The notes beneath the pieces were generated by a model, which did no database searches, was not told the DNA's origin, and saw nothing but the letters and a program-made list of their open reading frames with translations. Shown here piece by piece: positions 1 through 64,000 of a DNA stretch of 64,000 bases (positions within the stretch are counted from its first letter, which is position 1; every line of letters begins with the position of its first letter). The DNA comes from an uncultured Bacteroidota bacterium (GTDB taxonomy: Bacteria > Bacteroidota > Ignavibacteria > UBA10030 > UBA6906). The translations under genes were made by a program, and so were the position numbers. Location of the stretch: the NCBI GenBank assembly GCA_963700635.1, contig CAVOYH010000006.1, forward strand, positions 32,001 through 96,000, given 5' to 3'.

Positions 1-462
1 AGTGTTCAGAACTTCAATCGCGCTCACCATCGGAAGATTTGTGATTTCTTCGCTGGTGACCGTGCTCTTGGTGGAGGTACGGTTCTTGTCCACCACACGC
101 CGTTCCGCAGAAATGAGCACCTCGCTCACTTCGACGGCTTCGGAGGGGAGAGTGAAGTTCAATTCCACGGTCTGATCGAGGTTCACGCGAACATTCTCAA
201 CCAGGACGCGGCGGTAACCCACCGAAGATGCCTGCAAGCGGTATTCTCCGGGGGGAACGTTCAAGATTGTGTAATTGCCGTTGACGTCTGCCGTCGCGCC
301 TAACGTTGTCCCTACAACTACAACGTTTGCACCCGGCAACGCCTGTTTTGTTGCATCGTCCCGTACTGTACCCCGCAGCTTTCCATTGGCGCCAAATGCC
401 AGCGCGGCCGGAATAATCAGGAGGCATCCGAGAAAGAGAACTCGAACCCAAGCATATCTCAT
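1..462 (-). CDS. TonB-dependent receptor, N-terminal part (signal peptide, carboxypeptidase-regulatory-like domain, start of plug); runs off the window edge
   Basis: Absent from the ORF track. Manual translation from ATG at 462 gives MRYAWVRVLFLGCLLIIPAALAFGANGKLRGTVRDDATKQALPGANVVVVGTTLGATADVNGNYTILNVPPGEYRLQASSVGY..., open to position 1. SD AAGGAG precedes the ATG. Confidence 0.85.
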   Translation of the reverse strand, partial: MRYAWVRVLFLGCLLIIPAALAFGANGKLRGTVRDDATKQALPGANVVVVGTTLGATADVNGNYTILNVPPGEYRLQASSVGYRRVLVENVRVNLDQTVELNFTLPSEAVEVSEVLISAERRVVDKNRTSTKSTVTSEEITNLPMVSAIEVLNT

Positions 463-713
463 GGTGTTGCTCCTTGAGTGATTACAGAATGGTAACTGGT
501 AAGCAGGTAGTATCGTCCTTGAAATCGTACCTCCTTTCGGGGCAAACATCACCCACTGAAGTAGATGTTGGGGAAGGAATAAGAACTAAGGGAAAAAAAA
601 CAGAAACCGGGAAACGCTACAAATGAACCGCGGAGGTGTATACACGATCGGATCGTGCGGTAAACTCTTAGCTGAGGAGCGGCTCACCTGTGAAATGGCG
701 TTTCATCATAGAT

Positions 714-742
714 ATATTACAAAGAGTGCACTGTATTGTCAA
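714..742 (-). promoter_or_regulatory. sigma70-type promoter for the TonB-dependent receptor
   Basis: Minus strand TTGACA (742-737), 17 nt spacer, TAATAT (719-714). Confidence 0.7.
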
Positions 743-794
743 GGAGAATCCAAAAAAAGTTGAATCCTGACCAGCAAAAAGCAGGCCACACATC

Positions 795-823
795 TTGACA
801 TTGTCATCCCTTTCTGCCATACT
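795..823 (+). promoter_or_regulatory. sigma70-type promoter for the glycoside cluster
   Basis: TTGACA (795-800), 17 nt spacer, CATACT (818-823), about 30 nt before the ATG at 853. Confidence 0.65.
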
Positions 824-852
824 CAACCTTTTAAGGATTCCATACCCACACC

Positions 853-3492
853 ATGACGACCAGACGAAACTTTCTCAGACAAACAGCGGGGACAGGCACA
901 CTGCTCGGACTGATTCCGGCTCAGCTGTCGGTCGCTCAAACACCGGAAAGTCCCAATTTGCCCGAAACGACTCACATCCACCTCCCTCCGGAGAAGAACA
1001 GGCTCGACCTCTCCCCTGCCCGATGGATCTGGTATCCATCGGAACGGACACTGCCCAATACCGTGGTGCTCTTCCGGCGCTCACTGCACATCGTTTCCAA
1101 AGTCCGAAGTGCAACAGGCTGGATCGCCGCAGACAGCCGCTACCTCCTCACCATCGACGGTACACGCGTCCAGTGGGGTCCCGCACCCGCTGACCCACGG
1201 AGAATGGAAGTTGATCCCCTTGACCTGACAGACCTTCTGAACCAGGGGAACCATACCATTGGCATCACCGCTCTCTTCTACGGCCACGGCGACGGAACAC
1301 ACCCCATCGGCAAACCGGGTGTGATCTTTACCCTGACCGTTACGTTTGTGGACGGCTCTATCCTGACGGTCTGCAGTGATGGTTCCTGGTCCTGCTACCT
1401 CTGTAAGAGCTGGCGGCCGGGTCAGTATAAACGCTGGTATCTCCGCTCGTTCCAGGAGGAGTTTGATTCGCGCCTCTATCCGTATGGATGGGACCTGCCG
1501 GAATTTCCGCCTGCGACAGACTGGCTGCCAGCGCAGCTGCTTGTGTGCCCCGCAACGGTGCCACCCAGCTGCTCAACGTATCCGGACTACATGCTGGATA
1601 CGCGGGCTGATCGGTCCGTTTCATGCCTGATGCCGCGGAGTATCCCGATGCTTACAGAGCACCCCGTCGCTGTCGAACGGCTCGTGGAAGCATACGCCGT
1701 ACGCTGGCACAGGCCGGCTGAAGAGTACTTTGATGTCCTTACACCAAATGCGTTCACTGCCTCGCCCCTCCAGATCCCTTCTACTTCACCGGGGGAATGG
1801 ACGACGGAGCTTGACGGGATATCCGCAGCGGCCCTCACATTTGAATTCCGCGATGAGTGTGTCGGGTTTCCGTTTTTTACCATTGACGCACCCCGGGACA
1901 CCATCGTTGAGCTGATGGTCCAGGAGGGACATACTCCCGGCGGGCCGCCCCTGCTGAATACACATTTCCATGCATGGTCCAGATTCATCTGTTCGGGAGG
2001 AAGGCAGACATTCCAGACGTTTGATTACGAAGCGTCAAAGTGGCTCCAGCTTCATGTCCGCGGCGCCAAAGGCCGCGTCACCATCCGCGCCGTCGGTATG
2101 CTGAGGCGGGTCTTCCCCTGGCCGCATACACCTGTAGTACGTGTCGGTGAACCAGCTCTGCAACGGCTGATGGACGCATCCATCAACACGCTCCATAATT
2201 CCGCCCAGGAAACCACAGTGGACGGCATGGGACGGGAACGCCAGCAATACAGCGGAGACGGGGCGCACCAGCTGCATGCAGTCTACCTGACGTTCGGTGA
2301 ACATCAACTCCCCGCACGGTTTTTATCCACCTTCAGCCAGGGTCTTATGCTCGAAGGATATTTCTTTGACTGCTGGCCTGCGTTTGACCGCCTGGCCCGC
2401 GTCATGGAGCGACAGGTGAACATGACCATGTGGGGCCCGTTGCTGGATCATAGTGTCGGATTCGGATTCGATTGTTATCATCACTACCTTTATACCGGCG
2501 ACCTGGAGCCCGTCCGGGAGCCGTACACCCGCTATCAGCGGTTTGTCAGGTACCTGTACGGCATCCGTGGCCGGGATGGCCTCATCCCTGTAACCGGTCT
2601 GGGAACGCCGGCAGTGTGGATCGATCACGATGCATACAGGGGCGGGCGGCAGGAACACAAACAATGCGCCTTCAACCTCTATGCGGCTGCAATGTTGTGT
2701 CATGCATTCGCACCCCTCGCCCGGGCGGCAGGGGACAGCAGCTGGGCTGAGTTCGCCGCTGTTTTCGGCTCTGAACTTCACCGTGCCGCCATTGATACGT
2801 TCTGGAGCAAAACCGATGGCCTGTATATCAACAACCTTCCCTGGCTCAAGGAGGAGGGCACGCCACGCATGTGCGATCGATCTCTTGCCACAGCCGTGCT
2901 CTACGACCAGTGCCCGGATGACATGACCGCCCCCGCGCTGCAGGCGTTGGCCGCCCCTCCCGCTCATCTGGGAATCTCCTATCCGGCGAACGCGTGCTGG
3001 CGATACTGGGCTCTCGCCAGAGGTGGCCGGACGGATGTTGTCCTCCGCGAGTTGCGGGAACGATGGGCCCCGATGGACACCGTGGTGCTGAACAACACAA
3101 TCGGTGAGAATTGGAACGCGGCGCCTGATAGTGGTGATCTGTGGAGCCACTGTGCCGTTGTGCCGCTCTACCTGTTGACCATGGGAATTGCCGGGATTCA
3201 ACCTACCGCACCCGGCTTCGCGCGCTGCCGCCTCAGGCCTCAACCGGCTGACCTCCATCACTTCTCGGTTGTCGTCCCCACGGTCCGCGGATCGTTATCC
3301 ATGGAAGCCACCGGGCAGATGGGCGACCGCACCGTGCACGTTCAGGTGCCCGAGACGTGTGATGCCGAGATTGTCTTGGATGGACGTGAGAAGGTTCCTC
3401 TGAAACTGCTCCGTCAATCCGGTGACGGGCGGACCGCAGTGTTCAAACTCCCGTCGACAACAGACCATCATCTTCACCTGAAACACACCTGA
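853..3492 (+). CDS. GH78-family alpha-L-rhamnosidase-like glycoside hydrolase, Tat-exported
   Basis: Twin-arginine signal TRRNFL; N-terminal ARWIW...LFRR...ADSRY module; catalytic-region motif VDGMGRERQQYSGD; C-terminal GIQPTAPGF...PTVRG. Confidence 0.8.
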   Translation: MTTRRNFLRQTAGTGTLLGLIPAQLSVAQTPESPNLPETTHIHLPPEKNRLDLSPARWIWYPSERTLPNTVVLFRRSLHIVSKVRSATGWIAADSRYLLTIDGTRVQWGPAPADPRRMEVDPLDLTDLLNQGNHTIGITALFYGHGDGTHPIGKPGVIFTLTVTFVDGSILTVCSDGSWSCYLCKSWRPGQYKRWYLRSFQEEFDSRLYPYGWDLPEFPPATDWLPAQLLVCPATVPPSCSTYPDYMLDTRADRSVSCLMPRSIPMLTEHPVAVERLVEAYAVRWHRPAEEYFDVLTPNAFTASPLQIPSTSPGEWTTELDGISAAALTFEFRDECVGFPFFTIDAPRDTIVELMVQEGHTPGGPPLLNTHFHAWSRFICSGGRQTFQTFDYEASKWLQLHVRGAKGRVTIRAVGMLRRVFPWPHTPVVRVGEPALQRLMDASINTLHNSAQETTVDGMGRERQQYSGDGAHQLHAVYLTFGEHQLPARFLSTFSQGLMLEGYFFDCWPAFDRLARVMERQVNMTMWGPLLDHSVGFGFDCYHHYLYTGDLEPVREPYTRYQRFVRYLYGIRGRDGLIPVTGLGTPAVWIDHDAYRGGRQEHKQCAFNLYAAAMLCHAFAPLARAAGDSSWAEFAAVFGSELHRAAIDTFWSKTDGLYINNLPWLKEEGTPRMCDRSLATAVLYDQCPDDMTAPALQALAAPPAHLGISYPANACWRYWALARGGRTDVVLRELRERWAPMDTVVLNNTIGENWNAAPDSGDLWSHCAVVPLYLLTMGIAGIQPTAPGFARCRLRPQPADLHHFSVVVPTVRGSLSMEATGQMGDRTVHVQVPETCDAEIVLDGREKVPLKLLRQSGDGRTAVFKLPSTTDHHLHLKHT

Positions 3493-3567
3493 GCTCATGC
3501 TGACTGCTGAGCCTCACGATTGCCGCCCGGAAAACCACCGTGACGCACACGCCGCGAAGGACATTGT

Positions 3568-4398
3568 ATGAATATCCTGCTCATCCGTTCCAAATGGGAT
3601 CTGGATGATCTCCCGCTCGAAGAATTTCTCCGTTATTCCCGCACACAGGGTTTTGACGGGACCGAGATTCATCTCCCGTCACTCCACGCGTCACCGGAAG
3701 AATCAATCGGACTGCACGAAAGCCATGCCCTGAGATTTGTTGCCATGATCACCACCGAGGGAAGCTCTCCGGAGGAGCACATCACGACGCTGGAACAGCG
3801 TTTTCGGTCCGCAGTCCGGTACAAGCCCCTGCTTGTAAATTGCCACACCGGGCGGGACATCTTCACATTGGAAGAGAATCTTCGTATCTTCCGACGGGGA
3901 GAGGAACTGAGCAGTGAGGCAGGTATCCCGCTCTGTCACGAAACACACCGGGGCCGGGCCATGTTCAGCGCTCCGTCCACGTCTGCGATCCTCTCCGCAC
4001 TTCCCGCACTCCGGCTCACTGCGGATTTTTCTCACTGGTGTTGTGTGCATGAATCGCTCTTGCTGGACCAGGAAGAGGCCGTACACCGTGCGATACGGCA
4101 TACAGAGTACATTCATGCCCGCGTCGGCCATATGGAGGGGCCCCAGGTGAGCGACCCCCGGGCCCCGGAGTGGGCCGCGGAGGTGGAGAGACATCTCTCC
4201 TGGTGGGAACAAATTGCGGCCGGGCGGGCGCGGGCGGGAGCGCCCGTCCTGGCAATCTGTCCTGAATTCGGACCGCCGCCCTACATGCCGACTCTGCCCT
4301 ACACCAAACAGCCGGTGTCGGATATCCGTGACGTTATTGTTCATCAACAACAGCAACTCCGCAAGCGATTGGAACAGTATTGCTTGCCTGTGGCGTAG
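3568..4398 (+). CDS. sugar phosphate isomerase/epimerase, xylose-isomerase-like TIM barrel
   Basis: GFDGTE, HETHR, DFSHW, IHAR and PEFG metal-ligand pattern. Confidence 0.8.
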   Translation: MNILLIRSKWDLDDLPLEEFLRYSRTQGFDGTEIHLPSLHASPEESIGLHESHALRFVAMITTEGSSPEEHITTLEQRFRSAVRYKPLLVNCHTGRDIFTLEENLRIFRRGEELSSEAGIPLCHETHRGRAMFSAPSTSAILSALPALRLTADFSHWCCVHESLLLDQEEAVHRAIRHTEYIHARVGHMEGPQVSDPRAPEWAAEVERHLSWWEQIAAGRARAGAPVLAICPEFGPPPYMPTLPYTKQPVSDIRDVIVHQQQQLRKRLEQYCLPVA

Positions 4399-4430
4399 AT
4401 CAACGCGAGAGTATCCTGGAGAATCGTGAA

Positions 4431-4880
4431 ATGGAAATTGCAGACCTGGGTGTCATCGAAGGGCGCCTGTACCCTGCCCGGCGCAGAACGCAAAACCTGG
4501 TGGGCGGTGTATCCCCCATCCAAGCACGCAATTTTGCCATGGGACATGTGATCCTCGAACCCCGTGGAGGCCAGGTCCCGTGGCATAACCAGGAACAGGA
4601 AGAGGTATACTATATTATTGATGGCACGGCTGAGATGTGCCTCGGGCAGGAACTTCAGGTCCTGAAGAGCGGTCAGGCTGTTTATATACCCCCGGGGGTC
4701 TTTCATCAGATTACCAATGTCGGTGACACGTCAATGCACATGCTTTATTGTTATGCCCCGGCAGGAGATGTGGCACACTGGAGGCAGGAACTGAGCGGAA
4801 CACTGCCCCGCGCCGGCGCGGAGGCTCCCCCTCTCCCGGCTGGCGCTCAACCTCAATGTACCGAACAACCTGAACACTGA
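4431..4880 (+). CDS. cupin-domain protein
   Basis: PWHNQEQEEVYYIIDG and G.AVYIPPGVFH cupin motifs; GGAG SD before ATG 4431. Confidence 0.85.
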   Translation: MEIADLGVIEGRLYPARRRTQNLVGGVSPIQARNFAMGHVILEPRGGQVPWHNQEQEEVYYIIDGTAEMCLGQELQVLKSGQAVYIPPGVFHQITNVGDTSMHMLYCYAPAGDVAHWRQELSGTLPRAGAEAPPLPAGAQPQCTEQPEH

Positions 4881-4902
4881 ATACGGGTCTTTTACGGAGA
4901 GT

Positions 4903-6078
4903 ATGTGTATGGCTACTACAACCCATCATATCGGCATCATCATGAACGGCGTCACCGGCCGCATGGGATCAAATCAGCATCTTCTGCGGTCAATCATGGC
5001 CATCATCCGCCAGGGCGGCGTACGTGTGAACGACAGGGAGGTTATACTCCCCGATCCCATTCTTGTCGGACGTAATGCGGGTCGTCTCGAACGCCTTGCC
5101 AATACCGCCGGCATCACGCGGTGGACGACGGATCTGGGGAAAGCTCTCGCCGATTCCCAGAACCAGATCTACTTCGATGCGCAAATGACCAATCTGCGCG
5201 TATCGAGTATCCGGGATGCCATCAAGGCAGGCAAACATGTCTATTGCGAGAAACCCACGGCCCTGACCACCGATGAGGCATATGAACTCTATCTGCTCGC
5301 CGAAGAAAAATCAATCAAACATGGTGTCGTGCAGGACAAACTCTGGCTTCCGGGACTCCTGAAGCTCCGCCTCCTCAAGGAAACCGGTTTTTTCGGGCGC
5401 ATCCTCTCGGTTCGTGGTGATTTCGGATACTGGGTCTTTGAAGGTGACTCCATCCCCGCGCAGCGGCCATCCTGGAACTACCGCACGGAAGACGGAGGGG
5501 GAATCATCTTTGATATGCTGTGTCACTGGAGGTACGTCCTGGATAATCTCTTTGGGGCCGTACAATCCGTATCCTGCCTCGGGGCCACGCATATCCCCAC
5601 CCGATGGGATGAAGCGGGAAAACCGTACGTTTGTACTGCCGACGACGCCGCGTACGCCACATTTCAATTGAGCGACGGGATCGTGGCCCAGTTTAATTCA
5701 TCCTGGACGACGCGCGTGCGCCGCGATGACCTCCTGACCATTCAGGTCGACGGTACACACGGTTCCGCGGTCGCCGGGCTGCGCGAATGCTGGATCCAAC
5801 CGGCACATGCAACTCCCCGGCCGACCTGGAATCCCGATATCGAAAATCCGTTTGATTTCCTGGATCAATGGATTGAGGTTCCCGCCCAGCAGGAATTCGA
5901 TAATGCCTTTAAGGCACAGTGGGAACTTTTTCTCCGTCATGTCGTGAAGGACGAACCATTTCCATGGTCGCTGCTGGAGGGCGCAAAGGGCGTCCAGCTT
6001 GCAGAGAAAGGGATTGAATCCTGGCGATCACGGGCATGGGTGGATTTGCCGGAACTCAAGATGGTGCACCATGACTAA
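4903..6078 (+). CDS. Gfo/Idh/MocA-family NAD(P)-dependent oxidoreductase
   Basis: N-terminal [18 protein letters not shown] motif, [10 protein letters not shown]. Confidence 0.9.
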
Positions 6079-7264
6079 GAATCTGCTTCACAACCAAGAG
6101 GAGCTCCGGCAGCAGTATACCAATGCGTTGCTCCTGGATGTCCTCCCCTTCTGGGAGTCTCACTCCATCGACCCCCAGGGGGGGTATTTTACCTGCCTGG
6201 ATCGTGGAGGAATCGTCTATGACACCGACAAATTTGTATGGCTGCAGGCGCGCCAGGTGTGGACATTTTCCATGCTGTACAATCGCCTTGAGAAACGCGC
6301 GGCATGGCTCGACGTTGCACGGCACGGTGCCGAATTTCTGCGCGCACATGGACGGGACGGGGATGGAAACTGGTATTTCGCCCTGAACCGCGATGGCGAT
6401 CCCCTCGTCCAGCCGTACAACATCTTCTCCGACTGTTTTGCTGCGATGGCATTCAGCCAGTATGCACTTGCATCGGGAGATGACGAGGCAAAGGAGATTG
6501 CCCTCGCCAGCTTCCGCAACGTGCTGCGCAGACAAAGCAACCCCGCAGGGACATACAGCAAGATCGTCCCCTGGACCCGTCCGATGCGATCGTTCGCGCT
6601 TCCCATGATTCTCCTCAACGTCGCCCGGGAGTTGGAGGGTCTGCTCCCGGCCGATGAACTGAAGGCCATGACGGACGGATGGATCGAGGAGATCACCGGG
6701 TTGTTTATCGACCGTGAAACCGGCCTGGTGTTCGAACATGTGGCTCCGGACGGCACCCATCCCGATACATTCGCCGGACGATTGTTAAATCCCGGACACG
6801 GCCTGGAAGGGATGTGGTTTCTGATGGAACTTGCCCTGCGGCAGAACAACACGGCCCTCGCCAACGTCGCGACGACAACCATCCTTCGCATCCTCGAGCA
6901 TTCCTGGGATCAGGAATACGCGGGCATCTATGCCTTTCTTGACGCCAGAGGCAAACCGCCGTTGCAGCTTGAATGGGACCAGAAACTCTGGTGGGTTCAC
7001 CTTGAAACTCTTGTTGCTCTTCTTATGGGATACACGCGCTTACACCGCAAAGAGTGCTGGACGTGGTTCGAGCGTGTCCACCAGTACACATGGGCTCATT
7101 TCCCCGATCCGGAACATGGGGAATGGTTTGGTTACCTGAACCGGCGTGGGGAGGTGTTGCTCCCTATAAAAGGAGGAAAATGGAAAGGATGTTTCCATGT
7201 GCCCCGCTGCCTCTTTCGCTGCGCTCAGATGCTCGGTTCGGGGGCACCAGCCGCCATCGGATGA
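6071..7264 (+). CDS. AGE-family epimerase (N-acylglucosamine 2-epimerase-like)
   Basis: [45 protein letters not shown]; overlaps the upstream stop. Confidence 0.9.
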
Positions 7265-7399
7265 TTATGGCGACGTAACGCTGTTTCCATCCTGAAACGA
7301 CATTGCATTATTAAAATAAAACCCGTATCTCCCCTCTGTGCACAATCCCGTGCGCGCCCGCCAGTGTTTCCCCGGATCACAAACGAGGAAGGAAGACCC

Positions 7400-8170
7400 G
7401 TGCAGCAGAACCTGAAAGCGGTCTATGACCGCGACGGATACGTCATTGTTCGCCAGGCCATTGATCACAACCTCGTGGCCGAAGCACAACACCATGTGCG
7501 CTGGCTGCTGGAACGTAACCCCGATGTCCGTCCGGAACAACTCCACGCACACCTTGCCTTGGATGACCCGTTCTGGATCCGGCTGATCGGCGATGACCGC
7601 CTCCTGGATATCGCGCAACAGTTTGTAGGGCCCGACATCGCACTGTTCGCCACCCACTATATATGCAAGCCGCCCCGCACGGGCCAGGCGGTTCTCTGGC
7701 ATCAGGACGGAAGTTACTGGCCTCTGGATCCGATGGACGTTGTCACACTCTGGCTTGCGGTCTCGGATTCTACTCCGGCAAACGGATGCATGCGCGTTAT
7801 CCCGGGAACCCATCACCTCACGCTTGAGACCACGCAGGAACGTACGGATGTGGAGAACGTGCTCGGGTCTTCGATGAGCAGTGACCGTGTGGACCCGTCG
7901 AGTGCCATTAATGTGGCTCTCACCGCGGGGGATCTCTCGATCCATCACCCGAACCTGATCCACGGGTCCGAAGCAAACCTGTCTGATCAGTGGCGGATGG
8001 GACTCACGATCCGGTATGTGCCAACCACGACACGAATTCTGAAGCCCGAGATGGCCGCACCCTTCCTGCTCCGCGGCAAAGCGGTCCCGGGGATCAATTC
8101 CTATCGTCCACGCCCCCGCTACCAACCCGGCCTTCACATGGCCTTTGCCGGTTGTGAAGGGTGGAGATAA
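7400..8170 (+). CDS. phytanoyl-CoA dioxygenase (PhyH)-family Fe(II)/2-oxoglutarate dioxygenase
   Basis: WHQD (HxD), NGCMRVIPGTH, IHGSEANLSDQWR; GTG start after a purine-rich SD. Confidence 0.85.
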   Translation: MQQNLKAVYDRDGYVIVRQAIDHNLVAEAQHHVRWLLERNPDVRPEQLHAHLALDDPFWIRLIGDDRLLDIAQQFVGPDIALFATHYICKPPRTGQAVLWHQDGSYWPLDPMDVVTLWLAVSDSTPANGCMRVIPGTHHLTLETTQERTDVENVLGSSMSSDRVDPSSAINVALTAGDLSIHHPNLIHGSEANLSDQWRMGLTIRYVPTTTRILKPEMAAPFLLRGKAVPGINSYRPRPRYQPGLHMAFAGCEGWR

Positions 8171-8180
8171 CAGAACCAGT

Positions 8181-9540
8181 ATGAAACCTACCTCGTATGC
8201 AACACTTCTGAGTATTGTCGCAGCGCTCGGCGGTCTCCTCTTCGGGTATGACACAGCCGTCGTGGCCGGAGCGATTGGTTTCCTGCGCAATCATTTTGAC
8301 CTGAACGCGGCAGAAACAGGATTTGCCGCATCCAGCGCGCTGATCGGTTGTATCCTGGGCGCCGCGACAGCCGGAACATTGAGTGATCGGTTTGGCAGGA
8401 AGCGGGCGCTGATCCTCTCTGCGATGCTCTTCATCGTATCCGCCGTCTGGTCCGCGATTCCTTCAACCCTCACAGAATTCGCGATCGCGCGGATCATCGG
8501 CGGTATCGGCGTCGGGATGGCATCGATGCTTTCTCCCTTGTATATCGCAGAGATTGCACCTGCGGAGATCCGGGGAAGGCTGGTGGCCTTTAATCAGTTC
8601 GCGATTGTCTCAGGCATCCTCCTGGTCTACTTTGTGAACTACACAATCGCAGGAATCGGAGACGAGGCGTGGGACACTGCCATCGGGTGGCGCTGGATGT
8701 TCGGTTCGGAGACACTCCCCGCCCTTCTGTTCATGATCGCTCTCCTGGCGATCCCGGAGAGTCCGCGCTGGCTTGTGAAACAGGGTGAAACAGCACGGGC
8801 AAAGTCCATTCTCCAGCGTCTGTCAGGGCCCGAACAGGCCACGCGCGACCTTGAAGCCATCACGGAAGCCATCCGGCACGAGGGGTCTTCCCTCCGGGAT
8901 CTGCTCAAACCTGGCTTGCGGCGCGCACTGCTTGTGGGGATGGCCCTTGCAATCCTCCAGCAAATCACCGGCATCAATGTGTTCATGTATTATGCTCCGG
9001 AGATCTTCAAATCTCTCGGCTCCGGAACTGATGTGGCTCTCCTGCAAACCGTGATCATTGGGGCTTGTAATGTCGTGTTCACGATTGTGGCAATCCGGAC
9101 CGTCGATCGATGGGGCAGAAAACCGCTGTTGATTCTCGGCTCAGGAGGAATGGCTCTGTCCCTGGTCGGCCTTGGATGGGCAGCGTACAGCGGGACCACG
9201 GCAGCCTGGGTGCTGGTGTTTATCCTCGGGTATATCGCATGCTTCGCCATGTCCATGGGACCGGTCGTCTGGGTTGTGCTTTCGGAAATATTTCCCACAC
9301 GCCTCCGAGGCCGGGCCATGGGCGATTGCTACACTGCTTCTCTGGGCCTCAAACTACCTCGTTTCCCAGACCTTTCCCATGATCAACGAAGATCCATGGT
9401 TGGTAAGCATATTCCATCACGCGTTTCCGTTCTGGCTGTATGCTGTATTCTGTCTGCTCTCCATCGTCGTCGTCGCCGTCTTCGTCCCGGAAACCAAAGG
9501 ACGAACCCTTGAAGAGATCGAACAATCCTGGACCCGTTAG
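8181..9540 (+). pseudogene. sugar porter (XylE/GalP-like MFS), frameshifted near 9320 (true lesion or read error)
   Basis: GGLLFGYDT, DRFGRK, PESPRWL, QQITGIN and SEIFPTRLRGRAM lie in one frame. The last TM helices and PETKGRTLEEIE continue in another frame from 9322, consistent with one extra G in ATGGGCG. Confidence 0.8.
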
Positions 9541-9551
9541 ACTGACCGCCC

Positions 9552-11027
9552 ATGCAACGTACTCTTGTTGTCCACGCCAATGCCGCCATCGGAACGATCA
9601 AGCCGGAACTGCACGGCCATTTCCTCGAACACCTGGGCACAGCGACGTACGGCGGACTCTGGGTCGGAACGGACTCTCCGATACCGCACATCGATGGTCT
9701 CCGGCGGGACGCCATCGTCGCACTGAAAGAACTTGGTGTCCCCGTGCTCAGATGGCCGGGTGGCTGTTTCGCGGACAATTACCACTGGCGCAACGGAATA
9801 GGCCCGGCAGCACATCGCCCGCGCACGGTGAATCACTCCTGGGGTGGCGTCATCGAAGATAACGGGTTCGGGACACATGAGTTCATGCATCTCTGTTCTC
9901 TCATCGGGGCGCAACCGTACCTGGCGGGAAACATGGGGAGCGGCTCACCGGCCGAGCTGCGTGACTGGACCGAGTACTGCAACTTCCCTTCCGGGAGCTC
10001 ACTGGCCGATGAACGTGCCGCCAACGGCGCGCCGGAATCATTTGGCGTCCGCTACTGGGGCGTCGGGAACGAAAGCTGGGGATGCGGGGGGCACATGTCA
10101 GCTGAGGAATATGCGGCTCTCTACGCCCGGTACGCAACCTACGTTCCCGCGTGCGCTGACACAAAACCGTATCTCATTGCGGTTGGTCCGAACAGCAATG
10201 ACACCGACTGGACCAGGCGGTTCTTCACCACGCTCGCCCGTGACCGTGCATATGCCCCCCCCATGCATGGCTTCGCGATGCACTTCTACAGCTGGGGGAA
10301 GAGCACAGCAACCCGTTACACGCCTGACACCGTACGCCAGCAACTTTCGACATTTGACGATCTGGAGAGGGCCATCAAGGAACAACGTGCGTATCTGGAT
10401 GCCCTCACTCCAGCATTAGGCCGTGGTCATATTGATCTCCTCATTGACGAGTGGGGAACCTGGGACGTGAGTGATCTTGCCGATGAGCGCGAACATGGAC
10501 GATTCTGGCAGCAGAACAGCATCAAAGATGCCGTCGCCGCAGCACTCGGTCTGAACACCTTTCATCGGCAGGCCGACAAACTCAGCATGTGCAATATCGC
10601 GCAAATTGCGAATGTCCTGCAGGCTCCGCTGCTCACTGCTGGTGACCGTTGCGTGCGGACGCCTACGTTTTATGCCTTTGCTCTTATGAAGGACCACCAG
10701 TCCAAGACGGCCATCCATGTTGAATCCGGCTGCAAACCTGCCACGGAGCTCTCTGCCTCGGCTTCCAGGGACGAGCGGACACTGTTCCTCACTCTCGCGA
10801 ATCCGAATCCCGAAGACGATTCGTCGGTGATTGTTACCTTCGAGGGAGCCACTGCCTCCGCGGCCACAGGGTGGTTGATCACGCATGCAGATATCAACGC
10901 CTGTAACACATTTGAAAGGCCGGAGACTGTCGTACCCGCTCCGCTGCATCCTGGAATGCAGAAGGGCACGGTCTCACTCCGGTTGCCGGCCCTCTCGGTG
11001 GCACACCTTCGTGTCACAGTCAGCTAA
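9552..11027 (+). CDS. GH51 alpha-L-arabinofuranosidase, no signal peptide
   Basis: GHFLEHLG, LRWPGGCFAD, WGVGNE (acid/base), IDEWG (nucleophile), AQIANVLQ. Confidence 0.9.
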   Translation: MQRTLVVHANAAIGTIKPELHGHFLEHLGTATYGGLWVGTDSPIPHIDGLRRDAIVALKELGVPVLRWPGGCFADNYHWRNGIGPAAHRPRTVNHSWGGVIEDNGFGTHEFMHLCSLIGAQPYLAGNMGSGSPAELRDWTEYCNFPSGSSLADERAANGAPESFGVRYWGVGNESWGCGGHMSAEEYAALYARYATYVPACADTKPYLIAVGPNSNDTDWTRRFFTTLARDRAYAPPMHGFAMHFYSWGKSTATRYTPDTVRQQLSTFDDLERAIKEQRAYLDALTPALGRGHIDLLIDEWGTWDVSDLADEREHGRFWQQNSIKDAVAAALGLNTFHRQADKLSMCNIAQIANVLQAPLLTAGDRCVRTPTFYAFALMKDHQSKTAIHVESGCKPATELSASASRDERTLFLTLANPNPEDDSSVIVTFEGATASAATGWLITHADINACNTFERPETVVPAPLHPGMQKGTVSLRLPALSVAHLRVTVS

Positions 11028-11173
11028 CCGGATGCTGACTCACCCGGAATGTATCAACACGACGTTGCGACGATACCGTGATACCCCCGTACCCGGAAAA
11101 GATAACAGTTTCTCTACGGGATTTCTTTGCGTATATTCTTCATGACACATCACAACGACCCCGGGACCCGATT

Positions 11174-12538
11174 ATGCGCCTGACCACCGTTATTCTCACA
11201 GTTCTTCTTTTGTGCACACTTGGACGGACCAACCTGACCGCCCAGCAGTCATTTTCTCCGGAAGAGAAGGCCAGACTGGCGGCCGAGGTAAAGAGTGAAT
11301 TCCTCCACTGCTGGAATGCCTACAAGACCTACGCCTGGGGTCATGACGGGCTGAGACCCCTCAGCAAAACTCACTATGACTGGTACAGTGAGACGTTGCT
11401 GATGACGCCGCTGGATGCCATGGACACCATGATTCTTATGGGGCTTACCGAAGAAGCTGACAGCACCAGAGAGTACATTCTGAGAACACTTTCCTTCGAC
11501 AAAGACATTTATGTCTCGACATTCGAGATCACGATCCGGTCTCTGGGCGGACTCCTGTCAAACTATCAACTTACAGGAGACGAGCGACTCCTCCACATGG
11601 CAACCGACCTTGGCAACCGCTTGCTGCCGGCGTTTAATTCGCCGACCGGCTTTCCGTATGTGGAGGTGAACCTGAAAACCGGGGCCGGCAGGGGCACCAG
11701 GACAAACCCCGGCATGATCGGCACGCTCCTTGTCGAGTTCGGCACCCTGAGCATGCTCACCGGTGATTCCCGCTACTACAATTATGCGAAGAACGCACTC
11801 TTGAATGTTTACGAACGCCGTTCAGAAATAGGACTGGTGGGCGAGCAGATCGACTGTGAAACCGGCGAGTGGACAAAAACCGACAGCCATGTTACAGCGT
11901 GTATCGATTCATACTACGAATACCTCGTAAAATGCGCGCTCCTGTTTGACGACGAGGACTGCGCCATCATGTGGCGGGAGTCCTATATTGCGTTGCAGAA
12001 CTATATTGCGGACAGCGTGGCATCCGGGTTGTGGTACGGCCACGCTGACATGACAACCGGCCAGCGGGGAAAAACCTGGTTCGGAGCCCTGGACGCGTTT
12101 TTGCCGGCTGTGCTCGTCCTTGCTGGCGATGAACAGGGCGCCGCGGCGCTCCAGGAGTCATGTCTTAAAATGTGGCAACGGCACGGGATCGAACCGGAGA
12201 CCTTCGACTATGTGAAGATGGAGGCCGTCTCACCCAGATTCTTCCTTAATCCCGAGATCGTGGAATCGGCATATTACCTGTACCAGCGGACCAAGAACCC
12301 GCGGTATCTTGAGATGGGAAAGATCTTTCTGGACAGTCTGAAGACGTATTGCCGCACGGACGCCGGCTACGCAGAGTTAAAAAGTGTTATCACAAAAGAG
12401 AAATCGGACCGGATGGAGAGTTATTTTCTCGCGGAGACAATGAAGTACTTCTATCTGCTCTTTGCGCCCGATGAGACACTTGACTTCTCCAACGTGATCT
12501 TCAACACGGAAGCACACCCGATTCGGAGGACCTGGTAG
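11174..12538 (+). CDS. GH47 alpha-1,2-mannosidase-family protein, secreted
   Basis: YAWGHD.L.P, FEITIRSLGGLLS, DSYYEY, MESYFLAETMKY, FNTEAHP; Sec signal peptide. Confidence 0.9.
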   Translation: MRLTTVILTVLLLCTLGRTNLTAQQSFSPEEKARLAAEVKSEFLHCWNAYKTYAWGHDGLRPLSKTHYDWYSETLLMTPLDAMDTMILMGLTEEADSTREYILRTLSFDKDIYVSTFEITIRSLGGLLSNYQLTGDERLLHMATDLGNRLLPAFNSPTGFPYVEVNLKTGAGRGTRTNPGMIGTLLVEFGTLSMLTGDSRYYNYAKNALLNVYERRSEIGLVGEQIDCETGEWTKTDSHVTACIDSYYEYLVKCALLFDDEDCAIMWRESYIALQNYIADSVASGLWYGHADMTTGQRGKTWFGALDAFLPAVLVLAGDEQGAAALQESCLKMWQRHGIEPETFDYVKMEAVSPRFFLNPEIVESAYYLYQRTKNPRYLEMGKIFLDSLKTYCRTDAGYAELKSVITKEKSDRMESYFLAETMKYFYLLFAPDETLDFSNVIFNTEAHPIRRTW

Positions 12539-12540
12539 CC

Positions 12541-12993
12541 GTGCGACGACCACTCGGTGCTGAAGACGAAGCGCGGCAATTGATGACCCTCTTCGGGGGT
12601 GATGCACATCTTGCGGCCAGCCTGGACTTCCTGCGCCATCATTTTGATGTTATTCAGGCGCGATCTCAGCTCCTGCTGACGCTCGCGACGCTGGCCCTGA
12701 CGATCACCGGTTTTTCCGGACCGAAGATCGCCCAGACAAATCTGTTCGCACGGTACAGTATGGCACTCGGCATTGTGTTTGTACTTTCCGCGGTTGTTAT
12801 TCTGCTGATCGGCGGACTGCGTGTCCGCTGGACATCTCAACTCCTCGGCGGAACGGGAGAAGAATCGCTGATCCGGATTATCCGCTACCGCAACCACAAG
12901 ACCCGGCTATACTTCCTTGAACTTGGACTTCTGGTGATCGGCCTCACCGCCTATGTAGCGAGTGTCGTCACGTACCTGCTCTATGGACTGTAG
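12541..12993 (+). CDS. hypothetical membrane protein with about 3 TM helices
   Basis: 150 aa ORF packed 2 nt after GH47, with three hydrophobic stretches. Confidence 0.65.
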   Translation: MRRPLGAEDEARQLMTLFGGDAHLAASLDFLRHHFDVIQARSQLLLTLATLALTITGFSGPKIAQTNLFARYSMALGIVFVLSAVVILLIGGLRVRWTSQLLGGTGEESLIRIIRYRNHKTRLYFLELGLLVIGLTAYVASVVTYLLYGL

Positions 12994-13049
12994 CCCCTCT
13001 GCATGCTGAACTACGATTATCGGTTCATTCCTCAAGAAAGGGTGTGTTC

Positions 13050-14045
13050 ATGAGACTTCGCGCGCTTCCGCTGCTCATGCTCGTCTGTATTCTCTTCATT
13101 GCCGGTTGCGGCAAACGGGAGGGAGACACGCAACGACCTACCACGATCGCCGTGATCCCCAAAGGAACCACGCACGAATTCTGGAAATCCATCCATGCCG
13201 GCGCGGTGAAGGCCTCCCGTGAACTTCAGGTGGACATTATCTGGAAGGGCCCGCTCCGCGAAGATGACCGTGAGGCCCAGATCTCCGTTATGGAAGACTT
13301 TTTAAGCCGCGGCGTGTCAGGCATCGTCCTTGCCCCGCTTGACGACATTGCCTTGCGCGGATCGGTCGCCAACGCCGTCCGTTCGGGTATTCCGGTCGTG
13401 ATTATCGATTCCGACCTGAAAAGCGACGACTATACCAGTTTTGCCGCAACGGACAATTACCTCGGGGGGAAAATTGGCGGACAGGAACTTGCACGTCTCC
13501 TCAACGGCAAAGGACGTGTCATCATGCTGCGCTGCCTTGAGGGCTCGGCAAGCACCGTACACCGGGAACAGGGTTTTCTGGACGCCATGGCGGCAGCGCC
13601 GGGCATCACCATCGTCAGCTCCAATCAATACGGTGGGGCGACCGTGGAAACCGCCTACCGGGCAAGCGAAAACCTCCTTGCTCCGCTCAAGAACGCGCGC
13701 GGCGAACTGACCATCGACGGCATTTTCACGCCCAATGAATCTACCACGTTCGGCATGCTGCGCGCGTTGCAGGATGGCGGTCATGCCGGACGTGTACGCT
13801 TCGTCGGGTTCGACAGCTCGACCAAACTGGTTGAAGCCCTTCGTAATAAACAGCTGGATGCCCTTGTCCTCCAGAATCCCTTTGCCATGGGATACCTCGG
13901 CGTCAAAACCATGGTTGCCCATCTCCGCGGCGAAAAGGTGGAAAAGCGGATTGACACCGGCGTGAGTCTGGTAACCTCTTCTATCATGGATCAACCGGAA
14001 ATCAAAGAATTGCTCCAACCCGATCTGGCGAAATGGCTGGAATGA
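13050..14045 (+). CDS. sugar ABC transporter substrate-binding lipoprotein (RbsB-like)
   Basis: Lipobox IAGC; IPKGTTHEFW, ATDNY.GG, VGFD, QNPFAMGY. Confidence 0.9.
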   Translation: MRLRALPLLMLVCILFIAGCGKREGDTQRPTTIAVIPKGTTHEFWKSIHAGAVKASRELQVDIIWKGPLREDDREAQISVMEDFLSRGVSGIVLAPLDDIALRGSVANAVRSGIPVVIIDSDLKSDDYTSFAATDNYLGGKIGGQELARLLNGKGRVIMLRCLEGSASTVHREQGFLDAMAAAPGITIVSSNQYGGATVETAYRASENLLAPLKNARGELTIDGIFTPNESTTFGMLRALQDGGHAGRVRFVGFDSSTKLVEALRNKQLDALVLQNPFAMGYLGVKTMVAHLRGEKVEKRIDTGVSLVTSSIMDQPEIKELLQPDLAKWLE

Positions 14046-15571
14046 GTGTCGCGCCTTCCCCCCCACGTTTTGGGATGCAGGGGATCACGAGGAGTTTCGG
14101 GGCGACAAAGGCGCTTGATGGAGTCGACTTCGCCGTTCGCGCGGGAGAGATTCATGCCCTGGTCGGCGAGAACGGGGCGGGCAAGAGCACACTGATGAAG
14201 ATTCTCTCGGGTGCTCTCCGCCCTGATGCGGGGACCATGACCCTTGACGGGATCCCCTTCGCACCGCAGTCTACACACGAAGCGCGGCATGCCGGTGTCG
14301 CGATGATCTACCAGGAACTCTCGCTCGCGCCTCACCTCCCCGTCGAAGACAATGTGATGCTGGGCATGGAACCCCGCGTGTACGGCCTGCGTGACCGCGC
14401 GGCTATCCGCTCACGGGCTCACGAAGCCCTGGAGATGCTCGGGTACGGATCGCTTGACACCCGCGTCCGGGTCAGCGCTCTTCCGATTGCAACCCGGCAG
14501 ATTGTCGAAATCGCCCGCGCACTCGCCGTCGGTTGCCGGATCCTGGTCCTTGACGAGCCAACAAGCAGTCTGACGCTCGCTGACATCGAGCGGCTCTTTA
14601 CGGTCCTCAGAGAACTGCGCGCCAAGGGGCACGCGATCGTGTATATTTCTCACTTTCTCGAAGAAGTCAAACGTGTCGCAGACCGGTTCACCGTCCTGCG
14701 CGACGGAAAAACTGTCGGATCCGGCGTCGCCGCCGAATGCTCTGTGCATGATCTTGTCGGAATGATGATCGGCAGACGGTTGGAGCAGCTCTATCCCCGT
14801 TCGCCCCGCACACCGGGGGAGGTAGTCTTCTCTGCTGATCATCTCGCCGCCTCGCCGAAACCGCTCGACGCGACGTTCACTCTCTGCCGGGGGGAAATCC
14901 TCGGTCTGGCCGGTCTCGTAGGAGCAGGGCGAACAGAGCTTCTGCGTACGCTCTTCGGACTCTCCCCCGTTGTCCGGGGAGAAATCCAGCTTCACGTACA
15001 CCGGGGCTGGGCCGACCCGACGACCCGCTGGCAACAGGGTGCGGGTATGGTGAGCGAAGACAGGGGGAGTGAAGGACTCGCCGTGGCTTTGAGTGTCGCG
15101 GACAACATCACCATGAATCTCTCCCGTGACGCGGGACCTCTGGGAATAGTCCGGCCCGGCCGCATCCAGGCCACAGCACAACGGTGGATTGACATGTTTG
15201 GCATCCGGGCGCGCAGTCCGGCGCAGGAAATCCGGACGCTCTCCGGAGGAAACCAGCAGAAAGTCGCCCTGGCACGCCTTCTGCACCAGGATGTGGATGT
15301 CCTGCTTCTGGACGAACCCACACGGGGCATTGACGTGGCCAGCAAATCCCAGGTTTACGAACTGATCGACCGCCTCGCCACAGGGGACGTTGCGACATCA
15401 ACGCCTCCCAAAGCCATCCTGCTGGTCAGCAGCTATCTCCCCGAACTGCTCGGCGTGTGCGACCGGATAGCCGTCATGCACCGCGGGCGACTCGGACCGG
15501 CTCGGCCGGTCGGTGAATGGAGTGAACATACTCTTCTGCTTGCAGCGACAGGTCAGGATACCTCATCATGA
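14042..15571 (+). CDS. sugar ABC transporter ATP-binding protein (RbsA-like, two NBDs)
   Basis: GENGAGKST, LDEPT, LSGGNQQK, DEPTRGID. Confidence 0.95.
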   Translation: MSVAPSPPRFGMQGITRSFGATKALDGVDFAVRAGEIHALVGENGAGKSTLMKILSGALRPDAGTMTLDGIPFAPQSTHEARHAGVAMIYQELSLAPHLPVEDNVMLGMEPRVYGLRDRAAIRSRAHEALEMLGYGSLDTRVRVSALPIATRQIVEIARALAVGCRILVLDEPTSSLTLADIERLFTVLRELRAKGHAIVYISHFLEEVKRVADRFTVLRDGKTVGSGVAAECSVHDLVGMMIGRRLEQLYPRSPRTPGEVVFSADHLAASPKPLDATFTLCRGEILGLAGLVGAGRTELLRTLFGLSPVVRGEIQLHVHRGWADPTTRWQQGAGMVSEDRGSEGLAVALSVADNITMNLSRDAGPLGIVRPGRIQATAQRWIDMFGIRARSPAQEIRTLSGGNQQKVALARLLHQDVDVLLLDEPTRGIDVASKSQVYELIDRLATGDVATSTPPKAILLVSSYLPELLGVCDRIAVMHRGRLGPARPVGEWSEHTLLLAATGQDTSS

Positions 15572-16536
15572 AACGTTTTTCATCGCTCGCACAGGCTCTC
15601 GGACCGCTCGCCGGCCTCCTGCTTATCTTCGCCCTTTTTGCTGTCATCGGTCCGGAGAGTTTCTCCTCGGCGAACAACCTGGAGACGATTGCCCGGCAAA
15701 CAGCCATTGTCGGCACGGCCGCGCTGGGTATGACGCTGATCATTATCAGCGGCGGCATTGATCTTTCGGTGGGATCCATCATTGCTTTCGTCACCGTAGT
15801 GATCGCCGCGTTGCTCCAGGCCGGTGTTGATCCGTTTCTTGCGGCGGCGGGCGGAGCGGCCGCTGGTGTTCTCTGCGGCTATGTCAACGGTTTCCTTATC
15901 ACGCGGTTCAGGGTCGTCCCGTTTATCGTGACTCTCGGCACGCTCCTTGTCGTGCGGGGCGCCGCCAAAGGATTCGCACGCGAACAGAAAATCGATGCAC
16001 CGCTGACCTGGCTCATGGATCTTCTCGCCGCTCTCCCACCCGGAGAGGGGTGGCAGATTGTCCCGTGGGGAGTCTGGCTGACCATCGCTCTCGCCTTTCT
16101 CGTCGCCGGGATACTGATCTACACACGTCTGGGCCGGCACATTATCGCCATCGGATCCAATGAACAGACCGCACGCTTGTGCGGCGTCCCTGTGGATCGT
16201 GTGAAGGTTATTGTCTATGCTCTGGGTGGTCTCTTCGCGGGCGTGGCCGGGGTCTTGCAGTTTTCACGGTTAACAGTCGGTGACCCCACCGTTGCCATGG
16301 GCGTCGAACTTGACGTTATTGCGGCAGTTGTTATAGGAGGCGGAAGTCTCTCCGGAGGTGAAGGATCCATCGCAGGGACAATTGTCGGCGCACTCATCAT
16401 GACAGTTATCCGATCCGGCTGCGCGCAAATGGGTCTCCCAAACTGGGTTCAGGAAATGGTCACGGGCGGCATCATCGTCGTCGCGGTCGCCCTTGACCGG
16501 TGGCGTCAACGCCGCAAAGCTTCCGCGGCGGCATAA
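15568..16536 (+). CDS. sugar ABC transporter permease (RbsC-like)
   Basis: GGIDLSVGS, PFIVTLG, AIGSNEQTARLCG, ELDVIAAVVIGG. Confidence 0.95.
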   Translation: MKRFSSLAQALGPLAGLLLIFALFAVIGPESFSSANNLETIARQTAIVGTAALGMTLIIISGGIDLSVGSIIAFVTVVIAALLQAGVDPFLAAAGGAAAGVLCGYVNGFLITRFRVVPFIVTLGTLLVVRGAAKGFAREQKIDAPLTWLMDLLAALPPGEGWQIVPWGVWLTIALAFLVAGILIYTRLGRHIIAIGSNEQTARLCGVPVDRVKVIVYALGGLFAGVAGVLQFSRLTVGDPTVAMGVELDVIAAVVIGGGSLSGGEGSIAGTIVGALIMTVIRSGCAQMGLPNWVQEMVTGGIIVVAVALDRWRQRRKASAAA

Positions 16537-16545
16537 AGGTATACC

Positions 16546-17697
16546 ATGCACAATCAACCGCATCGGCAACAGAAAACCGCTCCCATAAAATTTTCCGGCA
16601 TTCTTGAGGTGGACACCCGGGGCGGCGGATTCGTCCGGAGCCGTTCTCTGACACTCGAACCGCGCCGCGAAGATGTCCACGTAACTCCCCGCCAGTTGCG
16701 GGACAATAGTCTTCGACCCGGTGTGGTGTTGGAGGGTGAGGCACGGCAGGGACGAAACCCACACCCGGTGATGGAAGAACTTCATACCATCAACGACCGG
16801 ACACCGCGGGCCTGGGCCTCCGTTCCGGAATTCGGATCACATGAGGTCATCTCTCCCCATGAATGGATCCAGCTGGAAGGCAAGGATACAACCGTCACGG
16901 GTCGCCTCGGCGAACGACCCATGCGGATTGTCGATCTTTTTTGCCCCATCGGCAAAGGGCAGCGTGCGTTGATCGTCTCCCCGCCAAAAGCCGGCAAGAC
17001 CATGCTGATGCAACAGCTTGCCCATGCCATCAGCCGCAACTACCCGGCCATCGAACTGGCCGTCCTCCTCATTGACGAACGCCCGGAAGAGGTAACGGAC
17101 ATGCGGCGCACCATCAAAGGGGAAGTGTTTGCCAGCTCCAGTGACAGCGAACGCGGACTGCACGTGCGCCTTGCCCAGCTGGTCCTTGAGTACGCGAAAC
17201 GCAAAGTTGAAACAGGCAAGGATGTGGTGGTGCTGCTGGATTCCCTCACGCGGCTCGGCCGCGCATTTAATATCCATCAACGTAGCAGCGGCCGGACAAT
17301 GTCGGGAGGGGTCGACGCCAGAGCGCTGGAGATCCCAAAACGGATATTCGGTGCCGCGAGGAAGATCGAGGGAGGGGGGTCGCTTACCATGATTGCCACC
17401 GCGCTGATCCAGACGGAATCGCGCATGGACGAGCTTATCTTCCAGGAGTTTAAAGGGACGGGAAACATGGAGCTCGTTCTTGACCGCGAACTGGCAGACG
17501 AACGTATTTTCCCCGCCATCAATATCGGGCTTTCAGGAACCCGCCGCGAGGAACTGCTGTTCGCCGATGCGGTGTACCGCCACCAGGATCTCCGGCGTGC
17601 GATCAGCAGAATGCGTCCGCGCGAAGCAATGCGGGCGATCCATAAGTTGCTGGAACAGTATCCCACGAACGCGGACGTCCTGGCCAAGTTCGAGTAA
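16546..17697 (+). CDS. rho: transcription termination factor Rho, short form (383 aa)
   Basis: PIGKGQR, PPKAGKT, LLIDERPEEVTDM, DSLTRL, EFKGTGNME, SGTRREE. Confidence 0.9.
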   Translation: MHNQPHRQQKTAPIKFSGILEVDTRGGGFVRSRSLTLEPRREDVHVTPRQLRDNSLRPGVVLEGEARQGRNPHPVMEELHTINDRTPRAWASVPEFGSHEVISPHEWIQLEGKDTTVTGRLGERPMRIVDLFCPIGKGQRALIVSPPKAGKTMLMQQLAHAISRNYPAIELAVLLIDERPEEVTDMRRTIKGEVFASSSDSERGLHVRLAQLVLEYAKRKVETGKDVVVLLDSLTRLGRAFNIHQRSSGRTMSGGVDARALEIPKRIFGAARKIEGGGSLTMIATALIQTESRMDELIFQEFKGTGNMELVLDRELADERIFPAINIGLSGTRREELLFADAVYRHQDLRRAISRMRPREAMRAIHKLLEQYPTNADVLAKFE

Positions 17698-17734
17698 CCG
17701 TTTCCGTACACACGACAACATCTGGAATACTCTC

Positions 17735-20497
17735 ATGCGCCGTCATCCTCTCGCCGTTTTGCTCTGTCTGATTCTGACTTCAACTACTGTTCTCTCTGCC
17801 GTCGGCAAGAAGCCTCTGAGCCACGATGTGTACGACGGCTGGAAGAAGATCACCGGAGAAACGATCTCCCATAATGGCAACTGGGTGCTGTATGTCATCG
17901 AGCCCCAGGAGGGTGACGCGGCTCTCGTGCTCCACAATCTCCGCACTCATGTACGCGATACCGTGCAACGCGGAACCAGCCCCCGAATCTCATTCGATTC
18001 CCGGTTCGCCGCATTCTTGATCAAGCCGACTTTCGCTGAAGTCAAGGAGGCAAAAAAGGCCAAGAAAAAACCCGACGAGATGCCGAAGGATACCCTTGCG
18101 CTTCTTGAACTCGGCGCCGATTCCCTGATCCGTATTCCCCGCGTGAAGTCCTTTACGTTCCCCGAAAAGGGAGCTGACTGGATCGCCTACCAATTGGAAA
18201 AAGACCGGGCCAAAGCTGACTCGGCAAAAAAGGAGACAATCCTGGTTGTCCGCCGGCTCACCGACGGCCGGGAGCACAGGTTCCCCGCTGTCACGGAATT
18301 TTCTTTCAGCAAGCCCGGCAATGGAGTCGTGTTCTCCTCGGCAGGAGACAGTGTCTCCGTACCGGGAGTCTTTCTGTTTTCGACACCGTCGTCTACGGTT
18401 GATACCCTCACTCTTGGGAAAGGCACGTATACACAGCTCACCTTCGACGATAACGGCGGACAAATCGCTTTCCTTGCCGACCGCGACACCGCCAAGGGGA
18501 AACAGCGCTATTTTTCACTCCACTACTGGCGCCCCGGGAGCGACTCTGCGACGGTTGTGGCGGATACGTCAACGCCGGGTCTGCCGGAACGGTGGCTTGT
18601 CAGCGAACACAAAACTCCACATTTTTCCAAAAGGGGCACACGACTTTTTTTTGGAACCGCGCCGGTTCCCATGCCCGAGGATACAACACTCACTGACGAG
18701 GAAACCGCCAAACTCGACGTCTGGAATTGGCAGGATGAGTTTATTCAAACGCATCAACTGAAGAGTCTCGAGCAGGAACAGAAACGGTCCTATCTCGCAG
18801 TCCTCGACGTCTCCACCCGGCAATTTATCCAACTCGGAACGCCGGACGTTCCGTCAGTCACCGCAGGCAACGAAGGCGACGCCGACTTCGCCCTCGGGCT
18901 TTCCAATGTTCCCTACCGGAAACTTGTCTCGTGGGAAGACACGCCGTTTTACGATGTGTACCTCATTGACCTTCGTGATGGTGCGCAGTCCGGGGCGCTC
19001 CAGAAGGTGAAAGGGACACCTGCCCTCTCACCTGATGCCCGGTACATCATCTGGTATGAGATGGAGAGGAAACAATGGTCCACGATTTCCACATCATCCC
19101 GGACAAAAGCGGTCATCACTCGGAATATCAAAGTCCCCCTCTTTAATGAGCTCTCGGACGTTCCCGACGATCCCGGGTCGTACGGTATCGCTTCCTGGAC
19201 AGCCAATGATTCCACGGTGCTGCTCTACGACCGGTTCGATATCTGGTCTGCCGACCCCGCGGGAAAGAATCCGGCAGTGTGCCTTACCGCCGGACGGGGG
19301 CGGGCGACCACAACGAGTTATCGGTATCTGCGTTTGGATCCCGACGAGCGATTCCTCACACCCGGCGCCCTTCTGCTCCTGAAGATGTTTAACAGTACCA
19401 CAAAGGACGCGGGATATGCGCGTATGGCGCTCGCGGGTGTTCAGCATCCGGTGGAACTTCTCGGCGGCGCTTTTGATCTGACCACACCCAGAAAGGCAAA
19501 ACACGACAGCACTTTTGTCTTTCAGAAGGGCTCGTACGCTCATTCACCTGACCTCTATGCGGCCGGTGCAGACTTCCGCGCTCCGGTACGGCTGAGCGAT
19601 GCTAATCCCCAGCAGCAGGACTATCTCTGGGGAACGGTCGAACTGGTCCACTGGAAAACGGCCGACGGGACGTCACTTGCCGGACTGCTGTACAAACCGG
19701 CCGAGTTTGATCCGAAGAAGAGATACCCGATGATTGTGTACTATTATGAACGGATGTCAGATTTGTTGCATCGGTATTTTGCTCCGCAACCCAGCGCATC
19801 CACCATCAACCCCACATATTGTGCGAGCAACGGTTATCTGGTCTTTATGCCCGACATACGCTACAAGGTCGGGTATCCCGGGCAGAGCGCCTTGGACTGT
19901 ATCGTCCCGGGGGTAAAAAAACTGATAGCGGCCGGGTTTGTGGATCCCGCGCGGATCGGGTTGCAGGGGCAGAGCTGGGGAGGGTATCAAACAGCCTTTC
20001 TCATAACGCGGACAGGGATGTTCCGCGCCGCGATGGCAGGTGCGCCCGTTTCGAATATGACCTCGGCGTACGGCGGGATCCGATGGGAAAGCGGTCTGAG
20101 CCGGATGTTCCAGTACGAACGAAATCAGAGCCGGATCGGCGGCACGCTCTGGGAAAAGCGCGATCTCTATATTGAGAATTCTCCTTTGTTCGCCGCTGAC
20201 CGTGTAACCACACCGTTGCTTATCATGCACAATGACGCCGATGGAGCGGTCCCCTGGTATCAGGGAATCGAGCTGTTCACCGCGCTCCGCCGCCTCAACA
20301 AACCAGTCTGGATGCTGACCTATACAAACGAGGCCCACAATCTGGTCCAGCGAAAGAACCGCAAGGATCTATCCATCCGCCTGATGCAGTTCTTTGATCA
20401 CTACCTGAAAGACGCCCCGGCCCCGGTCTGGATGAGCAAAGGTATCCCCGCGCTCCACAAGGGGAAAACGCTGGGCCTTGAACTGGATACACCATAG
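17735..20497 (+). CDS. S9-family (prolyl oligopeptidase/acylaminoacyl peptidase-like) exported serine peptidase
   Basis: Signal peptide, beta-propeller region, GQSWGG nucleophile, HNDADGAV (Asp), EAHN (His). Confidence 0.9.
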   Translation: MRRHPLAVLLCLILTSTTVLSAVGKKPLSHDVYDGWKKITGETISHNGNWVLYVIEPQEGDAALVLHNLRTHVRDTVQRGTSPRISFDSRFAAFLIKPTFAEVKEAKKAKKKPDEMPKDTLALLELGADSLIRIPRVKSFTFPEKGADWIAYQLEKDRAKADSAKKETILVVRRLTDGREHRFPAVTEFSFSKPGNGVVFSSAGDSVSVPGVFLFSTPSSTVDTLTLGKGTYTQLTFDDNGGQIAFLADRDTAKGKQRYFSLHYWRPGSDSATVVADTSTPGLPERWLVSEHKTPHFSKRGTRLFFGTAPVPMPEDTTLTDEETAKLDVWNWQDEFIQTHQLKSLEQEQKRSYLAVLDVSTRQFIQLGTPDVPSVTAGNEGDADFALGLSNVPYRKLVSWEDTPFYDVYLIDLRDGAQSGALQKVKGTPALSPDARYIIWYEMERKQWSTISTSSRTKAVITRNIKVPLFNELSDVPDDPGSYGIASWTANDSTVLLYDRFDIWSADPAGKNPAVCLTAGRGRATTTSYRYLRLDPDERFLTPGALLLLKMFNSTTKDAGYARMALAGVQHPVELLGGAFDLTTPRKAKHDSTFVFQKGSYAHSPDLYAAGADFRAPVRLSDANPQQQDYLWGTVELVHWKTADGTSLAGLLYKPAEFDPKKRYPMIVYYYERMSDLLHRYFAPQPSASTINPTYCASNGYLVFMPDIRYKVGYPGQSALDCIVPGVKKLIAAGFVDPARIGLQGQSWGGYQTAFLITRTGMFRAAMAGAPVSNMTSAYGGIRWESGLSRMFQYERNQSRIGGTLWEKRDLYIENSPLFAADRVTTPLLIMHNDADGAVPWYQGIELFTALRRLNKPVWMLTYTNEAHNLVQRKNRKDLSIRLMQFFDHYLKDAPAPVWMSKGIPALHKGKTLGLELDTP

Positions 20498-20512
20498 ACT
20501 GAGAACGATGAG

Positions 20513-22972
20513 ATGAGGAAGATCACAATGCTGCGTTTTGCCCACACGGTGTGCTTGCTGCTCCTGTTCGGGAGTCTGTACGTGCTTGTATCAACACCCG
20601 GTTCCGCGCAGACCTACCCCACGGCGCGATGGTATTATGAGCCGCAGTTCGAGCCACCGGAACACCAGGTGGATATGCTGCACATGCGTCTGGAAGTTCA
20701 GTTTGAGCCGCATGAGGGACTTGTCCGCGGAACCGTGACACACCGGTTTACAGCACTCCGGAAAGAGGTGGACTCGCTCTTCCTCAACGGACCCCGGATT
20801 CGGGTCCGTGCCGCGTCCTACAACGGAAAGCCAGCCCGTTTTTCGACGACACCGGAGGGTATCATCGTGCACCTCTCTCCTCCGGCCCGATGGGACAATA
20901 CGGACAGTGTGACGCTGCAGTACGAAGCCAACCCGCGGCGCGGTCTCTACTTCGTCGGCTGGCATGACACTTCCGGCGAAAGCCGTAAACAGATCTGGTC
21001 TCAGGGACAGGGCATTGACAACAGGCACTGGATCCCCTGCCAGGATGACCAGAACGACAAGCTCACAACGGAGACCATCATCACATTCGATTCCCGGTTC
21101 CGGGTTCTTTCCAATGGGAGTCTGTTGAGCGAAACGCCACATCCCGACGGGACCACAACCTGGCATTACGGTCTCTCCCACCCGCATTCCGTCTATCTGG
21201 TGATGCTGGGAATCGGACACTATGCGGTAGAGGAACGCCGGAGCAAGAGCGGTGTCCCCCTCCATCTCTGGTACTATCCGGAGTATCCTGATCGCGTGGA
21301 ACCGACGTATCGATATTCCGCGGAGGCAATCGATTTTATGGAACAGGAAACCGGAGTGGCCTATCCATGGGAATCATACGCACAAATTCCGGTTCAGGAT
21401 TTTCTTTACGGCGGGATGGAGAATACCACCGCGACTGTCTTTGGCGACTTTTTTCTGATTGACCGGCGGGCTTTTCTGGACCGCAACTACATCAGTGTCA
21501 ATGTGCACGAATTGGCCCATCAGTGGTTCGGCAATTCTCTGACGGGGCGCGCCGGCAGGAACTCATGGCTGCACGAAAGTTTTGCTTCATTCTACCCCAA
21601 GCTCTTCTTCCGTCACATCAACGGGGAGGATGCCTACGAATGGGTGCGTAAGAAGGAACATGAGGAGGCACTTGCTGCTTCAGGACGCAACCGTCTCCCT
21701 ATCCTGCATTCCCAATCCGGTAGAGAACGGGTCTATGCAAAGGGTTCGGCCGTGCTGGATATGATGCGCTTCACCTATGGAGAAGAAGCCGTCCGGAGGG
21801 TTTTCACCCACTACCTGAAAAAACACGCGTACGGACTCGTGGAAAGTAATGACCTGTACCAGGCCTTTCAGGACGTACTCGGCATTTCCCCCTGGTCGTT
21901 CTTTGAACAATGGATCTATCGCGGCGGTGAACCGCACTATGTGGTGTCCTATGAAAATATTTCGCGGGGCGGAGCCCGGTTCACGGACATCACCGTCCGC
22001 CAGGAACACCCTCGTGATGAAATGGTGGGCCTGTTCCGGATGCCCATCGTGTTCGCCGTCTATTACGCCGATGGGGACATGGAGAGCACAAGAGTGTTGA
22101 TTGAACGCGAGACCCAGACCGTTACCATTCCCAATCCCGGGAACAGGCAGATTTCGTTTGTGCTGTTTGACCCCGGTAACTGGATTCTCAAGACCGTTTC
22201 GTTCCCCAGGAGTCTTGCAGAGCTGGAGGCCCAGGCGTTCCGGGCCCCGCATATGATAGACAGGTATGATGCGGTGGTTGCAATGCGGGATCTCGCCCCG
22301 GGCAGAAAACGGACGATGCTCACCCGGCTGTATCAACAGGAACCATTCTACGCGGTGCGCGCAGAGGTTGTCTCACAGCTCGCAAAAGATATCCACCAGG
22401 AGAGCCGTTCACTTGTGCAGATGGCACTCCACGACCGGGCCGCAGAAGTCCGGCTTGCCCTCCTCAACTCCGTCACAACGATTCCACCCGCAGAGCGTGG
22501 TCTCTTTGAACGGTTGCTCACGGATTCTTCCTATGAGGTGGTGGCCGGCGCGCTCCGGAAGCTTGTTGAGCAATTCCCCGGGGAATCCGAACGGTACTTC
22601 ACGCTGACAGCCGGGGTCCGCGGCGTGGGGAACCAGATTCGCATCCTCTGGCACGAACTCCGGGCCGGACTGGGAAACAACTCCTCCCGTGATTCACTTG
22701 AGTACCTGGCCACACCTGCATTCGAATTCCGGACCCGGGCATCTACATTCGAATCTCTCCGCAGGTTGAACCATCTGAACACGAATGTTGTCTTTTCACT
22801 CTGCGACGCGATGACCCACCCAAACGGAAGGTTACGTGGTCCCGCAACGGATGTGGCCCGGTCGTTCATGGCTCAATCGGCCTGCCGCAGTCTTTTTCTC
22901 CGGGAACTGGAATCCGGGAACTGGACCGGTTGGCAGCGGGACATACTCCGGGAAGTCATCGGGACTCAATAG
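20513..22972 (+). CDS. M1-family zinc aminopeptidase with C-terminal HEAT-like repeats, exported
   Basis: GGMEN, HELAH...HESFA, YAKG; helical repeat tail (VRAEVV, EVRLALL). Confidence 0.9.
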   Translation: MRKITMLRFAHTVCLLLLFGSLYVLVSTPGSAQTYPTARWYYEPQFEPPEHQVDMLHMRLEVQFEPHEGLVRGTVTHRFTALRKEVDSLFLNGPRIRVRAASYNGKPARFSTTPEGIIVHLSPPARWDNTDSVTLQYEANPRRGLYFVGWHDTSGESRKQIWSQGQGIDNRHWIPCQDDQNDKLTTETIITFDSRFRVLSNGSLLSETPHPDGTTTWHYGLSHPHSVYLVMLGIGHYAVEERRSKSGVPLHLWYYPEYPDRVEPTYRYSAEAIDFMEQETGVAYPWESYAQIPVQDFLYGGMENTTATVFGDFFLIDRRAFLDRNYISVNVHELAHQWFGNSLTGRAGRNSWLHESFASFYPKLFFRHINGEDAYEWVRKKEHEEALAASGRNRLPILHSQSGRERVYAKGSAVLDMMRFTYGEEAVRRVFTHYLKKHAYGLVESNDLYQAFQDVLGISPWSFFEQWIYRGGEPHYVVSYENISRGGARFTDITVRQEHPRDEMVGLFRMPIVFAVYYADGDMESTRVLIERETQTVTIPNPGNRQISFVLFDPGNWILKTVSFPRSLAELEAQAFRAPHMIDRYDAVVAMRDLAPGRKRTMLTRLYQQEPFYAVRAEVVSQLAKDIHQESRSLVQMALHDRAAEVRLALLNSVTTIPPAERGLFERLLTDSSYEVVAGALRKLVEQFPGESERYFTLTAGVRGVGNQIRILWHELRAGLGNNSSRDSLEYLATPAFEFRTRASTFESLRRLNHLNTNVVFSLCDAMTHPNGRLRGPATDVARSFMAQSACRSLFLRELESGNWTGWQRDILREVIGTQ

Positions 22973-23062
22973 ATACCATTCCCCACGGGAGTCCATATCA
23001 TGAGTACACCTGTCAAAGGCGGAATCATCCTCGAAATATTGTTCAGCAGGAAGGACTGACCG

Positions 23063-23809
23063 GTGGGTTCCCTGGTGGTCACGGTGTATTTCTGGAGCAC
23101 CATGCTGATTACGTCTCTGTTGCTCCTGCCGGTCGCCCTGATCATCAGGATCGCCAGCGCTCCGTTCGACCGCCGGCTGACGCTGCTGCACCGTTTTACT
23201 TCATTCTGGGGTTCCCTGTATACATGGGTGAACCCTTTCTGGAGTGTGTCGATAGAAGGAACGGAGCATCTGTCTCACGAGAAGCCCCGGGTCATGGTCG
23301 CGAACCATCAGTCCTTTGCAGACATCCTTCTGCTCTTCCGTCTCCGGGCACACTACAAATGGGTTTCCAAGGCCGAGAACTTCAGAGTGCCCCTCATCGG
23401 CTGGAACATGTCGCTGAACCGCTACATCAAGATCGAGCGGGGATCGGTCCGCGGCAACCGGAAAATGATGCGCGATTGTGAGAAGGCACTGCATGAGGGA
23501 AATTCGGTGATGATCTTTCCGGAAGGCACCCGGTCGGAGGATGGCCGGATGCGACCGTTTAAGGAGGGAGCCTTCGAACTGGCAATCCGCACGCAATCAG
23601 CCATCCTTCCCATTCTGATAGCCGGAACGGCGCAGGCGCTCCCCAAGCGGGGTATGCTCCTCCGGGGAAAGTGCGAGATGCGGCTCCACATCCTCCCCGA
23701 GATCCTCCCTGAGACCTATCTGGGAAAAAACGCCCGCCAGCTCAGCCAGGAGGTGAACGCAATGATGGCCATGACGCAAGCGACCGGGGTGATCTCAGCC
23801 CGGGGGTAA
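23063..23809 (+). CDS. 1-acyl-sn-glycerol-3-phosphate acyltransferase (PlsC family)
   Basis: NHQSFAD, IFPEGTRS, FKEGAF. Confidence 0.9.
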   Translation: MGSLVVTVYFWSTMLITSLLLLPVALIIRIASAPFDRRLTLLHRFTSFWGSLYTWVNPFWSVSIEGTEHLSHEKPRVMVANHQSFADILLLFRLRAHYKWVSKAENFRVPLIGWNMSLNRYIKIERGSVRGNRKMMRDCEKALHEGNSVMIFPEGTRSEDGRMRPFKEGAFELAIRTQSAILPILIAGTAQALPKRGMLLRGKCEMRLHILPEILPETYLGKNARQLSQEVNAMMAMTQATGVISARG

Positions 23810-23813
23810 GCCA

Positions 23814-26800
23814 TCACTCTCCGTTAAGCGCAACATCCAGCCTCAACACATCCACCGCGTGATACCCCTTCTCCGCGACACTGTCTCCTTTGAATATGGC
23901 CCATGAAGGGAGAGACTGGTACCGTTTTGTCATGTGGTAGAGCTGGAGCGCACTATTGCCGATAAAAATGTAGACCGATCGTTTCGGATTGTACGGGTTC
24001 GGGAAGGCAACAAATAACCCCTCATCCGCTCCGGTGTACGTTTTTCCATCCCACACAAACATATTCTTGCCGCACGAAATCCCCAGCGCAGACATCATCT
24101 GTTCCAACACCCTGTTGTCAGCCGGGCCACCGAGGATGACCAGATCGTGCGAAGTAATCTCCCGGGGCGTCAACTCCGCGTCCTGCCTGAGAGGCAGCAG
24201 GTATTCCACAAACTGATTTGCCAGAACAGTCTGGAAGTTCAGCGCCAGCGTGTGATTTGCCTCGATCTGGCGTGACGACCCGTACACAATCAGTGTCTGG
24301 CTGTAGTCATCAAAAAGATTTGAGAACGTGACGGAGGCCGGCCGGCGTACAGGGATGTCGTTTCCGGCGTTAAAGATTACACGAACCGGCTTGTTCTTGA
24401 CATCGACACTCACCTGTTCGTCATTACGCTGTACTGCTATCTGCTTCCATTCAATGTCGGTCTCTGACTCAACGGCAATGGTTGAACGGAACGGATACGG
24501 GAAACCATCCTGATGTACCGCGAGGGTAAGGCGCCATTGATCTCCCGCAGGGACTGCGCTCGCACTCACGGAGACTGCGGGGAGATCATCACGCTCGAGC
24601 CAGGGCAGAAGGTGTTCCCGGATTGAAGATCCTGCAATCTGCTCGGCAACGGCAATAAACTCTCCTGTCTTCATGGGTTTCTCCCGGAACCGGTCATGAA
24701 CTCCGTTCATGACCTTCAGGAAGATTTCGTTCCCCAGAAGCAACCGCAGCTGATGTAACGCGTACGTTCCGCGGATACGCGGGACAATATAGTGCCCGTA
24801 CCGGTCGTATACCCTTTTCGCGTCTTGCGGCGCCATGGGGCCTTCCCTGTCGACGGTGTACAACAATCGACAGTTCATCTCCGCCAGCTGGTCGCGCAGA
24901 TGCAGGGCCGCGGCGGAAACATCCCGGGGCAGGGCATTCATCATGTGCCAGTAGGCCGCAGTCCCGCTCACGAACCAGTTGTCCGATTCGGATGCCGGAA
25001 ACACGGTATTCATCCAGAGGTCCTTCTTTTCCACGGTGTAGACGGGTTGGACCCCCGCCATCCGCTGCTCGCGCTTCACAGGGGTGGGGGCCGCGGTGCG
25101 CTTCCCTTTGAGCTGCTCGGCAACATAGACGGGGTTGATCACTGCATACCCAAGCGTCAGGTGCGGAATAGCACCGGGCAGATCCGGCATCAGCCGGCTG
25201 TACTTTTCGATCATCTTCTCGCGCAGTGTGACTTTCCCGTAGTGTGCGAGGAACATCATCCGGGACGCCATTTCGGATGTGGTAATCTTCCCGTCGCATG
25301 CGTGCGGCCGGTTGATGGGAGAGGTCGCCATGACATTCACCGCGCTGATCCCGTCGATGGCGCCCTTTTCCCGCTGGTAGTACTGGAAAAACGCAAGGTC
25401 CCGATTCACATTTCCATACACCACATCAAAGGGAGCATTGGAGGGGTCGGAAACATACTCTTTCCGTACCTCTGGATCTTTGGCGTTGTTCACACTCCAG
25501 TAGAAGCCGGTCGTTCCGCCGGGAAAATCGTTCTTTGAACTCCGCCAGAGTTTGTGTTTCGCGGTTCCCAGAAGAAGAATTGCGGTTTCGTTTGTCTTGG
25601 TGTCGCCAATCAGCCAGTCGTTGGTGTACAATCCGTTGTTATCGGTCGTAAGAATACGAACGGCATCGTCGATGCTGGAGGCATATTGCGCGGCCTTGCG
25701 GATCCGGGAGGATTGAGGCTCCCCCTTGATATTAAACGGCGTCTGCATCACGGTTGTTTCCCCTATCATCAAGCCCGAGCTATTGATGTAGAAGTCGGCC
25801 CCCGAGTGAATTCCGCCCGGAAATGTCTGATAGACGAGACGGTGTCCCTGTTCAGGAACGACGTCACAGATAACGTCCCAGTGTACTCCGGTATAGCCGC
25901 TCCACATAAACAGCTGGCCGAACACAATCTTGCCATCGCGTGTCGCCGGACCGTTTGCGAGAAACGACGAGCATTTGTGCAGGCGTTCAGCGGTCTGCGC
26001 CTCCTCTTCTTCTTTTCTGAAACTCCGCCCGCTGAGCGCGTGCGGGGTTTCGGTCAGCGCCCCTCCAAGCTGACCGATATCCACAACGGAGTTGACCGTC
26101 ACGATATCCCTGAAGTCGATCGGACGGCCGTTGAAGGTTGCTCCCGCCTTTGCCGCACCGTCGGCGATTCCCTGCATCTCCTCCAGATATTCCCTGTCGT
26201 ACTGCCTGAGCATTAACACATCGGCCAGTGTGCGGAGATCGTTCCATCCTGCGCGCGGATTATCACCGTTCTGGCGGACCGCGAGTTTGTCCATATACGA
26301 CACGATTTCATCGGCAAGCAGCGAGCCGTACTGGTACCCGCGCTCATACGGCTTCCCCTCGATGTGTACGACAATCCACCCTTTGTCCTCATATCGGAAT
26401 GCGGGTCCGAACCATTTCACCGTTTCCAGAGGAATGTACTCTCCGATATCCTGCACCTCTTCCAGCTGGACATCGTCGAACCACGCGCTTCCTGTTGCGG
26501 TGCCATTCAGACCAAGGTGCAGGCGCACACGGTCTTCACGCTGTGTGGCGAAAAAAAGGACTTCCGTCTTCCGCCATTCCTGTGTACCTCCGGTGGCGGG
26601 CGCATGATTGGTGAAGGGAAACGATCCCATCGTAACAGCCGCCGCCACGGCAGTGGGATATCGTGACGTAGGATCTGCTGCGGCCTCTTCGGTGCGCACC
26701 CGGGCGGACAGGCGGTACAGTTTCCCTACGGTCAGGCGGACGGGCGATGATTCCAGGGTGGAGGAGGAGGCTCTTTCGTGGACCAGCCGGATGCTTGCCC

Positions 26801-27035
26801 TGCCGGAATGACTCACCGCCGGGTCCACGCCTGCGTGCGCGGTTCCCTTCGATTCTGCCCGGATGTGCGACCAGCCTGCAGGCATACCGCCGGGGCTGAC
26901 ATCTTCAAAACCGCTGTTGGGGATGGTTACCGTGAGAATCTGTGCCTGTGCGGTGAAACACGCCATGATCACCAGAATCCCAACACCAATTCTGCATCCC
27001 GTTCCACGTTGGAAGATCATACTCATTCCCTTCAT
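23814..27035 (-). CDS. exported multidomain protein: CBM4_9-like domain, C45/phospholipase-B-like Ntn hydrolase, degenerate M1-peptidase-like C-terminus
   Basis: NSGFE...W...HSG...WFDDV; G.PYERGYQYG, LEEMQGIADGA, HKCSSFLANG; RGTYALHQLRLLLGNEIF. Start is uncertain (27020-27068). Confidence 0.7.
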   Translation of the reverse strand: MKGMSMIFQRGTGCRIGVGILVIMACFTAQAQILTVTIPNSGFEDVSPGGMPAGWSHIRAESKGTAHAGVDPAVSHSGRASIRLVHERASSSTLESSPVRLTVGKLYRLSARVRTEEAAADPTSRYPTAVAAAVTMGSFPFTNHAPATGGTQEWRKTEVLFFATQREDRVRLHLGLNGTATGSAWFDDVQLEEVQDIGEYIPLETVKWFGPAFRYEDKGWIVVHIEGKPYERGYQYGSLLADEIVSYMDKLAVRQNGDNPRAGWNDLRTLADVLMLRQYDREYLEEMQGIADGAAKAGATFNGRPIDFRDIVTVNSVVDIGQLGGALTETPHALSGRSFRKEEEEAQTAERLHKCSSFLANGPATRDGKIVFGQLFMWSGYTGVHWDVICDVVPEQGHRLVYQTFPGGIHSGADFYINSSGLMIGETTVMQTPFNIKGEPQSSRIRKAAQYASSIDDAVRILTTDNNGLYTNDWLIGDTKTNETAILLLGTAKHKLWRSSKNDFPGGTTGFYWSVNNAKDPEVRKEYVSDPSNAPFDVVYGNVNRDLAFFQYYQREKGAIDGISAVNVMATSPINRPHACDGKITTSEMASRMMFLAHYGKVTLREKMIEKYSRLMPDLPGAIPHLTLGYAVINPVYVAEQLKGKRTAAPTPVKREQRMAGVQPVYTVEKKDLWMNTVFPASESDNWFVSGTAAYWHMMNALPRDVSAAALHLRDQLAEMNCRLLYTVDREGPMAPQDAKRVYDRYGHYIVPRIRGTYALHQLRLLLGNEIFLKVMNGVHDRFREKPMKTGEFIAVAEQIAGSSIREHLLPWLERDDLPAVSVSASAVPAGDQWRLTLAVHQDGFPYPFRSTIAVESETDIEWKQIAVQRNDEQVSVDVKNKPVRVIFNAGNDIPVRRPASVTFSNLFDDYSQTLIVYGSSRQIEANHTLALNFQTVLANQFVEYLLPLRQDAELTPREITSHDLVILGGPADNRVLEQMMSALGISCGKNMFVWDGKTYTGADEGLFVAFPNPYNPKRSVYIFIGNSALQLYHMTKRYQSLPSWAIFKGDSVAEKGYHAVDVLRLDVALNGE

Positions 27036-27080
27036 TGTAGATTCATACTCGAACACGTTTTCCAACAACCGCTCTCCTGA

Positions 27081-28844
27081 TCACTCCGCGCTCTCTGGAG
27101 TCAGGTCTTTCTGCGAGAGGCTTGTCCAGATGAACGCCCCTGCGGCAAGTCCGATGCCGATAAATGTAAACCCTTCTCCCGTGACACCCAGGATCAGCTT
27201 TCCGATGCCAAAGAGCATTCCGTAGACAAGCACAATACCAGCAAGCCAGTTGAGGAAGAGCCTGGCATATCCTGAATCGCCCTTTACATCGGGAAGCCGG
27301 GCCGCGACCTTCCGCCATCCGATCCCCCCCGGATGGACACGCCGGTAAAAAGCATGTAACGTCTTTTCGGGCACCGGTGCGGTGGCGAACGTAGCCAGGA
27401 GCCACACCACTGTTGTGATTCCCACGATGACGAAAAGGGTATCCGGGAATTGGATCGAGGTAGAGACCGTGAGAATGCCGAGCACCACGATCGGAGTTAA
27501 CATGGCGACAATTTCACTCCATGCATTCACCCGCCACCAGTACCACCGCAAAATAAGGACCAGCCCGAGTCCGGCCCCGGCCTCAATGATAAACGACCAC
27601 GCTCCCGAGATGGTCTGCAGAAACCCCGTGACGACGAGCGAAAGTGCCATGATTGCGAGGGTGGTCAGCCGCGAGGTACGGACCAGATGGCGTTCATCAG
27701 CATCGGGACGGATAAACCGTTTATACAGATCGTTGATGATGTAGGAAGTGCCCCAGTTGAGCTGGGTGGCGATGGTGGACATATAGGCCGCGAAGAATGA
27801 AGCAACAAGAAGCCCTTTCAGGCCCATCGGCAGGTAATCCCTCATGGCATACACAAAACCCATCCTCTTCTCATCGGGGCCGAGATCCGGGTACAGGATA
27901 AGTGACGCGAGTCCGACGATAATCCAGGGCCAGGGGCGGACGCAATAATGGGCTATTGTGAACCAGAGTGTCGCGAAGAGTGAGTGTTTTTCATCTTTGG
28001 CGGACATCATCCGTTGGGCGACATATCCTCCGCCGCCCGGCTCGGCCCCCGGATACCAGGAGGCCCACCATTGTACTGCGACGTACGCCAGGAATGCCAT
28101 CACACTGAGCGCCAGCGTGCTCCCCACTTCCCCCATCGTACTCTGCTCGCCGATCACCGGAACAAACTGCGTTGTCCACGATGGTAGTTTCTCCCGAAGA
28201 CCCGCCATCCCGCCGATTTCGGGAAGATTCAGCACGACGATTGCAAGCACGATACACCCCACCATGGCCAGGACAAACTGAATCACGTCCGTCACGGCAA
28301 CACCCCAGAGTCCTGACATCGCCGAATAGACCGCAGTGAAGAGCAGTGCGAGGCCAACATAGATCATTACCTGCTCCCTGGGGATCCCGAACATCCCTTC
28401 CAGGATCGCTGCCATGGCGAGGTTCACCCAGGCCATGATGATACAGTTCATAAAGATGCCCAGATAGACCGAGCGAAATCCGCGCAGGAACGCTGCGGGT
28501 TTGCCGGCGTATCGCAGTTCAACAAACTCCACATCGGTCAGGATGCCCGCCCGGCGCCAGAGCCGGGCGAAGAAGAAGACGGTGAGCATGCCGCCGAACA
28601 GAAAATTCCACCAGAGCCAGTTCCCTGCAATTCCGTTTTTGGCCACGAGCTCCGTGACCGCGAGCGGCGTGTCGGCGGCAAAGGTCGTCGCCACCATCGA
28701 CGTCCCCGCCAGCCACCACGGAAGATTCCGGCCCGAAAGAAAAAACTCCTGCGTATTTTTCCCGGCACGCCGGGAGTAAAGAATTCCAATGATGCCGCTG
28801 CCGACAAAATACAGGGCGACGATGACCCAGTCCAGGGTGTGCAT
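27081..28844 (-). CDS. sodium:solute symporter (SSS family)
   Basis: FFLSGRNLPWW, SMVATTFAADTP, VAVTDVIQF, QRMMSAKDE, AAYMSTIATQLN. Confidence 0.9.
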   Translation of the reverse strand: MHTLDWVIVALYFVGSGIIGILYSRRAGKNTQEFFLSGRNLPWWLAGTSMVATTFAADTPLAVTELVAKNGIAGNWLWWNFLFGGMLTVFFFARLWRRAGILTDVEFVELRYAGKPAAFLRGFRSVYLGIFMNCIIMAWVNLAMAAILEGMFGIPREQVMIYVGLALLFTAVYSAMSGLWGVAVTDVIQFVLAMVGCIVLAIVVLNLPEIGGMAGLREKLPSWTTQFVPVIGEQSTMGEVGSTLALSVMAFLAYVAVQWWASWYPGAEPGGGGYVAQRMMSAKDEKHSLFATLWFTIAHYCVRPWPWIIVGLASLILYPDLGPDEKRMGFVYAMRDYLPMGLKGLLVASFFAAYMSTIATQLNWGTSYIINDLYKRFIRPDADERHLVRTSRLTTLAIMALSLVVTGFLQTISGAWSFIIEAGAGLGLVLILRWYWWRVNAWSEIVAMLTPIVVLGILTVSTSIQFPDTLFVIVGITTVVWLLATFATAPVPEKTLHAFYRRVHPGGIGWRKVAARLPDVKGDSGYARLFLNWLAGIVLVYGMLFGIGKLILGVTGEGFTFIGIGLAAGAFIWTSLSQKDLTPESAE

Positions 28845-28910
28845 GGTGACCTTTCGCTTCAGCGGGAAGGAGTGTTCCGGAAGAGCCGGACAATGACCGA
28901 ATGTTCTACC

Positions 28911-28977
28911 ATGCTACGAAATGGCTATCACCAAAGCAAGATTCCCCGTTGCTCTTGGTCAACGTTCTTCCTACATT
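28911..28977. promoter_or_regulatory. divergent sigma70-type promoter pair (SSS operon / ABC ATPase operon)
   Basis: Minus: TTGCTT (28939-28934), N17, TAGCAT (28916-28911). Plus: TTGCTC (28949-28954), N17, TACATT (28972-28977). Confidence 0.6.
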
Positions 28978-29015
28978 TTTTGAGCTCAGGGAAATGCCAT
29001 TTTCCGGAATTTAAC

Positions 29016-30500
29016 GTGATCTCGTTTACCGGTTTGTCCAAGAAATTCGGCGGCACCACGGCTCTCGACCACGTCTCATTCACCCTCGAGAGGGGGAAAG
29101 TTCATGCGCTCATGGGCGAAAATGGCGCGGGAAAGTCAACCCTCGGGAAGATCCTCGCCGGCATCCATCAACCGGACAGTGGCGAGATAACCATCGATGG
29201 CCGGCCTGCGCGTTTTGACTCCCCCCGCGCTGCAAGGCGCGCGGGCGTTGGCATGGTACACCAGGAGCTTGCGCTCTGCCCTGACCTCACCGTAGCCGAA
29301 AACCTCTGCCTCGGGATGTATCCCGCGAAAGGGGGTTTCATGCTTGACAGGCGCGCCATGACGGCCCGCGCACATTCGCTCCTGGAGAATATCGGCGCGA
29401 CTATCCCTCCCGACCGCCTTGTCCGGGATATCTCTGTGGCGCTCCAGCAGGTTGTCCAGATTGCCGGCGCGGTAGGTACGGGAGCCGATATCCTGATCTT
29501 TGATGAACCGACGAGCTCGCTGTCAAACACAGAAACCCGGCAGCTTTTTGATCTTATCGCCCGGCTGCGGGATCGAGGTGTCACCGTGGTGTATGTCTCA
29601 CACCGGATGTCCGAAGTGTTCGAGTTGTGTGACACCATAAGCGTCCTGCGCGACGGCCGGTTCGTCGGAACCCTTCCACGGGCGGACCTGGATGAGGACA
29701 AAGTTGTCCTGATGATGATCGGGCGGCATGTGGACGAGTATTTTCCCGACCATCTTGAACATCCGCCCGGGGATGAGCTTCTGCGCGTCGAGTCGCTTTG
29801 TTCCCCCGGACGGTTTTCCGACATTACGTTCTCCGTACGCGAGGGCGAAATTGTCGGGCTCGCCGGGCTCGTGGGGTCCGGACGCAGCGAGGTGGCCACC
29901 GCAGTGCTCGGACTCGACCCTCACGCCACGGGGAGGATACACCTGCAGGGCAGGGACCTTTCCCGCCTCTCTCCCCGCAAACGGATGCGGGCCGGGCTGG
30001 GGTTTGTGCCGGAAGACAGGAAACGGCAGGGGCTCGCACTCCCCCTCTCGTGCCGGATCAACCACTCACTCACCATCCTGGATACGCTCCGACGATTCGT
30101 GTTCGTGGACCGGCGCCGCGAGTCAGCAATGCTGCACCGCTCGATCCAGCAACTCTCGATCAAGACTCCGGACGTTGAGACGCCGGTCTCACATCTCAGC
30201 GGCGGGAATCAGCAGAAAATCGTTCTCGCAAAGTGGCTTGCCTGTTCTTCCCGAATTCTGTTTCTTGATGAACCAACACGGGGCGTGGATGTTGGCGCAA
30301 AAGCGTCCATTCACTCGTTGATGGAGCGCCTGGCGCATGAAGGACGGGGACTTGTTCTCATCTCCTCGGAATTGCCGGAACTCCTGCACCTGTCCACGCG
30401 TATCCTCGTGATGCGTGAAGGACGCATCGTGGGAGAAGTACCCCGGTCCGGAGCGACGCAGGATCAGCTGCTCCGGATGATGTCCGGCCTGGCTCCATAA
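29016..30500 (+). CDS. sugar ABC transporter ATP-binding protein (two NBDs)
   Basis: GENGAGKST, FDEPT, LSGGNQQK, DEPTRGVD; GTG 29016 chosen as start because it lies downstream of the promoter. Confidence 0.9.
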   Translation: MISFTGLSKKFGGTTALDHVSFTLERGKVHALMGENGAGKSTLGKILAGIHQPDSGEITIDGRPARFDSPRAARRAGVGMVHQELALCPDLTVAENLCLGMYPAKGGFMLDRRAMTARAHSLLENIGATIPPDRLVRDISVALQQVVQIAGAVGTGADILIFDEPTSSLSNTETRQLFDLIARLRDRGVTVVYVSHRMSEVFELCDTISVLRDGRFVGTLPRADLDEDKVVLMMIGRHVDEYFPDHLEHPPGDELLRVESLCSPGRFSDITFSVREGEIVGLAGLVGSGRSEVATAVLGLDPHATGRIHLQGRDLSRLSPRKRMRAGLGFVPEDRKRQGLALPLSCRINHSLTILDTLRRFVFVDRRRESAMLHRSIQQLSIKTPDVETPVSHLSGGNQQKIVLAKWLACSSRILFLDEPTRGVDVGAKASIHSLMERLAHEGRGLVLISSELPELLHLSTRILVMREGRIVGEVPRSGATQDQLLRMMSGLAP

Positions 30501-30570
30501 TCCCGGTGCCGCGCCGGGTGATACGCCTGTTCACATACGCCCAGAGTATATACCAATCAGGATCATCGTT

Positions 30571-31116
30571 ATGAAGCAAGTGGATGTCCGCAAATACAGA
30601 AAAAGAGCTCTCGGATTTCTGCGCAAAGCCCGTCTTCCCGTCACTCCGGCTGAAGCGCGATCGATGGAGGTAACGGATTTTGGCCTCGGGGATCCGGACC
30701 ACATAGGCCTGGAACTCGTCGTCTATGAAAACAACGACCGCTATTGTGCCAAAGAACTGGTGCTCCTCCCGGGCCAGATATGCCCGGAACACCGCCACCC
30801 TCCGTTTGATGAAGCGAATCCGGGAAAACGGGAAACATTCCGCTGCCGCTGGGGGAAGGTCTTCCTGTATGTCGACGGCCCACCGACGAGGCGCCCAAAA
30901 GGGCGGGTGCCGGCCGAGCGGAGGCAATTCTTTACAGTCTGGCACGAAATTGTGCTCAACCCCGGCGATCAGTATACCCTCTCCTCCGATACACTTCACT
31001 GGTTCCAGGGCGGGCCGCAGGGTGCCGTCGTGTCGGAGTTTTCTTCCACCAGCGACGACGCCAGCGACATCTTCACCGACCCGAACATCACACGTATTCC
31101 GGTGCACAACACATGA
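30571..31116 (+). CDS. D-lyxose/D-mannose ketol-isomerase family (cupin)
   Basis: DFGLG, YCAKEL, GQICPEHRH, KRETF, HWFQ, VSEFS. Confidence 0.85.
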   Translation: MKQVDVRKYRKRALGFLRKARLPVTPAEARSMEVTDFGLGDPDHIGLELVVYENNDRYCAKELVLLPGQICPEHRHPPFDEANPGKRETFRCRWGKVFLYVDGPPTRRPKGRVPAERRQFFTVWHEIVLNPGDQYTLSSDTLHWFQGGPQGAVVSEFSSTSDDASDIFTDPNITRIPVHNT

Positions 31117-32267
31117 CATCAAAACAACGATTTCTCGCCGCACTTAACCGCCAGGTGCCAGACAGGCTGCCCGTTACGACCCACCATGTTATGCCGTATT
31201 TCCTGGAGAAGTACATGGGCGGGGCCTCCAATGACGTCTTTTTTGACCGGTTTCATCTTGATCCCATCCAGTGGGTTGCCGAGTTCCAGCCCGATTCCGA
31301 AACCGGTGACTATCTCGATCCGGATCACAGACCTGGCTATCTGGAGCCCAGGCGGATTTCCTCCGACACCTGGCGTGTGGTTGCATCACCTGTGCCCGAT
31401 CCGCAATACGCAACCGTACAATATACATTCCACACTCCCAAGAAGAACCTCTCGATGGTGCTCCAGAGCAACGAGTACACATCCTGGGTGACCGACCGGC
31501 TGATCAAGGAACGGAATGACATTGATATCATCGCCGAATTCGCCACGCTGCCGGTGTGCGATGTCGCGTCCGTCAACCGTATCGCCGATACCTACGGTGA
31601 GCGCGGGCTTGTCCGGGGGACCATGCTGTGCTTCGACGTCTACGGCCAGCCCGGCTGCTGGCAGGACGCCGCAGTCCTGATCGGCATAGAAGAACTCATT
31701 TTGGCCACGTACGATGATCCCGAATGGGTTCACGCATTCCTTGATATTCTGATGAAACGAAAACTTCATTTTGTGGACTCGCTCCGGGGCGCGCGGATTG
31801 ACATCCTTGAACTGGGCGGTGGAGATGCCTCATCGACCGTCATCTCTCCAAAGATCTTCGACACGTTTGTCGCTCCGTACGACATACCTATTATCGATCA
31901 TGCACACGCAGCGGGTCAGAAGATTGTCTATCATACCTGCGGCGGGATGATGCCGTTTCTTGAGCGGCTCGCGGAGATGCATCCCGACGCGATGGAAACC
32001 TTTACCCCTCCCGGCATGGGGGGAGATATCAAGTTGAGCGAAGCAAAAAAGCGTATTGGCGATGCCGTATGTATGATCGGAGGGTTTGATCAGAAAGAGT
32101 ATTTTGCACACGGGACCCCGGAGCAGACCAGAGCCGCGGTGCGGAAGTGTTTTGAGGAAGCCGGTCAGGGCGGAGGATACATCCTCTGTCCGTCAGACCA
32201 CTTTTTTGATGCAGAGATCTCGCTGCTGGAAGCGTTCGGCGATGAAGCCGGGAAGTGCGTGTACTAG
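31113..32267 (+). CDS. uroporphyrinogen decarboxylase / MtaA-CmuA superfamily protein
   Basis: MTSKQRFLAAL...PDRLP, ISPKIFDTFVAPY, YHTCGG, EAKKRIG, GGGYIL. Confidence 0.8.
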   Translation: MTSKQRFLAALNRQVPDRLPVTTHHVMPYFLEKYMGGASNDVFFDRFHLDPIQWVAEFQPDSETGDYLDPDHRPGYLEPRRISSDTWRVVASPVPDPQYATVQYTFHTPKKNLSMVLQSNEYTSWVTDRLIKERNDIDIIAEFATLPVCDVASVNRIADTYGERGLVRGTMLCFDVYGQPGCWQDAAVLIGIEELILATYDDPEWVHAFLDILMKRKLHFVDSLRGARIDILELGGGDASSTVISPKIFDTFVAPYDIPIIDHAHAAGQKIVYHTCGGMMPFLERLAEMHPDAMETFTPPGMGGDIKLSEAKKRIGDAVCMIGGFDQKEYFAHGTPEQTRAAVRKCFEEAGQGGGYILCPSDHFFDAEISLLEAFGDEAGKCVY

Positions 32268-33250
32268 GCGCCGGCAGCACCCGCATTCAACCCCCGCACC
32301 CCGCGCCGGAACATCACCACGCCCGCTACAAGCGGTATCAGCCCGATGAGTACGCCGCCAACCAGCACATCAGTAGTGTGCTCGCCCTGGACCGCACCGA
32401 TCAGAAACGCGAGGGCAAGACCCAGGGTGACCATCCCCCCCACAGAGGCGGAAATTCCGCCCAGGACCACTTCCAAAAAAGGAAACACACGCTGGCGCAG
32501 CGTCGGAGATGTGCTGGTGCCCTCACGTACAAGGACTTCTTCTTCCACGCCTGCAGCAATGACCAACTGGTCTTTGTGGAGCCGCCGGACCAATCGCACC
32601 GTCCACCGCCAGCACACAATGAGAACAAGAATGGTCAGCAGCGCGAGCAGCGCAGCCACACCGGCCTCTTCTATTTCCCCCAGCGCCATAAGTGGAAAAT
32701 CATAGAGCGTATGGAGTAACACCGCAATCCCATACCCTTTCATAATCAGGCGGGTTTTGATGGAAGGGTTGAAGTGCGCCTGCCCCACATAATATCCCAT
32801 AATCGCTCCCAGGAACGCGTGGAGCGGAACGGCAGTGAAGGCGCGAGACACAGCAACGCTTAATCCGCCGTCAAAGACAAACAGGGCATTCTCCAGAGTC
32901 GCAAAACCGAGCGATGCCACGACACCATACACAATACCATCCATCGGTTCATCAAACGCTTTGTTCCGCAGATTGTACCCGACGAGAACGGAGAGTTTGA
33001 CGAATTCTTCCGGGAGCGCGGCGACGAACAGTGCGGAGAGAAAACTGGCCAGCAGCGGATTCCTGACATACCCGACAGCTTCCTGGAGGGGATACCCGAC
33101 GAGAAGTACCGGCGCTACGGTGAGCACGCCGAGAGCAAAGGTGGTCCAGAGGACCCTCGGCGGTTCCGGATACACATCACGTGCATGGAAATACCAGACC
33201 AGGAGAGCCGAAGGGATAATTGCGGACACGGCGAGAAGCGAAATGAGCAT
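32264..33250 (-). CDS. PrsW-family intramembrane metalloprotease
   Basis: D..PEP, PEEFVK, FDEPMDGIVYG, GFATLEN, PLHA, LHTLYD. Confidence 0.9.
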   Translation of the reverse strand: MLISLLAVSAIIPSALLVWYFHARDVYPEPPRVLWTTFALGVLTVAPVLLVGYPLQEAVGYVRNPLLASFLSALFVAALPEEFVKLSVLVGYNLRNKAFDEPMDGIVYGVVASLGFATLENALFVFDGGLSVAVSRAFTAVPLHAFLGAIMGYYVGQAHFNPSIKTRLIMKGYGIAVLLHTLYDFPLMALGEIEEAGVAALLALLTILVLIVCWRWTVRLVRRLHKDQLVIAAGVEEEVLVREGTSTSPTLRQRVFPFLEVVLGGISASVGGMVTLGLALAFLIGAVQGEHTTDVLVGGVLIGLIPLVAGVVMFRRGVRGLNAGAAGA

Positions 33251-33253
33251 GTG

Positions 33254-34303
33254 TTATGCCGATGATTCCCATGTCCGGAGCCCGAATCGGCTCAGGTAGA
33301 TGGGGATGTTCTGGAAGAGCGGATCCGTCTCCTGGATCTCCCGTATCATACTACGTTTTGCGACTGAAAGATCTCCGGCCAGAATGGTCACCGATCCTCC
33401 CAATCCGCCCGCACCATTCACTTTCCAGCCCAGTGCGCCGTACTCCCGGGCGATCTGTATCACCTTTAGTGCGTCGGCACTGACAAGATCGGGATGCAGC
33501 CGGACTTGCGCTTCAGTATTTTCGATCATGGCTTTCCCGAAATCACCAAACCTGCCTTCATAGAGGGCATCCCTGGACTTTTCTGCCGTTCCCCTGAGCG
33601 CCTCAAGACGGGGCGATTCCGGCCCCTCGTTCTCGAGATCATGGATCACTTTTTTGTGCAGCTCCGTCGAATCGTGAGAACGTCCGAGATAGATCAGTGT
33701 GAGCCGGCGCTCCAGTTCCCACCAGGTGTCGTTGGGCACCTGGATCTGCGACACCGTTGCCCACGGGAACTGCCGCATTTCAATAAAGTTGATCCCCCCG
33801 AACGCCGAGCACAACTGATCCTGGATGCCGCATTGCAGATGCAGCATATTCATTTCGACATGATGCGCGGCAAGCGCCACTTCATGAGGCGTTTTCCGAC
33901 CCCGTGTCAGCCGGTCAAGAGCCCCCAGTAATGCCACCGAAACCGCTGCAGAAGTCCCGGTCGATGCACCTACCGGCGCCTCGGAGTAGATCGTCACGTG
34001 CAGGGAAAGATTGGGTGGGATCTTCATGTAGTGGATTGCGGCCTCCAGAAGAGGGTGTTTGTTCCACACACCGTGCTCGGGAGCAACGGCATAACGGTCC
34101 CCGTAGTTTTCGGCCTCAATGATAACCCGTTCCTTCTCCCCTTCGGCCGGAAAAACCTGCACCTGCACCTCCGCGTACGGATAGACGCCGATATTAAAGA
34201 TCTTGCCGTGTCCGGCAAACCATGTGTCCGTCCACCCTCCGTTATCCACAATCCTGATGGGGGCAACACTGTTTATCACGCGCAGAGGGGTACGGGAATT
34301 CAT
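33254..34303 (-). CDS. GHMP-family sugar kinase (HddA/fucokinase-like)
   Basis: APIRI...GGWTD, PVGASTGTSAA, GIQDQ, GWKVNGAGGLGG; start placed at ATG 34303. Confidence 0.85.
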   Translation of the reverse strand: MNSRTPLRVINSVAPIRIVDNGGWTDTWFAGHGKIFNIGVYPYAEVQVQVFPAEGEKERVIIEAENYGDRYAVAPEHGVWNKHPLLEAAIHYMKIPPNLSLHVTIYSEAPVGASTGTSAAVSVALLGALDRLTRGRKTPHEVALAAHHVEMNMLHLQCGIQDQLCSAFGGINFIEMRQFPWATVSQIQVPNDTWWELERRLTLIYLGRSHDSTELHKKVIHDLENEGPESPRLEALRGTAEKSRDALYEGRFGDFGKAMIENTEAQVRLHPDLVSADALKVIQIAREYGALGWKVNGAGGLGGSVTILAGDLSVAKRSMIREIQETDPLFQNIPIYLSRFGLRTWESSA

Positions 34304-34331
34304 AGGGCTCTCGACAGTGGGGAATGGATAT

Positions 34332-34390
34332 AATGTAGAGAGAGCTTTCCCAAAGTTCAAGTTGAGTTTCCTTGCAGAATTCCTTATGTT
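34332..34390. promoter_or_regulatory. back-to-back divergent sigma70-type promoters (GHMP kinase / FucI-like operon)
   Basis: Minus: TTGAAC (34360-34355), N17, TACATT (34337-34332). Plus: TTGAGT (34362-34367), N17, TATGTT (34385-34390). Confidence 0.65.
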
Positions 34391-34498
34391 CCTCTCGTAA
34401 TTTCCTATCCTCCGCAGTTCACCCACAAAACATCCGGAGACTTCCCGGGATCTGACCCGCCGGCACGTACGATCGGAATACCGGGAGAAGAACAACCC

Positions 34499-36100
34499 AT
34501 GAAAACAATCTACCTCGTTGCGAGCGGCGACCTCCGCCTGTCCGCAAATCAGAATTGCGAAGCCGCCCAGGCCGACATGGAAAAGCAGATCGTCGCCGCA
34601 GTAGAGCAGCTTGGAGGGACTGTCAGGCGTGCCCATTCATACGACCCCGCCAAACGGCACGGGTTCATCGACAGCCAGAAATACGGAATGGAAGTCTTTC
34701 GCTCCATTCCGCCTAAAGCTCCTCTTATTGTTGCTGAAGCCGTCTGGCAATACTCCCATCATGTCCTGCCCGGACTGTTCACCCACCGGGGCCCGATCCT
34801 GACGCTTGCCAACTGGAGCGGCACCTGGCCCGGACTTGTCGGTATGCTTAACCTCAACGGCTCACTGACGAAAGCCGGAGTCGAGTACAGCACACTCTGG
34901 AGCGAGGAGTTCAAGGACCCATTTTTTGTGAGGGAACTGGCGCGATGGATGAAAAAAGGCAGGGTGAAACACGACACATCGCATGTACTTCCCTACAAAG
35001 AGGCACGGGTTCCAAAACAAGCGGAGAAGGTGGGCAAAACTTTCGCAAAGGAATTTCGACGGCAGAAAGCCATCATGGGCATCTTCGATGAAGGGTGTAT
35101 GGGGATGTACAATGCTATTATCCCCGACGAACTGCTCCACACGACGGGCATCTTCAAGGAACGACTGAGCCAATCCACGCTCTACGCCAGAATGCTCACA
35201 GTCTCCGAAGGGGAAGCGCGCGAAGTGTTTGAGTGGATCAAGGCCAGAGGAATGCGGTTTGAGTTTGGCACGAATGAGACCACGGACCTGACGGAATCAC
35301 AGGTCCTGCAACAGTGCAAGATGTATATCGCGGCGCTCCGCCTGGCCGACGAGTTCGGTTGCGCGGCAATCGGAATTCAGTATCAACAGGGGCTGAAAGA
35401 CCTTACGCCGGCATCTGATCTCGTCGAGGGTCTCCTGAACAACGTCGAACGGCCGCCCGTCCGAAGCGAAACAACCGGAGAGGTGCTGTATGCCGGCCAG
35501 GCCTTGCCTCATTTTAACGAAGTGGATGAATGTGCGGGACTTGATGGCCTTGTCACCTACACCCTCTGGCGGCAACTCGGGTACGCGCCGGAAAACACCC
35601 TTCACGATGTGCGTTGGGGGCGGCACTACAAGGGAAACGGTCTTAATGCCTTTGTTTGGGTATTGGAGATTTCCGGCGCCGTGCCGCCGGCACACCTGGT
35701 GGACGGATATGCTGGAGCGGTCGGGGAACGCCAACCGCCTATGTATTTCCGGCTGGGCGGTGCGTCCGTCAAAGGTGTAAGCAAGCCCGGGCATATTGTC
35801 TGGAGCAGGGTGTTCGTGGCCGAAGGGCGTCTTCAATGCGATCTGGGCCTCGGAGAAGTTGTCACCCTCCCCCCTGAAGAGACACGTGACCGGTGGAACC
35901 AGACGACATCACAGTGGCCCATTATGCATGCGGTGCTCAAGGGTGTGACGCGTGATCAGATGATGGCGCGACACAAGGCGAATCATATTCAGGTGGTGTA
36001 CGCCCCGGATGCCGCCGGCGCCCGGAAGGCGATGTTCGCCAAAGCGGCTGCCATGCGCGAACTCGGACTTAAAGTGTACTTCTGTGGCGTCGGCAAGTAA
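34499..36100 (+). CDS. L-fucose/D-arabinose isomerase (FucI/AraA superfamily)-like protein
   Basis: WPGLVG, GCMGM, FNEVD, LHDVRWG, WPIMH, ANH: Glu/Asp/His metal-ligand pattern of FucI-type isomerases. Confidence 0.75.
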   Translation: MKTIYLVASGDLRLSANQNCEAAQADMEKQIVAAVEQLGGTVRRAHSYDPAKRHGFIDSQKYGMEVFRSIPPKAPLIVAEAVWQYSHHVLPGLFTHRGPILTLANWSGTWPGLVGMLNLNGSLTKAGVEYSTLWSEEFKDPFFVRELARWMKKGRVKHDTSHVLPYKEARVPKQAEKVGKTFAKEFRRQKAIMGIFDEGCMGMYNAIIPDELLHTTGIFKERLSQSTLYARMLTVSEGEAREVFEWIKARGMRFEFGTNETTDLTESQVLQQCKMYIAALRLADEFGCAAIGIQYQQGLKDLTPASDLVEGLLNNVERPPVRSETTGEVLYAGQALPHFNEVDECAGLDGLVTYTLWRQLGYAPENTLHDVRWGRHYKGNGLNAFVWVLEISGAVPPAHLVDGYAGAVGERQPPMYFRLGGASVKGVSKPGHIVWSRVFVAEGRLQCDLGLGEVVTLPPEETRDRWNQTTSQWPIMHAVLKGVTRDQMMARHKANHIQVVYAPDAAGARKAMFAKAAAMRELGLKVYFCGVGK

Positions 36101-37064
36101 ACATCCGGTTATCCGCGCTCTTTTCTCGCTCGCACTCGTGCTGGCGGTGGGAGCCGTCTTTCATGCTGACGGGGCATTCTTTCAATGGGATACCCACCGA
36201 GACATGCTCCGCCAGGTATCCGTGATCGGAATCCTTGCCTGCGGAATGACCATGGTCATCATCACCGGTGGCATCGACCTTTCCGTGGGCAGCATCCTGG
36301 GCGTCTGTGCAGTGGTCTTTTCACTCTTCTCGATCCACCTGGGATTGCCGGACGTGTTCGCTATCGGCGGAACACTTCTGCTCGGGCTTGCGTGCGGCGT
36401 CCTTTCCGGTTCTGTGATCGCACGGTTCCGCGTCCAACCTTTCATCGCCACCCTGGCCATGATGGTCTTCGCACGGGGATTGGCAAAGCTGATCTCGGGC
36501 GGACAAAAAATCTCCACCGCGCTCCAGCTGCCTGACGGCTCGTACCAGTACGTGGATATTCCGCCGATCTACGACTTTATAGGGACGCGCATCGCCGGGG
36601 AAAATATCGCCGTTGTGACTATCGTGATGCTCCTTTCCATGGCATTCTGCGGTGTTCTCCTCTCCCGCACTCCCTGGGGACGCCAGCTTTTTGCCGTGGG
36701 CGGTAACGAAGAGGCTGCCCGGTATTCGGGGATCCCTGTGGGTGCGACAAAGATTCTTGCCTATGGACTGTGCGGCTTATTCTGCGCCGTTGCCGGGATC
36801 TGTCAGGCCGCACAGGAACTCCAGGGTGACCCCGAAGCCGGATCAACCTACGAGCTGAGCGCGATCGCCATGGTCGTGATAGGCGGGACCACACTGCAGG
36901 GTGGTCGCGGATCTATCTGGCTGACTCTCCTTGGCGTCCTTATCGTCGGCAATCTCGAGAAGATTCTGAGCATCAATGCCGTCGGCGAAGAAACACGGCT
37001 GATGCTCACCGGCGTGATCATTCTCGGAGCGGTACTCCTTCAGAAGGGAGAGTCAACAGGTTAA
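36084..37064 (+). CDS. sugar ABC transporter permease
   Basis: GGIDLSVGS, PFIATLA, AVGGNEEAARYSG, YELSAIAMVVIGG; probable GTG start overlaps the end of the upstream gene. Confidence 0.9.
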   Translation: MASASKHPVIRALFSLALVLAVGAVFHADGAFFQWDTHRDMLRQVSVIGILACGMTMVIITGGIDLSVGSILGVCAVVFSLFSIHLGLPDVFAIGGTLLLGLACGVLSGSVIARFRVQPFIATLAMMVFARGLAKLISGGQKISTALQLPDGSYQYVDIPPIYDFIGTRIAGENIAVVTIVMLLSMAFCGVLLSRTPWGRQLFAVGGNEEAARYSGIPVGATKILAYGLCGLFCAVAGICQAAQELQGDPEAGSTYELSAIAMVVIGGTTLQGGRGSIWLTLLGVLIVGNLEKILSINAVGEETRLMLTGVIILGAVLLQKGESTG

Positions 37065-37136
37065 CACGCCGGGGCGAGGGGCGATGATTCAGGGATGCAC
37101 CACACAATCCGGACCGATCATCACATGGAGATGCGC

Positions 37137-38078
37137 ATGAGAATCACGATTCGCAACATTGTCCCCCGACTCCTCCTCCCCATCTTCCTGTTGGTCACCA
37201 GCGGTACAGTGACCGCCCAGACGCCGCGCTGGACTGTTGGGATGAGCCAGTGTAACCTGGGCGAGCCATGGCGTGTCCAGATGAACGCCGACATTAAGAA
37301 TGCGGCGGAAGCGCACCCTGAACTGAGTGTGATCTTTAAGGACGCGCAGAACGATAACCTCCGGCAGGTTTCACACGTCGAAGAATTTGTCCGCGCCGGC
37401 GTAGACCTCATTATCATCTCCCCTAAAGAGGCCGCACCGCTTACAAAACCGGTCAGCGCTGCGTTCAAAAAAGGGATCCCTGTGATTGTGCTGGACCGCA
37501 AGGTCCTTGGCGATAACTTTACCTGTTTTATCGGAGCCGATAACCGGCGCATCGGCAAAGCTGCGGGGAAATGGATCACCACACTTCTTGGTGGGAAAGG
37601 CAAGGTTGTTGAACTCAAGGGGTTGATGACATCGACTCCGGGCCAGGATAGAAACGTGGGATTCCGCGACGGGATCAAAGGGTCCGCCATTGAGGTGATC
37701 TTCGAGGCCGACATGAAGTGGCTGGAACCGAATGCACGCAAAGAGATGGAATCCGCACTTGCGCGGTTCCCGGCGATCGATCTTGTGTATGCCCACAATG
37801 ACCCGGGTGCACATGGTGCCTATCTTGCCGCAAGGGCGGGGGGACGTGAAAAGAACATTGTTTTTGTCGGCATTGATGCCCTCCCCCATGAAGGACAAAT
37901 GTACGTGAAGCAGGGGGTGCTTGCGGCATCGTTCGAATACCCAACCGGAGGAAAGGAAGCGGTCCAGACGGCGCTCAGCATCCTTGCCGGAAAAAAAGTC
38001 CCGCGGGAGATCACGCTGTCATCCCGCGTCTTTACACGCGAAAACATACACAAGGGCGGGGAATGGCTTTCACACTAA
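37137..38078 (+). CDS. sugar ABC transporter periplasmic binding protein
   Basis: Signal peptide; SQCNLGEPWR, PVIVLDR, GADN, YAHND, VGIDA. Confidence 0.9.
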   Translation: MRITIRNIVPRLLLPIFLLVTSGTVTAQTPRWTVGMSQCNLGEPWRVQMNADIKNAAEAHPELSVIFKDAQNDNLRQVSHVEEFVRAGVDLIIISPKEAAPLTKPVSAAFKKGIPVIVLDRKVLGDNFTCFIGADNRRIGKAAGKWITTLLGGKGKVVELKGLMTSTPGQDRNVGFRDGIKGSAIEVIFEADMKWLEPNARKEMESALARFPAIDLVYAHNDPGAHGAYLAARAGGREKNIVFVGIDALPHEGQMYVKQGVLAASFEYPTGGKEAVQTALSILAGKKVPREITLSSRVFTRENIHKGGEWLSH

Positions 38079-38089
38079 GGGAGATCACC

Positions 38090-39232
38090 ATGTCTCAATT
38101 CGTCGCTGTACTCGTGATGCTTGTTCTTCTAGGAGATAGTATGAACGCACAACAACCCTTCAACGGCCTGGGGATGAACATGGGGAACCTCTCCCGGCTT
38201 TCCCGGGCACAGTCCCGTTCAATCAGCGCCGAGAATTTTACCGGCGAAAAGGGGAAAGGCGGTATGGCCGTCGAGGGCACCGGAGCGCAGGCCGCACGCG
38301 ATCTGGGCAAGGGATGGAAGATTTCACCTGCGGTCAGAATCAAGGCAAAACAGACCTTCACGGTCGCCGACATCAAGGGGGAAGGCGCAATCCAGCAGAT
38401 TTGGATGACACCCACGGGCCACTGGCGTTATGCTATCCTGAGGATCTACTGGGATGACGAAAAAACTCCCTCTGTCGAAGCTCCCGTTGGCGATTTTTTT
38501 GCATGCGGCTGGGGCCAGTATGCCCAGATTTCCTCGCTCGCCGTCTGCGTGAACCCGGGAAGCGCATTTAATTGTTACTGGGAAATGCCGTTCAGAAAGA
38601 GCGCACGGATCACCCTGGAGAATATCGCGGATGATGATATGACGCTCTTTTATCAGGTGAATTATACGCTCACCGAAGTCCCCGAAGATGCGGCATATTT
38701 CCATGCCCAGTTCCGCCGCACGAATCCACTTCCCTACAAGACCGACTTCACCATCCTTGACGGCGTGAAAGGGTGGGGGCACTACGTCGGAACGTACATG
38801 GCGTGGGGCGTAAACAGCGTTGGGTGGTGGGGCGAAGGTGAAATCAAGTTCTTTATGGATGGGGATACGGACTATCCGACAATCTGTGGAACGGGCACTG
38901 AAGATTATTTTTGCGGTTCCTATAATTTCGAAAATCAGAAAACCAAGCAGTACCAGGAATTTACAACCCCCTATGCAGGGCTCCCGCAAGTTATCCGGCC
39001 GGACGGAGTGTACCAGTCACAACAGCGCTTCGGCCTGTACCGCTGGCACGTGATGGACCCTATCCGGTTTGAGAAAGATCTCAGAGTGACGATGCAGGCG
39101 CTGGGGTGGCGGTCCGGCGGCCGGTATCTCCCCCTTCAGGATGATATCGCTTCCGTGGCTTTCTGGTACCAGAAGGAACCACACAGCCCATTTCCGAAGC
39201 TACCGGACAGAGATTACCTGGAAGTAAAGTAA
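38090..39232 (+). CDS. GH172 (DUF2961) glycoside hydrolase, secreted
   Basis: SRSISAENFTGEKG, LRIYWDDE, PVGDFF, NCYWEMPF, WWGEGE, GTGTEDYF, YRWHVMDPI. Confidence 0.9.
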   Translation: MSQFVAVLVMLVLLGDSMNAQQPFNGLGMNMGNLSRLSRAQSRSISAENFTGEKGKGGMAVEGTGAQAARDLGKGWKISPAVRIKAKQTFTVADIKGEGAIQQIWMTPTGHWRYAILRIYWDDEKTPSVEAPVGDFFACGWGQYAQISSLAVCVNPGSAFNCYWEMPFRKSARITLENIADDDMTLFYQVNYTLTEVPEDAAYFHAQFRRTNPLPYKTDFTILDGVKGWGHYVGTYMAWGVNSVGWWGEGEIKFFMDGDTDYPTICGTGTEDYFCGSYNFENQKTKQYQEFTTPYAGLPQVIRPDGVYQSQQRFGLYRWHVMDPIRFEKDLRVTMQALGWRSGGRYLPLQDDIASVAFWYQKEPHSPFPKLPDRDYLEVK

Positions 39233-39256
39233 GGTGGTCGGGGGAACCTTACCACA

Positions 39257-40426
39257 TCAAGGATGATGGTCCGCAGGCGTGGGGTCTAACCCGAAGCCAA
39301 GCGCAGCCAGCATGGTACACAAAGAATGCCGGGACGCGCCGCACCGTATCCTTGTCGCCGCAAATTCGCGGCGCACCGGATACTGCGCACGGAGACGTCG
39401 GAACTCCGCAGCTCTCTCCGCCGTGTTCATTGCTGTTGTTGTTCGCAAACGGGCATCATCTGCTTCTATGTCGTAACACCCTGTGAGAATCCCGCGTACG
39501 GTGTCCTCGCCTTCTCCCTGGTTCCGGATGGTGATTTCCCGGCAGAGGGGTTGAGGCAACGCAGCCGGCACCGGCCATGCGAGCCCCAGATGCCAGAGAG
39601 TGTTCAGTGCTTCAAACATCATTCGTGCGGCATTAACCTTCCCGTCAAATGAGTACCCCGCAATATGTGGCGTCGCAAGGAGCGCCTGCGTGAGGAGGCC
39701 GGAGTCGATGCGGGGCTCATCCTCCCAGACATCCAGGACTGCCGCCCGGAGATGTCCGGTCACAAGGGCGCGCCGCACCACCTCTGTCTCACACACTGCT
39801 CCGCGGGACGTGTTCACCAGAATACAACCGGGTTTAATGCGGGTGAGCAGGTCAGCATCCAGGAGGTGATGGGTCTTGTCAATACCATCCCGCGTGAGTG
39901 GTACGTGCAGAGTTAGAATATCTGCATCCAGCAGTTCATCAAGCGGACGATACAGTGGATCGCCGGTCTTCCGTGCGAGAGGCGGATCATTCAGAAGGAC
40001 ATGCATACCCAGGGCCTCACATACACGTGCGACGCGGCTGCCGACATTCCCGGCCCCCACCACGCCGACACGTAAGCCGCGCAGCGTGATCCCGAGCCGG
40101 CCACCCGCCACAAGCAGCGCAGTCGCCAGATACTCTGCCACGGAGTTGGCGTTGCTGCCGGGTGCGCTGACGAACCTGATGCCGCTTTTCGCCAGATAGG
40201 CGGTGTCCACATGGTCGGTTCCGATCGTCGCCGTACCCACAAACCGGATACGCGTGCCATCCAGCAACCCGGCGTCCACACGGGTTTCCGAACGCACCAC
40301 GACAGCATCGGCATCCATGAGAGACGAGCGGGTGATTTCTGCTGTTGGCAGAACCCGTACGTCACACCGTGCGCCCAGTGCCTGGGCGAGCAACGGGTTC
40401 TTTGAGTCAATGACGACGACCACCAT
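39257..40426 (-). CDS. pdxB: 4-phosphoerythronate dehydrogenase
   Basis: VRSETRVD, GTATIGTDH, APGSNANSVAEY, GAGNVG, NTSRG, TPHIAGYS, YPVRREF. Confidence 0.9.
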   Translation of the reverse strand: MVVVVIDSKNPLLAQALGARCDVRVLPTAEITRSSLMDADAVVVRSETRVDAGLLDGTRIRFVGTATIGTDHVDTAYLAKSGIRFVSAPGSNANSVAEYLATALLVAGGRLGITLRGLRVGVVGAGNVGSRVARVCEALGMHVLLNDPPLARKTGDPLYRPLDELLDADILTLHVPLTRDGIDKTHHLLDADLLTRIKPGCILVNTSRGAVCETEVVRRALVTGHLRAAVLDVWEDEPRIDSGLLTQALLATPHIAGYSFDGKVNAARMMFEALNTLWHLGLAWPVPAALPQPLCREITIRNQGEGEDTVRGILTGCYDIEADDARLRTTTAMNTAERAAEFRRLRAQYPVRREFAATRIRCGASRHSLCTMLAALGFGLDPTPADHHP

Positions 40427-40432
40427 ATTCCG

Positions 40433-41839
40433 CTATTCCCACGTTGTGTGGAACACACCCTCCCTGTCGATCCGCCGGTACGTGTGCGCACCGAAAAAAT
40501 CTCTCTGAGCCTGCAACAGGTTGGCAGGGAGCACAGCGGTCCGGTATCCGTCATAGTACGCGAGCGCGCTGCCTAAAGCCGGAACAGGAACACCAAGCTG
40601 TACTGCGCTGGAGACCACGGTGCGCCACGCTTCCTGAGCATCCCTGATTACACCTGAGAAATAGGGATCAAGAAGGAGGTTGGCCAGAGCAGGATTCCGG
40701 CTGTACGCTTCCCTGATGTGCTCCAGGAACTGTGCACGAATGATGCAGCCAGCCCGCCAGACCGAACCGATGGACCCCAGGTTCAGGTTCCAGGTGTATT
40801 CCTGATCAGCCGCTCGCATGAGCTGGAACCCTTGCGCATAGGAACAAATCTTCGAGGCATAGAGTCCCTTCCGGATGTTTTCCACAAACAGCATTCCGTC
40901 GCCGGCGAACGCCTTGCCCGGGCCGACAAGAACTCTCGATGCAACAACCCGTTCCGCCTTCAGGGCGCTCATCATCCGGGCAAATACCGCTTCCGTGATA
41001 GTCTGGGCCGGAATTCCCAGATCAAGGGAAACATTGCTGGTCCACTTTCCGGTTCCCTTTTGTTCCGCTGAGTCCAGAATGACGTGAATCAACGCCTTCC
41101 CCGTATCGGGGTCTTTCGCTGCCAGAATCTTGCCGGTGATCTCGATAAGGTAGCTGTTGAGCTCGCCTGTATTCCATTCGGTAAAGACCGCAGACATTTC
41201 TTCCGGACTCAGGCCGAGGAGACGCTCCATGAGAAAGTACGCCTCGCAGATCAACTGCATGTCGCCGTACTCGATCCCGTTGTGCACCATCTTGACAAAA
41301 TGGCCGGCCCCGTCATTCCCGATCCACTCGCAACAGGGCGTACCATCAGGAGCTTTGGCGGAGATCTTCTGAAAGATCGGCTTAATCAGAGGCCACGCAG
41401 CCGGATTTCCGCCGGGCATCAAAGACGGACCGTGCAAGGCCCCTTCTTCGCCCCCGCTCACGCCGGTTCCGACGAACAGTATCCCGGTCTCCGACAATTC
41501 CTTCAAACGCCGGCGAGTGTCTTCGAAATACGAATTGCCGCCATCAACGAGCAGATCTCCCGGAGCAAGGTGGGGTTGGAGCGCCTGGATTACGGCATCA
41601 ACGGGTTTGCCGGCTGGGACCATCATGAGAATCCTGCGCGGGGAGGAGAGATGTGCGAGGAATTCCCCTAGGTCCGCCGTCACGACGATGTCTGCACCAC
41701 CAATAACCTCTTCGGCCTGCTGCACCTTCACGGGATCACGATCCATCCCCGCAACAGAGAAACCGTTTCGCTCAACATTTCGGGCAAGATTCTGCCCCAT
41801 CACACCCAACCCCACAATTCCGAACTGTTGCTGCTTCAC
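40433..41839 (-). CDS. gndA: 6-phosphogluconate dehydrogenase, decarboxylating
   Basis: GLGVMGQNLA, VSGGEEGA, GHFVKMVHNGIEY, QKGTGKW, AQRDFFGAHTY. Confidence 0.97.
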   Translation of the reverse strand: MKQQQFGIVGLGVMGQNLARNVERNGFSVAGMDRDPVKVQQAEEVIGGADIVVTADLGEFLAHLSSPRRILMMVPAGKPVDAVIQALQPHLAPGDLLVDGGNSYFEDTRRRLKELSETGILFVGTGVSGGEEGALHGPSLMPGGNPAAWPLIKPIFQKISAKAPDGTPCCEWIGNDGAGHFVKMVHNGIEYGDMQLICEAYFLMERLLGLSPEEMSAVFTEWNTGELNSYLIEITGKILAAKDPDTGKALIHVILDSAEQKGTGKWTSNVSLDLGIPAQTITEAVFARMMSALKAERVVASRVLVGPGKAFAGDGMLFVENIRKGLYASKICSYAQGFQLMRAADQEYTWNLNLGSIGSVWRAGCIIRAQFLEHIREAYSRNPALANLLLDPYFSGVIRDAQEAWRTVVSSAVQLGVPVPALGSALAYYDGYRTAVLPANLLQAQRDFFGAHTYRRIDREGVFHTTWE

Positions 41840-42019
41840 TGTTGTTTTCCTGTCTTCTGGTCGGAGGACCGCACACGCCGAACCCCGACGTTCACGGCTA
41901 CACCGTCCCGGTCACCGGTGCCGATCCCGGGGAAATGAACCGGAGGAAGGCCCCGTGGGGAAATTCGGGTGTGCCAGAGCGACTTTAGGGAGTGTGTCAT
42001 TGCTCCGTGTGAGTGTCAC

Positions 42020-43303
42020 TCAGGAGTCCAGCGCGACCGTGTCCAGTTTGGGAACGAGCACCTGAAACATCAGCAAGGCAAGGAGGTATGCCGATCCCGC
42101 AATAAGAAAGATAATCACATAACTCCCGGTGAGTTCGAGAATGATGCCTGTCGCGGTGGATACCAGCATGCCGCCGATGGAGCCGGCCATACCACCCAGA
42201 CCAACAACCGATCCGATCGCACGGCGCGGAAACATATCGGAGGTCGTCGTGAACAGGTTTGCTGACCAGCCCTGGTGTGCTGCTGTTGCCAGACCGAGGA
42301 GTGCGACGGCCATCCAGAGGGAGTCGGCCTGTGAAGCAAACATGATCGGGATGACGCAGAGAGCACAGATCAGCATGGCAAACTTTCGGCCCTTGTTCAC
42401 GGTCCATCCCCGCTTGATAAAAGCCGATGACAGCCAGCCGCCCCCCACACTTCCGACGTCGGCAAGGAGGTAGATGACTATAAGCGGGAGACCGAGTGTT
42501 TCGAGAGTCAGTCCATATTCCTTGTAGAGGAATTTAGGGACCCAGTAGAGGTAGAACCACCATACCGGATCGGTGAGGAACTTGGCAATCATAAACGCCC
42601 AGGTCTCGCGGTAGGTCATAAGACGAAGCCACGGGATTTTTTCAACTGACTCGGGCGGGTCGCTGTGGATGTGGGCGAGTTCATCCGCGGAGACACGTTT
42701 GCTCTTGGCCGGGATCTCGTACAAAACCATCCAGAAAATCAGCCAGACGAACCCGATCGCACCGGTGACGAGAAAGGCCTCGTACCACCCGAAGGCGAGT
42801 GTTATCCAGGGAACCACGAGGGGAGCGATAACCGCGCCGACATTGGCACCGGCATTAAAGATCCCGGTAGCGAGAGCTCTCTCTTTCTTGGGAAACCATT
42901 CAGCCACGGTCTTGATGGCCGCGGGAAAATTGCCGGACTCTCCCAGTCCGAGCGCAAACCGGGCCACTCCGAATCCGAAAGCGGTGCGGGCAAGGGCGTG
43001 TGCCATCGCCGCAACACTCCACAGGATCATCGATAAGGAATAGCCGATCTTCGTTCCGACAAGGTCCATGAGCCGGCCGACGAGAAGCAGACCGATCGCA
43101 TACGCAGCCTGGAAGGCGGTAACGATGTATCCGTACTCGATTTCGCTCCACCCGATTTCCTGTTGAAGAGTCGGTGCAAGGATTCCAAGCACCTGCCTGT
43201 CGATGTAGTTGATGGTGGTGGCAAAGAACAACAGGGCGCAGACCGTCCAGCGGTAATTTCCGCCGCGCGGCCCGGGAGCAGATATGTTCTGGGATTGTGT
43301 CAT
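42020..43303 (-). CDS. MFS transporter, ExuT-like hexuronate/anion:cation symporter
   Basis: TTINYIDRQ, ESGNFPAAIKTVAEWFP, DPVWWFYLYW.P, HQGWSANL. Confidence 0.9.
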   Translation of the reverse strand: MTQSQNISAPGPRGGNYRWTVCALLFFATTINYIDRQVLGILAPTLQQEIGWSEIEYGYIVTAFQAAYAIGLLLVGRLMDLVGTKIGYSLSMILWSVAAMAHALARTAFGFGVARFALGLGESGNFPAAIKTVAEWFPKKERALATGIFNAGANVGAVIAPLVVPWITLAFGWYEAFLVTGAIGFVWLIFWMVLYEIPAKSKRVSADELAHIHSDPPESVEKIPWLRLMTYRETWAFMIAKFLTDPVWWFYLYWVPKFLYKEYGLTLETLGLPLIVIYLLADVGSVGGGWLSSAFIKRGWTVNKGRKFAMLICALCVIPIMFASQADSLWMAVALLGLATAAHQGWSANLFTTTSDMFPRRAIGSVVGLGGMAGSIGGMLVSTATGIILELTGSYVIIFLIAGSAYLLALLMFQVLVPKLDTVALDS

Positions 43304-43465
43304 CCTGGATCTATCTCCGTTGCCGGATCGGACATCCGGACGACGGCTTGGAAGGACGTTGCCGGCCGGGCTCCGGCGTTTCTAGAGGCCCGGCAGGTCT
43401 GACACCGTATGGATGGGACATCCGTTGAACAGCAGACAGTGAAAGGGTAACGTCAAGGGGTATAT

Positions 43466-44608
43466 TTAGATTCTGCCGTTTCTCTTGAGGATTTCCCGGG
43501 AAATGACAATTCTTTGAATCTCGTTCGTGCCCTCGAAAATGCGGTTGATACGAGAATCCCGGTAATACCGTTCGATGGGAAGCTCCCGCGAATAGCCCAT
43601 CCCGCCATGAATCTGGACGGCCATATCGGCGACTCTGTCAAGGGATTCGGAACAGTAGAGCTTTACGGTGGCGGATTCGCGGGAGATCGGTTTTCCCGCA
43701 TCGTACGCCATCGCCGTCCGGTAGACCATAGACTCCATCGCGAAGATCATCACCGACATATCTGCGAGCATAAATTGAATTGCTTCGAACTGGGAAATCG
43801 GCACATCGAACTGCTTCCGCTCTTTTGCAAAACGAGCCGACAGTTCGAGCAGTTCTTTGGCCGCCCCGGTGCAGGCGGCACCCAGACCCAGGCGACCCGC
43901 ATCGAGTGTCTTCATGGCCACAAGGAATCCGCGGCCATCGTGGCCGATGATATTCGTGTGGGGCACGCGAACATTTTCCAGCGTAATGGCGTTTGTGATG
44001 CTTCCCCGGATTCCCATTTTCTTCTCTGCCGGACCCGCATGGTATCCCGGGTTTTTTGTCTCAACGACAAAGCCGGTGATACCGCGGTCAGTCCTGGCAA
44101 AGAGCGACACCACGTCCGCAATCGAACCGTTGGTAATCCACATCTTTTCGCCGTTGATGACCCATTCATCCCCTTCACGGTGCGCCCGCGTCCGGAGATT
44201 AAACGAGTCGGATCCAGCAAGCACTTCTGTAAGCCCGAATGCTCCGATCATCCGTCCCTCGGCCAGCGGAACGAGGTATTTTTTCTTCAGTTCTTCCGTC
44301 CCACCAAGGTAGATCGCATTTGCGCCGATTGATTGGTGGGCGCCCATAAACGTGGCGGTTGACATACAGCCGCGGGCGATTTCCTCCTGCATCAGGCAAT
44401 AGCCCATCTCGCCGAAACCGCCGCCCCCGTACTCCGGGGGAAAAGCCGTTCCCATAAGTCCGAGATCGCGCATTTTGTCGATCAGCTCCCGCGGAATCTT
44501 TTCTTCTTCATCGATCTGATGTGCGAGCGGTTTGATCTCTCCATTGACAAATTCGCGGACCATGTCACGGAGCATGAGTTGTTCTTCAGTAAACGAAAAG
44601 AGGGACAT
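43466..44608 (-). CDS. acyl-CoA dehydrogenase
   Basis: FGLTE..AGSD, NGEKMWITN, KMGIRGS, QIHGGMGY, IFEGTNEIQR. Confidence 0.95.
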   Translation of the reverse strand: MSLFSFTEEQLMLRDMVREFVNGEIKPLAHQIDEEEKIPRELIDKMRDLGLMGTAFPPEYGGGGFGEMGYCLMQEEIARGCMSTATFMGAHQSIGANAIYLGGTEELKKKYLVPLAEGRMIGAFGLTEVLAGSDSFNLRTRAHREGDEWVINGEKMWITNGSIADVVSLFARTDRGITGFVVETKNPGYHAGPAEKKMGIRGSITNAITLENVRVPHTNIIGHDGRGFLVAMKTLDAGRLGLGAACTGAAKELLELSARFAKERKQFDVPISQFEAIQFMLADMSVMIFAMESMVYRTAMAYDAGKPISRESATVKLYCSESLDRVADMAVQIHGGMGYSRELPIERYYRDSRINRIFEGTNEIQRIVISREILKRNGRI

Positions 44609-44610
44609 TA

Positions 44611-45444
44611 CTATTCACCTTTCTGACCGACAAAACTGACGATATCTTCACCACCGTCCACACCGATGACATTTCCGGAGACCCAGCTTGCGCCATCTTC
44701 ACAGAGCAACAGCATGGCTTGGGCAACATCGTCCGGATTTGTAAGCCGGCCGCCGGGATTTTTTGCCCGTGCAACTTCGAGCATCCGTACTGCTCCCGGA
44801 ATCTTTCGCAGAGCCGGGGTATCTGTCACACCTGCCATCAGGGCATTCGCTGTGATCCCCAGCGGCCCGAGTTCCATCGCCAGCTGGCGGACGTGAGATT
44901 CCAGTGCCGCCTTTGCGCCCGACACGGCGCCGTAGCTTGGCAGCACGTTGTGGCCGCCCGAGCTTGTCAACGCGAACACCCGCCCACCCTTCTTCATCAA
45001 TCCGCGGGTAATGAGCCCCTGCACCCAGTACACCAGACTGTGTGCCATCACATCGAGGGTCATTTCCATCTGGGCCTGCGACACCGCATCATCGATCTTC
45101 TTTGCCACAAATGGTTTGAGTGTGCCGAAGGCGAGCGAGTGCAGCAGGACCTTGATCGTGCCCTGATTTGACCCGGAGAACCGCTCCTGGATGTCGTCCA
45201 GCGTCTCACTTCTTTTGATGGCGTCGGCGGCATTCATATTATAGAACATCGCTTCACGCCCGAAATGTTTTATTTCCTTCATGATATGCTGCACGGTCGG
45301 CATTGTGGCCTGGCGATCCAGATGGACGCCGAAAATATTCATCCCGTGCCGTGCGAACTCCACCGCTGCCGAGCCGCCGAACCCGCTCGACGACCCCAGG
45401 ATGAGTGCCCATTCATTTGACTTGAAGCGGGGCTCAGATTTCAT
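44611..45444 (-). CDS. SDR, enoyl-ACP reductase (FabL/FabI-like)
   Basis: GSSSGFG, YxxxxxxK motif (YGAVSGAK), GVTDTPAL. Confidence 0.75.
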   Translation of the reverse strand: MKSEPRFKSNEWALILGSSSGFGGSAAVEFARHGMNIFGVHLDRQATMPTVQHIMKEIKHFGREAMFYNMNAADAIKRSETLDDIQERFSGSNQGTIKVLLHSLAFGTLKPFVAKKIDDAVSQAQMEMTLDVMAHSLVYWVQGLITRGLMKKGGRVFALTSSGGHNVLPSYGAVSGAKAALESHVRQLAMELGPLGITANALMAGVTDTPALRKIPGAVRMLEVARAKNPGGRLTNPDDVAQAMLLLCEDGASWVSGNVIGVDGGEDIVSFVGQKGE

Positions 45445-45461
45445 AGACGTCCTTTCCTCTG

Positions 45462-47300
45462 CTATTCAACTGTTACGCTCTTTGCAAGATTTCTGGGCTG
45501 ATCGACGTTGGTGCCGCGCTCGACGGCGATGTAGTAGGCCAGCAGTTGCAGCGGAATAATATTCAGAATCGGTCCGAAAAAACCGTACGTATGGGGCACA
45601 CGGATCACAAACTCCGCCATCTTTTCAATCTCGCTGTCATCCTCATTCGCCACAGCAATGATACGGCCTCTCCGCGCGCGCACCTCCTGGATGTTGCTGA
45701 TCACCTTTTCGTAGATTCCATCCCGCGGCACAATAAACACCACCGGCATATTCTCATCGATGAGCGCTATCGGTCCGTGTTTCATCTCCGCGGCGGGATA
45801 CCCCTCGGCGTGGATATACGAGATTTCCTTGAGTTTGAGCGCCCCTTCCAATGCCACCGGGAAATTCGCGCCCCGGCCAAGATAGAGAAAATTCTTTGAA
45901 TCCTTAAACTTCTTCGCAATCTCCTGGATGGTGGAAGTATCACGCAGAATGGTCTCCACCTTCTCCGGAAGGGTCGCCAGCTCGCGGGCCAGCAACTGTC
46001 CCCGCTCCTTTTCCATCCCGCGGGCACGCGCAAGAAGGATCGTAATCAGCGCCAGTGCTGTCAGTTGCGAGGTGAACGCTTTTGTCGAGGCAACCCCGAT
46101 TTCCGGACCGGCATGCACATAGACGCCGCCGTGAGACTCCCTGGCTATGCTGCTCCCCACAACATTCACAATCCCCAGGACTGTTGCTCCCTTGGTCTTG
46201 GCATCCTTGAGCGCCGAGAGTGTATCCGCGGTTTCGCCGCTCTGGCTGATCGTGAAGATCACGTCGTCAATGTTGACCACCGGGTCACGGTACCGGAACT
46301 CCGAGGCGTATTCCACCTCCGTGGGTATCCGCGCAATCTGCTCAAGCATGTATTCGCCCACCAGCGCTGCATGCCACGACGTGCCACAGGCCGTGATGAT
46401 AATACGCCGGGCGCTGAGGAGCCGGCCCAGGGTATTCTGCAGGCCTCCCAGCTTTACGTCACCTTCCTCCACAAGCAGACGTCCCCTCATGGCATCATGA
46501 ATCGTCTGCGGTTGCTCGTGAATCTCCTTGAGCATAAAATGATCGTAGCCGCCCCGCTCGATCTGCGAAAGCTCGAGCGTGACCTCCTGTACCGTCTTCT
46601 TTACCTCTACATCCTCAATGGTCATGGTCCGGACGTTATCGCAGGTCACGTCGGCAATTTCGCCGTCATCCAGATAGACCACCTGCCGGGTGTGTGCCAC
46701 GATGGCGGAGGCATCGGAGGCAACATAGTTTTCACCGTCACCAACCCCGATGAGGAGCGGACTTCCCCGCCGTGCCGCGATCAACCGTTTCGGATCCAGC
46801 GGAGAGATAACGACGATGCCATACGTACCCCTTACTTCCGAGAGGGCGAGCCGGACTGCCCTCGTGAGGTCACCACATTCGTCATACATGACCCCCACAA
46901 GATGCGCCAGTACCTCGGTGTCTGTCCCGCCGAGAAATGTATGCCCATCCCGGAGGAGTTTGGTCTTTATGGCAAGATAGTTTTCGATGATGCCGTTGTG
47001 AACAAGAGCGATCTGTTTCTTCTGATCCCAATGCGGATGCGCGTTGGTGTCGTTGGGTTCCCCGTGCGTGGCCCACCGGGTATGCCCCATGCCAACGTTT
47101 CCGAACAGCGTACCGTTGGATTTCCCCAATTCAATCGCCAGATCGGCCACTTTTCCGGCATTCTTCTGGATATAGAACTTCCCATCCCGGATCAGGGCAA
47201 TACCGGCCGAATCATAACCCCTGTACTCCAGCCGACGGAGGCCTTCGAGGATGATCGGGACACAGTTCTTCGAACCTATATATCCAACGATACCGCACAT
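45462..47300 (-). CDS. glmS: glutamine--fructose-6-phosphate transaminase
   Basis: MCGIVG, LEYRGYDSAG, GHTRWATHG, SQSGETAD, PRNLAKSVTVE. Confidence 0.98.
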   Translation of the reverse strand: MCGIVGYIGSKNCVPIILEGLRRLEYRGYDSAGIALIRDGKFYIQKNAGKVADLAIELGKSNGTLFGNVGMGHTRWATHGEPNDTNAHPHWDQKKQIALVHNGIIENYLAIKTKLLRDGHTFLGGTDTEVLAHLVGVMYDECGDLTRAVRLALSEVRGTYGIVVISPLDPKRLIAARRGSPLLIGVGDGENYVASDASAIVAHTRQVVYLDDGEIADVTCDNVRTMTIEDVEVKKTVQEVTLELSQIERGGYDHFMLKEIHEQPQTIHDAMRGRLLVEEGDVKLGGLQNTLGRLLSARRIIITACGTSWHAALVGEYMLEQIARIPTEVEYASEFRYRDPVVNIDDVIFTISQSGETADTLSALKDAKTKGATVLGIVNVVGSSIARESHGGVYVHAGPEIGVASTKAFTSQLTALALITILLARARGMEKERGQLLARELATLPEKVETILRDTSTIQEIAKKFKDSKNFLYLGRGANFPVALEGALKLKEISYIHAEGYPAAEMKHGPIALIDENMPVVFIVPRDGIYEKVISNIQEVRARRGRIIAVANEDDSEIEKMAEFVIRVPHTYGFFGPILNIIPLQLLAYYIAVERGTNVDQPRNLAKSVTVE

Positions 47301-47330
47301 ACCACCCCCACGGTTTAGTGAATACTTGAT

Positions 47331-47359
47331 AACATAGGGAAATCGGGGTAGGAAATCAA
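47331..47359 (-). promoter_or_regulatory. sigma70-type promoter of glmS
   Basis: TTGATT (47359-47354), N17, TATGTT (47336-47331). Confidence 0.6.
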
Positions 47360-47419
47360 CCGGGCTACAAGACAGGCCGCGACGCAGTCAAAGACACCCA
47401 CGGACGCTGGGACAGGCAT

Positions 47420-48157
47420 TTACCCCGGGGGGAGAAGTCCGATGACTCCCATCATCCGACCCGAACCCACCCCTTCCCGCCGGTGTGAGTGATAGACATC
47501 GGCACGGCAGATCGTACAGGCGGGATCCATCACGATCGCTTCCCGGCGGAGACCGGCCTCCAACAGATGCTCAACATTTGCCTGCTTCAGGTCAACTTTG
47601 TAGTCCGGTCCCTCACGAACCACACACGCTTCAGAAAATTGTGACGCGACATCACTCCCGACGAGGTAACAACAGACTCCGGCAGAAGGACCGATGTAGG
47701 CGATCATGTCCGATGCGTTTGCTCCCAACTCCCTTGCCATGACCCGGACACCCTTTGCCGCGATCCTGGCCGCACTCCCCCGCCAGCCGGCGTGCACCAC
47801 TCCGACGGCGGGGATGTTGGGATCAACCAGAAAAACCGGGACACAATCCGCTATCGTGACGCACAGGAAGACCCCCGCAGTAGCGGTGCACAGACCATCC
47901 GTGCTGTCCCACAGGCCGGGTGCATCCACATGTCGTATCCTCTCCCCGTGAACCTGCCGCTGAAGTGCCAGGTCTTCGAGTTTTATCCCCAGCGTTCCGA
48001 AAAAGAGTTCCCGGTTCCGGGTCACTGCCTCAGGATCATCCCCGACAGAGTAGGAAAGGTTCATCCCGAACGATCGGGCGCTGACCCCCCCCTGCCGTGT
48101 GCTGAGGGCACACAGGAGAAAGGGATAGTGTTCGGCAAAATCCGGCCGGCGTATCAT
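47420..48157 (-). CDS. pgeF: YfiH/PgeF-family protein
   Basis: STRQGG, QVHG, ADCVPV, VHAGWRG, IGPS, SHRRE...GRM. Confidence 0.88.
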   Translation of the reverse strand: MIRRPDFAEHYPFLLCALSTRQGGVSARSFGMNLSYSVGDDPEAVTRNRELFFGTLGIKLEDLALQRQVHGERIRHVDAPGLWDSTDGLCTATAGVFLCVTIADCVPVFLVDPNIPAVGVVHAGWRGSAARIAAKGVRVMARELGANASDMIAYIGPSAGVCCYLVGSDVASQFSEACVVREGPDYKVDLKQANVEHLLEAGLRREAIVMDPACTICRADVYHSHRREGVGSGRMMGVIGLLPPG

Positions 48158-51100
48158 GCCTGCGCCTGCCCGCCGGGTATCTCCAGCGTCACGGTCGTTC
48201 CCACACCGACACGACTCTCTATCGACACCGTACCTCCAAGATCATCCACCGTCTTTTTCACAATGGCAAGGCCCAGACCCATACCATCCGTCCGTGTAGA
48301 GAAGTTCGGCTTAAACAGATTGGGTTTGATGTCATCGGGGATGCCGTGGCCGGAATCTTTGAATGCTATCTGCACGCCCCGGAGTGAGCGCACGACGGTT
48401 ATTTCCATCCGGCCCTTTCCACCCATCGCCTGAACGCCATTTCTGAGGATATTGATGCATGCGCGCCGCAGTTCCTCGCGGTCCGCCATGATTTCAGGCA
48501 ACCCCGGTTCTGTTGACAGCACACACTCCACGCGGGAATCCTGCCGGAACAGCTGAACGGCCTCTCCCACGACCTCTCCTGGCTGGCACAGGGCGAGAGT
48601 GCGGCGGGGCATCCGAGCAAACGCGGAAAACTCAAAGGCAATCCGGCTGAGCGCATCGATCTGCCCGATGACGGTGTGTGTGACCTGTTCAAGTATCTCC
48701 CCGAAATCCTGTGCACGATCAAGATACGCCCGCCTCAGGTGCTGGATTGATAATTTCATGGGCGTCAGCGGGTTCTTAATCTCATGCGCCACCTGCCTCG
48801 CCATTTCCTTCCAGGCAAGCTCCCGCTCCACCTGCACCAGCGAGTCTCTGCTCCGTTCAAGTTCCCGTGTCATGGTATCAAACGACTGTACCAGTTCCCC
48901 GATCTCCCCGTCGGCACGGGGAAGGCGCGAGCTTATGTTCAGGTCTCCCTTCCCCACATCCCTCGCAAGTTCGGTGAGCCGGAGTACCGGGGCTGCAAAA
49001 CGGTTAGCGAGCACGGGGGTAATAAGGAGCATGACAAGCAGGACCGCAGCATAGACACCAAACAGAACGGCATGACGTTCAACAAGCTCACGTTCCAGCT
49101 CGTCCTGGCGGAAGAGCGTCGGCACCGAGACAACGCCAATGATACCCCTTGCGGCATCAAGAACAGGCCGGTATCCCACGGCATAGCGGAACAGTCCGAT
49201 GTGTTCGGTTTCGACAAAAAACCATTTTCCGCTCAGAACCACTTCCGCATACGCGCTGCCGCTGATCCGCGCATCCAGCAATCCCGCAATGTAGAGTTCA
49301 GGCCTGCTGCTGATGCGGAGCATCGTACCCATGTACAGGTTGAAGTCGGTGCCGGCATTAGCGGCGATCAACTCCACCCGATCAGGCCGGACCTCCATTT
49401 CAGAAGAGGCATCCGCATGTTCCCCGATGCCGGCGATATCCTGCGCCACTGCCGCGGTCTGATCTTCCAGACGGCGCGCCATACTCTCCATCATGCGTTC
49501 ACGTACATCCAGCTGGCTGTACATCAATAACAAACCAAGCGGAAGCAATGCGGCGATCAGCATCGTTCCCAGAAGTCTGTCCCTGAAACTGAACCGGAGG
49601 GACCGCCCCTGCATCAGGGCGCGGATCACCATACATGCTCCCCAGAGCACGAGAAGCAGCCCGAAGACAACCCCCACTTTGACAAGCCCCACAAAGCGGA
49701 GAAGGATATCGTGTCGTTCAAGGCTGAGTCCGATAACGCCCCGCCCGCCTTCACCCCGCAGGGCATAAAACGTCTCGTACGCCACACCGCCTATCTCCTC
49801 CTCTTTCCACATCATCGGTGGCGACAGGAGCGGCAGTGACTCAACCAGCCCGTCAGACAGTACATGGGTGAACGGGAATGTTTTGTTGGTGGATCGTAAA
49901 TACAGGCCATCACGGTATTCCGTGATGGTGATTGGGCGGTAGAAGGACTCCAGTGTTTCGCGAGATGTCCCGCGGAGCACCGATGGATTGTCGCCGCGGA
50001 ACAGCTGCCGTTCTCCTGCCGCGACCGTTACCCGTACGTGACCACGAATGTCGCCCGTGCCCGAGCGGATGGGGGCGGAACCGGCATAGATGCGCACCGC
50101 GCTCACGCCATCTCCGATACTTTTAACCCGTAAAACTCCCTGCGTATCCAGCGGGACTGAATAACTCATCTGATGGGCCACGCCCGTCTGTCCTCCGATG
50201 GCAAACCTGCTGAGCTGCTTCCCCTCTGAATCCAGGAGCTCAAAGACCGAAGAGTATCCCTCCCGGCATGCCGCACTCTGTGCCCAGGCACGCAGCGCAA
50301 CGGATTCAGGATTCCGCGACGCCCCCTCAGCATCTGCGGCATTGATCAATTGTAACAACCCCTCCTCAACGATAAACTTGAGCCACCCCTCTATAGGACG
50401 AAGCACCTCTTCCGCAAACGTCTCCACTTTGCTTCGATCCCGCTCGCGGATCTGCGCATCCAGCACCGGAACGAGGATAATTGCTGAAAGGACAGCTATG
50501 CCCAGGTACTTGCCCACCGGAGTCGCCAGCCGGGCAGGTCCCGGCCCCCTGGACGTCAGCCAACAGAGTACAAGAACAGATGCGGAGAACAGAATCCTGT
50601 ACCAGATGGGCACGAGTGGTTCTGTCAGGAATTCCATCCCCACTGCACCGGCCAGGAACAGAATCACCGTCAACCACCACCCCATCATCTGCACGATTTT
50701 GCCGGCGGCTTCAAGAGCAAGTGCGGCCAGCAGGAATGCAAGAATGACCCCATTCAGAATTAACAGTCCCATCGGAAAAGGAGGAAAGAGAATGGCAGGG
50801 TCACCCACGGTCAGCGTCGAATCGTAGAGCAAACTGCGCACCACTGCACCGAACATGCGCAGGAGCACGAACGACGCCACAGCGAGCAATACCGAGCCGC
50901 CCACACGCACCATCAGGGGCAAACGGCTTGCACCGGTCTGCATGGAGCGAATATCGTCCGCCCGTACGAGAAGAAGAAGGTTTGCTGCGAGTGTTACAAC
51001 CGAAATCGTGAGATCGCCGATGGATTTTGCAAGCCCGCCCGCGAATACCGAAGCATACAACACCGGATCGAATATTCCCTCTGGAAAGAGCCGGCCGGGG

Positions 51101-52035
51101 ATGTCCAGCCAGAGCAGTCCGTAACGGAGTATCCAGAGCAGAGCTGTAAGGACGAGTACCCGGGCGAATCCTGTGAGCCGGGTAAACGCCGTCCGCAGGA
51201 GAAGTACAACAAGACTGACGAGGAGCAATGCCGCGAGTGTGCTGTGGATGTCATCGTACCGCTCTGTCAGCTGCTCCGTGAGTTCGGCATACGTGGAGCG
51301 CCACACGCGTGCGGACCCGACACGTGCGCTGTCGATGCCGTACAGAGGCGCCGCATGCCAGAGCGAATCCGGCTCGGCAAATGTTTCGGGGGGAAAGATA
51401 AAATGGACCGGAACGCCAAGGTCCGCCGACAACCGGTCGGCTAGTCCGCCCCGCCCGAGGAACCTGTTCCTGAGAGGGGAGGCCACTTCGAGGGTCTGCC
51501 GGACGACCACTGCGCCGAGGACGCGTCCTTCATGCCGGACGGGGACCGCAAGGAAGAGCTGCGATGAAACCGCGGAGCGCGAGACGAAGGACGTCATCTG
51601 ACCGGCGAGGGCAATAAAAACATCCCGCCGGCCGCTGCTCCCCCCCTGTCCCGCCCACGCCACAAGTTCCCCCTGCAAATCATAGAGTTCGATGCCGGCA
51701 CGGGAGGCTTGAGCTGCACTTGTTGCCACCGCAAAAACAGGACGGCGGTCTGTCGTTTCGCCGCTGAGGTATCTGAGAACGTCATTCTGCTGACCCACGT
51801 CAACAGCCAGACGCCGCGCGATCCGTTGCTCATCCCCGAATGCTCTGACCGCGGTCGCAAGGTGCTCCTGGGCGGTCTTGTCCCGCATCGAATCCCAGTT
51901 CCGGTCGAGCTGGCGTCTCTGGACCCATTCGACGCCCTGCGCGATGACAAGAAGCCCCACGCAGACAATCACCAGGAAGAACTCGGGGGATCGTTGCTGG
52001 CGCAGAACCTCAAAAAACCGGGGGGAGGTCATCAC
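48154..52035 (-). CDS. large multi-TM sensor histidine kinase (HAMP-HisKA-HATPase, NtrY-like)
   Basis: AWKEMARQVAHEIKNPLTPM, NILRNG, DSGHGI, GMGLGL; many TM segments. Confidence 0.9.
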   Translation of the reverse strand: MMTSPRFFEVLRQQRSPEFFLVIVCVGLLVIAQGVEWVQRRQLDRNWDSMRDKTAQEHLATAVRAFGDEQRIARRLAVDVGQQNDVLRYLSGETTDRRPVFAVATSAAQASRAGIELYDLQGELVAWAGQGGSSGRRDVFIALAGQMTSFVSRSAVSSQLFLAVPVRHEGRVLGAVVVRQTLEVASPLRNRFLGRGGLADRLSADLGVPVHFIFPPETFAEPDSLWHAAPLYGIDSARVGSARVWRSTYAELTEQLTERYDDIHSTLAALLLVSLVVLLLRTAFTRLTGFARVLVLTALLWILRYGLLWLDIPGRLFPEGIFDPVLYASVFAGGLAKSIGDLTISVVTLAANLLLLVRADDIRSMQTGASRLPLMVRVGGSVLLAVASFVLLRMFGAVVRSLLYDSTLTVGDPAILFPPFPMGLLILNGVILAFLLAALALEAAGKIVQMMGWWLTVILFLAGAVGMEFLTEPLVPIWYRILFSASVLVLCWLTSRGPGPARLATPVGKYLGIAVLSAIILVPVLDAQIRERDRSKVETFAEEVLRPIEGWLKFIVEEGLLQLINAADAEGASRNPESVALRAWAQSAACREGYSSVFELLDSEGKQLSRFAIGGQTGVAHQMSYSVPLDTQGVLRVKSIGDGVSAVRIYAGSAPIRSGTGDIRGHVRVTVAAGERQLFRGDNPSVLRGTSRETLESFYRPITITEYRDGLYLRSTNKTFPFTHVLSDGLVESLPLLSPPMMWKEEEIGGVAYETFYALRGEGGRGVIGLSLERHDILLRFVGLVKVGVVFGLLLVLWGACMVIRALMQGRSLRFSFRDRLLGTMLIAALLPLGLLLMYSQLDVRERMMESMARRLEDQTAAVAQDIAGIGEHADASSEMEVRPDRVELIAANAGTDFNLYMGTMLRISSRPELYIAGLLDARISGSAYAEVVLSGKWFFVETEHIGLFRYAVGYRPVLDAARGIIGVVSVPTLFRQDELERELVERHAVLFGVYAAVLLVMLLITPVLANRFAAPVLRLTELARDVGKGDLNISSRLPRADGEIGELVQSFDTMTRELERSRDSLVQVERELAWKEMARQVAHEIKNPLTPMKLSIQHLRRAYLDRAQDFGEILEQVTHTVIGQIDALSRIAFEFSAFARMPRRTLALCQPGEVVGEAVQLFRQDSRVECVLSTEPGLPEIMADREELRRACINILRNGVQAMGGKGRMEITVVRSLRGVQIAFKDSGHGIPDDIKPNLFKPNFSTRTDGMGLGLAIVKKTVDDLGGTVSIESRVGVGTTVTLEIPGGQAQA

Positions 52036-52038
52036 TGG

Positions 52039-52533
52039 TCAGTAGATATTCAGGTGGGAAATCACCCATCGCTCACCCGACAGGTGGAGGGCGATATAGA
52101 GCTGGAGATCTTCACGTGTTCCTTTTACGGCGAACGTCGCTGCACCGGTAGCGTATGGGGCCCCATCCGTCGCACCGTACGTACTCAGGATAACAGATAC
52201 CGGTTTCCGCGTCTTGAGAAATGACGTAAGGACATAATATGCTTGTGTGGCACTGTGGTACTCCCCTTCCGCCCCGCGCAATTGCACAAAAACCCTCGCG
52301 GAGAAGTGAACCGAAAACGGCTCAACCGTTCCCGCGTTAAGACCCTCTTCAACGGAACCAAAAACCTTCAATGCCGCGGCAGGTATGGCATCTCTGCCGG
52401 GAGAAGGGATCAGGCTCTGACGCTGCAGAGAGAGACCTTTCTGCCCAACTGCGGATAGTTCCGGCTGGTTGAACAAAGCAGACACCGAACTGCCCGCACT
52501 TAACAATACGACGATGATCAACATGAAGTACAC
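52039..52533 (-). CDS. exported protein, DUF4783/NTF2-like
   Basis: Signal peptide; YHSATQAYYVLTSF, WVISHLNIY. The ORF-track start (52590) falls on a -35 box, so the real start is probably 52533 or 52524. Confidence 0.55.
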   Translation of the reverse strand: MYFMLIIVVLLSAGSSVSALFNQPELSAVGQKGLSLQRQSLIPSPGRDAIPAAALKVFGSVEEGLNAGTVEPFSVHFSARVFVQLRGAEGEYHSATQAYYVLTSFLKTRKPVSVILSTYGATDGAPYATGAATFAVKGTREDLQLYIALHLSGERWVISHLNIY

Positions 52534-52561
52534 GATCCGGCCTTTACATGGTAGACGCAAA

Positions 52562-52590
52562 AAAGTACACCTTGCCGGAGTGAAAGTCAA
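52562..52590 (-). promoter_or_regulatory. sigma70-type promoter for the DUF4783-like / histidine kinase / pgeF unit
   Basis: TTGACT (52590-52585), N17, TACTTT (52567-52562). Confidence 0.65.
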
Positions 52591-52612
52591 CCGGACGGGA
52601 ACAAAGGCCTCA

Positions 52613-53389
52613 TTATTCCCGGTCTCTGCCTGGATTTCTTTTCAGAAGCCGGTTTGAAGGCACCAGCTGATAGGCCCAATCAAACACCACCCGGCTTGCC
52701 GACAGTGCGGACACCCGGAACTTTGCATAATGATCGTCCCAGGTCCACACAACGTACGTGTGACCGACTATCAACCGGACTTCGTGCGTTGAGGACCAAC
52801 CGCTGACGGGCGCGGTTCCAATCGTGAGAATCGAGGAGGTCGGACCCATATCCTGAATATCACTGTCCGAATTCACGCGCATGACCACACTGCCGCCTGA
52901 TTCACCCAAGATCATATCCGCATACTTGTCACCGGAGGAGACCACCGCAAAGCGCGAGAAATCGTAAGCGCTCTGCGCCGGAGAGACGGTTGCGTTGTAG
53001 AGCAGAACATCATACCCTTCCGGCCGGGGGATATCATAGGCGAAATCCGAACTCAATGCACTTTCGTTCCCGGCATGGTCATACGCAGAAACAGCATAGT
53101 AGTACAACGTGCCGTTCCGCGCTCCATCATCATTGTAATATGCTGAGGATGTTGAGGAAAGATACTCATACCGGCCGTTGTAGCTGGAACTGACATAGAC
53201 ATTATAACCGGCAATGTCCGGTTCGCGATTATAGTCCCAGAACAATTCGATAAAATTATCCCCTGTTGCAGTCCGCAGGCCAACCGGCGGAGACGGCGGA
53301 TCGAGGTCAGGGTGATACAACCAGTCGTGACATCCCGGAAGAATCGTTACAAGGAAGAGAAGCGAGAGTGTACGCAGTGATGTGTTCAT
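52613..53389 (-). CDS. lipoprotein with a fibronectin type III domain
   Basis: Lipobox LPGC; PPSPPVGL...LFW...GYNVY...YYYAVSAYD..GNES. Confidence 0.8.
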   Translation of the reverse strand: MNTSLRTLSLLFLVTILPGCHDWLYHPDLDPPSPPVGLRTATGDNFIELFWDYNREPDIAGYNVYVSSSYNGRYEYLSSTSSAYYNDDGARNGTLYYYAVSAYDHAGNESALSSDFAYDIPRPEGYDVLLYNATVSPAQSAYDFSRFAVVSSGDKYADMILGESGGSVVMRVNSDSDIQDMGPTSSILTIGTAPVSGWSSTHEVRLIVGHTYVVWTWDDHYAKFRVSALSASRVVFDWAYQLVPSNRLLKRNPGRDRE

Positions 53390-53584
53390 GGTTGCCTCGT
53401 GCTGTCGTGTCGGTGATTCTCTCAAGACTCAACAGCATCAATTTCAAATCACATGCCACATGAAAACGCGCCGTTGATCCGCCAAAAACAGATCAAATCC
53501 GGCGCGTTATTCACCGCACTGTCTCCGGGATCATCCAACCGTCCACTATTCAGGACGCCCCGGGTTCGGATCCTCTCCCATACA

Positions 53585-54871
53585 TCACGAGGCCGAAGAC
53601 CAGTACACCTGCCCGTTATTCAGGACGCCAAACGGTTTGCCGGTCAGGCGGTATCCCCCGAACGGACTATTGCGGGATTGTGACCGCGACGAGGGAAGAT
53701 CCACAACCCAATCGGCACCCGGATCGAGGATGGTAAGATTTGCCATTTCTCCCTCTGCGATTCGGATCTCGGGCAGGTGGAGAATCCGCCTGGGGTTCAC
53801 GGAAAACTTTTCAATAATCTGATCCAATGAAAGCACGTTTTTGCCGAGCAGTTCCGTACATGCCAGACCCACCGCGGTTTCAAGTCCGACGATGCCAAAG
53901 GGCGCAACCTGAAATTCCACCTCCTTTTCGTCAAATGAATGAGGTGCATGGTCTGTCGCAATCACGTCGATGGTCCCATCCCGCAGTCCGGCCTTCATCA
54001 TCTCCACATCATCCCGGGTGCGGAGGGGCGGGTTCATCTTGAAATTGGTGTCGTACCCGCGGAGGGATTCATCCGTGAGCACAAAATGGTGGGGAGTCAC
54101 TTCGCATGTAACACTGATTCCCTTTGCTTTTGCCCTGCGCACAGTGTCAACGGTTTCCGCCGTGCTCACGTGGGCCACGTGATACAGTCCGCCCGTATAT
54201 TCCGCGAGCTGGATATCTCGCGCAACCATGATCTCTTCGGCGAGGCGGGGTATAACCGGCAGTCCGAGCAACGTCGCCATAAAACCTTCATTGGCCACTC
54301 CTCCTTTGCTGAGGGAGGGATCCTGCGCATGCTGGATGACGGGCTTCTTGAACATCAGGCTGTATTCCAGGGCCCGGCGCATGATTTCGGCGTCAAACAC
54401 CGGATCTCCATCGTCGGAGAAAGCAATGGCACCCGCGCTGGAAAGTTCGGCGAGCGGCGCAAGGTGTTCGCCTTTACGTCCCATCGTGACTGCAGCAACC
54501 GGATGGACATCCACAAGTCCGTCCATTGCAATTCTGGCTTTGGCCTGTATAAACCGGATCACCGATTCATCGTCGATTGGAGGATTTGTATTAGGCATAC
54601 AGCACACCGCTGAAAAACCACCCGCGGCTGCGGCAGCGCACCCCGTCGCGATCGTCTCTTTGTACTCATAGCCCGGTTCACGCAGGTGCACGTGCATATC
54701 GATGAACCCCGGACTGATGATCTTTCCCTTGAGTTCGATCACCTGTGCGCCCGGCGACGAAAGCGCGCGGCCGAGACGATCGATACGACCATCCACAATC
54801 ACCATATCCAGCGATTCATCCCGACCCGTCACCGGATCTACCAGGCGGCCGTTCTTAAGAAGAAGTTGCAT
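53585..54871 (-). CDS. pyrC: dihydroorotase
   Basis: DMHVHLREPG, MPNT.P, KMNPPLR, IATDHAPH. Confidence 0.97.
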   Translation of the reverse strand: MQLLLKNGRLVDPVTGRDESLDMVIVDGRIDRLGRALSSPGAQVIELKGKIISPGFIDMHVHLREPGYEYKETIATGCAAAAAGGFSAVCCMPNTNPPIDDESVIRFIQAKARIAMDGLVDVHPVAAVTMGRKGEHLAPLAELSSAGAIAFSDDGDPVFDAEIMRRALEYSLMFKKPVIQHAQDPSLSKGGVANEGFMATLLGLPVIPRLAEEIMVARDIQLAEYTGGLYHVAHVSTAETVDTVRRAKAKGISVTCEVTPHHFVLTDESLRGYDTNFKMNPPLRTRDDVEMMKAGLRDGTIDVIATDHAPHSFDEKEVEFQVAPFGIVGLETAVGLACTELLGKNVLSLDQIIEKFSVNPRRILHLPEIRIAEGEMANLTILDPGADWVVDLPSSRSQSRNSPFGGYRLTGKPFGVLNNGQVYWSSAS

Positions 54872-54900
54872 AGTCCAAACCTCGTACTGTCGGTGGTCGG

Positions 54901-55821
54901 TTAGTTTTTTGAAGAGAGAAGGTAGAGCACGGCCATCCGGATCGCCACTCCGTTGAGTACCTGCTGGAGGATCACCGAATGTTCGCTATCCGCGACATCT
55001 GCCGAGATCTCCACATCTCTGTTGATCGGACCGGGGTGCAGGATCGTAATGGCGCGTCCGGCTTTCTCCAGGCGTTTTCGCGTGATACCGTAGAAATTGT
55101 GGTATTCCCGGAGGGATGGAAGGAGCCGGCCCGCATCGCGCTCCAGTTGGATCCGCAGAACATTGAGCACATCGACCGATGGCAGCACGTCCTCGATGTG
55201 GTGGCATACCTCCACGCCCAGCCGCTGGAGATCGCGGGGGATCATTGTAGCAGGTCCGCACACAGTGACCCGCGCTCCCATCGTGATCAACCCGAAAATG
55301 TTTGATCGTGCCACCCGGCTATGGGCAATATCACCGACGATGCAGACATGGAGGTCGTGCAGGCGGTCGAGTTTTTCGCGGATCGTGTACATGTCCAGCA
55401 GGGCCTGCGTCGGATGTTCATGCGACCCATCGCCCGCATTGATCACATTTGAGTCGATGACGCGGGATAGATAGTGCGCTGCCCCTGCCGCGGAATGACG
55501 CATCACCACCATATCAATTTTCATAGCCTCAATGTTGCGGGCCGTGTCCTTCAGGGTTTCCCCTTTGCTCACGCTGCTTCCAACCGAGGAAAAGCCAAGC
55601 ACGTCTGCCGAAAGCCGGCGTTCGGCAAGCTCGAACGACAGGCGGGTCCGGGTGGAGTTTTCGAAAAACATGTTGGCCACGGTCTTCCCCTGGAGGGGGG
55701 GAACCTTTTTGATGGGTCGGTCCAGGACCTCGCGGAAACTGACGGCAGTCTCGAGAATAAGTTCTATATCCTCGCGCCGCATTCCATCAAGTCCAAGAAG
55801 ATGTCTGCTCTGTAACGGCAT
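54901..55821 (-). CDS. pyrB: aspartate carbamoyltransferase catalytic subunit
   Basis: FFENSTRT, HPTQALLD, HSRVARS, HPGPINR. Confidence 0.98.
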   Translation of the reverse strand: MPLQSRHLLGLDGMRREDIELILETAVSFREVLDRPIKKVPPLQGKTVANMFFENSTRTRLSFELAERRLSADVLGFSSVGSSVSKGETLKDTARNIEAMKIDMVVMRHSAAGAAHYLSRVIDSNVINAGDGSHEHPTQALLDMYTIREKLDRLHDLHVCIVGDIAHSRVARSNIFGLITMGARVTVCGPATMIPRDLQRLGVEVCHHIEDVLPSVDVLNVLRIQLERDAGRLLPSLREYHNFYGITRKRLEKAGRAITILHPGPINRDVEISADVADSEHSVILQQVLNGVAIRMAVLYLLSSKN

Positions 55822-55848
55822 TGGCGTTATTCCTGATTGGTCGGTGTC

Positions 55849-56394
55849 TTATTCATCCGGATGCATTAGCAGCACCACATCTTCACCGTCCACTTCCTTG
55901 ACATGGACGCGGATGGATTCCTGGGCGGAAGTTGGTATGTTTTTTCCAACATAGTCAGCCCTGATGGGAAGTTGCCGGTGCCCTCGGTCAATGAGCACCG
56001 CCAGCTGGATTGTCCGGGGCCGGCCGAGGTCAATCAACTCGTCGAGGGCCGCACGGATCGTCCGCCCTGTGAACAACACATCATCGATCAAGATGACATC
56101 CTTGCCGGTGATGTCGAACAGGATATCCGTCCCTTTGAGCTCGGGCTGCTCGAGTTTCCCGAGGAGGTCGTCCCGGTAGAGCGTGATATCCAGCGAGCCG
56201 ATAGCCAGTTTCGTCTTTTCCACATCCTCGATAATCCGGGCGATACGGTGTGCAATAAACTCTCCGCGCGTGCGTATGCCGACGATCACGATGTTTCCCG
56301 CCCCTTTGTTTTTTTCCAGGATCTCGTGAGCCAGACGGGTTGCCGTCCGGTCAAACCCATCGTGATCGATGATTTGTGCCTTCAGACGTCTCAT
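55849..56394 (-). CDS. pyrR: bifunctional pyr operon attenuator / uracil phosphoribosyltransferase
   Basis: [42 protein letters not shown]. Confidence 0.97.
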
Positions 56395-56504
56395 GCCAGG
56401 TTCCCGATGTGAAGTGAAAGATGAGGGAGATGAAGAAAAAATGAAAAACCTCCGGATGCCCGTGGCACACGGAGGTTGATACGGCAGTCGTTCGGCAGGT
56501 ACAT
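56391..56504 (-). CDS. putative 37-aa pyr leader peptide ([37 protein letters not shown])
   Basis: ATG 7 nt after AAGGGA; open for 37 codons; its TGA overlaps the pyrR ATG (ATGA). Confidence 0.45.
56435..56477 (-). terminator. intrinsic terminator / attenuator in the pyr leader
   Basis: AACCTCCGTGTGCC-ACG-GGCATCCGGAGGTT hairpin followed by TTTCATTTTTT. Confidence 0.75.
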
Positions 56505-56510
56505 GGTACA

Positions 56511-56546
56511 GTCCCTTCCCTGCCTCTCGGGCAGGATTTAAAGGGG
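56511..56546 (-). promoter_or_regulatory. PyrR-binding RNA hairpin
   Basis: CCCCTTTAAATCCTGCCCGAGAGGCAGGGAAGGG contains the CUUUAA internal-loop motif, a GAGAGGC apical motif and AAGG closure upstream of pyrR. The apical loop is one nt shorter than the usual hexaloop. Confidence 0.75.
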
Positions 56547-56620
56547 TGGGCGATATAGGACTTGAACCTATGACCTCACGGATGTGAACCGTGCGCTCTG
56601 ACCAACTGAGCTAATCGCCC
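56547..56620 (-). tRNA. tRNA-Val (anticodon CAC), CCA not encoded
   Basis: GGGCGATTAGCTCAGTTGGTCAGAGCG-CACGG-TTCACAT-CCGTG-AGGTC-ATAGG-TTCAAGT-CCTAT-ATCGCCC-A forms a complete cloverleaf. Confidence 0.97.
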
Positions 56621-56633
56621 ATCGAATTAGCTC

Positions 56634-56662
56634 AATATAAACAATTACGCCGGCTCATGCAA
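56634..56662 (-). promoter_or_regulatory. sigma70-type promoter for tRNA-Val (and probably pyrRBC)
   Basis: TTGCAT (56662-56657), N17, TATATT (56639-56634). Confidence 0.7.
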
Positions 56663-56694
56663 GCACCGGTCTGGTGCGAGGTTGTTCACCAACG

Positions 56695-56931
56695 TCACCG
56701 GGGACGCTTGAACACGTAGTAGTAGTCTTTGCCGTACGGCGTAACCACCACCAGCTCCCACCCGTCGACTCCAAAAGCGTTAAGCTGTGTCAGATTCAGG
56801 TTTGCACCGTCAGTGTATTCCCAGGTCACGGGTTTGGACCGTTTATCCTGTTGGGCATCCGCCGTGCGCCCTAACACAAATGCGCCGAGTGCACAGACCA
56901 GGATGAGTAGTGCGATACGGACATGTTTCAT
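56695..56931 (-). CDS. small exported protein, DUF4177-like
   Basis: GAGGAG SD; hydrophobic N-terminus; WEY...LNAFGVDGWELV...YVFKR. Confidence 0.7.
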   Translation of the reverse strand: MKHVRIALLILVCALGAFVLGRTADAQQDKRSKPVTWEYTDGANLNLTQLNAFGVDGWELVVVTPYGKDYYYVFKRPR

Positions 56932-56967
56932 GGTGTTCTCCTCTGGGTTAGAAGTACCCTGTGTGAT

Positions 56968-57669
56968 TTATTCGGCACGTTCAAGCAAGAGAATCTGTTG
57001 AACGTTACGGTACAATTGTTCAGGTGTGTAGTCTTCTTCACCAGGGAGCACATATTTCCCGAGGAATTCCCTGCAGATTTCCACACCCGGGCGTCCCGCA
57101 TTCATAGGTTTTGCTCCTTCTCTGATGCAGTAGATCGCCGCCGACTTTATCCCTCTGGTCCACACCAGACGCGCTCCGTTGTTGTCCCCCATTACGCCAT
57201 CGAGAGGCACATCGCGCCGCGTCAGTCTGGGCTGAAGTTCTCTGTAGTGGATCTGGAGATAGTTCATCCCGCCGATGATGAGGCGCTGGCGGGTAATCTT
57301 GCCGACTACATCCCGGAGAAGGCGCTGCTTTTCCGCATCCTCCTCGCGCGAGAGCTGATCATCTCTTTTGGCATACTGTACGTGCAACATGGTCTGATTC
57401 AGAGTGGCGATATCCGCTTCCAGGGGGGACGCAAAAAGGTTCTCCTCTATTTCCTTTCTCCTGTCCTCAAGTTCCGCCACCACCGCCGTCGCCTTCGCCT
57501 TAACTTCCGAAACGGTAAGAGTCTCCAGCCCATTTTCTCCGGTCCGGATCAGCGTCATGACCCCGTCTTCAGGCCGTGTCACGCGGAGGATCCGCAGGTC
57601 GTCCACCAGCGTCAGAAACTGCTGCTCCGTCATCCAGATCCCCGGTGTACGCGGTCGGTCCTCTGTCAT
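56968..57669 (-). CDS. hypothetical protein
   Basis: 233 aa ORF with AGGGAG SD, protein-like composition and a helical or coiled central part; no family recognised. Confidence 0.65.
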   Translation of the reverse strand: MTEDRPRTPGIWMTEQQFLTLVDDLRILRVTRPEDGVMTLIRTGENGLETLTVSEVKAKATAVVAELEDRRKEIEENLFASPLEADIATLNQTMLHVQYAKRDDQLSREEDAEKQRLLRDVVGKITRQRLIIGGMNYLQIHYRELQPRLTRRDVPLDGVMGDNNGARLVWTRGIKSAAIYCIREGAKPMNAGRPGVEICREFLGKYVLPGEEDYTPEQLYRNVQQILLLERAE

Positions 57670-57821
57670 CTTTCTCCCTTTCGCTCAATTTCACGGAAAC
57701 CGCCTGAACGGTCCCTTTTCCACCATCACAGAGGCCACAAGTAGCGTACCATCCTCAAAACCCTTCCAAATTCGCGTCATGCGTACTTCTGGATTGGGGC
57801 GAACCGGGAACGAGTCCAATA

Positions 57822-59699
57822 TTAGCCAGCTGCTTCATCTATCTGATCCATCGCGAAGTGGTCCAGGATTTTCTCCGCCGTCTTCTGCCCCACTACTTCG
57901 GCAAGCTGCTCCCTTGACGCAAACTTGACCCCCTGAACCGATCCAAAAGATTCCAGCAGTTCCCTGGCCCTCTTTTTTCCGATTCCTTCGATCAGGTCAA
58001 GCTCCGTTTGCAATGTCCGTTTCTTCCGCACGGTCCGGTGGAAGGTGACAGCAAACCGGTGGGCCTCGTCGCGAATCTGCTGCAACAACCGAAGTCCCCC
58101 GGAAGCTTTGGCAATGAGTTCAGGATCGCTTCTGCCCGGCAGGTACACTTCCTCCAGACGCTTCGCCAGGCCGATCACGGGTTGCGCCTTCAATCCCAGG
58201 CGCGTTAGCACCTCCACCGCACTCGAAAGCTGCCCTTTGCCTCCATCAACCATGAGCAGATCCGGCAGAACACTGTGTTCCTGGAGGATTCGGACAAATC
58301 TCCGTTCCACCACCTCCCGCATGCTGGCGAAATCATCCGGGCCTTCCACCCCCCGGATCTTGTACTTTCGATACTCACTTTTCCTGGGCTTCCCGTCCAC
58401 AAACACGACGAGCGACGCCACGGAATCCGTGCCCTGGGTGTTGGAGATGTCAAAACATTCAATGCGGCGGGGTGGGTGCGCAAGATGCAAATCCTGTTGC
58501 AGCGCGGTAACGGCATGAGGCAGAGATTGAGCGCGTTTCAGGCGTTGGATTTTTAGTTCATCAAGCAGGAAGCGGGCATTGTGCCGGGTGAGCGCAACAA
58601 GCTTGGCCTCTTCTCCTTCATGTGGAACGCGCAGCAAAACGGCGCTGCCACGCCGGTCCGACATCCATTGGGTCAGTGCCCCCGCATCATCGGGATCGGA
58701 AGGCAGGAGGAGTTCCTGGGGAACATCATCCGACTCAAGATATTGCTGCTGGATGAGCGTTTCAAGAATCTCCCCGGCTTGCTTGTCTTCAACGTTGCTC
58801 ATGTAATAATGCTGTCTGCCGATAAGTTTGCCGTCCCGGACTCTAAACACCACTCCGCATGCATCGTCTCCTTCCGATGCAAACGCGATAATATCACGGT
58901 CGCAGGCATCCAGGTCCACCGCTTTCTGCCTCTCCGCATACGCCTTCAGGCCCTTGATCCGGTCGCGCACCAGGGCCGCTTCTTCGAATCTCCGTCCGGC
59001 GGCCAGACTCTCCATCTCCTGCCGCAGCAGTCCGATCAGTGCTTCCGTTTTTCCCCGGAGCAACGTCACGACCTGCTCGATCATGGTATTGTACTGCTCC
59101 ACGGAGACCAATCCTTCACACGGTCCTTCACATTTCTTGATATGGTAATCCAGGCACAGTTTTACCTTCCGCCGTGCAATGGTGTCCGCATCCAGCATGA
59201 AGTTACAGCTCCGGATCATGAACAAATCCCGGATGGTTTTGAGCGCAGCGCGGACGTTCTTGACATCCGTGTACGGACCAAAATACCGGGATCCGTCACG
59301 CCGTATCTGGCGGGTCACAAACACGCGGGGAAACGGCTCATTCGTGACGACGATGTACGGATAACTCTTATCATCTTTGAGGCTGACGTTGTACCGTGGC
59401 TTGAGCTTTTTGATAAGATTGGCTTCAAGAATCAACGCCTCAACTTCGGAATCCGTGACAATAATCTCCAGGTCCGTTGCCCTGGAGAGCATTTGTGTGA
59501 TACGGGGTTCCACGGAGCGGGATTTCTGGAAGTATTGCCTGACCCGGCTGCGAAGATTTTTGGCTTTGCCTACATACAACACCTTCCCCTGACTATCCTT
59601 GTGCTGATAGACGCCGGGGCCGGTGGGCAATGTTTCGAGTTTTTCCGCCTGGGAAATGTCTTCGACCGCAATACGAATGGTTCTTCTGGATGAGGTCAT
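57822..59699 (-). CDS. uvrC: excinuclease ABC subunit C
   Basis: PGVY...YVGKAKNLR (GIY-YIG), RIECFDIS, VDGGKGQ, IRDEAHRFA, HhH tail. Confidence 0.98.
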   Translation of the reverse strand: MTSSRRTIRIAVEDISQAEKLETLPTGPGVYQHKDSQGKVLYVGKAKNLRSRVRQYFQKSRSVEPRITQMLSRATDLEIIVTDSEVEALILEANLIKKLKPRYNVSLKDDKSYPYIVVTNEPFPRVFVTRQIRRDGSRYFGPYTDVKNVRAALKTIRDLFMIRSCNFMLDADTIARRKVKLCLDYHIKKCEGPCEGLVSVEQYNTMIEQVVTLLRGKTEALIGLLRQEMESLAAGRRFEEAALVRDRIKGLKAYAERQKAVDLDACDRDIIAFASEGDDACGVVFRVRDGKLIGRQHYYMSNVEDKQAGEILETLIQQQYLESDDVPQELLLPSDPDDAGALTQWMSDRRGSAVLLRVPHEGEEAKLVALTRHNARFLLDELKIQRLKRAQSLPHAVTALQQDLHLAHPPRRIECFDISNTQGTDSVASLVVFVDGKPRKSEYRKYKIRGVEGPDDFASMREVVERRFVRILQEHSVLPDLLMVDGGKGQLSSAVEVLTRLGLKAQPVIGLAKRLEEVYLPGRSDPELIAKASGGLRLLQQIRDEAHRFAVTFHRTVRKKRTLQTELDLIEGIGKKRARELLESFGSVQGVKFASREQLAEVVGQKTAEKILDHFAMDQIDEAAG

Positions 59700-59744
59700 A
59701 GTGTGGCAGAGGTGTTTGTCCCTGCATCGTCCTGGATCACGGGC

Positions 59745-61784
59745 CTACCGGAGGAGCAGCATGGGGCGGGTTTCCCGCCATCCGCCGATCTGGAGACGAT
59801 AAAAATACACGCCGCTGGACAGTGCGCTCCCGTCAAAATGTACCGACGACGTTCCCGGAGGCTGTCGTTCAGAAACAAAACGGTACACTTCGCGACCGAG
59901 GAGATCAACCACCGTGAGCGCTACGGGCACGCCCGCTGCGGAGCCTTCGGGCGCGGCGGGAATCGAGAATCGTATGATGGTGTGTGCGTTGAACGGATTT
60001 GGATAATTCTGTTCGAGGGAATATGTCCCCCGCACATCGCGTGTTTCGACCGTCGTCACTCTCCTGACAACCTGTTTGAGTATCCACCCATCAGGATCCA
60101 CCGTGATGCTGTCAGGTATGAATGGCAGAGCAAAGGCGTACGATTGCACCCGCTGGAAGTTTTCCACGGTCCACGTCGAATCCCGGGTCTGGCCGTGGAT
60201 CTTCAGCGTGAGGGGCATTGTATAGAGGGGCCAGGATGTGGCCTGTTCCTGCGTGATGGTAACAACAACCGAATCCCCGGTCCACCGGTGCGCCACGCCG
60301 TAGATGGGCCAACCGCTTCCGTATATCCACTGCTGGAAAAACCAGTCCATTGATACGCCCGCTACGGAATCAACTGTGGCCTGAAACTGCGCGGTCGTGG
60401 AATTCCCGCCGCTGTGGTGTGCGCGATGGGCTTCAAGAATGCGGAAGAACGTGGTATCTCCAACAACTCCCCTGAGCGTGTGCAGCACCCAGGCACCCTT
60501 ACTATAGACAACGTCGTCAAACAGATTGTATCCCTGGCCGACGGGATCGTAAACCGCACCCTGCCATGAGCCGCGGTTAAAATGGAGCAGCTGGTTTTGC
60601 ATGTAGGCGCGGAGGGCAGGTCGCCCTCCATTGTATTCGGACCACAACGCTTCGCTGTAGGTGGCAAAACTTTCGTTCAACCAGATGTCCCGCCAGGTCC
60701 CACACGTCACCAGGTTTCCCCACCACTGATGTGCCAGTTCGTGAAGAACTACCCGTTCATCGGTTTTCAGGAATCTGTTCATCGTCGTGATCGTCTGGTG
60801 TTCCATCCCTCCGTATCCAAACGGCACGATTGCCGTCATTCCATATTTGTCGAATGGATAGGGACCAAACAGATTGGAGAGTGCGGCGACCATTTCCCGG
60901 ACCGTGGGCAGATAGTTGGCCGTCTCCACGGAATCCGGGGCCCACACGTAGTATTGCAGGGGGATGGTATCACCCGCCGCACGTACAAAGGGGAGCGTGG
61001 AGACGGTAAAGCGGGAAGCGGTGATGCTCATCAGATAAGGGGCGATCGGATGCACCTCGCGCCAATGCCATGTGACGCTGCCTCCGGGTTCCGGTACGAC
61101 GGACACCAGCGCGCCGTTTGAAGCGGCCACGTATCCTGACGGAACGGTGATCTGCAAGTCCGCCGTGGCCTTGTCCCACGGCTCGTCATGGCACGGCATC
61201 CAGTATCGCGCGTCCGACGGTTCAGACATTGTATAGCCAAGGTTTGCAGGAATCCCCAGCGTATCCCTGAAGAAGTAATAGCCCCACCGGGAGCCCGGAC
61301 GTTTTACGCCCGGAAGACGGCGGTAATCAATCCGGACAGCCAGGGTCTCCCCGCCAAAAAAGAGATGCCCACCCGGATGGATGAGGGTTATATTTTCAGC
61401 CACCGTATCCGCCACCACCGTGCACAGTACCCCGTTTACCGACGCCGAATCAATCTGCAGTTTTGCAGCATGTACCACGATACGGTCCGTGCTTCCTGCG
61501 GCGCCGGGCAGCCGTACCAGCATCGTCATGCTGCCTCCGAGGAATTCATCGATCATGGCGAGCGTGAGGGCAAGATCATAGTGTAGTACATCAAGCGCTT
61601 CCTCCGCGGGGGAGGCTTGCGCGAACGAGACTGTTCCACCCGCCATCGTTTGCTTGCTGAATGCCGCTTCATGCTGAGCCTGCGCAGAGACAGAACCGAC
61701 AATCACGGCCGCACCCATCCCCAGCACGAACACCAAACCCCGGAAAAAGAATTTCCGAATCGTATCAGCGAACACGACGAGCAT
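59745..61784 (-). CDS. M1-family aminopeptidase with T9SS (Por) C-terminal sorting domain
   Basis: GGMEH, HELAHQWWG...NESFATY, YSKGA; tail LEQNYPNPFN...DLLGREV...LSSGVYFYRL. Confidence 0.9.
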   Translation of the reverse strand: MLVVFADTIRKFFFRGLVFVLGMGAAVIVGSVSAQAQHEAAFSKQTMAGGTVSFAQASPAEEALDVLHYDLALTLAMIDEFLGGSMTMLVRLPGAAGSTDRIVVHAAKLQIDSASVNGVLCTVVADTVAENITLIHPGGHLFFGGETLAVRIDYRRLPGVKRPGSRWGYYFFRDTLGIPANLGYTMSEPSDARYWMPCHDEPWDKATADLQITVPSGYVAASNGALVSVVPEPGGSVTWHWREVHPIAPYLMSITASRFTVSTLPFVRAAGDTIPLQYYVWAPDSVETANYLPTVREMVAALSNLFGPYPFDKYGMTAIVPFGYGGMEHQTITTMNRFLKTDERVVLHELAHQWWGNLVTCGTWRDIWLNESFATYSEALWSEYNGGRPALRAYMQNQLLHFNRGSWQGAVYDPVGQGYNLFDDVVYSKGAWVLHTLRGVVGDTTFFRILEAHRAHHSGGNSTTAQFQATVDSVAGVSMDWFFQQWIYGSGWPIYGVAHRWTGDSVVVTITQEQATSWPLYTMPLTLKIHGQTRDSTWTVENFQRVQSYAFALPFIPDSITVDPDGWILKQVVRRVTTVETRDVRGTYSLEQNYPNPFNAHTIIRFSIPAAPEGSAAGVPVALTVVDLLGREVYRFVSERQPPGTSSVHFDGSALSSGVYFYRLQIGGWRETRPMLLLR

Positions 61785-62667
61785 ACAGCACCTTTCCGTT
61801 GGCAACGAGCAATCCTGTCAGAACGAGCGCCGCCCCGGTGAACACGGTCGGAGGTAGCCGTTCACCCAGTACGACGGACCCGAGAACAACCGCAACAATG
61901 GGATTGATGAAGCTGGAGAGTGAGAGATACACCGCTTCAATCCGTTTTAGCAACCAGAAGTACGCCATAAAGGTGACCACGGAGCCGACCACCGCAAGAT
62001 AGAGCAACGATCCGACGGCTGCGCCCGTCCACGTGACGTCCTGTCCTCCTTCCAGCAACACACTCATGATCAGAAGCAAACCTCCCCCCATGGCCATGCC
62101 GATAAAATTCATGGCAATGGGGCTGACCGGTTCGCCGAATTTCTTGATCACAATGAGTGCCAGCGCCTGGAGAATCGTGCTCACGAGAACCGCGGACATG
62201 CCCAAAAATGCGCGTGCGTCACCAATGGACGATTCCGCAGAGAAGATCACGACAACACCGATGAACCCGAGCACAACGGCGATAACCTTGAACACGTTAA
62301 GCCGCTCATCGCGTAACATCAGATGTGACAGGATGGCCACCCAGAGGGGAAACGCGCCGAACAAGATGCTGCTCAGTCCGGTCGGGATATACTGCTGTCC
62401 CCAGTAAATGAGTCCAAACGGAATACCTATGGTAAGAACGCCCAGGGAGACATACACCCTCCAGGCATTCCTTGTCAGGGGAACCGGGACCCCCCGCACG
62501 CGCACCATGCCGTACAACACAACGGCAGCGAAACAACAACGGATGCCGGCGGACAAAAAAGGGGGAACTGTTTCGAGGCCTATGCGGATGGCCAGCCAGG
62601 TCGTTCCCCACACAGTCGAAATAATCGTAAAAGCAATCCAGATCAGGATTCGTTCGGACTTCTGCAT
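61765..62667 (-). CDS. EamA/DMT-family transporter
   Basis: VWGTTW, PPFLSAGIR, about 10 TM helices, NPIVAVVLG...GE. Confidence 0.92.
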   Translation of the reverse strand: MQKSERILIWIAFTIISTVWGTTWLAIRIGLETVPPFLSAGIRCCFAAVVLYGMVRVRGVPVPLTRNAWRVYVSLGVLTIGIPFGLIYWGQQYIPTGLSSILFGAFPLWVAILSHLMLRDERLNVFKVIAVVLGFIGVVVIFSAESSIGDARAFLGMSAVLVSTILQALALIVIKKFGEPVSPIAMNFIGMAMGGGLLLIMSVLLEGGQDVTWTGAAVGSLLYLAVVGSVVTFMAYFWLLKRIEAVYLSLSSFINPIVAVVLGSVVLGERLPPTVFTGAALVLTGLLVANGKVLYARRVR

Positions 62668-62760
62668 CCGAAAATATAATAAATTCCCGGCAAAGAATGC
62701 AGGACCGTATTGACCTTTACACCGGATTTGCCATGATTATCACACTCCCGGGAGGCAGCT

Positions 62761-64000
62761 ATGGCTCGTGTGAAGTTGGTGACACTCATCGTGTGTGCGG
62801 CGTTGCCGTCGATGGTCTTTGGACAGGGGGGATACTACATCAGCCGGAGCGTAACGCTGCCGGCGCAGGGGATCCTCTCGCCGGTCAGCAAGATGCCGGT
62901 GGCCGTCAACCGCGAAGACGTCAAGGCTATCGGTATGGGACGGGCACAGGTGGCGATGGGGACAACATTCAACGCACTCACCTACAACCCCGCCCTGCTT
63001 GCCCGAAAACGTTTCGCGTTGGAAGTCCCGAGTGTGCAGGCCAGCCTCCCGGCAGAAACCTACGATGCCCTGCTCTTCCTGCAGGAGAACACGAACGAGT
63101 TCGAGCAGGCCTTTTTTCTTTCCGATCTCCGTCGCGGAATCGGCCAGTTTAACGATGCGCTGACAGATGCGGAACGCCTGAGAGCGCTCCTTGTCGTGCA
63201 CCAGGGACTCCAATTCCCCCGCGGGCTGCTGGATCAGGTGATCGGTCCGAGCACAAAACCCAAAACGCACGGGGTTCTTGTGATCCCGTCCATCACGGGG
63301 CAGTTCGGCCACTGGGGGGTTTCAATTCACGCAAACCTGCAATCCGGTTTCCAGGTGATTCAAAGCGCGACCTTCGAAGCGCTCTCGAGTATTGACGTGC
63401 CGACCACGCTTGACGATCAGGTGGCAATCACCCGCGCCCTTACGCAACTTGCAGCGGTGCTCCAGACCGTGACGGCGTCCAACGGAGCATTTCTTCTTGA
63501 TGATGCCCTACCCAAGGCATTTGCCGTATCGTATCTGGATGTCGTCGGAACGGTGGGGTACGGGGTGCCCCTGACCCCTTCGCTGAGCATCGGCGCGGCG
63601 CTGAAAGTTGTCAACAGAAGATTCTCTACGAAAAGAATAGCAGCAGACACATTCGATGAACTCCTGAGCGAAGTTCGGAAGGACTTTTCGGCGAACATTA
63701 CCGGCGTGACGATGGATATTGGAGGCCTCTATCAGTTTCCGGCACTCGGGACGGAGGTTGGCCTCTCGATTCAGAACGTCTTTCCGCTCGGCACAATCCG
63801 CTCATCCATGAATGCGGAATTCCTCACCACGACAGTCGTGTACGACCGCGACCCCCTTGATCGGATTATAGTGAATGCCGCAGGAGATACGGCGCTGATG
63901 ACGCTGGAGCAGACGATCCGTCTGACGAACCCGTTCGAACTCCAGCTGCCTGTCATCGTCAACGTCGGTGCCCGCCACCCGATCACGCCCCAATGGGATG
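62761..64000 (+). CDS. outer-membrane beta-barrel of the FadL/PorV/TraF-like group; runs off the window edge
   Basis: Absent from the ORF track. GGAGG SD, then MARVKLVTLIVCAALPSMVFGQ..., KAIGMGRAQVA...ALTYNPALL, SIGAALKVV, MDIGGLY; open to the end of the window. Confidence 0.7.
   Translation, partial: MARVKLVTLIVCAALPSMVFGQGGYYISRSVTLPAQGILSPVSKMPVAVNREDVKAIGMGRAQVAMGTTFNALTYNPALLARKRFALEVPSVQASLPAETYDALLFLQENTNEFEQAFFLSDLRRGIGQFNDALTDAERLRALLVVHQGLQFPRGLLDQVIGPSTKPKTHGVLVIPSITGQFGHWGVSIHANLQSGFQVIQSATFEALSSIDVPTTLDDQVAITRALTQLAAVLQTVTASNGAFLLDDALPKAFAVSYLDVVGTVGYGVPLTPSLSIGAALKVVNRRFSTKRIAADTFDELLSEVRKDFSANITGVTMDIGGLYQFPALGTEVGLSIQNVFPLGTIRSSMNAEFLTTTVVYDRDPLDRIIVNAAGDTALMTLEQTIRLTNPFELQLPVIVNVGARHPITPQWD

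Follow-up and report, generated by a model that had tools for sequence, protein, structure and literature searches.

The pyrimidine operon of an uncultured Ignavibacteria lineage appears to be led by a tRNA gene. In the window, as we call the whole 64,000-nucleotide stretch of DNA analysed here, a tRNA-Val gene with anticodon CAC lies one nucleotide upstream of a PyrR-type hairpin, itself followed by an intrinsic terminator and by pyrR, pyrB and pyrC. The reading that we judge somewhat better than even is of one tRNA-Val-led pyr transcript controlled by PyrR attenuation coupled to translation of a short leader ORF. The sequence and comparison with relatives show which parts are present and how they are ordered, that tRNA and hairpin abut and that this is conserved, that a promoter is conserved upstream, and that neither a promoter nor a terminator intervenes. 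A preliminary description of this DNA had given the order promoter, tRNA-Val, PyrR hairpin, terminator and pyrRBC, which is correct. All of these features lie on the minus strand:

56657–56662, minus strand: −35-like hexamer TTGCAT, from the cross-locus pattern
56634–56639, minus strand: −10-like hexamer TATATT, 13 nt 5′ of tRNA base 1, from the cross-locus pattern
56547–56620, minus strand: tRNA-Val, anticodon CAC (Rfam RF00005, 72.4 bits against a gathering score of 29; also ARAGORN)
56546, minus strand: C at tRNA position 74, unpaired in the fold, the sole base separating the discriminator from the first hairpin pair
56513–56545, minus strand: PyrR-type hairpin, predicted to bind PyrR (RNAfold; RF00515, 37.1 bits; covariation)
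56391–56504, minus strand: leader ORF of 37 codons plus stop, from translation; it had escaped the preliminary description
56436–56477, minus strand: intrinsic terminator of the attenuator (stem 56477..56447, U tract 56446..56436)
55849–56394, minus strand: pyrR, bifunctional regulator and uracil phosphoribosyltransferase (NF003549, 237 bits against a cut-off of 138)
54901–55821, minus strand: pyrB, aspartate carbamoyltransferase (NF002032, 403 bits against 263)
53585–54871, minus strand: pyrC, dihydroorotase (TIGR00857, 427 bits against 279)

The tRNA gene scores above the RF00005 threshold with a valine anticodon, and the cloverleaf is its minimum-free-energy fold (−26.9 kcal/mol). ARAGORN places it at 56621..56544, 4 nt longer than Rfam does, through reading the acceptor stem as 8 bp. 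The discriminator is the A at 56547, CCA is not encoded, and CCCCUUUAA, the 5′ arm of the hairpin, starts at 56546, the very next base; from there the minus strand runs CCCCUUUAAAUCC... The claim that tRNA-Val is fused to the PyrR hairpin with no spacer is thereby borne out. The accompanying phrase, that the hairpin starts where CCA would otherwise be encoded, does not suit this assembly, in which 5 of 47 tRNA genes encode CCA and 42 do not. Position 74 is C in all 47, so the first C past the discriminator is a general feature of tRNA genes here and not specific to the hairpin. Hairpins also begin at positions 74–76 of other tRNAs of the genome, a qualitative observation with an imperfect register for several of them. 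The six-contig assembly carries one tRNA-Val(CAC) copy on the window's contig (C6) and one on contig C3, and both adjoin pyrR.

The hairpin comprises an outer stem (CCCUUU/GAAGGG), an internal loop (AAAU), an inner stem (CCUGCC/GGCAGG) and a loop (CGAGA). RNAfold gives −17.8 kcal/mol for 56545..56513, with C56546 left unpaired, and 2 of 200 shuffled sequences were equally stable. Its assignment to the Rfam PyrR model, RF00515, stands as regards position and covariation and falls short in score: the alignment (56548..56441), with 37.1 bits (E 0.0036 when 1.2 kb was searched), is under the gathering score of 54, as is the C3 copy (locus L023) with 37.8 bits. Among 41 related genomes a match at E ≤1 was obtained in 32, and two exceed the cut-off (56.3 and 54.1 bits). 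The alignment of 36 distinct hairpins has 10 invariant columns and compensatory changes in four of the six inner-stem pairs; 92.2% of its cells pair, against 47–68% when the 3′ partners are slid. Like RF00515 sites, the element combines a CCUUUAA 5′ arm, a GAGAGG-type loop and an AAGG 3′ arm with a following intrinsic terminator, in the leader of pyrimidine genes (pyrR, pyrB and pyrC directly downstream) and next to a gene for a bona fide PyrR, which we infer to bind it. Unlike those sites, it has a leader ORF and a tRNA fused at its 5′ side, and no consistent RNA antiterminator is predicted.

The terminator is a GC-rich hairpin (−20.3 kcal/mol, z −5.1, none of 200 shuffles as stable) with a U tract of 11 nt containing nine U. 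A simple terminator scan of 56300..57100 did not flag it, probably owing to two 1×1 mismatches in the stem. It is the first terminator 3′ of the tRNA; nothing terminator-like precedes the hairpin, and the 1-nt gap leaves no space for another. The proposal that the attenuator doubles as the tRNA terminator agrees with this.

A generic sigma-70 scan of the same interval flagged no promoter, because the −35 hexamer matches only three of six consensus positions. The generic scans were therefore replaced by comparative pattern counts for the promoter and by folding for the terminator. TATATT is kept across genera while the spacer sequence varies. Of 28 tRNA-bearing loci, 19 have the pattern TTGNNN-17-TANNNT, its spacer always 17 nt, in the 70 nt preceding the tRNA, where it ends 8–37 nt short of the gene, against a background of 253 in 8378 random 70-nt windows (3.0%). 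Within the 75 nt before the hairpin it was found in none of the 20 loci with a tRNA–hairpin gap of ≤36 nt. Five of the six spacers of 69–200 nt lack a promoter-like motif, and the sixth, in L001, has one match, located in a tRNA remnant 99 nt 5′ of the hairpin. In 5 of 13 loci where no full tRNA was found the motif lies 19–30 nt before the hairpin, which indicates that the tRNA sits between the usual promoter and the attenuator. The earlier statement that the only clear promoter is upstream of the tRNA is thus upheld by comparison across loci, though not by the generic scan. As in a tRNA–mRNA operon, a promoter stands 5′ of the tRNA and neither promoter nor terminator separates it from the leader of the coding genes. 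Since the conserved promoter lies upstream of the tRNA and none lies between tRNA and hairpin, the best reading is that the two are probably co-transcribed, with the attenuator serving as the tRNA's terminator. Coupling of the pyr operon to stable-RNA promoter control is speculation.

RNA libraries contain related sequences. In four of four metatranscriptome runs, from four studies, one contig spans 56511/56512..56628 with two or three differences, covering the whole tRNA and 35–36 nt of the hairpin. The contigs derive from relatives in the same genus and not from the organism of the window, and also reach 35–109 nt upstream of 56628, over the proposed promoter. They may reflect carried-over DNA or read-through from an upstream gene, and cannot establish a single transcript, its ends, strand or level. 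Across the 20 RNA runs containing matches, ≤0.17 of sampled words were shared, consistent with little beyond the conserved tRNA.

The conservation of the arrangement was assessed in a set of 42 distinct Ignavibacteria loci, merged from separate sets after removal of six duplicates. Excluded beforehand were L027, L029, L032 and L033 (weak RF00515 matches lacking the hairpin or pyrR), L048 (a variant hairpin outside the search pattern, with a tRNA about 24 nt upstream) and L053 (31 nt of upstream sequence only). tRNA-Val(CAC) lies upstream of the hairpin in 29 of the 42, comprising 28 full genes and that of L037, which has masked bases, so that the adjacency on whose conservation the preliminary description depended is kept, with the zero-gap form in one clade. 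Around RF00515 matches in the 41 related genomes, tRNA-Val(CAC) was the one tRNA that ARAGORN identified, in 20 of 33 loci; it also occurs at 13 of 21 named Ignavibacteria pyrR loci and, again by ARAGORN, at none of the 59 pyrR loci taken from other phyla, of which two have a tRNA-Leu on the opposite strand. A class-wide search for a tRNA T-arm followed within 30 nt by the hairpin start matched 23 of 401 genomes, against 3 of 401 for the reversed control. Among the matches, G050 looks genuine; G068 and G140, outside the order, and G083, within it, look unlike a tRNA-Val with a hairpin and were rejected, in keeping with the background of 3 in 401. Comparison thus indicates that the fusion of tRNA and hairpin is not a matter of chance.

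The gap between tRNA and hairpin is 0–2 nt in 10 loci, 3–5 nt in seven, 12–36 nt in four, 69–200 nt in six and more than 700 nt in two (a script value of −1 for L024, L030 and L031, a register artefact, was corrected to 0). In the PyrR tree, where the mis-extracted row of L012 (branch length about 10) was ignored, the 10 zero-gap loci group in a single clade (support 96/93) and five of the seven with 3–5 nt another (95/90). The loci are related to one another, and the zero-gap state arose once; its conservation shows tolerance over time, not necessarily selection. The long spacers of L001, L004, L010, L011, L017 and L018 are built of remnants of the tRNA 3′ half, some in tandem. A 3′ remnant is all of the tRNA that abuts the hairpin in L039, L015 (identical to L047) and L045; L039 retains 16 nt of it, with an intact tRNA 706 nt from the hairpin. 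Such insertion between attenuator and intact tRNA means that the link between the two is not obligatory, and evidently the pyr operon can persist when unfused to an intact tRNA and its promoter.

The leader ORF bears on the likely mechanism. Its AUG lies 8 nt past the hairpin, it runs across the terminator, and its stop codon UGA shares bases with the pyrR AUG (AUGA); GGAAGGG in the 3′ arm of the hairpin can, to judge from its sequence and position, serve as its Shine-Dalgarno sequence. An equivalent ORF, its stop overlapping the start of pyrR, was found in 18 of the 42 loci by script and in L012 by eye, giving 19 of 42. Where it recurs, it has about 37 codons and starts 7–10 nt past the hairpin; different loci read it over the terminator in different frames, all three being represented. 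In about half of the loci it is absent or ends elsewhere, and 11 of 42 have no qualifying ORF. The idea that a GUG codon in the ORF links it to the tRNA was dropped, the leader peptide sequence not being conserved.

The layout recalls that of the Thermus pyr leader, reportedly described by Van de Casteele and co-workers in J Bacteriol in 1997, where the PyrR site is said to overlap the ribosome-binding site of a short leader ORF that runs through the terminator and ends at pyrR, so that a translating ribosome prevents termination. The window locus has the same layout, a putative ribosome-binding site in the PyrR hairpin and an ORF that spans the terminator and ends at pyrR, in a different phylum and with a tRNA in the leader. 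We know of no tRNA in the Thermus leader. The analogy suggests translation-coupled attenuation, and the conserved leader ORF means that the mechanism is likely to differ from that envisaged in the preliminary description.

Our model runs as follows; that tRNA and operon share a transcript, that PyrR binds, that a ribosome takes part and that the tRNA is processed as described are inferences, and the regulatory steps are patterned on the Thermus leader. The leader would open with a complete, functional tRNA-Val(CAC) gene, and the sigma-70-type promoter (TTGCAT, 17 nt, TATATT), 13 nt upstream of the tRNA, would start one transcript consisting of a short 5′ leader, tRNA-Val, the unpaired C74, the PyrR hairpin, the 37-codon ORF spanning the terminator, and pyrR-pyrB-pyrC. 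When pyrimidine nucleotides are plentiful, PyrR would clamp the hairpin, whose 3′ arm is the putative ribosome-binding site of the leader ORF; no ribosome would then follow the polymerase, the terminator would form, and transcription would yield a tRNA-Val precursor carrying some 110 nt of trailer. Under pyrimidine scarcity, a ribosome would translate the leader ORF through the terminator region, preventing termination, and on finishing would re-initiate at the overlapping pyrR start codon. RNase P would cut the 5′ end of the tRNA, some activity, probably not classical RNase Z, would cut its 3′ end, and the CCA-adding enzyme would complete it.

The same transcript could instead be attenuated as in Bacillus subtilis, with PyrR stabilising an anti-antiterminator, an RNA antiterminator competing with the terminator, and the leader ORF incidental. 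When 13 loci were folded without the 3′ arm of the terminator, such an antiterminator was predicted for L023, the orthologous C3 copy, where the 3′ arm of the hairpin pairs with the 5′ arm of the terminator (−21.7 kcal/mol), and in many loci a CCUCC in the 5′ arm of the terminator is complementary to the hairpin's GGAG-like 3′ arm. The window and most of the folded loci nevertheless keep the PyrR hairpin and form no antiterminator with the terminator arm, and recurrence of the leader ORF, with three frames over the terminator, is hard to explain were it untranslated; we consider Bacillus-type control unlikely, with perhaps a quarter of the weight. A more radical view, which we find improbable, separates the tRNA from the operon: a pyr promoter would overlap the 3′ part of the tRNA and the abutment would be a compact gene boundary. 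A TATATC in the T-stem/acceptor region, 5–10 nt before the hairpin, would be its −10 element, the 16-nt remnant of L039 includes it, and relatives with a disrupted tRNA still keep the pyr operon. Yet TATATC lacks the conserved final T, no TTG lies 16–18 nt upstream of it, and none of the 20 small-gap loci has the promoter pattern in the 75 nt before the hairpin. Even if such a promoter existed, the attenuator would be the first terminator reached by polymerases starting at the conserved promoter upstream of the tRNA, and co-transcripts would go on being produced.

Compatible with the transcript model, and disputing only its adaptive value, is the view that the fusion is a neutral by-product, in which tRNA-Val(CAC) beside pyrR is an integration hotspot that gained and lost spacers, one lineage happened to delete its spacer completely, and co-transcription occurs with no regulatory meaning. 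The remnant-built spacers, the remnants abutting the hairpin in L039, L015 and L045 and the single origin of the zero-gap state all speak for this, as do the hairpins at positions 74–76 of other tRNAs, which suggest that an abutting hairpin is generally tolerated. Against it, the zero-gap and 3–5-nt states persist across clades with strongly diverged flanks, and no tRNA-adjacent locus with a gap of ≤36 nt has gained a promoter of its own. We hold this view to be possible, if on the unlikely side. At the other extreme the tRNA might be a working part of the regulator, for which we see little probability. In one version, a strong promoter of the stable-RNA type would yield many terminated tRNA-leader molecules, each with a PyrR site, and the processed fragments would titrate PyrR, so that faster stable-RNA synthesis would feed forward to more pyrimidine synthesis. 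In the other, PyrR bound one nucleotide from the acceptor stem would block 3′ maturation of the cell's only tRNA-Val(CAC), and the supply of the GUG decoder would depend on pyrimidine status.

How the 3′ end of the tRNA is made is a separate matter. The preliminary description had the tRNA released by RNase Z at the junction of 56547 and 56546, directly 3′ of the discriminator, so that the mRNA would begin exactly at the hairpin. A tRNA without encoded CCA and the presence in the assembly of an enzyme of the CCA-adding or poly(A) polymerase family accord with this. No canonical RNase Z was found in the assembly, which holds two organisms and whose RNase inventory, this negative included, mostly reflects the other one; the best candidate is a 298-residue metallo-beta-lactamase-fold protein, encoded at 713167–714063 of contig C4, with weak RNase Z similarity (72 bits against a cut-off of 293), which leaves model positions 150–212 unmatched. 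The trailer begins CCCC, unlike a substrate of the B. subtilis type, and according to PMC7479834 cytidines immediately 3′ of the discriminator strongly suppress RNase Z of B. subtilis and wheat, although the E. coli enzyme can remove ends such as CA, CU and CCU (PMC7479834). The C at position 74 of all 47 tRNA genes further suggests that C74 is kept or recognised. Within the same two-organism inventory, which again mostly reflects the other organism, RNase E/G and RNase R are present, the best match to the RNase PH model is a 748-residue ORF taken as PNPase, and RNase PH, J and Y were not found; this set resembles the E. coli pathway of endonuclease plus exonucleases. A classical RNase Z cut at this junction, as first proposed, is therefore distinctly doubtful.

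Parallels for parts of the arrangement are known. According to PMC6134099, the tufB operon of E. coli and Salmonella (thrU-tyrU-glyT-thrT-tufB) opens with one promoter region, after which come tRNA genes and, behind them, a protein-coding gene. The pyr locus shares that order, from a single promoter region through a tRNA to protein-coding genes; unlike tufB, it has a gap of 1 nt, and its downstream conditional terminator would also end most tRNA transcripts. To our knowledge the tufB operon has intergenic spacers, and we know of no regulatory protein-binding hairpin abutting a tRNA there. In mitochondrial tRNA punctuation and in MALAT1-mascRNA, processing of a tRNA or tRNA-like element by RNase P and RNase Z sets the end of the neighbouring RNA with no spacer. 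Processing of tRNA-Val would likewise create a neighbouring end with no spacer, but those systems are eukaryotic or organellar and the trailer here starts with Cs. In the literature searched (PyrR with tRNA-Val, Thermus and Ignavibacteria), which included PMC6524683, PMC3766115 and PMC2965389, no tRNA fused to a PyrR attenuator was described.

No principle is overturned by these findings: tRNA–mRNA operons and PyrR attenuators are both textbook material, and the arrangement is an unusual twist on both. The lineage also seems to have an unusual system for tRNA 3′ ends, in which every tRNA gene has C74, CCA is seldom encoded and the mixed assembly yielded no canonical RNase Z. If the co-transcript is real, a single RNA doubles as the precursor of a tRNA and as the sensing leader of a biosynthetic operon, the two being one nucleotide apart. 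It would then be a natural case of a conditional terminator ending most transcripts of a tRNA gene, and a regulated mRNA would owe its 5′ end, right at a protein-binding hairpin, to processing of the tRNA end. The model would also extend the Thermus-type PyrR mechanism, acting through leader translation, to the Ignavibacteria.

Every feature of the locus lies on the minus strand, and an Rfam search finds a single tRNA in the window. The features are as follows.

56662..56657, minus: -35-like TTGCAT, from the comparative motif
56639..56634, minus: -10-like TATATT, 13 nt 5' of the tRNA
56620..56547, minus: tRNA-Val, anticodon CAC (Rfam, 72.4 bits; anticodon by ARAGORN)
56547, minus: discriminator A of the tRNA-Val
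From 56546, minus: bases directly 3' of the discriminator, CCCCUUUAAAUCC...
56546, minus: unpaired C, tRNA position 74 (folding)
56545..56513, minus: paired part of the PyrR-type hairpin (-17.8 kcal/mol; 2 of 200 shuffles as good)
AUG at 56504, minus: leader ORF of 37 codons, starting 8 nt after the hairpin (translation of the window)
56477..56447 (stem) and 56446..56436 (U tract), minus: attenuator terminator (-20.3 kcal/mol; 0 of 200 shuffles as good)
Downstream of the terminator, minus: pyrR (237 bits; cut-off 138)
3' of pyrR, minus: pyrB and pyrC

Because tRNA, hairpin, terminator and pyrRBC are laid out in this way, the preliminary description was correct in its observation that tRNA-Val abuts a PyrR-type hairpin, a single unpaired C separating the discriminator from the first base pair. 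Both the cloverleaf and the hairpin form when the whole region is folded. The Rfam PyrR binding site model (RF00515) aligns at 56548..56441 with 37.1 bits and E = 0.0036 (relaxed threshold, 1.2-kb search), below its gathering score of 54. At E <=1 the model matches in 32 of 41 related genomes, two of them above the gathering score. An alignment of 36 distinct hairpins from relatives has 10 invariant columns and compensatory changes in four of the six inner-stem pairs, and 92.2% of its cells pair; sliding the 3' partners lowers this to 47-68%. Homologues of this sub-threshold element recur widely.

The adjacency was followed in relatives, where the closest named records are metagenome-assembled genomes of Ignavibacteria, Ignavibacteriota or Bacteroidota. 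The only tRNA that ARAGORN finds in the loci around RF00515 matches is tRNA-Val(CAC), in 20 of 33. Of the 21 named pyrR loci of Ignavibacteria, 13 have a tRNA-Val(CAC); among 59 pyrR loci of other phyla it finds no same-strand upstream tRNA, two having a tRNA-Leu on the opposite strand. After removal of four false RF00515 matches, two loci that could not be placed by pattern and six duplicates, 42 distinct loci, which are kin rather than independent trials, were kept, and 28 of these have a full same-strand tRNA-Val upstream of the hairpin; L037, not among the 28, has one as well, with masked bases in the tRNA. The adjacency predicted to be conserved is indeed so: the gap is 0-2 nt in 10 loci and 3-5 nt in seven, with 12-36 nt in four, 69-200 nt in six and more than 700 nt in two. 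Three loci (L024, L030 and L031) for which the script gave -1 were counted as 0, this being a register artefact of an 8-bp acceptor reading by ARAGORN. A class-wide pattern of tRNA T-arm, <=30 nt and hairpin start matches 23 of 401 genomes, compared with three of 401 for the reversed control, and the matches are concentrated in two families of the same order, f1 (9/14) and f8 (9/23). The ten zero-gap loci group together in a PyrR tree, as one clade (support 96/93) in which locus L039 is nested, so that the zero-gap state arose once and was then inherited; five of the seven loci with a 3-5-nt gap form another clade (95/90). The architecture and its conservation are solid.

The locus also has a counterpart within its own assembly. 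The contig that carries the window, C6, runs collinearly with C3:1637785-1828336 at a nucleotide identity of 66-80%, and 153.5 of its 182 kb align to other contigs, nearly all in one collinear series on C3. The bin (contamination 6.73%) therefore probably holds two related organisms, the minor of which may be the source of the window. The tRNA-Val-attenuator-pyrRBC copy on C3 would then be an orthologue in the other organism, not a paralogue. Separately, C6:1-1959 is 98.5% identical to C4:1957-1 in reverse orientation, a repeat or an assembly overlap.

The promoter that had been placed upstream of the tRNA was not found by a generic scan of 56300..57100 but is borne out by comparison among loci. 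TTGNNN-17 nt-TANNNT ends 8-37 nt 5' of the tRNA in 19 of 28 tRNA-bearing loci, against 253 of 8378 random 70-nt windows from the compared loci (3.0%); the spacer is 17 nt in all matches and variable in sequence. In all 20 loci whose gap is <=36 nt the 75 nt before the hairpin lack the motif, while in 5 of 13 loci where no full tRNA was found it lies 19-30 nt before the hairpin. The tRNA therefore sits behind the usual pyr promoter and ahead of the attenuator. Since a gap of 1 nt has no room for a terminator, polymerases transcribing the tRNA must enter the attenuator, whose predicted terminator would be the first that they meet on leaving the tRNA.

Just 5' of the tRNA promoter lies a 78-aa ORF (56931..56695, minus) with a signal-peptide-like N terminus and a weak match to the Sp36 family (34 bits; cut-off 50). 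Its C-terminal DYYY..KR motif is also kept upstream of the tRNA in L037 and L038. On reading the sequence, nothing but a weak hairpin, lacking a U tract, is seen between this ORF and the promoter.

RNA data were compared with the window. Twenty runs hold part of the stretch, each sharing <=0.17 of sampled words, consistent with little beyond the tRNA. Four metatranscriptome runs, each from a different study, have one contig apiece (178-238 nt) that covers 56511/56512..56628 with two or three differences, spanning the entire tRNA and 35-36 nt of the hairpin, and that crosses the promoter to end 35-109 nt upstream of 56628. The flanks differ from the window; those from one run, X4, match a relative of the L025 type and continue into its leader ORF. 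These contigs are consistent with co-transcription, although contigs cannot show one molecule, and DNA carry-over or upstream read-through is possible. Co-transcription of tRNA-Val and the pyr leader is likely.

The leader ORF, a feature absent from the preliminary description, crosses the terminator, and its UGA stop overlaps the pyrR AUG. GGAAGGG, in the 3' arm of the hairpin, is in position to act as the ribosome-binding site of this ORF. An equivalent ORF with its stop overlapping the pyrR start was found in 18 of 42 loci by script, and in L012 by eye; in three more it ends <=4 nt from the pyrR start, and in 11 of the 42 the script found no qualifying ORF. Over the terminator all three frames are used across loci, and therefore translation itself, rather than the peptide, seems to matter. 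In the Thermus pyr leader the layout is the same: PyrR reportedly blocks the leader's ribosome-binding site, and otherwise a ribosome trailing the polymerase prevents termination. Folding predicts a Bacillus-type RNA antiterminator in the C3 copy, but neither in the window nor in most of the 13 loci folded. Terminator arms of the form ACCUCC...GGAGGU are seen in many genera, as at 56477..56447 in the window; the 5' arm is similar to an anti-Shine-Dalgarno sequence, and it complements the PyrR hairpin's GGAG-like 3' arm.

The link between tRNA and attenuator is not obligatory, and the pyr operon survives their separation. In L039 a 706-nt insertion has left just 16 nt of the tRNA's 3' end next to the hairpin, with the intact tRNA 706 nt upstream; the 3' remnants in L015 and L045 are longer. 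The spacers of L001, L004, L010, L011, L017 and L018 are remnants of the tRNA-Val 3' half, some standing in tandem behind a recurring CTTGGCGGGCA word, some with T-loop insertions. This looks like repeated integration at tRNA-Val, the remnants being putative scars of integrative elements that target this tRNA.

The further proposal, that RNase Z cuts after the discriminator, is weak. Position 74 (56546 in the window) is C in each of the assembly's 47 tRNA genes, position 75 is A, U, G or C, and only five of the 47 encode full CCA, a pattern that points to 3' end processing in which C74 is kept or recognised. Cytidines directly 3' of the discriminator are reported strongly to suppress RNase Z of B. 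subtilis and wheat (PMC7479834). The sole RNase Z-like candidate, a 298-aa metallo-beta-lactamase-fold protein (C4:713167-714063; L114:268-1164), reaches 72 bits where the cut-off is 293, and its match leaves out the middle of the model (positions 150-212). RNase E/G, RNase R and one enzyme of the CCA-adding or poly(A) polymerase family are present in the assembly, and no RNase PH, RNase J or RNase Y was found there, in an inventory which, the assembly being mixed, mostly describes the other organism. The best match to the RNase PH model is a 748-aa ORF, which we take to be PNPase. In several other tRNA genes of the assembly a stable hairpin, in some cases a terminator, starts at positions 74-76, so that an abutting structure is not unique to tRNA-Val(CAC); these genes include C2:233800 (tRNA-Gly GCC) and C3:108260 (tRNA-Phe).

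In the literature searched, no account was found of a PyrR attenuator with a tRNA fused to it. A precedent for a tRNA-mRNA operon is tufB, where tRNA genes and then a coding gene lie behind one promoter (PMC6134099). We rate the locus as a variant that combines known kinds, a tRNA-mRNA operon and a PyrR attenuator. The lineage evidently copes with structured tRNA trailers, and the window's element is probably a PyrR attenuator of the leader-translation type inside a tRNA-mRNA operon.
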